DNA of 64,000 nt, taken from Utricularia gibba (Eukaryota; Plantae; Magnoliophyta). The notes beneath the pieces were generated by a model. That model worked only from the letters and a program-made list of their open reading frames with translations, made no database searches and was not told the DNA's origin. The stretch is from NCBI GenBank assembly GCA_002189035.1, contig NEEC01000002.1, forward strand, positions 3,224,001 to 3,288,000. The letters run 5' to 3'. Position 1 is the stretch's first letter. Each line of letters starts with the position of its first letter. A program made the translations under genes and the position numbers. Positions 1 through 64,000 of the stretch are shown here, one piece after another.

Positions 1-2395
1 TATGTCATCGACCCCATGTATGGTGCTGGAATCAGTTTTTGGAGTGGAATCAGATGCATCTGGTTTCTCCTCCTGTTCGTATACAGCAGCAAACTTTGTC
101 CTGGCTTCAATTGTGTCCTTAGTAATAGCTGGATCATTGGATGAAGCCATATTACTTGTCTTTCCATTGCCTTCACCCCTCTTTCGCTTCAAAATCTCCT
201 GAAGAGATTTGGGGCCTTCAAATGATAGACCAGTTCCACCAGGTTGTTCCTCATTAGTCAAACGTTTCCTCTTCCCAAATTGCAGATCAGTTTGCGCCTG
301 CTCACTTGAGTAAGCACTTTTTCCGTTTTTCAGCTCAGAAAGGCTTTTTGGGGCAGGGAAGTCAGCATTACTGTGAAGTAAAGGGGACTCTCTTCTGCCA
401 TGGAAAACTGTGTGATCCCTGAGGCCATATGTAAAGGACTCTTCGTTCCCTGATTTTATCACCCCTCTCATTCTTGTGTGGGAGGAGGAAACGCCAACAG
501 GTTCAGCACCTCCAGATAAAATTGTGTTACCTGGAGACCGTGACCTCCTTGGAAGTTCAATTCTTCCACGAAGGCGGCCACCAAAAGAATTGCCACGAAA
601 GGAAGCATGACGCACATCCCTATGTTTATCCTGGTACACCTCTCGAGTTTGAATATCATAAGGCAGTTCATGGTTAATGACAGACCTTAAGCTGTTGGGC
701 TTCTTTGGCTTTATTAACCGACGCCTGAGATCCAAATCATCAATATGACTCAAGGTTCTTGACCGATTATATGGATTATTGTCATAGTAAGGGCCTCCGG
801 ACATTCTTTCATTCAAAGCTTGGTTTCGTTCTGAAGCAAGATGATGCTGTTCATGAGGATCATAATTCATGGAATCCTGATATCGTTCATCTTCCACACC
901 AGAAATCATGTAGTAGTCACTGGAGTGGCCAATATCTAACTCATTCCTGGCTTCATATTCCCCGGACATGCCATATCTGTCATCGCCAGCATAGTAATCA
1001 GGGTCTCTTCCCTCATCATCAACAAGGACATCAAACCCTGGAGATGGTTCTCTCGAGACTTCCTCTAAGTCCTTACCGTTCATGCCTTCAGTTTCACCCA
1101 TATGATGCAACTGTTGAGCACGATCAGGCCTTCCAACAGGGTTTCCATTGGAGATGGGGCGGCCAGGCCGATGCCCATTGGACTCATTTATATCAGCGGC
1201 TGAAAACGCATTTCTAAAAGGAGCAGGCACATCTTTGGTTAGTTTTTCTTGCGAGGCAGCGGTAATAGGTTTAGCAGCAGAAGCAGATAGAACCTTCTTA
1301 TCTAAAACCCTTTTTTGCATTCCGCTGGAACCTACTTTAACAACTGCATTCTCAGCAGCAAGAGCCGTTACTGGCACTGGCAAGACCTTGCTACCTGAGG
1401 AAATTGGCGCATGGAGAAACGGACACCAGTCACCTTTCATGCAATGCCCTTTCTTGAAAAACACACAAGGCACTGTTGCGGAATTTGGTACAAGGGGGAT
1501 GGCTGTGGTCACAGGACGTGGTGTGGAAGAAGAGGATCCAGTAGATGCGGCTACCTGATTTCCACGCAGCCCATCAAGAGGCTGAAGAAACATGATTTGA
1601 AAACAAATGAGTCGGCAAATTATCAACATAAGAGGAAAAAGAAAGCACTCATGCTTATTACACCAAAAACGTTTTGCGATAACTTATTTGGAAACGTTTT
1701 TTGTTTTTGGCTACACGTTGAAAAGACCATGCGGTATTGTGCAGGTTCTTAAGATTATAAAAATAATTTTAAAATCCCAAAGAAACAACAAAGTATTCAA
1801 ATCCTCCCAATATCAAATGCCTTACCGGATGCCTGAAAGCACACTTTGGGTTTAAGCATTTGCTCGTCTGCCAATACCAGCAGTCCCTGGGATTTAATCG
1901 TGCAACCTCACTGTGCCGGTAATCGCACTCATTTCCCTAAAAGAAATCAGGAAAAAAAATGTCCTAAGAAATGCCAACAGGAAATAAAAACCAAACTTCT
2001 ACACAAAAAACTCCGCAGTCTCGACTGGATTCGTAAATAATCGTTGAATTGATGATGCAAAAGCTATTCGGGCGATAGACAGGCCTAAGTAGAAATTTAG
2101 GTCATTGAAACGCATCTCCAGAGGCAAAATTCAGTAACCACGATCTCTAAATAAGAATACGAACAGATAAAACCCAAATCTATCCGAATCAAATCGCAAC
2201 AATCAACTCCAGTCGCACCAAAATTTGACGTCAAAAATCGAAACCAGCTGCATCCAGAATTAACAGAAGACGAAGCCGAAAAAGTACCTTTTTGCAGGTT
2301 AAAGGAGAAGCAAGAAAGTAAACGCAGTCAGTATTCCTCTTGATGGCTTCTTCTTCGGCAGATAGAGGCTGAGATTGGGACGTAGAGCTCGTCAT
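1..2395 (-). CDS. Zinc finger CCCH domain protein (At2g02160-like), 3' end outside the window
   Basis: Exons 2288-2395 (MTSSTSQSQPLSAEEEAIKRNTDCVYFLASPLTCKK), 1826-1936 (GNECDYRHSEVARLNPRDCWYWQTSKCLNPKCAFRHP) and 1-1581 (PLDG...VPCVFFKKGHCMKGDWCPFLH...DFPAPKSLSEL...SFEGPKSLQEILKRKRG). GT-AG introns in phase, three CCCH fingers; the frame appears open to base 1. Confidence 0.9.
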
Positions 2396-3403
2396 TTTTT
2401 TCCCAATACTACAAAACCTCAAAGAAATCTGGCTAGATCTAGAATCGGACGCGACAGCAGCAGTCCTCTCCTCCGCCGCGTCGAAGACGAATTGACGCCG
2501 CCGCCCCAAATCCGGAGAGAGAAAAGAAAGAGAGCGTACGAGAGGAGGCCGGAGGACGCGGTACGATTGGAGTGGATGGATCCATGGATCTCCCTCCCGT
2601 CTTCTATTTTTCTCCCTTTGGTTATAATTTTTAATTTATATTTTTAGGAAATAATGTAACATCATATATATATATATATAAGAAAACAGGCTTCCACTTT
2701 GCTCCAATGTGTCTCGATCTTAGTGGATGAATGTCCACGTTGTGGGTCCAGATCGAGTTATTAAGATATCCTCTTTGGTCCCTAATGTTGTTCTTCATGT
2801 AAAATAATTTCAATATATATTATTCAGATAATTCATACAAAATTACAATAGATTTTTAAATAAAATTATTTAAATCCAAGAAAGCTGCAAAAATTGTGAT
2901 GTAATAAATCAGTTGACAAACAAATCATGGAGCTTGCTTCTTTCTATCCTGTCCCTTGTCTTGGATTTGGAGGGTTTTCTAGCATAAAACTCTGTTTTGA
3001 ATTCCATATATTTATCATAGTTGGATAAATTTTTAATATCCGAAAAATCACGTTATTATGATTTCCATCTAATTTTAAAGGAATTTAGTCGATTTTTATT
3101 GAATTCAATTTTTGGACATATTCATATCGCTCAAATAATCATCTTGCAAAATTTCATTCATATGTAAAGTTAAAACATTAATACTATTAATTATTTTTTT
3201 AAAAAAAAAAATCAGCCTACCCAGCGGTTTCATGAATCCCTTCAGAGCTCGTTTTGCTTTCAGTTAGTTTTTAGTTTCCAGAATTTATATATAGCCACTG
3301 TACACCGTCCGTCGCTCTTCATTTCAGTTGTCGTCGTCGTCGTCTCCGCTACGAGGGACAACCGCATCCACATTCCACACACAAGCAGCCGAGGGAACTG
3401 AAA
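2396..3403. promoter_or_regulatory. About 1 kb divergent (head-to-head) intergenic/promoter region
   Basis: CCCH ATG at 2395 (minus) and AAA ATPase ATG at 3404 (plus), with an AT-rich core between them. Confidence 0.5.
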
Positions 3404-6400
3404 ATGGTGTCGACGAGGCGAAGTGCATCTCCGTCGTCGAATAATAGTAAGCGATCGTCCTCGCCTTCTGCCGAAGATGTCAAGAAAACTTCTTCTCCAA
3501 AGCGTCCTAAGGTATTCTGTTCTTCTTGGATCTCCGTTCCTTCCTTTTCAACAAACAAATAAATTCTTGGATTTCTTTTCTTTGTAGATTTCAGATACTA
3601 ATGCGGATGTTGAACGCTTTCTCGTTGTATTTGTTCTTGATGAAAACACACACAAAAACTAAAATTCTGTGCAGGGTGAGAGCGCCAACGCCAATGTCAA
3701 CAGTGATAACCTGAAGCCTTCGGACCCTGTTCTGGCAAAGAATACAATGAAAATCAGTTCGACTGACTTACCAGATCTTCCAGATACTTCTACCGCGCCG
3801 GAAACAGAGGCCGCGACTCCTTCCTCCGTGCCATCCATTTTTGTTTCGAACCCAGTGATCGGCGAAGGTTCAGTTGATAGTTGTCAATTATGCAGAAATC
3901 TGTTAATATAGCTTTTATAGGTTTATTTCTTGCGCGAAAACGATTGCAAATTGGCATAATTTGAAAATTCAGGGGATAAGCCGAGGGGCTCATTCTCTTC
4001 ATCGAAGCATCTGAAAGGTTATGAAACGAAATCCCCTTGGTGTAGGCTCCTGTCGGTGTCACCGCAGGTGGTTTTTATTTTTCTATGTATTCGAGCAAGC
4101 AGACCTCCGTATTGTAATTTTTAAATTGGTTGGAGTTTTATTTAAGCCAAGTAGTTGTAAGAAACACTGTGCTCTTGCAGAGGGAAAGTGTTTCTGTGTT
4201 TGCGATCAATTTTTTGGTGGGATCATGCAAACAGGCTAACCTCTCTATTAGAGATCAGACTATTAGTGGATACTTGTGTTGCCTAACACTCTCGCAGGTA
4301 GTTCTTCTTTTGTTGTGCTATTTCCGTGTGATTATACTGAAGGAAGCACCTGGAGGTGCTTGATCAGTCATTCACGCAACATTCTTGTGATTACAATTTT
4401 GTGATCCAACGAATTGCAAGAAAGGGATACTAACCTCAAAAAAAAAAAAAAAATAGTGCTTTCATTTTTTTCATTGTTGGAGTTTTAGATAGCTTACTTA
4501 TTGTATTGCACTATTCATGCTATATGTTTTGGTATTTTTTGTGTGCAAACAATAAGCATGACGATAAGGCTGTTGCGGTTCTTGATTATTGTGGTACCAA
4601 AGGACGTGTAAAAGTCAATGGGAAATCAATAAAGAGAGACACTGTCTGTAATCTGAAATCTGGAGATGAGCTGGTTTTTGGCATTCTTGAAAGCCATGCT
4701 TACGTATTGTTCTAACTCCTGGACTGCTCTTTTCTTTCTTTCTTTCCTTTTCAGTAGATCCTAGGTTAAATGTGATTTATATTCCTGATTTTATGCTCAG
4801 ATATTTCAACAACTGCCTTATGATGGTATAATCAAGCCAAGTAATCCAGATATTTCTACTAAAGTTGGAAAAGCTGTTCAAGTTGAGAGCCAAACAGGAG
4901 ATGCATTAGCCGTTGTTGGTGCTTCAATACCGGGGTCTCTGTGCAACATCCGGTCAGATTTATCATGTCATGGTGGTCAGAAAGCACATTCTTCAACAAA
5001 TTTAGGCAATGAAACCTCAACCAATGCTGTGGCTACTAGAAAGAACATCATTTTTGGTCAAAATGTAGAAATTTGTATGGAGGTAAGCAGTATTCACTGT
5101 TGGAAAATTTCATTGAGAATTCAACATTTACTTTAATGGATGTAGTGAATTAAGTGCATGATTACTGGCCTATGAAATATGCTTTTTCCTTCCATTTAAA
5201 ACGTGTAAAATACTATTTGTTAATAGCAGTGTGAACATTTGCTTAACTTTCCCAGTCATCTTTTAGACAGCGCCCATATTTCTTTTAATTTTATTTCGTC
5301 ATCACACCTCCATGTGAAAATATACTGCATTTTCTCATTCCTTTTAGCTTCTTCTTTTCAGCGGTATACAACCTAAAGCTTTTGTTAGATTCGAAACTAC
5401 TTATTGTGGATGACTGATATCACAATGTAGGGGGGAAGGGATTGGCATGAACCTGCCTATTCTGGATCTGGGATTTCATCTACAAAGGCTTCAGCATTTA
5501 AAGAGAAAATGCATGCAGCAATTCTAGATGGGCAGGACATACAAGTTTCATTTGACAATTTTCCTTATTACTTAAGGTTGTTTCATCCAATTTAGTAGCA
5601 CACACTAGAATGAGGCTTTGCCTCTCAATGTGGAGCTAACTCATGTAAATATTTAGCTTTTTTTCTGCATAGCTCATTATCAGAGCACATGGCACTTGCA
5701 TGATATTTGTATTAATACTTACCCTGTCTCTTAAAATGCAGTGAAAGCACGAAAGATGTGCTGATTGCTGCAACGTTAATACAACTCAAGCACAAGGAGC
5801 ATGTTAAATTTACATGGGCGCTTCCAAATCTAAATCCAAGAATCTTGCTTTCTGGTCCAGAAGGTATTTAATCTTCCATTTGTTTTTTGGAACATGGGTT
5901 TTTCCGTCATGAAAGCCATTAGAACGTGTTCATTATTTTTCAGGGTCTGAAATTTATCAAGAGATGTTGGCAAAAGCTCTTGCTCACTTTTTCCAGGCTA
6001 AGTTGCTCATCTTTGACAGACACTCCTTTGTTGTAGTAAGTTTGGTCCCCGTTAACTGCTAGTATTGTAGCTGATTTTTACTGTTGAGTCTCAAAATTTC
6101 CATTCACTGCATGTCCAGCTTGTCAACTTCGCTTGATGACTGAGATAACTTTCATTGATACATTGTTGTTGCCCATTTATATCATTGAACTTTAGAAAAT
6201 GGAAGGTTTTTTAATGGTGGAAGTTGAATCTCCCGGTAATTGCTTAAGAAAAATACATGATTATCACACTTCACATAGATTTGATTTTGTTGGTTACTCT
6301 GGTTCAACAGAACCCTGCAAAGGATTCTGAGCTCATAGAGATAATCAATCCTGAAAAAGTTTCAGAGGCTAGAAAACAGGTTCTTGATTGCACAGATGTT

Positions 6401-9400
6401 GCTAAGGATGTTGGGATTCATTTAGGGATAGACTCACATACTAATATAGAAATTGTAAACACGCCTTCTACAATGGGCGGTGCTAAAAGCCTTTCATTCA
6501 GAGCTGGTATTGCTTCCTGTCCTCCTGCGTTTACAGGATGACTTCAGATGAGTATATCTTCGACCATTAACCAAAAAGAAGTTCATTGGAAATTACAGGT
6601 GATCGAGTCAAGTTTGTTGGGGCAAATTCTGGTGCTTTCGGTGATAGTTCTTCCAGGTAATGGTGATGCATACTCATCTTGGTTTGTTATAAATTAGATA
6701 TGACTTAAACTAATCTTGATATTCCTGACCATTTTTAAGGGATTTTGTGCAATTCGAACCATTTCAAATGTTGCTTTATTCTACTTGTCTGCGCAAGTAT
6801 TGTTCACCTGTTAACTATCAAAAAAATAAAATCCTAAAGTGGTTTAATTTTTTGTGGCATATTTGTAAATGCTTTTTGATCTCAAGTCATGTTTGGTTAA
6901 CCTTAAACCCCTTAATCAGATAATTATTTTGTTTATTTCTTGTTATTTCTTTTGTAATCCTTTATTCATTTTGAAGACCTATTTGAGATTGAGATCAGAA
7001 GTTTTTTTTAGGTTCTTTGCTATATTCCACCTCTCCCACAAATTTCATTGCAAAAATATTTACTTCTTCATTGAACATTCCTTTTATTTTTCTTGTTCCT
7101 CCGAGTTCATGTGGTAGAGAATTTGATGCTGCCTCAAGGTAGTTTCTTATGCTTTCCTGGGTTTAGTAATAGTAGTAGATGAATCATATAGCTCGATCTA
7201 GTTTTATTGTTTAGTTATATTTACTGGCGTTATGGTCTCTAATAGAGAGATTGATAATAAATGAGTAAATTGGCTAGCATAAGTCTTGCTTATCATCTGC
7301 TGCACAAGTTTTCTGTACATTAGACCTCGACCTACCTTGGATACTGGGCTTCTTCATTATTTAAGCAGAAAAGGGATTCCATGATTACTTTTATGTTTTG
7401 TATTTTCGCTTAGAGTGTATATGCATGTGTACTCCTAAGGTCATTACTTGACACTTCTGTGTTTAGGGGGCCTACTCCTGGAATGCGAGGGAAGGTGGTT
7501 TTACCTTTTGAAGATAACCTGGCATCCAAAATTGGTGTAAGATTTGACAATTCAGTGCGAGATGGTGTTGACTTGGGGGTCTCTGTGACAGAGGTTTTGG
7601 GTTCTTCTGCAATGGTAACACATACTTTCACCATGTTTTGATGTCGTAATTTTTTCTCTTACTTCTAATTTTAACAATTTTTTCATGTTTCAGCCTCTGA
7701 GCTTCGTGTTGATACTTCAAGTGAGGAGGATTTGGACAAATTGTTGATTAACACTATGTTTCAGGTGAGAAACCTATCATAAAACTCATGGCCATAACTT
7801 GCCTTGTATAGCTTGCACGTCACTTGGGTTGTAATGTGTTTCTCTCTGCATCTCTAGGTTGTGTTTCGCATTAGCCAAGATTCCCCTTTCATTTTATTCA
7901 TGAAAGATGCAGAAAAGTTCATGGCTGGAAATTTTGAAATGCATGCAATATTTAAGGCCAAGTTGGAGAACCTTCCTAGTAATGTTGTGATTATTTGTTC
8001 ACAAACTAAGAGTGACATTCCTCAAGAAAAGGTAAAAAAATATTGATCGCATTTACATTTACACTCAATTACTTGTATATTTTGCAAGCATACTTCTTGT
8101 ATTGAATGTGTTCAAGTTTTGATATTGAACATCATGCTCTAGTCAATGTAAAATGTGTCGTAATTTAACTTATTTGTTTTGCAATATTTATCTAGATGCT
8201 TATGGTGAGTACGTGTATCTTTTGGAATTATTGGTGATCATTATCCCAGTTCATTTGCTTTATCTGCCTCGCTTTTATGTCGTCTAGCCATTGTGTTGTT
8301 GTGTTTAAAGTTTGACAGATAATATTACATGGGTTTTTAATTTCCTTAGTTATCATTTCGTTTTCTTGCAGCCTGATTCAGGTATGCTTTTCACAAATGG
8401 TGGCACTAATCAAGCTACCTTGATTAACATGGCTTTCCCTGTAAGTTTTTAGTTATAAATTTCTTCTATTGTAATGGTAATTCTTTTTTAGCATCTTTGA
8501 GATTTTAATCTGTTTGGATCTCTTGTCTGGCATGAAGGTTAAATTTTAACTTTATGAACATTCTCAAGAAACCTTGCCCCATATGAAAGTACACCGTCTA
8601 ACACAACCTAGGAACTGGGGATAGTTCTCGTCTTAATGTTTTTTTTTTTTAATGTACCACAAGGGTTTTTCTAGGATTGTCCATGTGTAAACTGTTCTCC
8701 TATTTCATGTTGCCATTTTACCATATCCAGAACTGGTTGTTGTTTACGCATGCAATTTTACAAAAGGAGGTATTATCTAACATTGGACTCGCAGCTCATA
8801 AAGTTGTCTAATTGCATGCGTAATTTGCAAATGCATGCTATTTTTATGAACTCAGGTTAAGTTCGGGTGCTTCAAAGATAGATCTAAAGATGTTACCAAG
8901 GCAACTACGTATCTGTCCAAACTTTTTCCCAATCAAGTGATGATTAACATCCCACAGGTTCTTTCAGAACTTCCTGCATTTATACCTTCAATTAAGTTTT
9001 CCTGATGTGTATTTATTCCGCAGGATGAAGCAATCTTGACCAGATGGAAGCAGCAGTTGAACCGTGATGCTGAAACATTAAGAGTTAAGATGAACCTGAA
9101 TCATTTGCGATTGGTGAGGAATTTTTTTTTCCCCTGCATATGACACACTGTTGATTTTCTCCAATTTTGGTCATAATTTCTTAATTTTTTGTCATGGCAT
9201 GTGACTCTGTGAATGCTGTCAAAAAATAGTGCCATGCAAAAAGACAAAAGTGTCTACATTCAGGACTTGTTAATCACTCTTATGAGATGTTGTTTTGTAT
9301 TTCTAAGTTGCCAAGAATTTGTAAATCAGTTAGAAGATTAATTTTCTTATTGTACCTTTCACTTGAACTTAAGATTTGCATGATGTATCCGCAATCCCAG

Positions 9401-12400
9401 GTTCTACATCGCAATGGGCTGGAGTGTGATGGTCTTGAAAGCTTGAAAATCAAGGATCAGACACTTACAAATGAGAGTAAGCTCATTATCTTGGTTTCTG
9501 TATATGTTGTCATTTCCCCGTACTGAAAGCTTGCTGCTGCGTCTTCACTTACTTTAGTACAGTAATAGTTGCTTCTAGTGCGGGTAGTGGCATGCCTATT
9601 CTAATTAATAAAGAAGATATTGGAAATTATCTTCTGGTTTAATGTAAGACTTCATTGGTGTTGCAAGGGAAGTCAGGTTTTTAAATCATGGTGCATCCGC
9701 CAAATGAGAACAAACTATGTGAACAAAGTTTATTTGGAATTTTGAAAATATTTTGTAGGTGCGGAGAAGGTAGTTGGATGGGCTGTCAGCCATCAAATAC
9801 TGGAAAACTCTGAAGCTGATACCACTGCAAGGCTTGCTTTGTCTACATATAGGTAATTTTAGTTTATTTGGGCTTGTTTTGTTTTCTATGGTAGAAATTA
9901 TTACTTGATAATTTGATCAGTTTTCCCAATATCAGCATTCAACATGGTATTGGAATGCTAGATGCAATTCTGAATGACACTAAGAGTTTAAAGAAGTCCA
10001 TGCAGGTACTGTTTATTGTTTTAAGACAAGACTGAGTTTGATTAAATATTTTTGTAGTTGATTTGTAATACATGCTTATCTATTAACCTGCACAGGATGT
10101 TATTACTGAAAATGGATTTGAGAAGAGGCTTTTAGCTGATGTAATTCCTCCAGATGATATTGGGGTGACATTTGATGACATAGGAGCACTAGAAAATGTT
10201 AAAGATACTCTAAAAGAATTGGTTATGCTTCCCTTACAGAGGCCAGAACTTTTTTGTAAGGGACAGTTGACTAAGGTTAGTTCTCTTTTCCGCTAACGCA
10301 CATTAGAAAATTGCAAAGCATTCAGTTAAGCTTGTAGAGCACCTTCTTCTTTGTCAAGCGAATAGGCATTGAAAACATTCCTTGCTTTTTCTTTTTCCTT
10401 TTTAGTATGTTTCTGCTTAGTCAGGTTACTGTACATGAACCTTCAGCTCTATGACGCACCCTTATTCTTCTTGGAAGTTCTTGGTACTAGGGGCATAAGA
10501 TCTGGCGTTAAGCATTCCTGACCTAGTGCTGTAGATCTATTCAACAATTATTTCCATTGCTGCTGCTTTTGCTCATTAGTCTTGCATGTTACTGGGAAGC
10601 ACCGTATTTCTTTATCTCGCCTTGTGGGTTTTGTTTGGTTAGCCTAGATGACATGGATTAGACTGAGAATTATCAGCTGCAAAACTTCATCGCCCTGTTA
10701 TTGTCTCTTCTTATTTGGTATGGCATATTCTGTCAGTGTCTCTCTTTACTGTGCTTCATCAATTTCCTGTCTGCTACAATCTCTACCAATTAAATTAGCT
10801 TTTATCCAAATTTGTGTTTCTCTGAGTCTCATCAGCACTGCCTGTAGCATAAGCATCTGTTGTATTTGTTTCTCGCAGTCATGCAAGGGTATACTTTTGT
10901 TTGGCCCCCTGGAACTGGAAAGACCATGCTTGCGAAGGCAGTTGCCACTGAGGCTGGTGCAAATTTCATCAACATTTCATTGTCCAGCATTAGTTCAAAG
11001 GTATCTTGGTTGATGTTGGGATTGAATTTGGAAGTTTTACATAATGGCTTAACTGAGCTTGTATAACAACATATGTCTCTTTTTCACAAGTGGTTTGGTG
11101 AGGGAGAGAAATTTGTCAAGGCTGTCTTTTCGCTAGCCAGCAAGATTGCCCCAACCGTTATATTTGTTGATGAGGTAGGATTGACATTTTTTTAGGGACA
11201 GTCTCATGCAATCTTGCACTTCTGTTTCATAAATTCCATTTTTGGCGTGGTTTTCTACCTTTTTTGTGAAGGCTGATAGTATTCTTGGGACGAGGGAGAA
11301 CCCTGGGGAACATGAGGCATCGCGTAAAATTAAAAATGAGTTCATGATCAATTGGGATGGGCTTCGAACAAAAGATACTGAGCGCATTTTGGTGCTTGCT
11401 GCAACAAACAGGCCTTTTGACCTAGATGAGGCAGTAATCAGACGTCTACCACGCAGGTAAAATCAAGATGGAAAATGTGTTGATGGTCTTCTCATTTTAC
11501 TAATTCGCAAGGTACACCTTTTTTTCAAGGCGTAAAAAATATCTTACTCTCTGAACAGTTACCAGATAGCATGTACAAAGGTGTTGGGATTGAAGTATCC
11601 ACAATGTTTCTTTCCCTGTTTCGAGAAGATGATGATGTGTTGTAATAGCTCTCTTTCAATGTTCAGATTAATGGTCAACTTGCCAGACGCTGTTAACAGA
11701 GCTAAGATCCTCAAGGTGGTACTTGCAAAGGAGGACCTTTCCCCTGATTTAGATCTGGATTCTGTGGCGAATATGACTGAAGGCTACTCTGGAAGTGATC
11801 TCAAGGTTGTATTCAAATAATGCTGTTTATTGGTTTGCGAGCCTTTGGGAAATCCTTTATATTTTCCTTTGCTCCTTCAGAATTTGTGCGTGGCAGCTGC
11901 ACATCGCCCTATTAGAGAGATACTGGAAAAAGAGAAAAAGGTACGTGCCCATGGCGTTGCCCTACTTAGTCATTAACAAGTGCGAATATAAGAAGTTCTT
12001 GGCTTGCATGTCTTATTGCTTTTTATTCCAACATCTTAATCCATCAACCCAACTGAAGTTCTAATTTGTTGGCGCCTTGCTCGTATGGAATGCTTACAGA
12101 GTTTTCATTTTCCATCTGGATATGTTGTCGACAGGAGCGAGATGCTGCTCTTTCTGAAGGCAGACCTCCACCTCCTGTCAGTGGTGTTGATGATATTAGA
12201 CCACTGAACATTGAGGATTTCAAGTTTGCTCGTGAGACAGTGAGTTCACACGGGTTTCTTCTATTGTGTTTGCAATTTTCGAGTTCTCTTATGCACTGCG
12301 TTGTTTATCAGGTGTCTGCAAGTGTATCATCAGAGGCAGTAAACATGGGACAGCTTCTTCAGTGGAACGAACAGTATGGTGAAGGTGGGACCCGCCAGAT

Positions 12401-12425
12401 CAGATCTCTCAGCTACATCATGTGA
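3404..12425 (+). CDS. FHA-domain AAA-type ATPase (plant Msp1/ATAD1-related, At4g24860/At1g62130/At1g02890 family), with two 1-nt frameshifts as assembled
   Basis: Many GT-AG exons: [10 protein letters not shown] start, PWCRLLS and FHA exons (4.0-4.7 kb), [51 protein letters not shown], Walker A G(P)[11 protein letters not shown], Walker [37 protein letters not shown], stop at 12425. Frameshifts at about 7575 and 10905. Confidence 0.92.
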
Positions 12426-13329
12426 ACATGTGCGAGGCTGCAGCACTGTACATTGAAAAGTATAGGTTTCCATCGTAAGCTCTCTCTTTTGTTTCTGGGA
12501 AATTCAATAGGTCATAGAATAGCCTGGGAAATCATGTCAATAATAGCCGCTGCTCTTTCCTCTGTTCTTACTCGTTGCGAAACATAGAAAAACAAGGAAC
12601 CCTGAGTCGTTGTTCTGTTCTGTCCAAGCTTGAATTTGGTGGATTTAACTCAAAAAGATGGGCTGTTTTGAAACAGCTTCCACAAAGCCGGATTTTGTTG
12701 TTTTTGGTTGTTTATTGTTGGAACCGTAAGGTGCCCTGATTCAACCATTTCACATCTTCCGGTAAGTGCAGAGTGGTGTATTATTCACCTCCTTCATGTC
12801 ACTGCTGACAGAGGAGCGAGCGATCTCACAATTCCATCCATCCATCCATCCCCATGGGACAAGAAGAAGAAGACCCATGAGGTTCCTCCAAGCGTAACCA
12901 GAGGCTGGCTGCTCAACTAAGCAGACTCGCCCCTCACATGGGTGACGTAATGTGGCTCTTTGAGAAGATGGTTTCCCTCTAAAACAAACAGCAAGCATAC
13001 AAATGGATCGGGAGGCAAAAGTAGAAAGCCTCCACCACCACTAATCCCCACATCTTACTTTTTAGTTCTTTTGAAGGGAGGGGTCAAAAAAGAGTCTTTA
13101 ATACCGAAAACGTCATTTCTTTAATAATATCGGATAATACTACACATTTAGTAATAACTGATAGTCTTTGAAATAAATTAATGTATTTTGAGGGCAATAA
13201 AAAGGGCCGGTATATTGAGATTGAACCGGGTCCGTTGAACACGTGTGTGAGTATGAGTCGCGGCCTGGTTATAAATTCCCCCCCGCATGTCCATTGCCAT
13301 TGTATTTGCTTTGTGTTTGCATTGTGTCC

Positions 13330-13752
13330 ATGGGAATGGAAGAAAAGCACTCCATCTTCTCTCCTCCTCTGGACTTGAAGCTCTCCATCAGCCTTCCTCC
13401 ATCAAACTACAACTGCCCGCCCCCGCCAGACCCGGCGATGAAGAAGAAGGAAGTGACTCTGGAGGACGTGAGGCTGCAGGCGGCGGAGCAGATGCGGCTG
13501 GCGGAGGCGGAGAAGGCGTACGCGGAGCGCGTGATGGAGCTCACGAGGAGGGAAATGGAGCTCGCGCGTGAAGAGTATGCACGCGCCGCCGCGCTGTGGG
13601 AGCGGGCAAGAAGGGAGGTGGAGAAGGCTGAGCGATTGGCTGCTGCCGCTATTCTGAAGAGGAATAACCCTCAGGACTCCATGTGCCTGGACTTGGCTTG
13701 CCTCTCCTGCAGAACCAAGTTCACAATCCATCAAACCCTCAGGAAGCAATAG
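13330..13752 (+). CDS. Small intronless IDD14/15/16 (SGR5)-C-terminus-like protein lacking the C2H2 ID domain
   Basis: 140-aa GC-rich ORF: LDLKLSI (EAR-like), then the coiled coil LQAAEQMRLAEAEKAYAERVMELTRREMELAREEYARA...ARREVEKAE, then CLDLACLSCRTKF. This matches the C-terminal block of SGR5-clade IDD proteins as I recall it. Confidence 0.8.
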   Translation: MGMEEKHSIFSPPLDLKLSISLPPSNYNCPPPPDPAMKKKEVTLEDVRLQAAEQMRLAEAEKAYAERVMELTRREMELAREEYARAAALWERARREVEKAERLAAAAILKRNNPQDSMCLDLACLSCRTKFTIHQTLRKQ

Positions 13753-14499
13753 CGTAGGAGTGAAGAAGAGCAGGCAGCTTCACCGCGGGCGCCAATAAAA
13801 ATTACTGTTGTATGATGATATCACATTGCAGTAGCAGTTGTATCTCGCAAACCGCGCGCACGCGTGATATTGTTCCACCCCCGTTTCTGATCACTGTAAA
13901 TGATGATGAGTGGGTGGGTGTGTGCCTTTTTGTAGAAGAAAACGCAGTGAGTGAATGAGCAACAACAGGGAAGGGGGAGCCGTGATGCGACCTACGCCCG
14001 CCCTTTGTCAGACCCAACACAATGAGGAGAATGTCGACATCGATACATACCCTCGGCTCTTGCCCAAATCTTCCTTTCCTTTCCTTCACCCTGGTGTGCG
14101 AGTACGATAGCGTAGGCCAGCGTAGCCAAGGAGGACATGCCATGTAAACTAACGTGTGTTTCAGTGTTCAAAAGACGTGGTCCGGAGTGGTGAGTGGACA
14201 GCACTGGACTGCACTGCTTCTATCAGAAACCCAGACTCCGAGGCAGTCAAAAAGTATTCACCATGCAAGCAGTCAATTATGATTATGACAAACACTTTAA
14301 CCTTAACCGCTTGTCCTTTTTCTGCACTGTCTGGTTCCCCTTCAACCACTCCACCACCCAGCAGCATCTTCTTCTCAGAACTCCACCCAAAAGCCAAACG
14401 TGGGCTGTCAGAGGAGACCAATGTCTAAAACCAGAAAAACCACGAGCATGTGAAATTTGCAAACAACTTGCAAAAGAGATTATATTAGGAGATAATAAT

Positions 14500-15000
14500 T
14501 TATTATTCGAGTATGATCATGTGGCATATGCTAGATGGATCTCCATACTTCAGAACTGGTACATGCTACCTAGATCATTCATCTGAAACCTCATTTCATA
14601 AACTCCTTGAACTGCTTTATGGCTGCTCTATCACATCCAATGATGAGAACATCATCTATGTAGTTAACAACAACCAAAGCGCTATTGCCATCTTATTTAT
14701 GTAAGTGAGCAGCTTAATTTCTACTCTTCTCAAAGTAGATTCAAGCTTGCAATACTAGGCTCTAAATGCCTACTTCAAATCGTGTAAGGCTTTAGAAAGT
14801 ATCATCATATGTATTTTGTTAACTTTGAAACCATGGGTTGAACATAATGAATTTTTTATTTCAGATCTCCATTTAGAAAGGTTGGTCCATTTGATGAATA
14901 TACCAATTTTCTTGAGATAAGATGGAGAATATGGTATGAATTGTATCAAACCAAGCCAGTGGTGCAAAAGTATCAAAATAGTCCATCCATTCCTCTTTGG
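14500..15000 (-). mobile_element. Degenerate Ty1/Copia reverse transcriptase fragment
   Basis: Minus-strand translation MDYFDTFAPLAWFDTIHTIFSILSQENWYIHQMD, then LSKALHDLK and VVNYIDDVLIIGCD...FQMNDLG (YVDD motif), broken by stops and frameshifts. Confidence 0.8.
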
Positions 15001-15044
15001 AATACCTCTTAGCTATCAATCTTTCATTATACTTAAAAATATTT

Positions 15045-16230
15045 TGTTAAGTGTCATTTTCTCATTATTTCTTATGTTGTTTTTATGTTTAATTGTGATT
15101 AGAAATATCTAATTAGGAGTCTATAATATGATATTTAGGTTTTTATCTAGTTTAGAGTAATTATCCTAAATCTTGTATTTTATCTAATAATTTTGCTAGT
15201 TTTAATTGAGTTTTTCTAGAGGTGCACAAGTGGCAGTAAATGAAAGAAAGAGGGCAGCAGATGGCAACAAAATGGATCTTTCCAAGCTGACACTTCCTTG
15301 ATTTCCGAAGACTACAAACACCTAATCATGAGCCTTGACGTGCGGAACATGGGAGTCTCTGACATGCACATCATTAGCGTACCAGTGTCAGAGCAGAACC
15401 ACGAGAATACGAAATCTCAAACAAAATAGTTCAGCTCAGCTCAATTCAGGGGAGACTAGTTTAGTTTTACTTTCAATTTAATTTAGACTTTTGTTTCTCT
15501 CTCTTAAGGATTTTCCTCTAACTTCTCTTTAAAACCTTGTTTTTGTTTCCTTTAGTTTGTATGGTCGTTCATGGCTAGAAACTTCCGTTTCTGGGTTGGG
15601 ACGCTCCCAGATCTATGTTTCGTTAGCTTATCTTCATCTTTTCTTTGAATCCGAATGGGTTTCTTATGTCTTCACGCGACTATCTTGCAGTCTTTCTGTA
15701 ACAGCCCCCTTATTCAAGATTCATGGTTAACTGATCACTACTCGCGAGTTTTGGAGAGGAGCAAGGTGGAGAGCACTAACTCATGCCCTTTTGGTAGGAG
15801 GAAGACAACGTTTTGTCTATGGCCGTACCTCAAGATCAATGGACAGGTAATGACCTCATATCTGGACTCATTGGGTCATTGGCAACACTTGGGCACATGC
15901 GCCCAATTCGGCCGTGAGGGTACGCTGGCAGGACCTCTTATTCTCACGTTCTTCCAAGGGGGAACAACATCGAGCTATTCCTGTGTCTTCTTGCAAGAGA
16001 GTGTAAGGGAGGGTAGGCAATTCTTTACTCCTATAACTGAGTACTCGAGAAGACCAGAGAAGAGTGAAGACGCAACAGACATAACTTGTATTCGATAACA
16101 TTCACCTTTTTATTTAAGTTGTCTGTTCAAAACCCCTGTTATTCCCTTACTCAAGCTTCATCATTTACGTTTCTCACATCTTTACTTCCAAAACCGTTTA
16201 CAAATCGTGATACTTGTATTCGATGTAACA
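15045..16230. mobile_element. Probable LTR-retrotransposon LTR remnant
   Basis: Begins TGTTAA and ends TAACA at 16100 or 16230. An approximately 30-bp imperfect direct repeat (ACTTGTATTCGAT..AACAT.CACCTTTT) occurs at about 16084 and 16212. No TSD found. Confidence 0.35.
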
Positions 16231-16991
16231 TCACCTTTTATTGAAAAAAAAACTCCCTGCATTCGACACCCATACTATGCTTTTGTATTTTACGAGTTTT
16301 AAAAATATTAAAATTTTTTGTGGAAATGACACGCATAATACTTCTATTTGCATTAGTTCTGATTTCAAAGACCCATGTTAGTCCAACAATGTTATTGTTT
16401 AGAGGGTCTATATAGCTATGGATCAATGAATGAGGTAGGAAGGTCCATGTCAGTAGATAAGCTCCTTTTTTTGCACACCTTGAGTAGATCTGTTGGTCTT
16501 TTAGGTCATAGATTAAGTAGGAATGATTTATAAATATTATTTTGAAATTTTTTTTGCTTAATTAGATAACACTTAGAAAGTTCCTATCAAGTTTATATAC
16601 TCACATAACATCATCTATATGTTGATTGAAAGTGATAATGATTTTTAGTGGAGAGGCACTGATAGAACATTATTCCTTGAACGAATGATAAAAAAAAATG
16701 GGCTGATCTTGGTAGAACAATTTAAAGGAAGAAAAGGCTTTAAAAAAGAAAAAAATTTATTCGCACAAGCAGCTTATTTATACTCTTGTACTAATTAATC
16801 CAACAAAAGATAAAGAGGTTGGTTTACTAGTAATGATCCGTCCAATACTCAACATACTTCAATAATTCTACGAGAATGAAGAAAGATTAGAAGTGGCTAT
16901 CTTATTTGTAGCCGATGTGGTTGACTAGTGTGATAAGAGAAATGCATATGATGTAGCATCAATAGTTTCTAACACCATGAACCATTGATCA

Positions 16992-19924
16992 TATTGGAAA
17001 TTCTTATATGGGAGAAGAGCTAGGGATCCCACATTATTAGTTTAAATCCTCTTCAACTAATATATATAGGATACCAACCCATCATTCTTGATGGACTTGA
17101 GAATGAGCTAGGCCTTGCGTGTGTGCAATGTTCTAATTTATTATATTGGATTGGGTTTTTAAAGGGCCCCGAAACCCAAAAGACTATGCTTGTAGGGGGT
17201 GCAAGCCCATGTTTCGCCTCATTTTTGTATTGAACCTATTAGATTTAGATGTATATATTTGACTGATTTCTCAAACCGACATTGCGTTCTCGATGTGTGA
17301 TGCCCTTAATTAGTATACAATGCTAGAAAGAAAGAATGCATAATTCTTTGAACACATCTTTCTGCTAGCATAAAATCAACTAGATGGTAGTGATGAGACA
17401 CCTATCAATGAAACTGTTCAAACTAGTGAACTCTTGGAGGAATTGACTCTGAGATGAAGCAAAAAAAGATGATAGAGTCGAACTTAGTCAATGGGTTCTA
17501 TGTATATCTTACCAGTAAAGATCCTCTAACTTACCATGATACAATTACTTCCTTAGATGCTTTATTGTGTAATAGACCTACCCCCTAAGGCAAAGCAATT
17601 GAGAGCAAATGAATCTTTAAAAAAAAACTCATTGTAAATGATAAAGTAGAAAAATATAAGGCTTGACTAATAGCAAAATGTTTCACACAGAAATCGAATG
17701 TAACTAATTTGAGACATTTTCCCAAGTGGTTCACTTTTCTACCATACGAGTACTCTTTGTAATGACATATGTGCATAATTGGATAGTTCACCAAATGGAT
17801 GTCAAAATGGCATTCTTGAATGATGAATTGAAGTAAGAAATCTACATGTTTTAACATGAGGATTGTATAAAAGTTGGAGACGAACACAAAGTGTGTCGAC
17901 TGAAGAAGTCATGGTATGGCTTGAAACAAGTACCTAAATAAAGGCATGAAAAATTTGATGAAGTCATAACATCGTCAGGCTTCAAATCAAATCCAGTCGA
18001 AAAATGTGTTTATTCTAAAAATTTTTAAGATCAATGTGTGATCATAACCTTTTTATGTAGATGATATATTGAACTTTGGACCAAACCTAGACACTGTACT
18101 AGAAGCCAATAAATTCTTAACCTCAAAATTTGAGATGAAGGACATGGATGAAGTTAGCTACGTATTGGAAATCAAAATCATGAGAAATGAAAAAGAGTTT
18201 CTCTTAACTCAAAGTCATTATACCGAGAAACTTTCAGAAAAGTTTGATTTTCATGATGTAAAACCAATTAGAACTATGTATGATCTTAGTATTAACTTAA
18301 AGAAAAATAGAGTTGACCTTGCATTTTAGAGTGAATATGCTTAGATAATAGAAAGTGTGATATATCTAATAAATCATACCTGACTAGACATAACGTATGC
18401 CATTAATAGATTGAGTAGATACACACACAATCCAAATGAAAGCCATTGGATACCTGTGAAGTGGTTATTGAGATACCTCAAGGAATTGCTGACTATAACA
18501 TTCAATATCATAGAGAACCTGATGTATTGGAGGGATACAATGATACTAGTTGGGTATCAGAGATATAAGAATTAAAGGCCACAAGTGGAATAACTGTTAC
18601 ATTGAGAAGAGAAGTTGCGTGAAATCCACAAAACAAACTTTGAGAACTAGGTCAACAATGGAAGTAGAGATCATTGCATTAGATCTAGCAAAAATTGAGG
18701 TCAATTACTTGAGAAACTATGTGATGAGAATCTCACTCAAGCAACATGGATCTTTCCCAATGGTGCTGTATTGTAATTATCAAGCAGCAATTGTCACGAT
18801 CAAGAATCAATCGTATAATGGAAGAAATTACACATGCGATTGAGGCATGAAACATTGAAACAGTTGTTAAAAACTGGTGTGGTATTCGTTGAATTTGTGA
18901 GAAGATTTGTGAGCTTTCAAGGGGAATGGAACCACTAAGCAAGCGATAGTAATGGTAACCCAACCTGTGAGAAGAGAAACACTTTGATTAGGTTCATGAG
19001 TAATAACAAGTCATTGTTAGTTCTTAGAACACAACTCTAGGCAAGTGGTTGTTACTATGTAATATGTGTTCTATCTACAAATTGAGAGATGAATATTCGT
19101 TCTTAATGTCTCTATAGTTGATAAAATCAATAACACATATAAATAGAGTGTATTAAGTAGAGACACCTATATATATATGAAGGGTAGCCACTCATATAAA
19201 ATATATGTGATCTATAGAGCACTTATGAATCAACAAAAGCTACATGGGGCTTATGGTTGCACTTGAGCGTTAAAACAATCGACAATTATAAAAGTGGGCT
19301 TGATGTGATTGACTATATATCTGTATCCCAAAATAGTATTTAATTCATAAAAATACAACTTTATCGTCTACTTAGTAATACATGTGTAGTGCAATTAAGA
19401 AATTGGTTCATAATTGAAAGATATTATTTGTTAGATATTAGAATTTGCATGACTTAGTCCTCTTACAATATGTGGGGGATTGTTAGAAATTATCGTATTG
19501 GAGAAGAGGTATGGATCCCATATTGCTAGTTGAAGTCTTCTTCAATTAATTTACATGAGATACCAACTCATTAGTTTTGATAAACTTGAGAATACGTTGA
19601 GCCTTGCGTGCATGTAGGATTCTAACTTATTATATCAGATTGGATTTTCGGAAGGCCTCAAAACCCAAAAGGTTACATGCATACGAGAGGTGCAAAACCA
19701 ATCCCAAAAGTCTTTCGTGTGTGTGCAAGACAAACCCACATTTTGCCTAATTTTCGTCTCAAATCCATTAGAGTTAGATATATATATATATATTCGATTG
19801 ATTTCTAAGATTGAGATTGTATTCTTGAAGAGCTTTTTAAATCTTAAGGGATTGAGAGATCTTTTAGAACATCATATACTTGAGGTTTTGATCATTTTTT
19901 ATTCTTGATGTTAGATTTATAACA
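16992..19924 (+). mobile_element. Internally deleted, decayed Ty1/Copia element
   Basis: Diverged LTR-like direct repeats at about 16992-17290 and 19481-19924 (TGTTA...TAACA). PPT TGTGGGGGAT directly precedes 19481. The interior has an integrase tail (FFEHIF), RT (KYKA.LIAKCFTQ, HQMDVKMAFLN, SKFEMKDMDE) and RNase H (KQT...STMEVEIIAL), all with many stops. Confidence 0.85.
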
Positions 19925-20449
19925 TGTCATAAGGAGTTTGTATTTACACTATGAAAGTTTGCTTTGTTACTCTATTACCTTAAAATGTTGATTGTTTTGA
20001 ATGGATGTTCACATGAATTAGGCCTTGGAATCCTTCAAACGAGCAAGCACACAATGTGTTACACACGTGGCAATGAAATGAAATTGCGTGTAATTTTAAA
20101 TTTCATTTCCATTTTTGTTATTTACTCCAGCGGTCTCCTAAGTTTCCCAAAATAAACGTGTTTTTGGTAAGCGACGATATTTTTTGGTGGCATATCAGAT
20201 CGGAGGAGAGCCATCTCCGTTCTCATCTGGGGTCTGACTTAGGGTTCGGTGGCTGCTTCCCCCCACGGTACACCTCTCTTTTCTTTTCACGAATCCGCTG
20301 GATCCGATCGTCGCGCTTCCCCGCTGTTTATCAATCTCTTCATTTATTCTTTTATCACGTTATTTTTCTTGGTCTTGGCTGCGTGATCTTTGCGTTGATT
20401 TCTGTTAACATTGTGGTTCAATTTCTGATGCTTTCGGTTTGTTCTACAG

Positions 20450-21481
20450 ATGAATCATCACTTTTTTGTATTATTAGTGCTTTTTCTGGGTAGTTTTGGC
20501 GTGTCGTCTGGCATTAGATTCGTGATTGACAGAGAGGAGTGCTTCTCGCATAAGGTAGAGTACGGGAACACGGTGCATCTCTCATTTGTGGTAATTAAGT
20601 CGGAGGGTTCATGGCATTACAGCGAAGAAGGCGTTGACTTGGTGGTAATTATCTGCTCTGTTTTGATTTTGCTGTTATTTTGGATGTTTGAAATCAACTT
20701 CTGTTATGTGTTGGGTTAGCACTGCGATTGTGATGGTGATGGTTTGTTTTTCGTGAGGGACAAAGTATGGGGCATTGAGATGGATTGAGCGCATCTTGTT
20801 CTCTTTTTTTAGAAAGACGCACTTTCCTGTAAAACTACTAGTGCTTACTCTTTTTCAAATGCTTATCACATTGACCACTTGCTGGATGCAACAAACATTA
20901 CAGGTGAAGGGACCAAATAATGAGCATATTCATGATTTTCGTGGGAAGATAAGTGAGAAGCATGAGTTTGTGGCGTATCATGAAGGAGTTTATCGGTTTT
21001 GTTTCACGAACAAATCCCCCTATCATGAAACCGTAGACTTTGATGTGCATGCTGGCCACTTTTTGTACCATGATGAACATGCTAAAGATGGTAATTTCGT
21101 CTCCTCCAGTTGTCATCTTCTTTCTTTCCACCGACTAATTCTGTGTCCGTGCGTCTGCAGAGCATTTCAAGCCCTTATTCGAGGATATTGGTAAACTCGA
21201 GGAAGCTTTATACAATGTTCAGTTTGAACAACACTGGCTAGAGGCCCAAACTGATCGCCAAGCCATAGGTTGGTTGAAGCACCCTTTCTTGTTCGATTTC
21301 ATGCGTTTCTGCTGCTCTGGATGTTGATCCCTGGTCCATTACTGCAGTAAATGAAAGAATGACGCGGCGAGCACTACACAAAGCGCTGTTTGAGTCAGCC
21401 GCGCTTGTTCTGGCCAGCGGGTTGCAAGTCTACATTCTGCGCCGTCTGTTTGAGAAAAAGCTCGGTGGATCCAGAGTCTGA
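20450..21481 (+). CDS. Transmembrane emp24 domain protein p24beta2 (GOLD domain)
   Basis: Exons 20450-20644, 20904-21090, 21161-21268 and 21348-21481: signal peptide, GIRFVIDREECFSH, GVYRFCFTNKSPYHETVDFDV, EEALYNVQFEQHWLEAQTDRQAI, TM segment, LFEKKLGGSRV*. Confidence 0.93.
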
Positions 21482-22739
21482 CTTGCTAACTTGTATCAGA
21501 TTGCTGACTTCCAAACGTTTTAGATTCTGCTCCCAAATTTGCATCTTCTCTGTTGAGCATTTTCTATAAAGTGAATGATGAAGTTTAAACGAAATACCCC
21601 TTTTGTATCAATCAGCCTGTGACAGGAATTGGCAGCAACTGGAGTCTGTAGCCACCACCGGCCAATGACACCATCTTTTTCTGCTGCTGCTTTCTATCAA
21701 GATTAAAGCTTCTTGCTGGGTGCGCAACAAGGCCCACAGAGCTTTTACTGCCAAACTAGCACACACTCATTGTCCGTTACCCAAAATATCATCTAGATGC
21801 GGTCATCTGGATTGCAATCTCTGTTCGGAATGGCCAACTTTGAACTCACATTTCCAGTCCCTTATTTGGTTGTCTTTTACTCAAGCTGTATTGAATTAGA
21901 TCCATAAGTTTATAAACTGCAAGACCTAAAACAGTGATATTTAATGGGATCAGTTGGGTTCAGTTCAGCAATGTTTTCCCAACCTCCGCCTGATTCAAAT
22001 CCTAACCCATTTGCTGCATCGTATAATTTTTTTACGACCAATTTCTGAACAATATTTTCAGCAAAAAAATGAAAAAACTCCATGGGTGTCAATGAATATT
22101 ACAATTTTGGAAGACAAGATGTCAATGAGTACAATTTTCTTTGAAGAATAAAAAATGTTATGTTATTGATGGAACTATAGATCCATTTTTCTTTTGAACT
22201 ATCTTTTGCTACTTATTACGTGTTTCATATTGGATATGATGGAATTTTGAATATATTTTTTTTCTTTTGTAACCTGTGTTGTTAATTTTACATAAATTCT
22301 TTTGAATACGACATTGTATTGAATTGTGTATACTAATTATTTCATTAGTCCAACATGTTAAATATGCTGCTCAAATTGCAATTGTGATTTAAGAATTCAA
22401 GATTTTGGTTTCATTGTTCTTAGGTGTATTTTGAAGAGCAGTCATGATTCTAATTATCATATTTTTAGTCCTTTCATTGAAGAGTTATGCTCTCAAGGTA
22501 ATGTTAATGATAATTTTTGGCTATTCTGTTAAATTTTATACTTGTGATTTTACCGAGTTCTTAGACTTGGTTGATTATGGTTAACGAGTGATGAAGAGGT
22601 GGAAGCTTTGAACTTTCTCTCAATTATGAAACAAGTATAAATAATCTTTTAGATTATGAACTCAAAGATACTACTAATTAGATATAAAAACTCAATGTAG
22701 TTTGCGAGTTGTTCACATTTTGGCTATGGTGAAACTTTC

Positions 22740-24800
22740 ATTCATTTTTCATTTGTGTTGTATCTTTCTCATAGACATTATTGTTGTCAATGCTAAATGG
22801 TGCAGATATTTGAGTTTACTAAGATCTACTGCTGAAATTATTAATGTTTCTTAGATTGTGTAGTTTACTTGTTGATGAATTTGAGCTGAAAAAGAGGCAT
22901 CATATTCCTGTAGAGAAAGAAGCTGTTATATTTTTGAAGATTTTTAGAACTTGAATGAACAATAGAACTTTAGAATATTTTTTTCCAACAAAAAGGGCTA
23001 TTATTAACAATGCACTATATAATGTTATGAGAGCTTGTTGACACATGAAAAAAAAAATGGACTACATCCACGTATGACTATACATAAACATAGTTTTATA
23101 TTAGTGTTGTGGGTAAAATCGATATCCGGTGGGAGGCTGATTTTAGGTAATAGGTGTGATCGGGAATGTCGTGCAAAGTTGTGTTTTTCGCGATAGGTTT
23201 AGGTGAAATGAAAATAGGCGAAGATTTTTTACGTGGAAACCGCCGGAGTACGGGAAAACTACGGAGCTGTCGGAGCTCGCCGGAAAAGATTTCCACTCGA
23301 TGAAGGTGATGAAGAAGAGAATACAAATTGAAGAGTCCTTCTGAGTCCAACCCCCTTTTCGTCATAGTTACTTCTATTTATAGAAGGGTTCAATCTGATC
23401 GAATCTTGACATCTGCAAATGTCAGTTGCTTTCTGCACCTATTATACGATTTCGCTTTTCAGATATTGACCGCCTGTTATGCCGTAATTTGGCCGCTTTT
23501 CAAACTGTGTCATATGGCCATACCTATCAGATTTCTGACAGATATCGATCTGTCAGTTGGCATTATCCCCTCAGAGTCACTTTTTGCAGCTTTTCAGAAG
23601 CCGATTAACATTGGCCGACTTTATCCCCCATCAATTAGAAACAAAACTTAATATTATCCATACTTAAATGGATGCATTGGAGTTATTAATGACATTCACA
23701 TAAAAGCTTATATGCTTGTGAAAGAACGAGTTTGTTATATTAATCAAAAGGATATCCCTATTTAAAACCTTTTAACTCTCTGTGATTACAAAATATACTA
23801 CACTTTCATGAGTATAAATTATGAAGTTATTACACATGATAATAGAATATTGAAGTCAATTTTCCGAAACAATCTTAGTGTATATGTCTAATTTTTTTAT
23901 TAATAAAATGTTATTAAAGAGGTTTCACTAATTTTATACATAATAAATATAAAGGTTTCATCAAATTTGTTTCTACTTTTTTTTTTATCACCATGCCTTC
24001 TATTATGAGCAATAAATCGATACAGAGGTTCTCATAAATTGGCTACACATCATGAAGGGAAGAAAAAAAATAGATAATGTCAATCCGTAGCTGCTAGAAA
24101 ATAGTCTTAAGTCTGTCTACCTACAAAAATTCAGAATAAAAGTCGATTATGTGTCAACAAGACTACAAGTAAGATCAATCAAATTCTATTAGACATAGAA
24201 AATACTTGACCCCCACAGAATTAGTGGCCAAGACTCCTCTATAAATAGAAAAGTGATTCAGCATTCATTACTTCTCTTGTAATGTCACCTCTCCCCTCTA
24301 TTCTTAGTGGAATCCTTTTCTTCATTGAGTTCTCACAACTAAGTGATTTTTCATCATTACGGTTTTTACGTAAAAATCTTCATATCATTTTCTCATTTTT
24401 CAAATAACCAAAATCAAAATCTAATCTAAGTAATCATAAATCAACACATTACCTCCTATCTGATTTCTAACCACAATAATAAGGTGTGACTGTAATCATC
24501 CTAAAGAATTATTCAATCATAGATATTTATAATCATTCCGTTATTGAAAGATTATTTGATGTTTTGAAAAAAAATCCTTTTATATTGTCAATGACATGCC
24601 TTAGAACATGAAGTTATATCATCAAGGTTGATTGCAACATTAACGACAATTCACAATTTTCTTCATCAAGTTAGTATAGTTGATAATGGATTTGATTTGA
24701 CTGAATACACTCACCCTAATCCATCATGGAACACAAATAATATTCAAAAATATCACAATAAATAACATGAGAGAGATTGTCTGTCATCAAATATTGCATG
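22740..24800 (+). mobile_element. Old PIF/Harbinger transposase pseudogene, interrupted by a solo LTR
   Basis: Broken translation: MLNG...FLRLCSLLVDEFELKKR, VEKEAVIFLKIF, IRNKT*YYPYLNGCIGVINDIHIK, HDNRILKS, PKELFNHR...IERLFDVLKK, IATLTTIHNFL. Collinear with the 43.5-44.6 kb transposase. Confidence 0.75.
23105..23633 (-). mobile_element. Solo LTR (529 bp, probably Gypsy Tat-like)
   Basis: Termini TGTTG...CATCA, perfect 5-bp TSD ATTAG (23100-23104 and 23634-23638), and a CTATAAATAG promoter motif on the minus strand at about 23353-23362. Confidence 0.85.
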
Positions 24801-25404
24801 CTTCTCATAGTAGAAATTAATATAATGATGTATGACTATTACGTATTATGATTATTATTATTATTACATATTATTTAAATTAATTCTATTTTCATATAGA
24901 AACTAAAGATATTTTTTTCTCAAAACATCATATTACTTACAAATTATTTATATACTTTGATTAACTATTCTAGAATACCTTCAATTTTTAATCTTAACTT
25001 TTTCATTTTATAAAATATTCATTCTCTTATTTTTTACTCTTTGAAGAATAAAAACAATTTCAAAAAATAATTCAGAACAATGCTTACAATGACAGAGAGG
25101 AGTATTGGGAATACAGTGTTTTTACTATTCGCAGGAGTCGTTGTTTGAGCTCATCCTTTGCCTCCAGTTTCTGTGGTTCTGTTTGTCTCTGACTCAAGCA
25201 TGGATTCGTGAATAAGCCAAGGGATTAGCATCACAACTCAATGCAGAAGTTCAATCCTCACAAAATTGGTATTAAAACAAGCCTATGCACTCATTCATCC
25301 TTCCAGTTCTTCTATTTCAACATACTTGTACTATTTCAGTTTGCCTCTAGTTTTCTGCATCCTTGATATTTTACAACAAGGACATCTGGTTGCAGGACAC
25401 TACC

Positions 25405-26486
25405 TCAAGCTTCAACTGTGTTAGAAACCAATAGCTCATCAACTAGTCGATTGATGGTGTTCCCATTTGCCTGTAAATTGGAATCATAATAACCAAATTG
25501 GGTTTTTTTTTTCCAGAACCAACATGTGGTGGGTGCAATAGAGATAAATACCAACCTTTATTCCAATGGCAATTGCGGTTTTAAGCTTTATAAGCTCTCC
25601 TAACCTCAAAGAACCTTCCTGTCTATCTTTTATGAGGATAACAGCCACGCCTCTTGATGAAGCCAGAGCTGGGAGATGCTTCCCAAGCAACCGAGGATTG
25701 CAGTCTGAGGCTAACACAATTGCCTACATATACCAGAAAGGGTGTGATAGAGCTAAGGCAGTTTTAAAGATGCTCAACTTCAATGGTGGAGTCATCAACA
25801 AGAACAACAAGCATGAAAGGAGACTCATGTTTTGTTCTTAAAACAATCTCAACCACCAAATTAGACTGTGATTATCTCTAACCCCACAACGGGAAGAGGA
25901 ATGAAACATTAGACGGCAGCACATGCAAGTAAAAGAACCTGAAGACTGCTGCCGGATTGTTTCTCAGAACTGTGTTTAATGTCTCCATGGGGAGGCATCC
26001 GCTCAAGAATACGGGTCACTTCATTCACTCCAACAGCGAATTGTTGCTGATAAATTTCAATCATAGTTTGAATCCCATGCTTCGATTGTAAATCATATAA
26101 TGATAGACAGAGGAGGGGAACCTTGATCCAGAATTTATAAGGCAAACTCGAGTCCGAATCTCTTGCCGATTCAATCACCCTGATCACATAAGCATCAATC
26201 AAGTTTGCCCACGACGGGAAACTCAAAAACTAACGCGTAGAAACTTTCGGTGCTCATACCCTTTAAATACGGTAAGCAAACGGGTGAGGCTTTCTCCTTC
26301 GTAGCAACTTCGCAAGAAACCAGGTTAGAAAGTAATGAAAGGACGCAGAGATGAAGGCAAATTTTTAAAGGAAACAGAATGTTACTAGGGTTGTGGTTCA
26401 CCGGCAGTAGGTAGAGCACTCGAAACAAACCCGGTGGAGGAAGCTCCGGCGGCGGAGGATGCCTTTCTTCTCTTGTTTTTCCTCAT
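25405..26486 (-). CDS. L7Ae/L30e/S12e/Gadd45 family protein, RPP38/POP3-like (At4g01790-like)
   Basis: Six in-phase exons: 26386-26486, 26260-26307, 26122-26179, 25939-26046, 25556-25723, 25405-25470. Motifs QQFAVGVNEVTRILE, IVLASDCNPRLLGKHLPALASSRGV and SLRLGELIKLKTAIAIGIK (L7Ae fold). Confidence 0.8.
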
Positions 26487-27547
26487 GGCGCCTCCAATTT
26501 GATTGCACAAAGCGCGGGCCGGAGGCTTTTAAGGCCATGGGGAGCAACCAAGAGATGTGAAAAGCCCATAAACTAGCTTTCTTATGTAGCTACATTTCCA
26601 AATTCCAACCCATCACCCAATCAGGTTTCCAAAATTTCAATATTTTTTAATTATTTTATAACTCAATTTAATACATGGTTAAATATAGTTATACACACCT
26701 TTTAAGAATATCCAAAAATAAAAATGATATAAACATATTATCATAAAATATAATTATAAAAACATATTTAAAATTTCAATACCTTTCTTATGATATGTCT
26801 TGAATATTCAATTGGGATTCTTTTCCATAAAAAACCTCTAACTGACGAATCTATCATGACTTGATCAGTACACAATAATCCATCATAAAAATATATTATA
26901 ATGAACAAGTCTACTGTTCAATATTTTGTAATGGAAAAATGTGAATTGTGTTTTTAAATGATTGACTTTATATTTATTTAGAAGTGAATCAAAGATAAAT
27001 TAAATTAGAAATAAATATACAGTTTTTCAATCATGTGATTTAATTTATCTTAACAAATTTTAAATTAAACTATTGATTTAATTTAAAAAAATTTAGCAAA
27101 CATAAATGTGGAATAAAATATACTTTAAAACTACTATTAAACCTACCAAACAGTGACTATGATTATTTTATATTTCAAAATGTTTTTACCTTTTATACAA
27201 ATTTATTGACACATAAATTTTATTTATATTTTTCAATTATGCCATGCAAAACTATTAAGTTTTAGAATAAGAAATATAAGTGGCATGTTATTGTATTTTT
27301 CAAAACGTGACAGGTTAGATGTGCATGAAAGCATAATTTAACGTAAAGGGTAAAATTAATATTGTATATCTCAAAATTAGAAATTATTTTAAAAAATAAT
27401 AGATGAAAATAAATTTTATTTATGTTGTGCAAAACTGTTAATTTCTAAAATAAGAAATAGAAGTAGCTCGTTAAATGAACATAAAAGAAAGCAAAAGCAA
27501 AAGCAAAAAATCAAATAATAACGGAGCAGTTGAAATAACGTGACATG

Positions 27548-29376
27548 TCAACCGGCAGCAGTGAAAAGTTGGACGATCCTGGCGGCGACATCCTCCATCT
27601 GGTCCCTGGAGTGAAGGGGAGACGGATACACGAGGATGCAGTCGAGTTGGCCGTCACGAACGGTGTCGAAAATAGCTATGGAAGGGCCGATCCCATGCGC
27701 CGATGCACACCCCATGTAGTCCTCCACCCCCCGAGCTCCTAACCTCACCGGAGTTGTCGATCACCGGGTCCTCAAACACCGACACCAGAGAGCTTCGGAG
27801 CGAAGAAGACGGGGTCAGGCCGGGATTGTCGATGGCTTTGGCCATCAGGAAATTGAGGTCCCCCATGTCCGTGATGTGTTTGTTGCCCGTCTTGGATCGT
27901 GAAAACTCGGAGAAGCAACTGCTCGCCAACTCCCAAACTCCCTCGTTTCCCTTGACGCTGTGGGTGTTGAGGATGGCGGAATGGTAGAACCCTGTTGCAT
28001 TGCAATCCACAACAACAACAACATAAGTCCCGCCCCTCAGAAGCAATTCCTAACATAACTCTCAGTGATTCCGATTGGTTACCAAAGTGATGGGACGAGA
28101 GGGGAGGGTGGAGGATGGATCTGCAGTCGGTGAGAGTGACGACTCCATACTTCCTTTTTCCCCATTTTGTTGAGCTTGAACTCGAGTGTACAGCAAGCAT
28201 GGCTGCAGCAGACAGGGCTCCACACAATTTAATTCCTCTGGATTTACACCCCTGCCCACAAAACAATACCGATTCCTCATTAAGTTCAGCATCATCATCA
28301 TCATGGACCACCACCAAATCACATTTGCAGCTGCGCATCCCTATTATTTTTGTAAAAGCCAGAGAGGAGTGAGGCGCCCAGTTCTAAAACCGAACTCTTA
28401 CTTTTTTACCTACTAGTGAAAGTATGGTCTCAATCGCCATCGATGCCTGCCTTTTATGGCAAGCGGGTGACAGAGTGGGGACTCAAACGGTTAAAGAATA
28501 ATTAACTTCTCCAGCTACATGGTCGTCATGTCATAAACGGCCTTGGCTGTGAAGTCAAATTTATGCAGTCACCCCCACACATAAACGGCGTGAGTTACTT
28601 ACTGCGAGAATCTGGGAGGTGATGTGTTGGTTGATCAGCAGCCTCACCACCTCTGACCTTCTTGAACACTTGGGGTTCAGGAATTCCATGTTGGTGAGCC
28701 GCAACGAGCTCAGGGAGTACCCCAGCAGATCTCTTCCATGGGCCCATATCTTCTTCTTCGTCAACCCCACCGGGATTAGGCTCTCCAGGGCCGCGTCACC
28801 CTCGCTGGGGTTTCTTTCAGTTTCCTCCTTGTCCGCCGTCGACTGCAACCGGAGAAGCTCGAGAAGGAGAGATACGGCAGTTGTCCGGTCGCAGATGGAG
28901 GTATGAAAACGGAGAACGGCCACCGTTTTCGTGTCGGACACAGGGTAGACAGACACGTACACGACGTCGACGCCGCTGCATGGGAACGTGTCCGGATCGG
29001 ACCAGTTCTCCCCACTGTTCATCTCGTGTTCGAGGATTTTGTGAACTGGGGAGATTCCATCAGCATTGTTTCGTCGGAGGATTGCCGACGTCTCCGCCGC
29101 CTCGTGGAAGGTGACCCGGCTCCCCAACGGCGCGGCGGCGTTTCGGAGGAAGTTGAAGGTTTTGCCCCCAGCGTCGTAGTGGAGTTTGCACGTCAACAGA
29201 GGGTGCGATCGCTGGAGAGCATTCAGCGTTTTCTCGAAGTCGTCGGATGGTTTACTTCGGAGCTGAAGAGCAAGGACGGTGACGCCGGTGCCGGAAGTGA
29301 CTGCGCGGCACCAGTTTTGCTCGGTGTTTCCGAGGGGACGCGCATGCTGAAGACAGCTCTGATCGGCGACGGCCAT
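27548..29376 (-). CDS. Condensation/alcohol-acetyltransferase-fold protein (At3g52610-like), frameshifted in exon 3 as assembled
   Basis: Exons 28603-29376, 28083-28251 and 27548-27991: RPLGNTEQNWCRAV, LRFHTSICDRTTA, GCKSRGIKLCGAL, FYHSAILNTH, DMGDLNFLMAKAIDNP, EDYMGCASAHGIGPSIAIFDTVRDG. Frame change at the G6 run (plus-strand C6 at 27727-27732). Confidence 0.82.
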
Positions 29377-32300
29377 TTGGAAAAGCAAAAGACGCAGAGG
29401 AGGACAGTTGTTGTGTGGAGGCGGAGGCTGGCTCCCCTGACTTTATATAGACGCAATTGCCACCCTAGTAGCTCTTTTCATTTTCTTAAACCACCCATAG
29501 ACACTGTCTTTTCTTTTTACTAAAATAAATTATTTCAATAAATACTTTTTAATCAATCTGATAAAAGGAAACTGAAATGATACATAAATTAAGATCTGAT
29601 ATAACAGTGAAATACCATAAAGATAATCCAATAAACAAAGAGCGTAAATATCAAATTAATGAAGAAATATTTTTTAATTTTTTTAAGAAAAATAGGGATG
29701 CACATATGCCAAATTTGATTCACCCAGTGTAAGAGTAGTTGATTGAAAAGAAATAAGAATACATAAAAACAAAAAAAATCAGTCTTGATAATTTGAAAGA
29801 GTAAAGTTTGACAGTGATATATTAAATTACAATCAGTATAAATAATCTAATCATCAAGTTTTAAAATTATCATATATACTTCAACTTACATTTTTTGTAA
29901 ACAATTTGTCCCCAACTTATGAAATTACATATTTAACTTCTAATATTCGAGTTTTTATTGAATGGTTTTGACAATTGTTTTGTTCTTTTTTTTTATAAAT
30001 TTAATTTCTTATTTTTAATTTATCATTTAGGAGTATTCGTTGTATACTTAATGTTTCATATTTGGTTCATTTTTTAAAAATTTTAAAAATTATTTGAGTT
30101 TTCGTTAAACGATTTTGATAACTTGAGGTGTCTTTTTTATAATTTTGAAATTTGGTGATTAAACTCTTTATACTAACTAAAACTTAAAATGTTATTTTTA
30201 CAATTTTTTTCTAATTTGATATTTAAAGTTATCAACTACGTTTAAAATTCAAGTGGTTAATTATGAAAGTAGAAACTTTTTAAAAAAAATAGGAATCACG
30301 GAATAAGATGCAACCTAATTTATAAATTTAAAGAATCAATCCAAGTTCACCACTTGCTAGTTTTACTTGAGATTATGAAATGATGATAACAATTCAAGAC
30401 TAAGCAAGTATTGGATTTCTTAATTTATTCTTCCAATATTATAATTAAAACATTAAAACAAGGGGTGAGTGACATAACGCTGAATCTCTGCATCACACCT
30501 TTAAAACAACAGGTTTTGGTTGAAGTTGTATTGTAAAACCAGCGTGGCGTTGGACGTTGGTCTGCTCATAATAATAATTCCAAAGCCAGCAATTAGTTTT
30601 ATTCTCCCCAAGTTACTGCCTTGTCGATGGAAGGGGGGCACCCGCCCGATTCTCAAATAAGTGAGGGAGGACGCCTTCAAAACGACCGCGTTTGGGGAGG
30701 CGTCGCACGTGCCTCCTCAAGCATCGACCCAGATGAGAAGCTCACCGGAAAAACCAGGAACGTCACCTCCCCAATCGGAAACCTCAAATAAACTCTGATA
30801 CGTCACGCATGTAACCCGAGTTTAATTGATTTGAATATCTTTAAACTAAATTAGTCAATTTAAAAATGCAATAAAAAGTACCTATTTGATATTTGGATTT
30901 AAAATTATTTTGGTATGCAATATAAAAAACGCATATCACATCGCATACATGTAAACTATTGAACACATCTTTAAATCCAAGTAGCCCTGGAAATAGATAT
31001 TGAAGTGTCCAAAGTAGAAGGTCAGAGAAGAAAGAAGATGAATACATATGTGGATTGAATAGATATCATAATTTAACTGGATTGAATATAATATTTTTTT
31101 TTGAAAAAAAATATTGAAGTGAGACAATGGCACTTATGTCAAAGCCAACCGATTCTTTTGAATGAGAGAGAGATGTAGTGCATAAGGGCTAGGCATGAGG
31201 TATGGCGGCGCCGGCGGAGGGCGAGGGATTGGATCATAGGGTAAAAATAATTTTAAATCTTTCATAAAAAATCAAATTTTAAGAGATTTAAAATCTTGAT
31301 CCTACCGACTTGTCCTAACTACTGTAAAAAAAACTTCTGGATCTTCAGCATCTCGCAATGTTTTTTTTCTCCATTCTTCGACATAGCTGCAAAGCGAAGA
31401 AAAAAACTTTCAAATTTCACCCAAGTTGCGTTAGTTTCATTCCACGAGATGGTGCAATATTTGGGCTAAGGATCAATTTTTTATATATACAATATTCAAT
31501 TTTGTCACACACTTAAATGAGTATGTCCATTTTTATAATATATGCTTGAATTGTGTCCCCCATTCCGTGAGTGTTATCCCACTGGATCTGGGAGTCTGGA
31601 GCCGGTTTATGGAACCTGCCCACCTGACACGGAACGCCACCGCCGTCCATGTGGTTGGTTATTTAAACATGTTGGTGATAGATGATGCGGAAGCGCGTCG
31701 CCATAAATGCATTGAACCAGCCACCGGAATAACTGCGCAGCATAATATTCGATTCCATTCCCTTGAAGAATTAGCATTTGGGTGGGAACTGGAACTGGGA
31801 CTGGGAGGGCGCTCTCCCTAGTCCCTACAGACTTGGTTTGCTCTTTTGTGCAAGTGCTAGAAATGGAAGGAACACATACAAATGGAAAATTATGGAGAAT
31901 TTCTTGTAGCAAACTATTATATGCATTGCTTATATCTTGAAGTAATATCTTTCTTTCATTCAAGTGTCTACAAATTATGATAAATTTGACACGATAGTTT
32001 TAGTAAATATATCAATATTCAAAGTTTTAATAATCGGAGTTGTGGGTCTTTTGTTTAGATGGTTTGGTACTAAGAGTTTAAGATTCAATAGTGTAGTGTT
32101 GGGGAGTGCTGATGAGTATCCCTTCTTTATGGGTGTAATCTAGCATCGTCAAATCTTGAAGAAGGTTTTAAAAATCCCAAATATTCCAAAAACATAAAAG
32201 AAGGAAAACATATTTCTATGTTCAATTTCTGAAATGACTAAAATGACCCTATTTACATCCAATTTTTAGTAACAATGTTAGTCTAGTGTTAGGTAAAATT

Positions 32301-32504
32301 GATCTTGATAAGTTTTTCTAATCGATTAAACTTGATGGTTAAATTGATATTTTAATATCAAAGTATATAGTATAAACAAAAGATATGGAACTATAAGTAC
32401 TGAGCCTTGCACTCGATGTTGACCATCTAAACAAAAGCCATGGAACTTGGCTATTTGCACTTTATTCTGATCCTTAATATTCTCCCAACCATTTACATTC
32501 GATA

Positions 32505-32732
32505 GGGTGTGTTTGTTTGTTTGATATAAAGTGGCTATAAATGGGTTAATAAAAGATAAATTTATTTGATATCTTATTAAATATTTAATTAGTTTTTAAA
32601 TCAAAATCTATATAGAATCTTTCATAAACCTAATTTGTGTATATTTTTTAAATCCATTAATTATATGGGTTTTTAGAATATCCATCCATACCCAAATTCT
32701 CTAAACCGATTTACATCCAATCAAACGCATCC
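32505..32732. mobile_element. Tourist-like MITE
   Basis: Imperfect TIRs GGGTGTGTTTG / CAAACGCATCC, TAA on the right flank, AT-rich interior. Confidence 0.55.
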
Positions 32733-32949
32733 TAAGCTTACCCCCACACTCAGTTGCTATTTGCACTCTGTTTCATTATTATATTCGATATCAGTATTGA
32801 AACTCTCTTTGACACTCGGAAATTAACATTCATTAGTACACTTTCCCATACTCGGTTATCAAGCTTAACATTTAATTAGATATATTGCATTGGATACATT
32901 TTATAACAAGGCCTTTTAATTAAATAATAGCTTTAGTTGACTGTTATTA

Positions 32950-34190
32950 TATCCAAAAACTAGATGCTACATGATTGTTTGGATTTTGTTATATGATATT
33001 TGAATATACACATTAATTAAAAAAAAGGGATATATTAGGTGATTTGTATGATGATGCATTTGTTGGCATCGGGTGTGATAGTGATGATTATGATATTTAT
33101 GAAATTTTTGATACACAATTTCTAATTGATCCTCATGATGGGAATTCATTTACTTTAAGATATATGATATAGATTTATAAAGAGTAATAAAACAATACTC
33201 ACTCTGATGTGCCTAGGTAATGAGGATAGATAGGTAATTTTCTTGAGAAATGTTTTCGTTAAACTATGGTGGATGGGAAGAAAGTTTATGTAGAAAGTAA
33301 TAAATGATTTAAAAATAAATATCAAAAAATTATTGAAGGAGATACATACGAATTTAAGGATAAAAATATCCACTCATACTATTAGAAAATGGAACGATTA
33401 TACCAAAAAGTTGATATATAATAGGAGGGAACTTTCTGATTTTGAACGGTTGAAGAAGTATTGTGTAATTACTACTCTCTTTAATAAAAATGCGAAAATT
33501 GAATATCTAATGGGAAATTGTGGTAATTTGAAGGTACAATAGAGATATGAAATATATGTTTTGTTTTAAGATATATTTGCATTGAATATATGAGAAATTC
33601 AATATCAATTTATGTGATAGGTGTGTACATATACTCTTGATTTTATAAGTTTCATTTTAATGATCGTATTCACCACCCTTTACACTATAATTAAATTATT
33701 TTGTAGATGATTTTAAATTACTTTGCAAGATGTCTGTGAATTTATTGCAAAGATAAATATTTCACATATGTCACCTAATGTTAGAATATAGCATTCTGTT
33801 AGAAAACACGAATGATATTAACGAACAAATGATGCAGGTAGTTAAAGTGTCAATTTTGTTTTTGTAGAGTTGAGAGACATATTCGAAGTTATTCGTGCCT
33901 AAAAAATAATGTGTATTTTTTTTATATAATTAGTAGGATTAAAATTATATTTCAGATATAAAATAATTAATGTTTGATAAAAAAATGAGAGAATATTAAA
34001 CCTTTGTACATAAGATTAAAAAAATGATTTGAATCTCGAACTTATTTAAATCAATATAGTAAATACGATATAATTTATAATTTTTACTTTAAACCCTATT
34101 AACCTCATCAATTAAACACAATGTATATGATTATTTATAGGTTCTCTATCATAAATCAACGTGTTTAGAAGAACGTCTACGAAACACTAG
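32950..34190 (+). mobile_element. Possible Helitron remnant (3' end)
   Basis: Ends in CTAG (34187-34190) followed by T, with a weak ACGT...ACGT hairpin about 11 nt upstream and decayed coding-like fragments inside. The 5' end was not located. Confidence 0.25.
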
Positions 34191-34232
34191 TTTTTTTTAA
34201 TCCATGGGTTTAGCCCCTAAACTAACGTAACA

Positions 34233-34442
34233 AACGGTGGCTTAGATTCATTTACTTGATTTACCCTAGAATACAAATTAACCTGTAAAATAAAAAGAAA
34301 ACAAATGGATTTTCTATTTTTGTTTCCATGGGCCGGGTTATCAGTGGAAGTATCATTTTGGGCTTAGCCCAAAATTAAATAAGGCTGCTGGCCACATTCA
34401 AGGGTATAAATAAGTTTGCCACATCAACCAACGCGACAACGG
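34233..34442 (+). promoter_or_regulatory. Kinesin-5 promoter with MSA-like and site II elements
   Basis: AACGG cores at 34233-34237 and 34438-34442, TGGGCC at 34329, TGGGCT at 34359, AGCCCA at 34366 and TATAAATA at about 34405. This fits MYB3R/TCP control of a mitotic kinesin. Confidence 0.55.
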
Positions 34443-34667
34443 TCTCTGAATCTGAATTATAAAAATAATAAAGAAATGAAAATTGGAGATGCGTAGCGGC
34501 ACCTCAAAATTCAAAAAATTCCGGACCACCGCTACCTTTTTTTCGTTCATTTCAAATTTCTCCTTCTCGACAGCACGCGCTGGGTATCTGTGACTGCCGG
34601 AGAAAATTTTCACGGTGGCGCGGTGACAAATCAGCACACGCCGACGCGGAGAGACTCGTATTTTAAG

Positions 34668-37600
34668 ATGTCGAGTCGTCAAGAGAAGGAGAAGGGCGTG
34701 AATGTACAGGTTCTCCTCCGATGCAGGTAAGACTTGTTTACTAATGTGGATGCGGTTGCTGCATTCTTGAGGCTGATCTAGAGCTGTTTCCTTGGCGGAT
34801 CTAGGCCCTTCAGTGACGACGAATTGCGGAACAATGCTCCTCAAGTGGTCACTTGTAATGAGTTCCAGAGGGAGGTTTCCGTCTCGCAGAATATTGCTGG
34901 GAAGCACTTTGATAGGGTTTTTACATTCGACAAGGTGATTTGATTCCTCTTCTTTTTAATGTCTCACCCGAAATTTCATTTGCAATTTGGTTGCTGATGC
35001 TTTAGTTTTCCAGCATTTCTGGTGCATAGCTGATAGTGTTTTTTTGAGATGACATGAAGCTCTAGTCTGTTGCAAAACCTCGTTATTGTGCGTTCCTTTT
35101 TGTCTAAGGATTTATAACCTTGCCTTCTGGTTTTAGGTATTTGGGCCTAATGCCCAGCAGAAGGATCTTTATGATCAAGCAGTTGTTCCCATAGTAAATG
35201 AAGTTCTCGAAGGTTTCAATTGCACAATTTTCGCATATGGACAAACAGGAACGGGAAAGACGTATACAATGGAGGGGGAATGCAAGAGAGCAAAGGTACC
35301 GATTATGTTTCTTATGCTACTTCCCTCTTTGATTTTCTTTAAACCCTGAACTAAATCATCTGTGTCATCTTCGCTCATATCTTTAAGAGTGGGCCCAATG
35401 GAGAATTGCCTCCAGAAGCGGGAGTGATACCAAGGGCAGTGCAGCAAATATTTGATACTTTAGAGGGGCAAAACGCTGAATACAGCGTGAAAGTCACTTT
35501 CTTGGAGTTATACAACGAGGAAATTACTGACCTTCTGGTTCCTGAAGATATATCCAAAGTTTCTTTAGAGGATAAGCAGAAGAAGTTGTTGCCACTCATG
35601 GAAGACGGTAAGGGTGGTGTCCTTGTCAGGGGGCTGGAAGAAGAAATTGTTTCAAGCGCTAGTGAGATTTTCACTTTGCTTGAAAGGGGATCCTCTAAAC
35701 GTCGAACTGCAGAGACGTTACTCAATAAACAGTCAAGGTACAGATGTTGATTTATTGTTTGTTGTTTGTCATATCCTAGTTAAAAACTCTCTTTTTTTTT
35801 CTTGTTTGCAGTCGATCACACTCGTTGTTTTCAATAACAATACATATAAAGGAAGCAACACCTGAAGGTGAAGAGCTCATCAAGTGTGGAAAGTTGAATT
35901 TAGTTGATCTGGCTGGATCGGAGAACATCTCACGGTCTGGGGCTCGAGAGGTATGATTCCCTTGTTTGAGTATGTCTGTCGATAGTTATAACCGTCAGTT
36001 TTCATAAGGCCTACTATTTAATTTCCTTTCCAATATTTATCTCATCAATGCATCTAGGGTAGAGCAAGGGAAGCTGGAGAAATTAACAAAAGTTTGCTTA
36101 CATTAGGACGAGTAATAAATGCTCTTGTGGAGCATTTGGGACATGTGCCCTACAGGTTCCAATTTTATGCTTTCATTTGCCCCCTTAGTTGGAATACCTA
36201 CAGCTAGTTTATCATGCTGTCCAAAATCCTTTGCAGGGATAGCAAGCTCACACGCTTGCTTCGTGATTCATTGGGTGGAAGGACAAAGACATGCATCATC
36301 GCTACAGTTTCACCAGCTGTTCACTGCCTTGAGGAGACCTTGAGCACATTAGACTATGCTCACAGAGCTAAGAACATAAAGAATAAACCTGAGGTATGCC
36401 ACTTGTTTTAGCAAAATTGGATACTTTTCAGACCATTGGTACTCTGGAACTTGGCCTTGGTTGATATATGTGCGTTGTAGCAGCGGCTATTCATCATCTG
36501 GGGAAACTTTTCCAGATCAATAGTGTTTCTCTTCCTTGTCTATTTAGGTAAATCAAAAGATGATGAAATCAACCCTCATAAAGGATCTCTACGGTGAAAT
36601 AGAGCGGCTCAAAGCAGGTGGATTGTTTTTTTCCTTTTCATGGACATATTGACGGTTCCTTGAATTTTTTCCATATTTTTTTGATTCGGCTTTATTGGAT
36701 CTCCGTATATAGAGGTCTACGCTGCACGGGAGAAGAATGGTGTCTACATTCCGAAAGAGAGATACTATCAGGAAGAAAGTGAAAGAAAGGTGCAGCATGC
36801 CGTATTACTTTGTATATAATAATGTTAAGTTGCAGCTCATGATAAATGGATTAAAAATTGGTCACCAATGCTGGAGGCCTTGTTTACTCCTTTTTTTGAG
36901 GTGTGAAGAATATTAGGTCCATGAATTTTGACTATTTCTCTCTGGAACGTATTGTAGGCAATGGCTGACCAGATTGAACAAATGGGACTATCTTTAGAAA
37001 ATCATCAGAAGGTTGGTCTTTTCGAAGATATGAACTATGGAACCTTCAAAAGTAATTACATGAATTGAAGTTGTGAATATAATACAGCAAATAGAGGAAC
37101 TACAAGCAAAGTATGAGGACAAGGCCAAGCAATGTGCTAATTTAACCAATGAACTTGATGCAGCACGTGTAAGTCACTTCCTTTTCTTCTTACTGGAATA
37201 AATATCCAACAGTTGTCTCATTCTGAGGTCATTGCAGAAAGATGTGCTTCTTACTAGTAAATTGCTGGCTGGAACTGAGGAGGAGCTAAAACTTTCTCAG
37301 TATTCCCTGAAAGAACGGGACTTCATTATATCTGAACAGAGAAAAGCTGGTAAATGATCAAATTTTGTTTCTTGTGATTTCCTCACTTTCTGATGAATGT
37401 GTGTATATCAGAAAATGCGCTGGCTCATCAGGCATGTGTTTTACGATGTGATCTGGAAAAGTCTCAAAGAGATAATGCATCCCTCTTTCTTAAGATTTGT
37501 AAGTTGTTCGTTGATGTGCTGCTTTCTGTAGATTTGAATGTGGAAAGCCATGCCTTATTTGTTTGTGTTCTTTCATCCAGCTCGAGAGGAAAAAATGAGT

Positions 37601-39873
37601 GCTGATAACAGGCAGACTGTAAATAGTTTTCAAGCTGATCTTGCACAGCAACTCGGCAATCTTTGTGAATCATTGGTGGTGTCAGCCTCTGTGCAAGATG
37701 AACACCTGAAGCATGTTGAGGATTTGTGTGAATCTTTCCTTCAAGTACATGATAAGGTTTTTCACAATTTGACTACTTATCATTTTTTTTTCTTTTTTAG
37801 ATGTTTTTAAAGCTTTCGTTAACACCTTAGTTTGATTATAAGATTGCCCATTGGGTTGCTGCCTAAAAAATGTGTTTTTGTAGGCTTTTATAGAATTGAG
37901 GAAGAAGATAAGTTGTTCTAGGACGCTATATTCTTCTCATTTTGAGGCAGTGCAAAATGTTGTTTGCCTGCACAAAGCAAGCGCAAATGCTGCATTGGAG
38001 GAACTGTCGAACTTAGCCTCCTCTAATTTACAATCTATTCAAGAAGTAAAATTTCTTTTTCTATACACCTTTGTTTCATATTCTTTTATATCTGTGAAAG
38101 CTCATTATGTGTACCTCTACAGTTTTTAGAAGCTGATGCTGTCAAATCAAAGTCAGTTTTTGATGAACTTCAGGAAGTTCTCTCAAGTCATCAACAGGAA
38201 ATGGCTCTCTTAAAAAAAGAGCTTCGGAAGGTTTGCTTCTTTTTTTAGCCTCTTAAGTATTTCTTGAGCCATGTGATTACTTGGTCATTTGATAATTCTG
38301 CAGAGGCTTGACTCGAGTTTGGAGCACCTGGCTGACACCTCTGAATTCATCCATAAATTCGTTGGCATGCTTTCTGAAGAAACAAAAGGTCTTGAAGATC
38401 ATGCTAATCGAATTGATGAAATACAGGCAAAGCGCATTTCTGATTTTCGGAAGACTTATGAGGTATGTGACTTTAAGTGGATTGGAAAAGGACGTGCATC
38501 TTTCTTCTTACCCGTTGGATTTGATATCTGCAGGATCAGTCAAGATCAGAAACCGAGAAGCTCATTGCAAGTATGACATGCCTTGTCTCAGAGTGCATGC
38601 GACGTCAGAAAGAGATGGTTCAGATTTCTGTCTTTGTATTCTCGTATTTGTCACGTTATCTGGTTTTCTGTTTCACCTGAAATTCAGCTGAACAGGTGGA
38701 TGCAAGTCTGAATGATATTAAGGATGGTACAGTTGAGAATAAGAAGTTTTTGGATGGGCATTCTATTAGACTTGGTGGAATTACAACAGATTTAAAAAGG
38801 AAATGGCAGGATTGCTTTGTGCAGGCTGAGAATAGCTTTAAAGATAACGCTGAGTTCTCTAAACATTGTCGTATGGATTGCTAATACAGAAATGGTTAGG
38901 ATATGCGTAAATCAGCATTTGACTGCAGTCTTCATTGTCTCTTATTTTTATGTTACACTACATATTTCAGTGTTAGCAGTGCTGATACTGCTTTAGAGGG
39001 CTGGCAAGGTATGCAAGAGTCCTTGATAGATATGGGCACCAAACATGCTTCCACAATTGCCTCTGATGTTAGGTTCGTACTGTTTCCTGGAAGTGGTTTT
39101 AAATGACAGTAATCTTCATTTCCCTATCTCTCTTCAAATCCAGAATATAATGGCTTTTTGCTTCTCACCTTTTGTGCAGGATTGTATGTGAGATGAACGA
39201 ACAGCACAACTCTGAGGTCGAGTCCACCCGACTGCTTGCTGAGAATGACATCAAAGACAGTAGTGAAGCCATTGTTCGGTGTCTTGATGGTCTCTATTTT
39301 CTTGACATGAGTTCTCTTTGTATTTTAAACATCATTGAGAGTTTCCGTTTCAGTTTGTGGATCTAATTTTCTTCGATTTGTGTTGTTACTGCAGGCTTGT
39401 CCGGAGAAGGGAAGCAATGCATCACCCAGATCATGGCCACTTCTAAAACTCATTCGGAAACACTTACGAGTCTACAGAGCAAGCATTCTCAGCAGTCCAC
39501 TTCTATACACCAACATGCTACCAGTACCTTCAATACCAGATACATGGCAAGTTCCTTTTTGCTTATAAAATTAGAGTTCAAGCCACAGACTAGAACTTTT
39601 CGCCGTGCGCTCCCTCATCATTCATTCCTTTGATATCTTTAAGCACCTACAACAATTTCCATGTCTTGTTAGGATTACGAGCCTACAGGCGCAACACCTA
39701 CAAAGTGTGAGCCTGACATTCCGAGCAAAAGCACGATCGAGTCTTTACGAGCAATGCCGATGGAGGCCCTTCAAGAAGAATTCAGAGAAAAAAATTCATT
39801 CCAAACTTTTCAGGCCAAAGAACTCAAGAATCAACCACAGGTGCCTCGTGCTCCGCTTTCACAGATCAACTAA
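34668..39873 (+). CDS. KIN5C: Kinesin-5/BimC motor (KRP125 / KIN5C type), with one 1-nt frameshift as assembled
   Basis: [29 protein letters not shown]-loop [36 protein letters not shown], coiled-coil exons and a tail ending PRAPLSQIN*. Frameshift at about 38878; GC-AG intron at 39547-39672. Confidence 0.93.
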
Positions 39874-40203
39874 CAGCTGCAGGTACATTGCTCTTTGTAT
39901 CTGCTGCATCAACAAGTTGACTAATGCCTTATGCTGGTTGTCTGTAGTCCATTCTAAATGAGTCCCTTCTTGGGGTTTTCAATTGTTGTAAGCTTCTACT
40001 TGGAGTATTAAGTCTTAAACGGAATCGAAATTGTTGGGTTCCAACGCCATATTTGAACCTTGCTGATTAGTTTAACGCATACTCATTAAAGGATTATATT
40101 CACTATGGACTTTAAGTCCATGTTCTAAACTATTTTTTTTTTTATTTCTACTTCTCAAAAAAATCAGAAGTACAAATAAATCAGAACAATATATAATTTT
40201 ATT

Positions 40204-41053
40204 GAGTAAACTGGTGAAATAACTAATGTCAGTAAATATTATTGGCAAAGTAATTAAGTTTTTGAAATATCTTTGCAAAATAGCTAGAGTAAATTGGGGA
40301 AATAATTAATGTCAGTAAATATTATTGTCAAAGTAACTAAATTTTTGAAACGTATTTACAAAATAGCTAATATATATACACAATTGTATGTATATATTTA
40401 TATATTTGATAGATATATTTCATTACCATTGATTTTGTTTTCATAATAATATCTAAAAATTATTAAAATATGATATTAGAATGATAACTATGTCAAATAA
40501 TAACTATGTTAAATACTTAATTAGAATTCACAAAGAATATAATTTTATAAGGTTTATTTATAAGTAAGTATATATTGAAGTGTTAAATATATGATATTTG
40601 ATGTTTTATGTAAGAAATATTAAATATCTTATTTAGAGCAAGTATAACAATATTTTTTAAATTATGTTTGAAAAAAAAAATTTAATGTGATTTTAATAAA
40701 ATTGAAAAGATAAAATAATAAACAACATTTGGAAGTATTTTTAAAATAAGTATTGTAAATTAATCAATTATTTAAGATAATATTTATTGTGTATTTTTCG
40801 AATTAATCTTAATTTTTTGGTAAATTTCTAATTTTGTTATACAAATTTATTATTTTTCATTTTAATTCATTTAAAGCTTATAAATGATATTTATAATTAA
40901 GTATTTCGAAAATTAATATAAAATCAAGATATTTAGAATGTTAGTTATATTGAAAATGTTTTTGTAAAAATTAGTTACTTTGACAATTTGAAACCAAAAT
41001 CAGTTATTTTGCAAATCTCGTTCTTATGACACAGTTACTTTGCAAATTTAGCC
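40204..41053. mobile_element. Non-autonomous Mutator-like element with a tandemly duplicated left terminal block
   Basis: 83-bp tandem copies at 40204-40286 and 40287-40369. The motif TTGTCAAAGTAACTAA is inverted near 40972-40987. Flanks TAATTTATT / TAATTTTAC resemble a decayed 9-bp TSD. Confidence 0.5.
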
Positions 41054-41108
41054 TAATTTTACTTATTACTTTTTACTTTTAACTAATACTTCTTTCAAAA
41101 TATGTTAA

Positions 41109-44100
41109 ATGTATGTTCTACATAACTTTTTGTCAAATAAATTCTACTTTTTAAAAAAAGTAGAAGTAACCTTAATTGTAGAACAATAATTCATTCTACT
41201 TCTTTTTTTTCTTTGAAATCTCATTTTACTACTGCCTTTTTTTTTTGAGAAATGAGAAATAACATTTGAGCTACTTCTTATTCTCCTTCTTTTTAATTAA
41301 TTCTCATTCTAGAAAAAAATGGAATGTATTATAAAAAGTTATACAGAACAAACCTAAGTATAAAAGTTACTTTGAGTTACTTCTTACTTCTTATTCTTAC
41401 TTCTCATTATGAATTTACAAATTTATCCTTCATTATAAAAATATATTCAATATTTTATTTCATTGCCATGAATTCTATTCCTTCGACATTGCTTTAGGGT
41501 TTGGAGATTTCACACCCAATTGTGAAATCAATTTCAAGAATTGATCAACACGTTTTTTAGGAGTAACATTTGCTGGAAGTTCTTTGTAATTCCTACGGTA
41601 ATGCCTTTTTTTGTTACTCCAATTTTGTTTCCAAAATTGAATACTTGCTTGTTAACCAATGTGGAGAGAAATATGTGAGTTGTGGATGATATTTTCTTTT
41701 TAATTGCAATTAATGTTGTGGTTAAATTGCTGCTACTTTTGTTGCATTTAATGGTTAAGTTTGGACTAGAATTTTGTTGTATCAGTTTTGTTTCATTTTT
41801 TCCGATAGTAATCGCAGTCTGAATTGGTTCCTTGCTTCTTAACCAAGGTGGAGAGAAATACGTGAGTTTTGACTGAACTTTTTGTTTAATTGCATTTAAT
41901 GTTATGAGTTTTGGTTGAATTTTTTCATTATCAGATTGGGAACGCTGCACTTGCTCAAAAAAAATTCTGGGTTGTAAAATATTAATACCTTATCAGATAC
42001 GTTGATGTATTAATTTTATGACTTGCTCTGTATTTAACGTTGCTGTAATTTTTTATGTTTAATGGTTTATTTTTTTCTATTACTCTATTAATATAGATAT
42101 GTTTTCAATTGATCCTAGTATATTTCTTTAATTTTTTTATTTTGTTTTGACTTTGTAACATAGTGATGAACAAGAGGAAAAAAAGTAATGGAAGTAATGA
42201 AACTAACCAAAAAGGTAGTGCAAAATGGAAGTAGATTCCTGGATGAGTTTTTTTATTTCTCGAGATTTGTCTGGCTGAAGTTCGTGGTGGGAATCGACCT
42301 ACTACCTCATTCAACAAGATTGATTGGTTGAATATTCTCAATAAACTAACTAGCTAAACTGGAGATGAGTATTCAATGAAACAAATCAAGAATAAGTGGT
42401 GTGATCTTCGAGCATTATGGACTTTGTGGATTCGACTTGTGAATTGGACTAGTGTAGGTTGGGATATGACAAAAAACACAATACTTGCTAATGATGAATG
42501 ATGGGCAGAAAGGATTACGATAATTTATTCTCTAAGTTTGTTCATCCTATTTTAATGCTTTACATGATTGGTTTTAGTAGTATTTGATGCTTTGTATGAT
42601 GATTATTTGGCTTTTGTTGTTTAATTTTCTTGTTTGTAGGAGAATAAGGAAGCTAAAAAATGTCGTAATGGACCGCCACCACACAAAGAACTCATGGAAG
42701 AACTTTTCGGTGATATTATTGCAACTGGTCAAGATAGCTACACCCCAAGCTCTGGAATTCTACCAACGGGGATGGATGATGAAGTTGAATGTGTCCTGAA
42801 ACAGAGGATAATACTTTTGATTGGACTTATGAACCTGTGGTTAATGACTTTGGTACACCACCTTCAGGTCAGAGTGTTAGTCGTATATCTGGCAGCAGTT
42901 TACGAAAAGAATAACCAAAGAAACGAAAGAGTGGAAATGGAAGTAACTCAGACATTATCGCGAAGTCGATCAAGCAAATTGCTAAAGATAATGAACGTCG
43001 ATTAATGAAGGATGATCTATAGCCTGTAGAAGAGTGTGTTAAGGTTTTGGATAATACCAAGGGGATCATTGGTGGTGATGCTTTATGGTGCAAGGAAATG
43101 CACCTCTTTGCCAAGACAGTGGAACGTCGTATTTTCTTAGCTATTGACACTGATGAGAAACGCATAGCATATCTGAAGAGTCATATGAGCACTTCCCAAT
43201 CCTCAAACCACTCTCGATCTATGGATGCTGAATCAGATGCTAGTTCACCGCATAAGATTTGATGTTATTGTAACTTAGAACTAATGTGACATGTCTACTT
43301 TGTCATGAATTTTCTGCTTTGTTGTTTTTAATTTCTTCTGACTTTATTCCACTATCTCATTACTTTATATTCCACTACCTCGTGACTATATTCTACTACA
43401 CTTTATTCCACTATCTCGTGACTTTATTCCACTATCTCGTGACTTTATTTTCGCTTTCATATCACTATAAATATTCATATTTAGTGGTTGCATTCTTCAA
43501 TCATGTCTTCATTGGATAATTCTTCTCATTCTTCAGAAGTGAGTATTGATTCCAATGATGACACACATGCATTGCATCAAACATTTCAAGCCGTAGGAGC
43601 AGTAGCCACCTATCATGAGCGCTATATGGTGAAACAACCTTTCAATAATCGACCGGTTAGTGGTTGGTCTTTACTTCTTGATATGCTTAATGGTCATGAT
43701 CGTAGGGCATACAACTCTTTACGGATGAACACTCCTACTTTTCTTCAACTTTGTCGTATACTTGTGAATGATTATGGTCTAAAGAGAAGATCACAAGTTG
43801 ATGTTGAAGAAGAAGTAGCCATGTTCCTTAAAGCATTTGGACATCGAGAAACAAATCGTTCTTTGCAAGAGTTTTTCCAGTGTGGGGCTGATACTATCCA
43901 CAAGGCTTTCAACAATGTATTACAAGCCTTAATTGAATGTTCCTCGTATGAGTTCAACCTCAAGATGCATATCCTATAGTTGACCCATATATTCAATCGA
44001 ATGATAATTATTATCCTTTTTTTAAAGACTGTATTGGTGCAATTGATGGTACACATGTTAGAGCCTCAGTTCCTGCTACTGATCGTGTCGTTTTATTGGA

Positions 44101-44997
44101 CGTAAGGGAGAACCGACTCAAAATATTCTTGTTGTTTGCAACTTTAACATGTTTTTTGTTTTTGCACTAGCTAGAAATGAAGGCATCTGTTATGACAGTA
44201 GACTATTACGGCAATGCTTGGAGGATTATCGTTGCAATTTTCCAAAACCACCACCTAGTAAGTACTACTTAGTAGATTTGGGATTCCCAAATATCAAAGG
44301 TTACATGTCTCCATTCCGCAACCAACGGTATCATTTACCTGATTTTCAATGCGCCCGTGGTTTTAGAACTGCACAAGAGTTTTTCAATTATAGACACTCG
44401 TCACTACGCAACTATATTGAGCAAACCTTCAGAGTATGGAAAAACAGATTTCATATGGTGAATGATTTCCCTCATAACTTGTCATTCAAAAAACAAATGC
44501 AACTTGTTTTAGCTACAATGGCGATACACAATTTTTTGCATGTAGTTGATGCTGATGATGATGGTGCAACTTTGGATCAATATAATAAAAACCCCATCTT
44601 CCAAATGATGAAGAAGTTGCAAGTGAAAATCTAGTTGAGTCTTCTATGGACGAGTTGAGAAACTCAATTTATAATGATCTATGAAGAATCTATCATGGTT
44701 AAGCTAGCTCATAAAATTAAAGATGTTTATCGTGACTAATGTGTTTCGATTGTAGTTTCTATTCAAATAAAGAATTTATTTGCAATCGTTTGTTGTCCAA
44801 GTTCAATATTGATCTTCTTTCATAAATGGATAAAAATGATAGTTTATTTTTAATAGAAGGGTAAATTTGAAATTTGATATAAAAATGAGAATCCAAAATC
44901 AATACAAGAATTGAAACATCATTTATAACTTTTTGCAAAATTAATTTTAATTTCTACTTCTTTTTTTAAAAAGTAGAAATTAAAATAGAACATGCTC
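41109..44997 (+). mobile_element. Full-length but decayed PIF/Harbinger element (Myb/SANT ORF plus DDE transposase)
   Basis: TAA TSD at 41106-41108 and 44998-45000; TIRs ATGTATGTTCTA / TAGAACATGCTC (9/12). Subterminal palindrome TTCTACTTTTT..AAAAAGTAGAA at both ends. Myb/SANT remnant at 42.2-43.3 kb (EVRGGNRPTTSFNKIDW...KQIKNKW). Transposase at 43.5-44.6 kb (DCIGAIDGTH, KYYLVD, FFNYRHSSLRNYIE), with stops and frameshifts. Confidence 0.88.
43339..43449. repeat. Minisatellite of about 21 bp inside the PIF element
   Basis: About five degenerate copies of GTGACTTTATTCCACTATCTC between the two ORFs. Confidence 0.8.
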
Positions 44998-45208
44998 TAA
45001 GATTAGTTTTAATGGCATTCCAAATGCGGCTGTACAAGAAGAAAATAGAGATACCACCACTCCTAGAGAGGCCTGAAATGTTTCCATAGAAAAACGCACG
45101 CCTTTAAAATTTAGCTCCAGTATCTGTCTGTAGTGTACATTGTGTACAGCTCTTGAGTTTAATAGAACGGAGCTCGGAGCTCCTTGTGGGCTTCCCTATC
45201 CGCTCAAC

Positions 45209-48200
45209 TCAGGCGAGGCTTTGCAGTTTGGGGAGGAGGCTTCTCCATGCATCGCTCATGGTGTTGGCCAATTGCGCCTGCCCTTTTGCGAATTCGTGAA
45301 ACGCCAATCCCAAGTCCACGGTCTTCTGCTCTTGGAATCGAACCATCTCCTCGTTCATGCGTTTCACTATCGTCTTGAATCTTCTTTCAGCATCCGCTGC
45401 ATCAGCTTTCAGCTGCATGACGCAGTGAAACATCAGCATGGAGAAAAGGGTCTTGAGGGGAGTAACCCACATTACATACCTCCTCGTATTCGTGCTCGGC
45501 TTCAGCCAGTTTGTCAGATCGTGTTAATCTCAGCTTGTTTCTGCAATGTCAATCTCAGCTTGTAAGTGAAAAGGGAATTAATTAAACAAGGATTTGAGTA
45601 AATAATAAGCAGCCGTACAAGTCAATTTCCTTGAATTTGATTGCTTCAGCCAGTTCACAATGATGCCTGAATGCAGTTGCTCTGTCCTCCAGTGTATCCT
45701 GCCACAGAAACCAATTCTCAGACAAAAACTCAACCGTCTCAAACATCGAAGATCAATGTAGAATAATAACACAAAGCATCCTTCGGACTTAGAAACACTT
45801 TCAACTGCTGTCTCAGTAACTCATTACCTTCATACATTGAACTGCTCTCACATAATCTTTAAGAGGTTCTTCAAATTTCATCAGAACGTTGTGGGCCTGG
45901 AAAGAATTATGAATATGTGAACCACATTCTAAATTCTAGTATGAAAGAAAGCACAACAATTCTATCATACTTCTCCCATCAGCCTCAAAGACAGGGTCTC
46001 TGATTTGGTGCCGAGATCAGAGAATGCCTTGCCAATAGAGTTTCCCTCACACTCTCCTAATAGGTTCACCGCCTGACCAAAGTCTGATAAAGATTGTCCC
46101 AACTCTGCAACAAATGTACTTCAGCATTATACCAAACCCCACACTGGGATGCACGTACTGATGATAAGGAATTATGAAAATTTTCTTTCAGTCTATACCG
46201 CGGTGCCTCTTCACAAGATTATAGGCATGTTTCTGGGCATCAACTAGGTGAACCTCGAGATGTATCATGTAATTTTTCAGTTTCTCGTACTCTGGATTTG
46301 ATTCTTCCACTGGTTTTTCTTTTCCCAGAACCACGTCACTTACTTTGGACTGTACATCCTGTCAAACACAAGGATTACCAATGTAATGTAATACACACCT
46401 ACAGGCCTGGATAACAAGAAAACTAATAGAAGATGCATAATCTATTGCTCAATGAAAAAATAAATATGTACCCTTTTTACACCTTAAAAGCAAAATAAAC
46501 AAAACCTTTTCACATCTCAAGAAACAAAATAAATAATTTACCCTTATTACACTTCAAAAGCAAAATTTTGTATTGTACACTTTTCACAGTACAGTTGACA
46601 CACGCAAAAACTTTTCAGACCACGTGAGAATCCAGTTTGTGCAGAATGAATAGCAAAAGATGGTGGCACCATCACCAAATGCAGCATACATCGCAGCAAG
46701 AAAATAGTAAGCAGAACAATAACAAAAAAATAACCAGCGGGGTGAATGAGATACCTTGAACATTTGTAAAAAGGCAGCTGGCTTCTTGTTAAAAATGCCA
46801 GTATCCTGAAATCTTGCTCTTTCCATAGTCTGCAAATGAAGTAAAACACTAGATTGACATAGAAATAAAATAATTCTTCATCACGGATGACACCTTCTGC
46901 TTAAAAAATGCCAGTAATCTGCCCAGACCCTACTAAGAAACTGGATATTCATCGCAAAGTGGCATGAAGATCACAAAAACCCAATGATATACCATCCATA
47001 GCTTCCTCACAAGAAAATAGTTAGTCTAGAACCACGAAAGCTACAAATGCTGTTGCTTTATTGGAAAGATGCGAAATCTTGGCAACAGGCACTGCCCAAA
47101 TTTTGAGTACATACATGAATCCCTTAATTTCATCTTTCTTTTCAAGAAATTATTAATTTTTCAGTTCAAAAGAAGCCAAAACAACTCCAGATCCACTTTT
47201 CTGTGCAAGTAATTACACGATGTTCAATCACATAAAACTACCTGCTCATCAGCTTGCAGAAACATTCTCAAGTCTTCACTCTGATTGAGTTCATTATGTG
47301 ATGCAACCCGGTTGACAAAAACATCCAGTGCTTGACATCTCATTTCAATGAACTCGGCAGTAAACCTAAATTTTTCTGAGTAGGATGAAATCTTCATAAG
47401 AATCTCGGGAGCATGTTTGACAAAAATGCGAAAAAACCTAAATTTTAATGTAATTGCTTCAATGCAGGACAAGTCGTTTTGAGCAACAACAGCACTTTAT
47501 GAAATGGGTAATGTTAAATATTAACTATCACAAGCATTTTGTTGAGCAATGTGGCACATTCATCAAAAAGTGAGAGAATACGAAGTTAGCCCTCAAAATC
47601 TTCAAGGAACAATAGAGGAGTTTCAAGGTCAATATATATATTAATGAACATCATCTTCAAATCTGTGATTCATAAGTTACATATACGTAGGCTAAGAGAA
47701 ATAGTATAATAAGAACTATAACAGAAACTAACGCTACACGCTGTCACAAAAATACTGCATAAAAATGCTCGGTTTGAAATGAATGTCTTCTTCCATGATG
47801 ACAGCGAAAGCCATAATGTAAATTTTAGCTAACACTTAAACTGCTGAAGAGAAAACAAAACAGATCATCAGGCTGATTACCTACAGTGCTTTTCTCCGGA
47901 AGTGGTGGGATGAAAATACCCTTGTATTTCTCATGAAGTCGTTCCCTTAACCAAAGAAAATCACTGTATCTTCTGATGACAATTTTCTCAGGGGCATCAT
48001 ACTCTGGAAAGTTTGTCTGCATATTAGCGGATGGACTTTAGTATTTGTCAAAAAAACCTTAGATTACATCTGAAATCAGGAAAGGCGACGAAACTACTAA
48101 GATGGGATTCCCCAATAAGCCGCAGTAAAGACATAATCCCCAAAATGAGAAGCAGAAATCAATGAGACAAGAAGAAAACCATTGATCTGTAAATGTAGTC

Positions 48201-48547
48201 TGGGTCCTGTTAATCACGGAAACTCACGATGATTTACCACGCGCCAAGCAAATCATCGATCCGGAACTAAACAAATTAAACCACTACGTTGATATGCAAG
48301 CTCCTTAATCATGAATTCAGCATGCAGTACGAAATATAACCCCGCTCCGCATGCGCAGCATAGAAAAAGTTTTAGATGCCAATAAGAATCCTACCTCAGT
48401 GATAACTTTGTAGGAAATATACGCCTGAACTCCAGTGCCCATTTTAGCAGGATCCAACACAGAGACCCTCAAGTAGGGAGCTTGCGAGGAGGGGGATCTA
48501 GGGCTGGGCGTCGTCGCACCCAACCCACTTCTCTGCGGCGAATTCAT
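45209..48547 (-). CDS. SNX1: Sorting nexin 1 (PX + BAR)
   Basis: YLRVSVLDPAKMGTGVQAYISYKV, VIRRYSDFLWLRERL...IPPLPEKS, DVQSKVSDVVLGKEKPVEESNPEYEKLK, FEEPLKDYVRAVQ, EEMVRFQEQKT...AWRSLLPKLQSLA*. The exons I checked are all in phase. Confidence 0.95.
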
Positions 48548-48770
48548 CTCAGGATTAAGAATAAATCCAAGGTTAATCAGATTCCACTACTTCCGGTTGA
48601 AGGCAGAAAACTGCTCATGTCCTTGGGAATTCTTCTCCGGCGATGATGAAATGGCATTTATTCACATTAATGGTGCGGCCCATTCAACTCACAGGCCCAG
48701 TATCGCGATTGGGTTTGCATCACACATTCCATGGTTATTCCATACCCAAAAGTGAAAAATGGTAAAGTTG

Positions 48771-51700
48771 CATCAAACATCCCAACTGTTTTACTTAATG
48801 GTAAAAATAGTTCCCAATATTTGATGTAAAAAACACGCTTAGTTTCTAAGATTTTCTATATAATTAGACTTCAAAAATTTATCACGATTGACATTTTTAG
48901 TCCCCTAACTTACATAATAGATATATTTGATCCTTGCTATTCAAAACCCAAACACCCCTAATCTCCAATGTTTGTATATTTAGTATAATTAGTCCCCAAA
49001 TAATATTGGAATTGTAAGCCCCTACTATTTTGATTTTTTTACAACATTAGTCTTTAGCATATATATTCATTTTTTTCAAAATCCTTAATTTTTTGTATTC
49101 CCATCATCGCGTTGTGCCTCCACCCATCGCCTGTTCATGCCCCCAAACACTTGCGATGCTGGTGGCTGCTGCGGCAACTAGCACTACGGCGTGCAGCGCC
49201 CCCACGGGCATTGGGCTGTTGTGTCGACTCACAGCCATGCAAGCTGGGGCAAGCATGATGACATATGGGCTCAAATTCGTTTCAATATGTGAATTGTCAT
49301 TTTTTATATAATTATTATGTATTATTACATGTTCATTTAGAATTAAGTCATCCAAATTGGAATTATATTAATAAGTATTTGATTTTATTGAAAAAATCCA
49401 ATTATTGTTTGTTATATATATATATTTGTATTATTTTTCATATACTTTCACCTAAATGTGACACAAAATAGTTATGGATTATTGTAGAAGTCTTACAATA
49501 AGACAAAACAATGATATTTCATGACTTGCACATGATTAGAGCCATATGGGTAGAAGATTAATACTGTTTAGATTCATGACTTACAACATGTCAAAATTTG
49601 TAATAATGATTAGACATTAATTACATGAATGGAAAAGTTGTCTAACAAGCAAGATATAAGAAATGATGTAAAGAAAACAAAGGAAGTTAATGTATATATG
49701 AGTGAATTATAGCAAACTTGAAATACTTTGGATGAGTTTTTTTTTTCTCACTTTTTTGCACTTAAACTTTAGGTTCTTACTCTTCACAAAAGAAAGGAAG
49801 AACACTTCACTTTTCGCAATTTCAGCTTTTTGTTTTCATGACTATTTGTGGAACGATAATACATATTTTTGAGTGTTTAAGAATAGAAAAATAATTAATA
49901 TTTCGCTATAAAACTTGAATTTTATTGTGTATTTCTGTGTTTTTGTTATTAACAGTATTATTTACATTTTTTATTCCTAATTGAGACTAAATCTAAATCT
50001 TAGTTCTCATCATTTTCTTGAACAATACAACATATATCAGTAATGTAAATCCCAATGGAACGAAAAGTATACAGTGAAAGTAGCATAAAAAAGATTAAAG
50101 AAAAAAATAAAAGCATCAAATTCCAAAAAGATCAAAAAGTAGATTTTGAGAATAATGAGGAGTGAAAAACATATCTCTATCACTTTGAACACACAAAACA
50201 TACATTTGGGAAGCAGATCTAATAGAAAATCATAGTAAAACCATGGAGAACAAAGAAGATGAAGTGGAGTACCAAACTTACAGCTAAATTTTCCATTGTT
50301 TATCAGGAGCATTACTCCTATTCGGAAGTAGTTTTAGCTTTTTGAGATAACTATTTATGATTTCTGTTTATATTTATGTTTCTTTTCTTGTTGTTGCATG
50401 TGACTTGAACACATTTTGGTTGCTATGTTATGAACGTATTTCATTTTACTTAAGCATAAATGACTAAATATACGTAATGCCTTGAGGTAGAAGTAAGTGT
50501 GCATATGCATTGTTTATTAGACTACATTAACTTGGTAAATTTATTATCAAATCATGATAGATTCAAAAGGAGTAAGTAATGATATTTGTCATAAACAGAC
50601 CTAATTAGAGATATGCCAAATATTATGAAAATAAAGGGTTTAGATAGATTTGAATTCTTCATTTATTAGGTGAATGATTATTAGGTTGGCTATGTTAAGT
50701 GTAACAATGATCATGTCACTCCTAAAATTTTTAAGGCATGATTATCTTATTCTAATTAGTGGTTGAATTTGTTTGTTATTTCTTTACTGCCTTTTATCGG
50801 AGACTTGCGTTAATCTTAATTTAGACTAAATCTTTCAATCATGACAAAAACAACAGCATCAATTTCACATAACAAGTACATAGCTTATAGTGTTCAACTC
50901 TAATCTACTATGTTCATATTTTTTATATTATTAATTATGAATTAGTCTATAAATTTATTTGATACGTGAATTTACAATTTTAACAACATTGCAAAATTTT
51001 CAATTATCAAAATAGCGTTGTTGCCGAGGAGCGACAAGAGCAAAGCGAAAATAGATAAAGAAGTAAATAGAATCTCTTTTCCATGAAGTGATTCCTTTAA
51101 TCAAAGTCAAATGCTTGTATTGTATTTTATATTTCAATATTTCAAATTCTTTTTACAAACCTATGACAATTTATAGAAGTTCAATACAAAACGTTTTTCA
51201 CAAAACTCAACTCTTTAAAATTGACACTTATACTATGTTTTAATTGTGTTATATATTTTTTTAATTAAAATTTGTTGAGTAAACGACACATAACACAATA
51301 TTAGAAAAATTATGTGTTGAGACTAAATGTGAAAAGCTAAAAATATTTTTGAAACTTTTCATGTGGGGGTTCAAAGTCAATGTAAATTGGGTTTAGAATC
51401 AAAAAGTCTGACAGTTTTAAGACCCAACAACAAATATAAAAATTTTATTTAGATTTATTGTATTGTATCTAATTTTATTACTATTATTATTATAAGTCTC
51501 ATAATTTAGTATTCGTTTTAATCGTATGTTATAAATAAGTTTGATAATAATGAATAGACCTGGGCATGGGTACGGGTCAACCCAAGTTACAGTGAGTCAA
51601 CCTGTATGGAATGGATACGAGTTATTTGTATTCGTAAAAAACAAGTATGAGTTGAGTCGATGATTTTCGACTCGACGAGTTACTTAGATAACTCGTGAAA

Positions 51701-53078
51701 AAATAAATGATTTATAATCCAAATTATTCATTTTTTAATTTAGTTTTTATATTTTTTTCATTTAATATTTATAATTTAATATGAAATAACTTCAATTATA
51801 TTATATACTATTAATCCCAAATATTATAAAATAGAAAAAAATTATTACATTTTTTGATATCGAATATTCAAGAATTAAATAAATCATATATAAATTAAAA
51901 TATTACTACATAATGAAAAAAGTAATTAAAAATAGAATAATTATATAAAAAAAAGATAAAACATGAATTGAAGAGTTCATACTCAGATCAACTTGACGAA
52001 TCGATAGTTAACGAGTCAACTCGGATACGATACGAGTTGGGGTCAAAACCTGACAACCCGTTGACTCGTGAACCCATAATAATACCACGACTCATCGAGT
52101 CAGACTTGTTACTCGACAAGTCATGACCCGTGCCCAAGTCTAATAATGAAGGTGCCAATATGATTTGAATTAATTTTTTTTTAAAAAATCATGTTTATAT
52201 TAATAATTTTATAAAAATATTAAATGATTAATTGAAAATTAATTTACATACTATTAATATTACATAATGATATTTAGATATTAGTTTTTGTTATTTTATA
52301 TTAATATTAATTATTTTTATTTAGATTATTATAATTTATAACAACGATAATAAAATATAATTTATACTTTTTTTCTTTCTCTATTGCTATTAGATAATAT
52401 TTGTGTTTTTGAAGAATACTTATATTCATGCTTCTAATAAATTCATAATTAATTTCAATTCTTGAAAATAGTTATGAGTATCAAGATAAAATTGACAAAA
52501 ATATAAATCAAATGAAAAAAACAACTAAAGAATTTGATTGTCTTGTTTAAATCTATATGTCTTTATCTTTTTTTTTTTTGAAAAATTTAATAAACTTTTT
52601 TATATTGTTCCTTTTGAATATATTTTTTCCTAAGTATATAATAATATATTCATTTTCAAATAAAAATAGTTTTCTAATAAGATATATTTTGATAACAATC
52701 CTAGTTTTTTAATTTGAATAACTTAAAATTTGTTTTTGGTGTCTAATGTAATTTATCATTTTTTTTCTTATTCTATAAGTATAGCATTATATCATATATG
52801 TTTTATTGCAATGATCATCATCACTTGAGAGTCCTTTGAAGTAAAAGTAATTGAAACTTGGAGAATCATATCAACTATAAAAAAATACATATGCAAATTA
52901 GGGAGATATTGCAATGGAGATTTTTTATAAGTGTGCAATAGAAATGCATGTGGCAAATAATTTAAATAATCATTTCAAAAGGTTAGGAGAGAATATCACA
53001 AGTTTCTTCAACTCTCTATAAGTAAAAAAACAAATGGGAACATCTCAAACCGATTTGGGATGCTTGATACAAGTTGGG
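48771..53078. mobile_element. Possible large non-autonomous Mutator-like element
   Basis: Left end GGTAAAGTTGCATCAAACATCCCAA, partly inverted as TTGGGATGCTTGATACAAGTT near 53056-53076. TAGTCCC-type subterminal repeats; no TSD verified. Confidence 0.3.
51555..52142. mobile_element. hAT-family MITE (588 bp)
   Basis: TIRs TAGACCTGGGCA / TGCCCAAGTCTA, perfect 8-bp TSD ATAATGAA (51547-51554 and 52143-52150), and subterminal ACCCG/GAGTC repeats. Confidence 0.9.
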
Positions 53079-53527
53079 AAAATAAATTGGATTAGGCACT
53101 AAAAACATGCCTAAAGAACTAACAAAAAATTATTTGAAGGTGACTCGATTTCTTTATTAATCCTTTTTTCCTTTTTTTTTGAGTTTTAGTGATCTTTTGG
53201 TTGATCATAATGTAAAGAAAACACAATTAGGATGGAAATCTTGGTATGTTTGTGATTCAAAACCTAAATCATGATAATGGTATTAGCAATATACATGATT
53301 TTTTAATATTTATAAAATACCTTAATTTTGAAATAATTTACAAATTATATTTCAATTATATTTTATATTTTTAATAAAAATATTAATATTATTTCATAAT
53401 TAAAATTTATCATTTAATTTTATTTCAAAATATGCTCCAATTTCAAAACCACAAACTCATTTTTTATATGTTTTAATTTTTAAATCAAAACATATTCCAA
53501 ATCAGGTCACATCACCCAAACCTTTAA

Positions 53528-54272
53528 GATCATGTTTGTTAGGTGGGTATAAATTATTAGGGTTTAGATTATTATAGTTTAATTAATCACATGAATGATG
53601 GTTTATTCAAAATAATGTGTTTGATGAATATGTTACAATTATTTAGGATTAGCAACTTTATATATTTGTTAAAGATGTTTAAAAATGGATATTTGTAAAC
53701 AAATATTACAAATAGACACTCCAATCGTACTATTACGGTGCCCAAGTATAGAAGACTTAATGTGTTTAGACCCCACAAAGTTGGGTTTGCGGTGTATGAA
53801 ACCTATTAACCCACTCTTTATGGGAGCCAAAGGAATGACACAATATGCTTCACAAAGTGTTAATAAGTAATGAATAACTTAAATAAGTTTTCACCCAATC
53901 AATCGACCAAAATATGAACAAGATATAAAGATATAAAATGAAAAATCAATACAAATAACTGGAATGAAAACAAGAACAAAAACTTACATGAAAACATAAT
54001 TTTTATTGAAATTTCAAAATTAAACCCACTTATCTTGAATTTACACCAATGATTTACAATCAATCTAGTAAACAATGAAGAAGATGATAACGATTTAAGA
54101 TTTTATTTGATATTGGAGAAGAGTAATAATATCTTTCGAATGTTAGTTTATGAATGATTTAATAAAACCCATCTAAATTATTATAGATAGATTTGTAATG
54201 AGATAATATAATACTATGATTTAACTTTTACACATGGATTTAAAGTCTTAAACATACCTAACAAACATGACC
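53528..54272. mobile_element. Tourist/PIF-like MITE (745 bp)
   Basis: TIRs GATCATGTTTGTTAGG / CCTAACAAACATGACC (15/16), with TAA TSD on both sides. Confidence 0.85.
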
Positions 54273-54481
54273 TAAATTATATTAAATATGGGTAGGATTT
54301 ATTTAACCATTAGTTAATTTAAGTCTTTTTTAAAAAAATTACGTCAGACTATTTGATGATTAAATAACCCATCTTCCAAAACAAAAGAGAAATCTAAATT
54401 GGGGTGATCACACTATTTTCAAGAGACCGGCCATCCCTCCTATTTCTCAAATGAGTCTAAATTAAAGTTCCCGTACATGAG

Positions 54482-54559
54482 GCAGCGTCAGGATATCAAT
54501 AAGCTAAAGTGCCTCATCGGCCATCTGGCCTCAAACAAATTAACCTCATCATTCTCTGC
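54482..54559 (-). ncRNA. Box C/D snoRNA with a guide against the 5' region of 25S rRNA
   Basis: Minus strand: GCAG-aga-ATGATGA (C) ... TTGA (D') GGCCA/TGGCC stem, GATGA (C') ... GCTTATTGATATc-CTGA (D)-cg-CTGC (terminal stem). The guide is complementary to 25S AUAUCAAUAAGC, the ITS4 primer site. Confidence 0.82.
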
Positions 54560-54674
54560 ACTTCAAACAGAATCAATCTTGGAAGAAGAAGAGCAACAAG
54601 AAACAATCAGGTTAAGGCTTAGACCTGTGCTTGCTTTCAACGAGATTAGGAATGTGGGGGACGGAAGCGTCGAC

Positions 54675-54748
54675 AAGATCAGTTAGAGCTAATACATATT
54701 TAACAGCCATCATACTTGGCTATCAAACAAGGATTAACATCATCTCAG
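54675..54748 (-). ncRNA. Box C/D snoRNA, U44/SNORD44 (plant snoR18)-type, copy 1
   Basis: C box variant ATGATGT (54737-54743), D' TTGA, C' ATGATG, guide ATGTATTAGCTCTA, D box CTGA (54679-54682). The guide is complementary to 18S UAGAGCUAAUAC(G/A)U. Confidence 0.82.
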
Positions 54749-54861
54749 TGTCTCCGCTACCCTTATTGCATTCTTTGGGAAGAAGGTTTTTTTTTTTTTC
54801 AGTCAAAAGCCTTTGAAAACGACGACGACGACGCCGGAGATGTGGGATATGAAGCTTGTGG

Positions 54862-54934
54862 AAAATCAGCTAGAGCTAATACATGTTGTAAGCCATCATC
54901 TTTGGCTGTCAAACAAGATACTTCATCATCTCAA
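54862..54934 (-). ncRNA. Box C/D snoRNA, U44/SNORD44 (plant snoR18)-type, copy 2
   Basis: Canonical C box ATGATGA (54923-54929), D' TTGA, C' ATGATG, guide CATGTATTAGCTCTA, D box CTGA (54866-54869). Confidence 0.85.
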
Positions 54935-55059
54935 ACTAACATACCCACATACCGGCTAAAAATCGAAACACGAAACGGAAAGGATGAGTTGGAGGAGGAG
55001 ATTCCACGAAGGCCGTCTCTGGAGAACGGCGGATGCAACAGAGAAATACTGTGAAATGA

Positions 55060-55200
55060 GAGCTAGGGCAAAGGTATTAATTTGTACGCCCAATTTGCAT
55101 GGGCCGGGCTACGGAAAAGAGGTGTAAAAGCCCAATGGAAACAAATCGGGTGGCGTGATCGGACCGAATCAACCCGAACCGGATACAAACCCTCTCGTCT
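55060..55200 (-). promoter_or_regulatory. Putative promoter of the snoRNA cluster
   Basis: Clustered site II elements (GCCCA at 55088, TGGGCC at 55100, AGCCCA at 55129) and degenerate telo-box-like motifs, upstream of a pyrimidine-rich leader. This resembles known plant snoRNA and ribosome-biogenesis promoters. Confidence 0.55.
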
Positions 55201-55478
55201 TTTATAATTTATTATTATTAAATCACCTATTTTCAAATATAGTAAGTAGACTTAATCTGAAAAAGGAAAGAAAAGAAACTGCTTCTTCAGCGTAAACATA
55301 TCACAAAATGAACCAACCCATAAGATTGGAATCAGGTACCAAGCCAGATTCTGGATGTTGCGTTGGACGAGGCTTCTTGGTGTTTGGACAAGAGGTGGTG
55401 GACTGAATGAATTTTCTGTAAACCTTTTCATGGATGATGAAGAGCGGGCAAGCACGGCGGCGGCGGCGTCGTTGATTC

Positions 55479-56795
55479 TCAGGACTCGCTTCCGTGAATC
55501 TTCTTCTGCACCCACGACGGCGAGAGCACAGGGCTTATCTTGACCTCCGAGGGGTTCCCCAGCCCCACCGAACAATCATTTTCATCGCCTTCGTTGTCCC
55601 TCACCCTGACTCTCCAAACCTTGAGCGTCTGATCCACACTCGCACTGTACACCAACAGACTCCTCACCATATCCACCACCCCTGCCGTCGTCTCCATCGC
55701 CGCCGCCAGACACTTCACCGGCCCGTGGTGCCCGTCGATCACTACGAGGCAGGCATGAAACGCGTTCCCGTCATCCCGCTTCCATATCCGAATCGTCGAA
55801 TCCTCGGATCCGCTCAGAATCATCTCCTCGACTGTGACCAAACAGAGGACCGAAAAATGGTGCCCTTGTAAGAACCCTGCGTGATTGTATCGCCCTGAAT
55901 TCTTCTCCTTCTCCCAGAAATTGATCAGCCCGTCTGAGGATCCGGAGTAGAGAAAGTGAGAGGAATTGCTGCAGCTGAGAGCGAGGGCATTGACAGGGGA
56001 AGGCTGGAATTTCAAGGTCATTGTGAGAATATGAGGGAACTCACGCATCACCCTCCTCCAGATTTTGACAGTTCCATCTGAGGAGCAGGTGAAAACGCAT
56101 CCATCGAACTGGTTCAGGACGATGGCGTTGACATTCCCATCGTGAGCGACGAAGGAGTCGACGCAGGCTTTCTCCATCAGCTTCCACACTTTGACGGAGT
56201 GATCCCACGACCCTGTGTACAGCAATTTCTCCACGCTGTTGATGGCCAAACAGGACACCCAATCCTTGTGCTGGTTCGAATTCTTCGGATTCGAAAAGAA
56301 GGATCTTCTTTTGGGGAGAGTCATAATCTTCCTCGGCTTCAACTTCAAGTTGTTCAGTCTTTCCATGTTGGTGATATCCCACAACCGGACTCTAAAATCG
56401 CCGTGCGCGGTGGCCAGGCTCCGCCCCGTGGCCAGAATGGCACGAATTTGCCCTGAGGGAGTCTTGAAACTGCCTGATTCCGTACAAGTAGGCTGCCCCC
56501 AGGCTTGAACTTTGCAGCTACTCGACCCGGTGAAGATGTAGTCTTTATTCACCGCCAGACATGAGATACTGGTGTCGCTCCAGTGGAGTGAGGCTAGGCA
56601 GTGGTATGGAAGCGGGCGTGGCCGCGACGGCGACGTGTTCCCCGGCGCCGGAGACCTCGTCCAAGGCGGGAAACCAGAGGCGGATGAGACGCAGGACGTC
56701 CTGGCGGAAGAGAGCTGCGATTCGGGTTCCCTGTTGATCTCGAAGGAGAATCTCCTGCCTGGTGCGAAGTTCATGCCTCTGCCGTCGCCGTCCAT
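55479..56795 (-). CDS. Intronless WD40-repeat protein (JINGUBANG-like)
   Basis: Single ORF with repeated GH/H...WD-type units (HKDWVSCLA...LYTGSWDHSVKVW, AHDGNVNAI...FTCSSDGTVKIW, GHHFSVLCL...SGSEDSTIRIW) and a C-terminal VLSPSWV motif. The start is taken at MDGDG; an in-frame extension to 56906 exists. Confidence 0.9.
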   Translation of the reverse strand: MDGDGRGMNFAPGRRFSFEINREPESQLSSARTSCVSSASGFPPWTRSPAPGNTSPSRPRPLPYHCLASLHWSDTSISCLAVNKDYIFTGSSSCKVQAWGQPTCTESGSFKTPSGQIRAILATGRSLATAHGDFRVRLWDITNMERLNNLKLKPRKIMTLPKRRSFFSNPKNSNQHKDWVSCLAINSVEKLLYTGSWDHSVKVWKLMEKACVDSFVAHDGNVNAIVLNQFDGCVFTCSSDGTVKIWRRVMREFPHILTMTLKFQPSPVNALALSCSNSSHFLYSGSSDGLINFWEKEKNSGRYNHAGFLQGHHFSVLCLVTVEEMILSGSEDSTIRIWKRDDGNAFHACLVVIDGHHGPVKCLAAAMETTAGVVDMVRSLLVYSASVDQTLKVWRVRVRDNEGDENDCSVGLGNPSEVKISPVLSPSWVQKKIHGSES

Positions 56796-59195
56796 CTGGG
56801 CTCGTTTCTCAGAGGAACTTGAGATCCATGAGCAGGGAAGCTGCCAATTAAGTGAGTTCCACTTCGGGCGACCGAACTGTTGAGAAATTGAATGAATATG
56901 AGGCATCTACACCTAGAAGCATACCCCAAAGAAACGCTGCCCATTCCTACGCCTACATTTACCTCCTCTTCCCTCCTCATCCAAAGTAAAAAAAAAATAG
57001 TAAAAACAAGGAACCTACTTTCTGTGCATTTGAATTGGGTGTGTGCCCTGCGGTGCCAATGTGATGCCATCGATGGATCTACGGCTTTAAGGCGATGGGA
57101 AAAGTCGCTTTCTTTTTGTAGTACTTAGTATGTCATAAGAAGGAAATATTGAATGAGGGAAGATAATTTAAAAACTGGACACTATTCAGTACAATTTTTA
57201 AAAAAACCTGGAATAATAGAGAAGAGAAGAGATGAGATGAATTCAGTGTTAGTAGCAAGCAGGACGCCAACTCACTCATTTTATAATAAGAGAAATGGAA
57301 GATGCGCTCATCTGTATATCAACTCATTTTACTTGTTTTATCTCTTTGTCTGTGTGGGTTGAGAATGAAATGATTTGGCTGATGGAGGAGTTAGGGGAGG
57401 TGATTGAAAGAAATGGTCCCTCCCTAGCGCCAGCGCCAGCGCCACTACGTGCACGCAATTCATTCGGGTTGGGTTGGCTGCACTTACTTTTGCATCCGCC
57501 TGGGCGTGTTAAATACTGCGCCTGCGGAGTCTGAACTGAACCCCCTCCCCTTCTCCACCCATCTTCCTCGGAAGGGAAGGTCGTTGTCGGAACCCAACCC
57601 AACCCAACCCGGTCCTCTTCCAACTGGACTGATTCAAGGAAAGTATTTCTCGGGTACAGGATACTCCTAGTTTCTTTCTAGACATACGTGAAAGCTACTT
57701 GTAATCTAATTAAAATCATGATTCATTGGATTCAAATTAGATGTAATTCAATATAAAAGAGGAGTTGTAATTCAAACAATAGTATGCGTTCACGTCCAAC
57801 CATGCATTTATTTATTTACTAAGCATGGAATTAATCTGATATGTGTACAAATGGGGGCCGGGGCATGATGATGGCGTCTAGAGCATTATCAGAGTAGAGC
57901 AATATGAGAAGGAAGGAATGAATGAATGAATGAATGGCATTAGAAGAGGGCTACACTGAATTATCTATCCATTTTGAATTTGAACAATGAGAATGTCTTC
58001 CCTCGAGACACACCCGTTTGGTTGTCCCTAATATCCCTCCCTATCTTTCCAACTACATCAAAAAAAAAAAAAAAAAAAACAAGCATAGCTTTGGTTGGGA
58101 GTTACATTTTGAACTATCTATCTAAACTAGAATTCGACAGTATTTTTTAAAATTCACTTGAGAGATGAATTTAAACATACCCGTGGTAGTTCTAGTTTTG
58201 ATTTCTCAATTTGCTGAAGATTTAGAATTGTCTCTCAACGTATTTGAGGGAATTTTTAACAAGTATACATATTTTTTTAAAAATAAAACATTCTTATTAA
58301 ACACATGTAGTATTAAGGATATATTAGTAATTTAAATGTACAAATATCCAATATTCATCTAATTTAAATTCTAATCCACTAACCAAACAAACCATTACTA
58401 AAAAATCCACGAAAACTAAAGTAATGCAAACTCATCTCACAAACTAAATGAGTTATTTTAAATAATAGCCATCCTAATAATGTGAAATTTTAAATTTTTC
58501 ACTTTTTATAATTTGTTTGAATAATAACTATCTTTTAATAATAAATAAAAATTCAGTTAAAATAAATAAGAAATAAGTATATTAATAAATTTATTAAAAT
58601 TATATTTATCGTTTTTTAATAAATAAAAAATATTAATAATATAATATTTTATATATATATTCATTTTTAGATAACTTTTTAATAAAAAAGTATCATAATA
58701 TAGAAAAAAAACAGGTCATTTTGAAAAAAAAATTATTTAAAAATATATTTTTTAAAAAGGATTTTAATAAATCAATTTATTTTTAATTTTTTTTATGATT
58801 TCTTATATATAGATATATTTTTTTTCTTATACATATATTTTTAATTTTTTTCTTATATATATATATTTAAATCGATCAATTGATTATTATCTTCATCTTT
58901 GGTTGTTCCATTTCCACCCCTTTTGCATTTATCACGTGTCCAAATGTAAGTTACCTAGAATGAGGCCAATTAGTGCTTGGAACTATGGTTGATGCTTGTA
59001 GTATACACATTTATTTTTGTGGCAATTTCATGAAGATGTAGGTAAACAATGCTATATTCTCATTTTATTATAAGATAACTTAAAGAGATGACAATATACT
59101 ATGGAGTCATGGATGTATGTAGTCGTTTTTTAGAAATATTATATAAAACGGATGATGTGCTTAATTGTATAGAAATGTTTTGATGTAAGCAAACT

Positions 59196-59374
59196 TCACT
59201 TGAGGAAGTTCATGAACATTGAGAGATTTATGAGTCTCTAAAAAATCAATATATTGAGATCACATTTATTGGGTGGGTTTAAGACTTTAATCACATTAGT
59301 AAAAGCTGATGTGTATGTTTGTTATAAAAGATTTGCTAAACATACAATGGTTGTTCATGAACTTCCTCAAGTGA
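59196..59374. repeat. Perfect 23-bp inverted repeat with a 133-bp spacer (mini-MITE or hairpin)
   Basis: TCACTTGAGGAAGTTCATGAACA (59196-59218) and its exact reverse complement (59352-59374). Confidence 0.9.
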
Positions 59375-61318
59375 TAAACTAATATTTTAAAGACAATATT
59401 GACCTTCTTCTAACAGCAAATCAAACATATAATTTTTATCATCTACTTCATTGTTTACTGGGTTAATTGTATATCTCTAATGTAAATTTAAGATAATTGT
59501 GTCTATATTATGAAATTTCGATGAAAACCTATGCTTTAATTTAATTTCTTCGTTGTTTTCATTTAAGTTGTTCATTCTTGTTTTTATTTAGGTTATTCAT
59601 TATTGATTTTTCATTTTGTATCTTTCCATCTTGGTCGATTGATTGCGCGAAAATTGATTTGGATTCTTCATTGCTCATTAAGCATAATTGTTCCAATACA
59701 CTGTGCCACTACTTTGGCCCTATGAAGAGTGGGTTAATGTGTTTTAGACATCACGAAGTCGGGATTGCAGTGTCTGAACACGCATAGTCTATATTTGGAG
59801 TCCATTTATACTCTTAATGTAACCATTGCAATAGCACGATTGCAATGTTTAAATGATTAAATATAATAAAGATATATTAAATAATTTATAATATTTGACT
59901 ACAAATAACCATATTTTTAACATTTTTAACATTTTTAACAAACATATAAAATTATTAATCACAAATAAGGAAGAACTAATATATATATATATATTATCTT
60001 ATTAGTAGTTCATTTTCAGCATTAGGATTGAAATAGGAGGAAAATAAAAGAAAAGAAGAAGAAAAAAATGATAGAATAAAAAAACAACAAGCATGCAATA
60101 ATAGTTAATTAGAAAATGCCATGTGTTTTAACAATGTAAAGATATATATTTTATTGTTAAGACTTATAAATAAACTTTGCTGAGATGATGAATAGAAGAA
60201 ATATAAAGGGAAAGCATTATGAAGAAAAAAACATGAGGAAAAAAAGGAAAATCTGTTGATAGTAAAACTGCAAGTTGATCTATTAGTTATGAAATAATGA
60301 CTATGTAAACGGTGAAGATGCGCAACGCCAACAACTAGAAATTCTATGAAGGTTGTCGAAAGCCGAGAAATGGGAGTACCCTTGTGACCTAGTGATGATT
60401 TTTATTAGATACTAATTAGTGTAATCTTTTAATTTTTGCAGCTTGAATATGCTAATCCCTTTCAATGTTGTCAGTATGCTCCATTTATTTCAATTTACTA
60501 AATACTAACTGGAGTATTTTAAAATGTTACGTTTGTGGTGATCGTTGTGTGGAAGCTGGAGCCCACTTGCGGCAGTCAACAAGAAATGCGGTGGCAAGAT
60601 GGATGGGGCCAACGCCTTCTTCGATAGGTGGACATGCCTCAATTAGCTCTTTTGGGTTTGCGTAATACAAACTCACTTTTGCAGAGGTATCCAACAGGCA
60701 ACCAACCTACTGCCTTGCTCTTCGTGCACTTTTATTTGCTCCACTAGAAATGTTCAGCTCTGCAGGGTATTATGACGTAGACATGACCAAGTGGCGTTTG
60801 CCAAGAGGCATGATGCCACCAAACTTCGAATTCAAACGCTTGAAAACGGTAACCGTCGGGAGATGGACGGCTTATTTGCCTGCACTTCCCACCAGGCACA
60901 GGGGCCCCTGTTCGCTCTTTCGTCTTAGATGGACTGTTTGCACAAGTCGTTGCCCTCTCTGGTTGTGCGACGCAGATTGGAACCAATGTGCATGGCATGG
61001 ATATTGTTTCCACATTACTGTTGACTGTTAACTCTAATTCATTAAACAGTGCATGAAAAAACAAAGGCTAATTAGAATGCACGCAGAGTTTGAAACAAAT
61101 TGATGAATCATATTACAGAGACTTGAAAAAAACACATCCATCCAAAACGGAATCAAGAATTACAGCTCTTACTGATGATCGAAACTGGGAAATGCTAATG
61201 CTTCTGTAGTAAGCTAACAACGTAATACTGTTTCGAGGTATTTCATGCTTGCCTGTTCACGTTCAGACTGGAAACTGGTCTCGTTCTTCATTTTGTAGAT
61301 CAAACAAAAGTTAGCACT

Positions 61319-62046
61319 TCAGTCTGCTCGCGGACTGCTAGCAGCAGGTCTTTTCCCTTTGTAAGTCTAATTAAGAGGAAAAAGTGGAACTTTTGATGAT
61401 GGGAGGGAATGAAAACATTGCATGAGGGTTGTCAGTTAAAATACCTGCTTCCCGAGGTTAAATGGGATATATTTGTACTTGATCATGTGCATTATTTGGC
61501 GCTTCATAGTGAGAACAAAGAGCACGAACCAGTAGAACAATAAGATAGGCCAAAACACGGGCACATCAAACATGGAAAAGAATGTCATCACAAATCCTAT
61601 GCAGAACGCCTTTGTGATGGCATACCTATGAGGACAAAAGGAAGAAGAAGGCACAATCAGAAAGCCAAAAGATTGAAAAAGATGAATAGAGAACATATGT
61701 ACCAAAATTTGAATTCAGGAAGGCGGCGGATGAATGGCTTGAACTCATCAGAATCCTTTGTAGGCAGCATAGGGCCATCGGATGGTTCTATTTCCGGGTC
61801 AACAAGAGGTGACAAAAATCCTATAAGCAGGTTTAGAATATAGATCCCCAGTCCGTAGGTAATTATGTAAAACCCTTGGATGTAATAAACCCTCAGAGCA
61901 TAGACCAAAACCAACACGAAAGTCCCAATCCATCTATATAGCGCATGCGGGGTCGATTTATCTAGATAATACTGGAAAACCTTAGAAACTTCCTGCCTCC
62001 TTTGATGCAGAACTGCTGCAGGGCCATCACCTCCAGCCCCCTCCAT
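61319..62046 (-). CDS. RER1: Protein RER1 (ER retrieval receptor)
   Basis: Exons 61703-62046, 61445-61625 and 61319-61366: [77 protein letters not shown] probable 5'UTR intron lies at about 62087-62487. Confidence 0.95.
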
Positions 62047-64000
62047 TATGAATTTGGTAGAGAACAGCAATAAACTTATAATAAATCTGCTTCCACAGTC
62101 AAGACAGACAGCAAGTAAACAGCAATTTCATCAATCAAATTGTAAACCAGCGCAGTGCACATGAAGTAAAAACGGCAAAAAGCGGTTGTAATGAAACACA
62201 GAAATGACGAAGAAACACGAAGCCCTAGGAAATCAATCTTCACCACTAAAGTCACAACGAATAAATCTGCATATAAGCACCCCTAATTACCCAGAATACC
62301 ACAGTTCTACATACACACGCATACAGAGGAAAGAAAAAATGGTAAAAAGAAAAAAAAAATTAACGAGGACAAAACTAGATCCAGAAATAGCAATTCCTCC
62401 ACATGAATCAAATCTGACCAGCGTACATATCAACGAAACCAAATTCTGATTAAGCAACAAGCTTGAAGATGATCGCAAGAAGAATACCTGAAGAGATCGA
62501 TTCACCCTTGGTTGACGAGAAACAGAGTTGAGAGGGGAACGCTGCTCAATAGAGGAGTTGTGAGGTGAAATATCAAGATGACCGACGAGAACACGTCAGC
62601 CCAGGAAAGGACACCCTTCATCTCCAAACGACGTCGTACCAAAGGGTCAAATCGTCATTTCCTTTCCAACTCCAAATACATTTCGAAAACTAAACTAGTA
62701 TTTCGGAAACTTTCTCTTTTTTTCTATTTTTAAAATACCAAAAGTAATTTTGTTACTCAACAATGTCGATTTCTATTTCTATTTATTCTTAATCACATGT
62801 AATAAACAGTAAAATAAAAAAGTAATTGGAATTCAATTTCTCTTTTTACTTCAATTTCTTGAATAAAATCTCAAAAAAATTCTAACAACAAAATAATTCA
62901 CTCTCATATTCATTCTCTCCTATCTTCTTGAATAGTTTAAAGGATAGAGGGAATTCTGGGAGAATTAGATGAGCGAGGATAAAAATGATTTCACCAACCT
63001 TTTTCATTCATCAAGATACAATGACGTTAATAGATTTGAATACAGCATGCTTGTTTTGTTTATTAATTCATTAAAGTTATTCTATTTAATTTTGAATATG
63101 CTAATCGTTAGTTATTCTATAGTAAAATCAGAATTTCAAATTTTGTGATTAACTTCAGAAATTATTGAATTTCTTTAATATTTATTTTAAATATCAAATA
63201 AGAGATTAATTAGAAAAATTATACTATTTATTTTTATTTATTTTAAAAATAAATTTATATCATAATATTAAATTATATAATAAGTTAATGTATTAAAATT
63301 TACAATATATCTTCTATTTTATTAAAATTTTATACTATATTTTTATTATCCTACAAAAAATTTTACAATCTCAAATTGATTCTATTTAAATAATATTAAA
63401 ACTGATTTTTTTCTATATAATCTGAAATACAACTCCAAATTACAGAACATGCCCAACTTCATCAACGAGTGCAAGAAAGAAGATGGAGCAAAATTCTATA
63501 ATGCCTTGGATAAAGTATCAATTTTTGCATGAATAAATTCTTAGATCTTTCTGATTATATGTATGTCAAATTTTTTTGATTTTGGTTATCTCTTGCATGA
63601 ATTATGAAAAGTTTTTGATGAATAATCTTCTTTTCTTTCTTCTTTATAAGAGTTGAAATTTAGAATATCCATATATATTTCATTCTTATCTTAAATAAAT
63701 ATATTAAAGTTAACTATAATGAATTTAGAAACCAAAAGGGTGCTCATGAATGTGATTTTCTCTCAAGTTATCAATCTTGAAAGATATCGAATGACTTTTG
63801 GCATTAGGATAAATTGGAATTTTTTTTTACTTATTATAGTTTTAGAAGTTTATTATTTACTAACATTTAACTTCTGAATTTAAATAAAAAATCATAATTA
63901 AATTCTTTTATCATATGCGTTCAAAAAATCTTTATTCTATTGTATAATATTTTTACTTTTTTTATTATTTTAACTCGTTTGAATTTTTGATTATTTATAA

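Follow-up and report, generated by a model that had tools for sequence, protein, structure and literature searches.

Two described families of plant box C/D snoRNAs, snoR18 and snoR120, provide the closest comparison for the locus reported here. snoR18 is listed with the few families conserved across land plants (PMC5122169). In Arabidopsis, A162 of the 18S rRNA is methylated and the site is assigned to SnoR18; the human equivalent is Am166. AtsnoR18a/b are assigned two sites, Am2935_25S and Am162_18S. Tomato and tobacco share Am162 with Arabidopsis; of the three species, only Arabidopsis has a mapped Am2935. The D' spacers of sorghum and barley snoR18, as given in a supplement (PMC5122169), are those of the consensus of Rfam family RF00359 (snoZ102_R77), with the D' element present. 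Z102 of rice, R77 of Arabidopsis and snoR18 are therefore names of one family.

Methylation of 25S U44 belongs to a different guide. Um44 is mapped and conserved in Arabidopsis, tomato and tobacco, with RiboMeth-seq scores of about 0.78-0.93, and is not listed for human or yeast. Its Arabidopsis guide is snoR120 (At5gCDbox125.1, 'TAIRsnoRNA36'), an RNA of 72-74 nt with a 12-bp D guide. Kim et al. (2010) found no snoR120 orthologue outside Arabidopsis.

Both families occur in clusters. In rice, snoR18b is the last member of the cluster U15a-U15b-snoR7b-snoR18b and does not lie beside a Um44 guide; the Arabidopsis counterpart of this cluster is U15a-U15b-snoR7.1. The partner of Arabidopsis snoR120 is an orphan, snoR133 (101 nt). 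Plant snoRNA clusters are for the most part independent polycistrons (PMC4660826). In plants, polycistronic snoRNA genes and genes for ribosomal proteins have promoters marked by Site II together with a Telo-box. By the TeloSII definition, the Telo-box (AAACCCTA) and Site II (TGGGCY) are both located upstream of a TATA box (PMC4660826).

Overall organization of the cluster

Reading of the minus strand revealed three box C/D units in the window, the whole 64-kb stretch of DNA that was analyzed. They are named U1, U2 and U3 in 5' to 3' order (Table 1). Each unit contains a C box near its 5' end and a D box near its 3' end, closed by a short terminal stem, and the sequence immediately ahead of the D box is complementary to rRNA. 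This is the layout of a box C/D snoRNA. The terminal stems are 4 bp long in all three units. In U1 the stem is GAGA/TTTC with one G-U pair; the stems of U2 and U3 were taken from the motif scan. Each unit has 12-15 nt of rRNA complementarity beside its D box, with the target at the fifth paired position. In all three units, 2'-O-methylation is predicted on this fifth nucleotide. The 18S pairing was read from the Rfam consensus, published site assignments and the general plant 18S sequence.

The original prediction had proposed three minus-strand box C/D units, two with an 18S guide and one with a 25S guide, in a stretch that otherwise holds junk plus-strand ORFs. This description was borne out: the boxes, the stems and the in-register guides could all be read. 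Just three ORFs lie over the cluster. They are on the plus strand, overlap one another and measure 61-112 aa. These ORFs are noise.

The box motifs taken alone are weak evidence. The motif scan of the window gave five pairs of a C and a D box that can form a terminal stem of 4 bp or longer, compared to 1.9 +/- 1.6 in shuffled sequences. The guide strings of U1, U2 and U3 occur at only three places in the window, and NCTGA follows each of them. About 500 CTGA sites are expected in a window of this size. With this number and the 111 mapped Nm that PMC8053127 reports for Arabidopsis, the number of in-register guides expected by chance is ~0.003 for a 12-mer and ~0.0002 for a 14-mer. Judged from the sequence, chance does not explain three units of this kind on one strand within 450 nt, and the guides decide this.

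The three units are arranged in tandem with a period of 186-191 nt. U1 and U2, which are 186-187 nt apart by this measure, are 78-79% identical and share an identical 13-nt guide core. The D' boxes of all three units are degenerate (TTGA), and the spacers between the C and D' boxes are short, 10 nt in U1 and U2 and 10-11 nt overall. The units are therefore effectively single-guide RNAs. No convincing fourth or decayed unit is present upstream, downstream or in the spacers; the best candidate, at 54339-54225, aligns to U2 with a z of 2.4.

Table 1. Coordinates of the three units, their elements and the neighboring features. Positions are those of the window.
Feature	Position	Strand	Description
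U1	54933-54860	-	snoR18 / Z102-R77-type box C/D unit, 15-nt D guide, predicted target 18S Am162
U1 C box	54929-54923	-	ATGATGA
U1 D'-like box	54912-54909	-	TTGA
U1 C' box	54899-54893	-	ATGATGG
U1 guide	54884-54870	-	15 nt, D+5 nucleotide T54874
U1 D box	54869-54866	-	CTGA
Spacer 1	54752-54859	-	108 nt, (CGT)n run then A13 run at 54799-54787
U2	54751-54673	-	second snoR18 / Z102-R77-type unit, 14-nt D guide, predicted target 18S Am162
U2 C box	54743-54737	-	ATGATGT (variant)
U2 D'-like box	54726-54723	-	TTGA
U2 C' box	54713-54707	-	ATGATGG
U2 guide	54697-54684	-	14 nt, D+5 nucleotide T54687
U2 D box	54682-54679	-	CTGA
Spacer 2	54560-54672	-	113 nt
U3	54559-54482	-	box C/D unit, 12-nt D guide, predicted target 25S Um44
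U3 C box	54552-54546	-	ATGATGA
U3 D'-like box	54534-54531	-	TTGA
U3 hairpin	54530-54519	-	GGCC/GGCC
U3 C'-like box	54519-54513	-	CGATGAG
U3 guide	54504-54493	-	12 nt, D+5 nucleotide A54496
U3 D box	54491-54488	-	CTGA
U3 terminal stem	54559-54556 + 54485-54482	-	GCAG + CTGC
Site II elements, two	55100..55134	-	TGGGCY, motif scan
WD40-repeat ORF	56906-55479	-	intronless, 475 aa, ends ~0.5 kb upstream of the cluster

The U1 and U2 units

At gathering thresholds, Rfam gave no match anywhere in the 64-kb window. In a permissive scan of the whole window, the two best matches were U1 and U2, both to RF00359. U1 scored 34.4 bits (E 0.0018 on 801 nt and 0.15 on 64 kb) and U2 32.0 bits (E 0.0065 and 0.52, respectively), where the gathering threshold is 40. 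An Rfam comparison had been put forward as a check in the original prediction; it gave sub-threshold matches for two of the three units and none for U3. The same scan produced a weak match to the mir-568 precursor family at 19141-19232 on the plus strand (29.6 bits against a gathering threshold of 75, E 0.75), which is probably due to chance.

The alignments of U1 and U2 to RF00359 run end to end (model positions 1-88), interrupted by a gap of 12 nt in the D' spacer, and the scores fall below the gathering threshold because these 12 nt are missing. The D guide and D box of both units align column for column with the consensus, with posterior '*', placing the guide for 18S Am162 in the register of the family. 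The internal GCC/GGC stem around C' and the order of the boxes are also kept. The conserved D' antisense element of RF00359 (..TTTCCCTATTGGTT.. before TGA), however, is absent from both units; the 12 nt that they lack include the conserved CCCTATTGG element. Given the sub-threshold scores, we class U1 and U2 as shortened relatives of the family and not as curated members.

The nucleotide singled out in the original prediction as the 18S target corresponds to a mapped plant site, 18S Am162, assigned to AtsnoR18. Its human equivalent, Am166, is the SNORD44 site, and human SNORD44 is the functional counterpart of plant snoR18. Since RF00359 itself carries the guide found in U1 and U2, the 18S site is no unexplored 'SNORD44' surprise.

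Unlike Arabidopsis snoR18a/b, U1 and U2 cannot reach the second target, 25S Am2935. We infer from the aligned sequences that they are probably single-guide versions of snoR18 that are devoid of the D' element for this site. Such units would be compatible with a lineage that does not use Am2935, or with the presence of a full-length snoR18 in another part of the genome. The lack of the D' element in a snoR18-type guide also agrees with the absence of Am2935 methylation outside Arabidopsis.

The shortening of U1 and U2 could also be a sign of decay. The cluster would then be a degenerating duplicate with one or more pseudogene units that have lost expression or the ability to assemble into snoRNPs, and full-length snoR18 and snoR120 elsewhere would do the work. 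The scores below the Rfam threshold, the loss from the D' spacer, the variant C box of U2, the TTGA D' boxes and the lack of an upstream Telo-box and TATA box (see below) are in line with this reading. However, none of the three D boxes is damaged, the C boxes have kept their GA cores, and the terminal stems are present. Each guide runs without a break over 12-15 nt and matches a mapped site in exact register. The guide core has stayed identical between U1 and U2 while the units as a whole diverged, as is expected under selection, and the element that was lost serves a site not mapped outside Arabidopsis. Decay is very unlikely.

Single-sequence folding gave stability z values of -4.3 for U2 (unusually stable), -2.2 for U3 and -0.2 for U1. 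In U2 (54671-54753, minus strand) and U3 (54478-54562, minus strand), the region between C and D' is predicted to pair with sequence 5' of the D guide and extending into it. The predicted pairing would give a long internal helix enclosing the GCC/GGC hairpin. These folds were kept out of the evidence, being uninformative for U1 and competing with the k-turn in U2 and U3.

The U3 unit

From its C box through its D box, U3 measures 65 nt; the stem brings it to 78 nt. It matched no Rfam family, even at E values up to 10. A text match in the literature identified its guide as the 12-nt core of primer ITS4, a sequence that appears in more than 5,000 papers. ITS4 corresponds to the 5' end of the large-subunit rRNA, read as the reverse complement. 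A54496, the fifth nucleotide from the D box, pairs with the bracketed U in ..GCAUA[U]CAAU.., which is U44 of 25S in Arabidopsis numbering. The 25S U named in the original prediction is thus also a mapped plant site, Um44, and its assigned guide is SnoR120 (At5gCDbox125.1).

U3 carries a single 12-bp D guide for 25S Um44 in an RNA close to the 72-74 nt of snoR120. Both are of the box C/D type and both are located in an intergenic cluster. Their partners differ: snoR133 in Arabidopsis, snoR18-type units here. The likeness concerns target, guide length and size. From its guide, U3 is predicted to have the role that snoR120 has in Arabidopsis. It is a candidate Um44 guide outside Arabidopsis, where the 2010 search found no orthologous guides.

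We also looked for the U3 guide followed by a D box in other sequence collections. At least 120 metagenome loci contain this combination. Among the loci listed, which are mostly on prokaryote-like contigs, there is no C box spaced as in a snoRNA and no likeness to U3, and they are therefore chance matches. Some of the matching contigs carry 'human gut metagenome' labels; none of them was regarded as human DNA. In bacterial and archaeal genomes, 20 sites fit the pattern of C box, gap, guide and D box; all are bacterial, and we attribute them to chance. Monocot entries named 'snoR120' in PMC5122169 have a guide that differs, and they appear to be another RNA.

Possible origin of U3

Sequence comparison indicated that U3 is similar to its neighbor U2 beyond the boxes. 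U3 with its flanks (54564-54455) aligns over its full length with U2 and its flanks (54756-54640), with z values of 5.4-6.1 in three scoring schemes. Of 2000 dinucleotide shuffles, 0-2 gave a score as high, as did one of 3000 shuffles in which the C and D boxes of U3 were held fixed. The similarity between U3 and U1 is weaker (z 2.9-3.9). A comparison of the 5' half only gives a z of 2.3-2.8.

In the best alignment, the D box CTGA of U2 is opposite a TTGA within the U3 guide. The D box of U3 is opposite a TCGA in the 3' flank of U2, and a shared CGCT-CC follows. Strings outside the boxes are found at matching offsets in the two units, namely TTAAT, TTGTTTGA, GCCA, GATGGC and TTAGCT, and GACGCT-CC in the flank. 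MAFFT places the 5' half of U3 differently, so the residue-level alignment with the moved D box is not unique.

The alignment of U3 with U2 suggests, as a hypothesis, that a tandem copy was retargeted by a moved D box. U3 would have started as a third tandem copy of a snoR18-type unit. Its old D box would have changed from CTGA to TTGA, and a new CTGA would have arisen from TCGA about 10 nt downstream. The end of the old guide, the former D box and the flank would together have become the 12-nt guide for 25S Um44, a plant-specific site.

Alternatively, U3 may be a plain snoR120 ortholog from an old and separate family, its likeness to U2 resulting from box constraints and chance. U3 and AtsnoR120 share target and guide length and are similar in size, and the modest U3-U1 similarity, the 5'-half test and the MAFFT placement are all compatible with an unrelated origin. 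However, the full-length U3-U2 score was almost never reached when the boxes were held. The common strings at equal offsets and the single period running through all three units also point to tandem copying. In addition, the failure of Kim et al. to find snoR120 anywhere outside Arabidopsis argues against an old separate family. An origin separate from the snoR18-type units is rather doubtful; orthology to snoR120 and descent from snoR18 do not exclude each other.

Tandem copying is the most likely source of U3. A further step would be to regard U3 as a stepwise record of how an Am162 guide gained Um44, which would mark either the birth of the snoR120 family itself or, by convergence, a second and independent appearance of a Um44 guide in this lineage. 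This is a tentative proposal, and we judge the chances to lie slightly against it. If confirmed in related genomes, U3 would be a clean, small example of retargeting through tandem duplication and a moved D box. If true, it would also help in thinking about how plant-specific methylation sites arise. How such RNAs work would stay as already known in either case. The apparent birth of a Um44 guide from a snoR18-type copy is the point that deserves a specialist's second look.

Spacers and proposed transcription of the cluster

The two spacers are similar in length but not in sequence (Table 1). Spacer 1 has no homology to U1, U2 or U3, and the short stretch common to both spacers, CTTCTTCC..AAGA..TG, is not significant (z 1.6). 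Within the cluster there is no run of five or more T; the first such run downstream is a T7 at 54338.

Two canonical Site II elements were found 170-205 nt upstream of the cluster, TGGGCT on the minus strand from 55134 and TGGGCC at 55100-55105 on the plus strand. Between this pair and U1 there is a TGGGCG variant. The two elements are the only Site II matches from 53500 to 56000. The background in the window is 0.55 matches per kb, and the pair is one of six pairs within 40 nt. The 500 nt upstream of the cluster contains no canonical Telo-box or TATA box, and no listed TATA variant is present between Site II and U1.

It is plausible that U1, U2 and U3 form one co-transcribed unit. They share a strand and short spacers (108 and 113 nt), are uninterrupted by T runs of five or more, and have the two Site II elements upstream. 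RNA polymerase II would start downstream of Site II (~55134-55100) and produce a single U1-U2-U3 precursor. Trimming by endo- and exonucleases would yield three RNAs of ~74-79 nt, with the C/D core proteins (SNU13/L7Ae-type, NOP56, NOP58 and fibrillarin) protecting each of them. U1 and U2 would then guide methylation of 18S A162, and U3 that of 25S U44.

The same snoRNAs could also be processed from a host, either the intron of a non-coding transcript or a read-through of the mRNA from the WD40-repeat ORF upstream. The best Pfam matches of this ORF are WD40 and WDR3/Prp19-type beta-propellers, which are below family cut-offs except for generic WD40. The ORF is on the same strand as the cluster and ends at 55479. 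A good 5' splice-site consensus, GGTATGT, is located 13 nt upstream of U1 (54952-54946, minus strand), and the missing TATA box is in line with a hosted cluster. However, the 1.5 kb after the cluster is AT-rich and shows no evident exon and no persuasive 3' splice site. U1 is separated from the WD40 stop codon by the Site II elements, and an AT-rich stretch with AATAAA at about 55220-55195, between the ORF and Site II, could end the WD40 mRNA before Site II is reached. Independent polycistrons are also the prevailing arrangement in plants. A host transcript is quite unlikely, and we infer that a single independent polycistronic gene is the most likely arrangement.

Overall, it is highly probable that the locus is an independent polycistronic minus-strand gene in which U1 and U2 are shortened snoR18-type units and U3 does the job of snoR120, having most likely arisen as a tandem copy.

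Comparison with described snoRNA genes

The novelty implied in the original prediction did not hold. The two target sites are mapped, and snoR18 (Z102/R77) and snoR120 are described plant families; both targets and both guide types were therefore already known. The combination of guides had been presented as unfamiliar. The order of the units does differ from that in described clusters, but reshuffled composition is normal in plants. The cluster is most likely an ordinary polycistronic plant snoRNA gene, and its arrangement alone differs from the Arabidopsis and rice clusters. What is gained for annotation is three snoRNA genes in a stretch that looks empty to an ORF view.

The cluster has several features in common with TeloSII polycistronic snoRNA genes. 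Its units are on the same strand, the spacers are about 100 nt, Site II elements are located upstream, and there is no protein-coding host. Unlike those genes, it has the Site II half of the promoter only. The sole Telo-box-like string between 52000 and 57000 is TAAACCCTAA, at 53560-53567 on the minus strand, about 900 nt downstream of the cluster.
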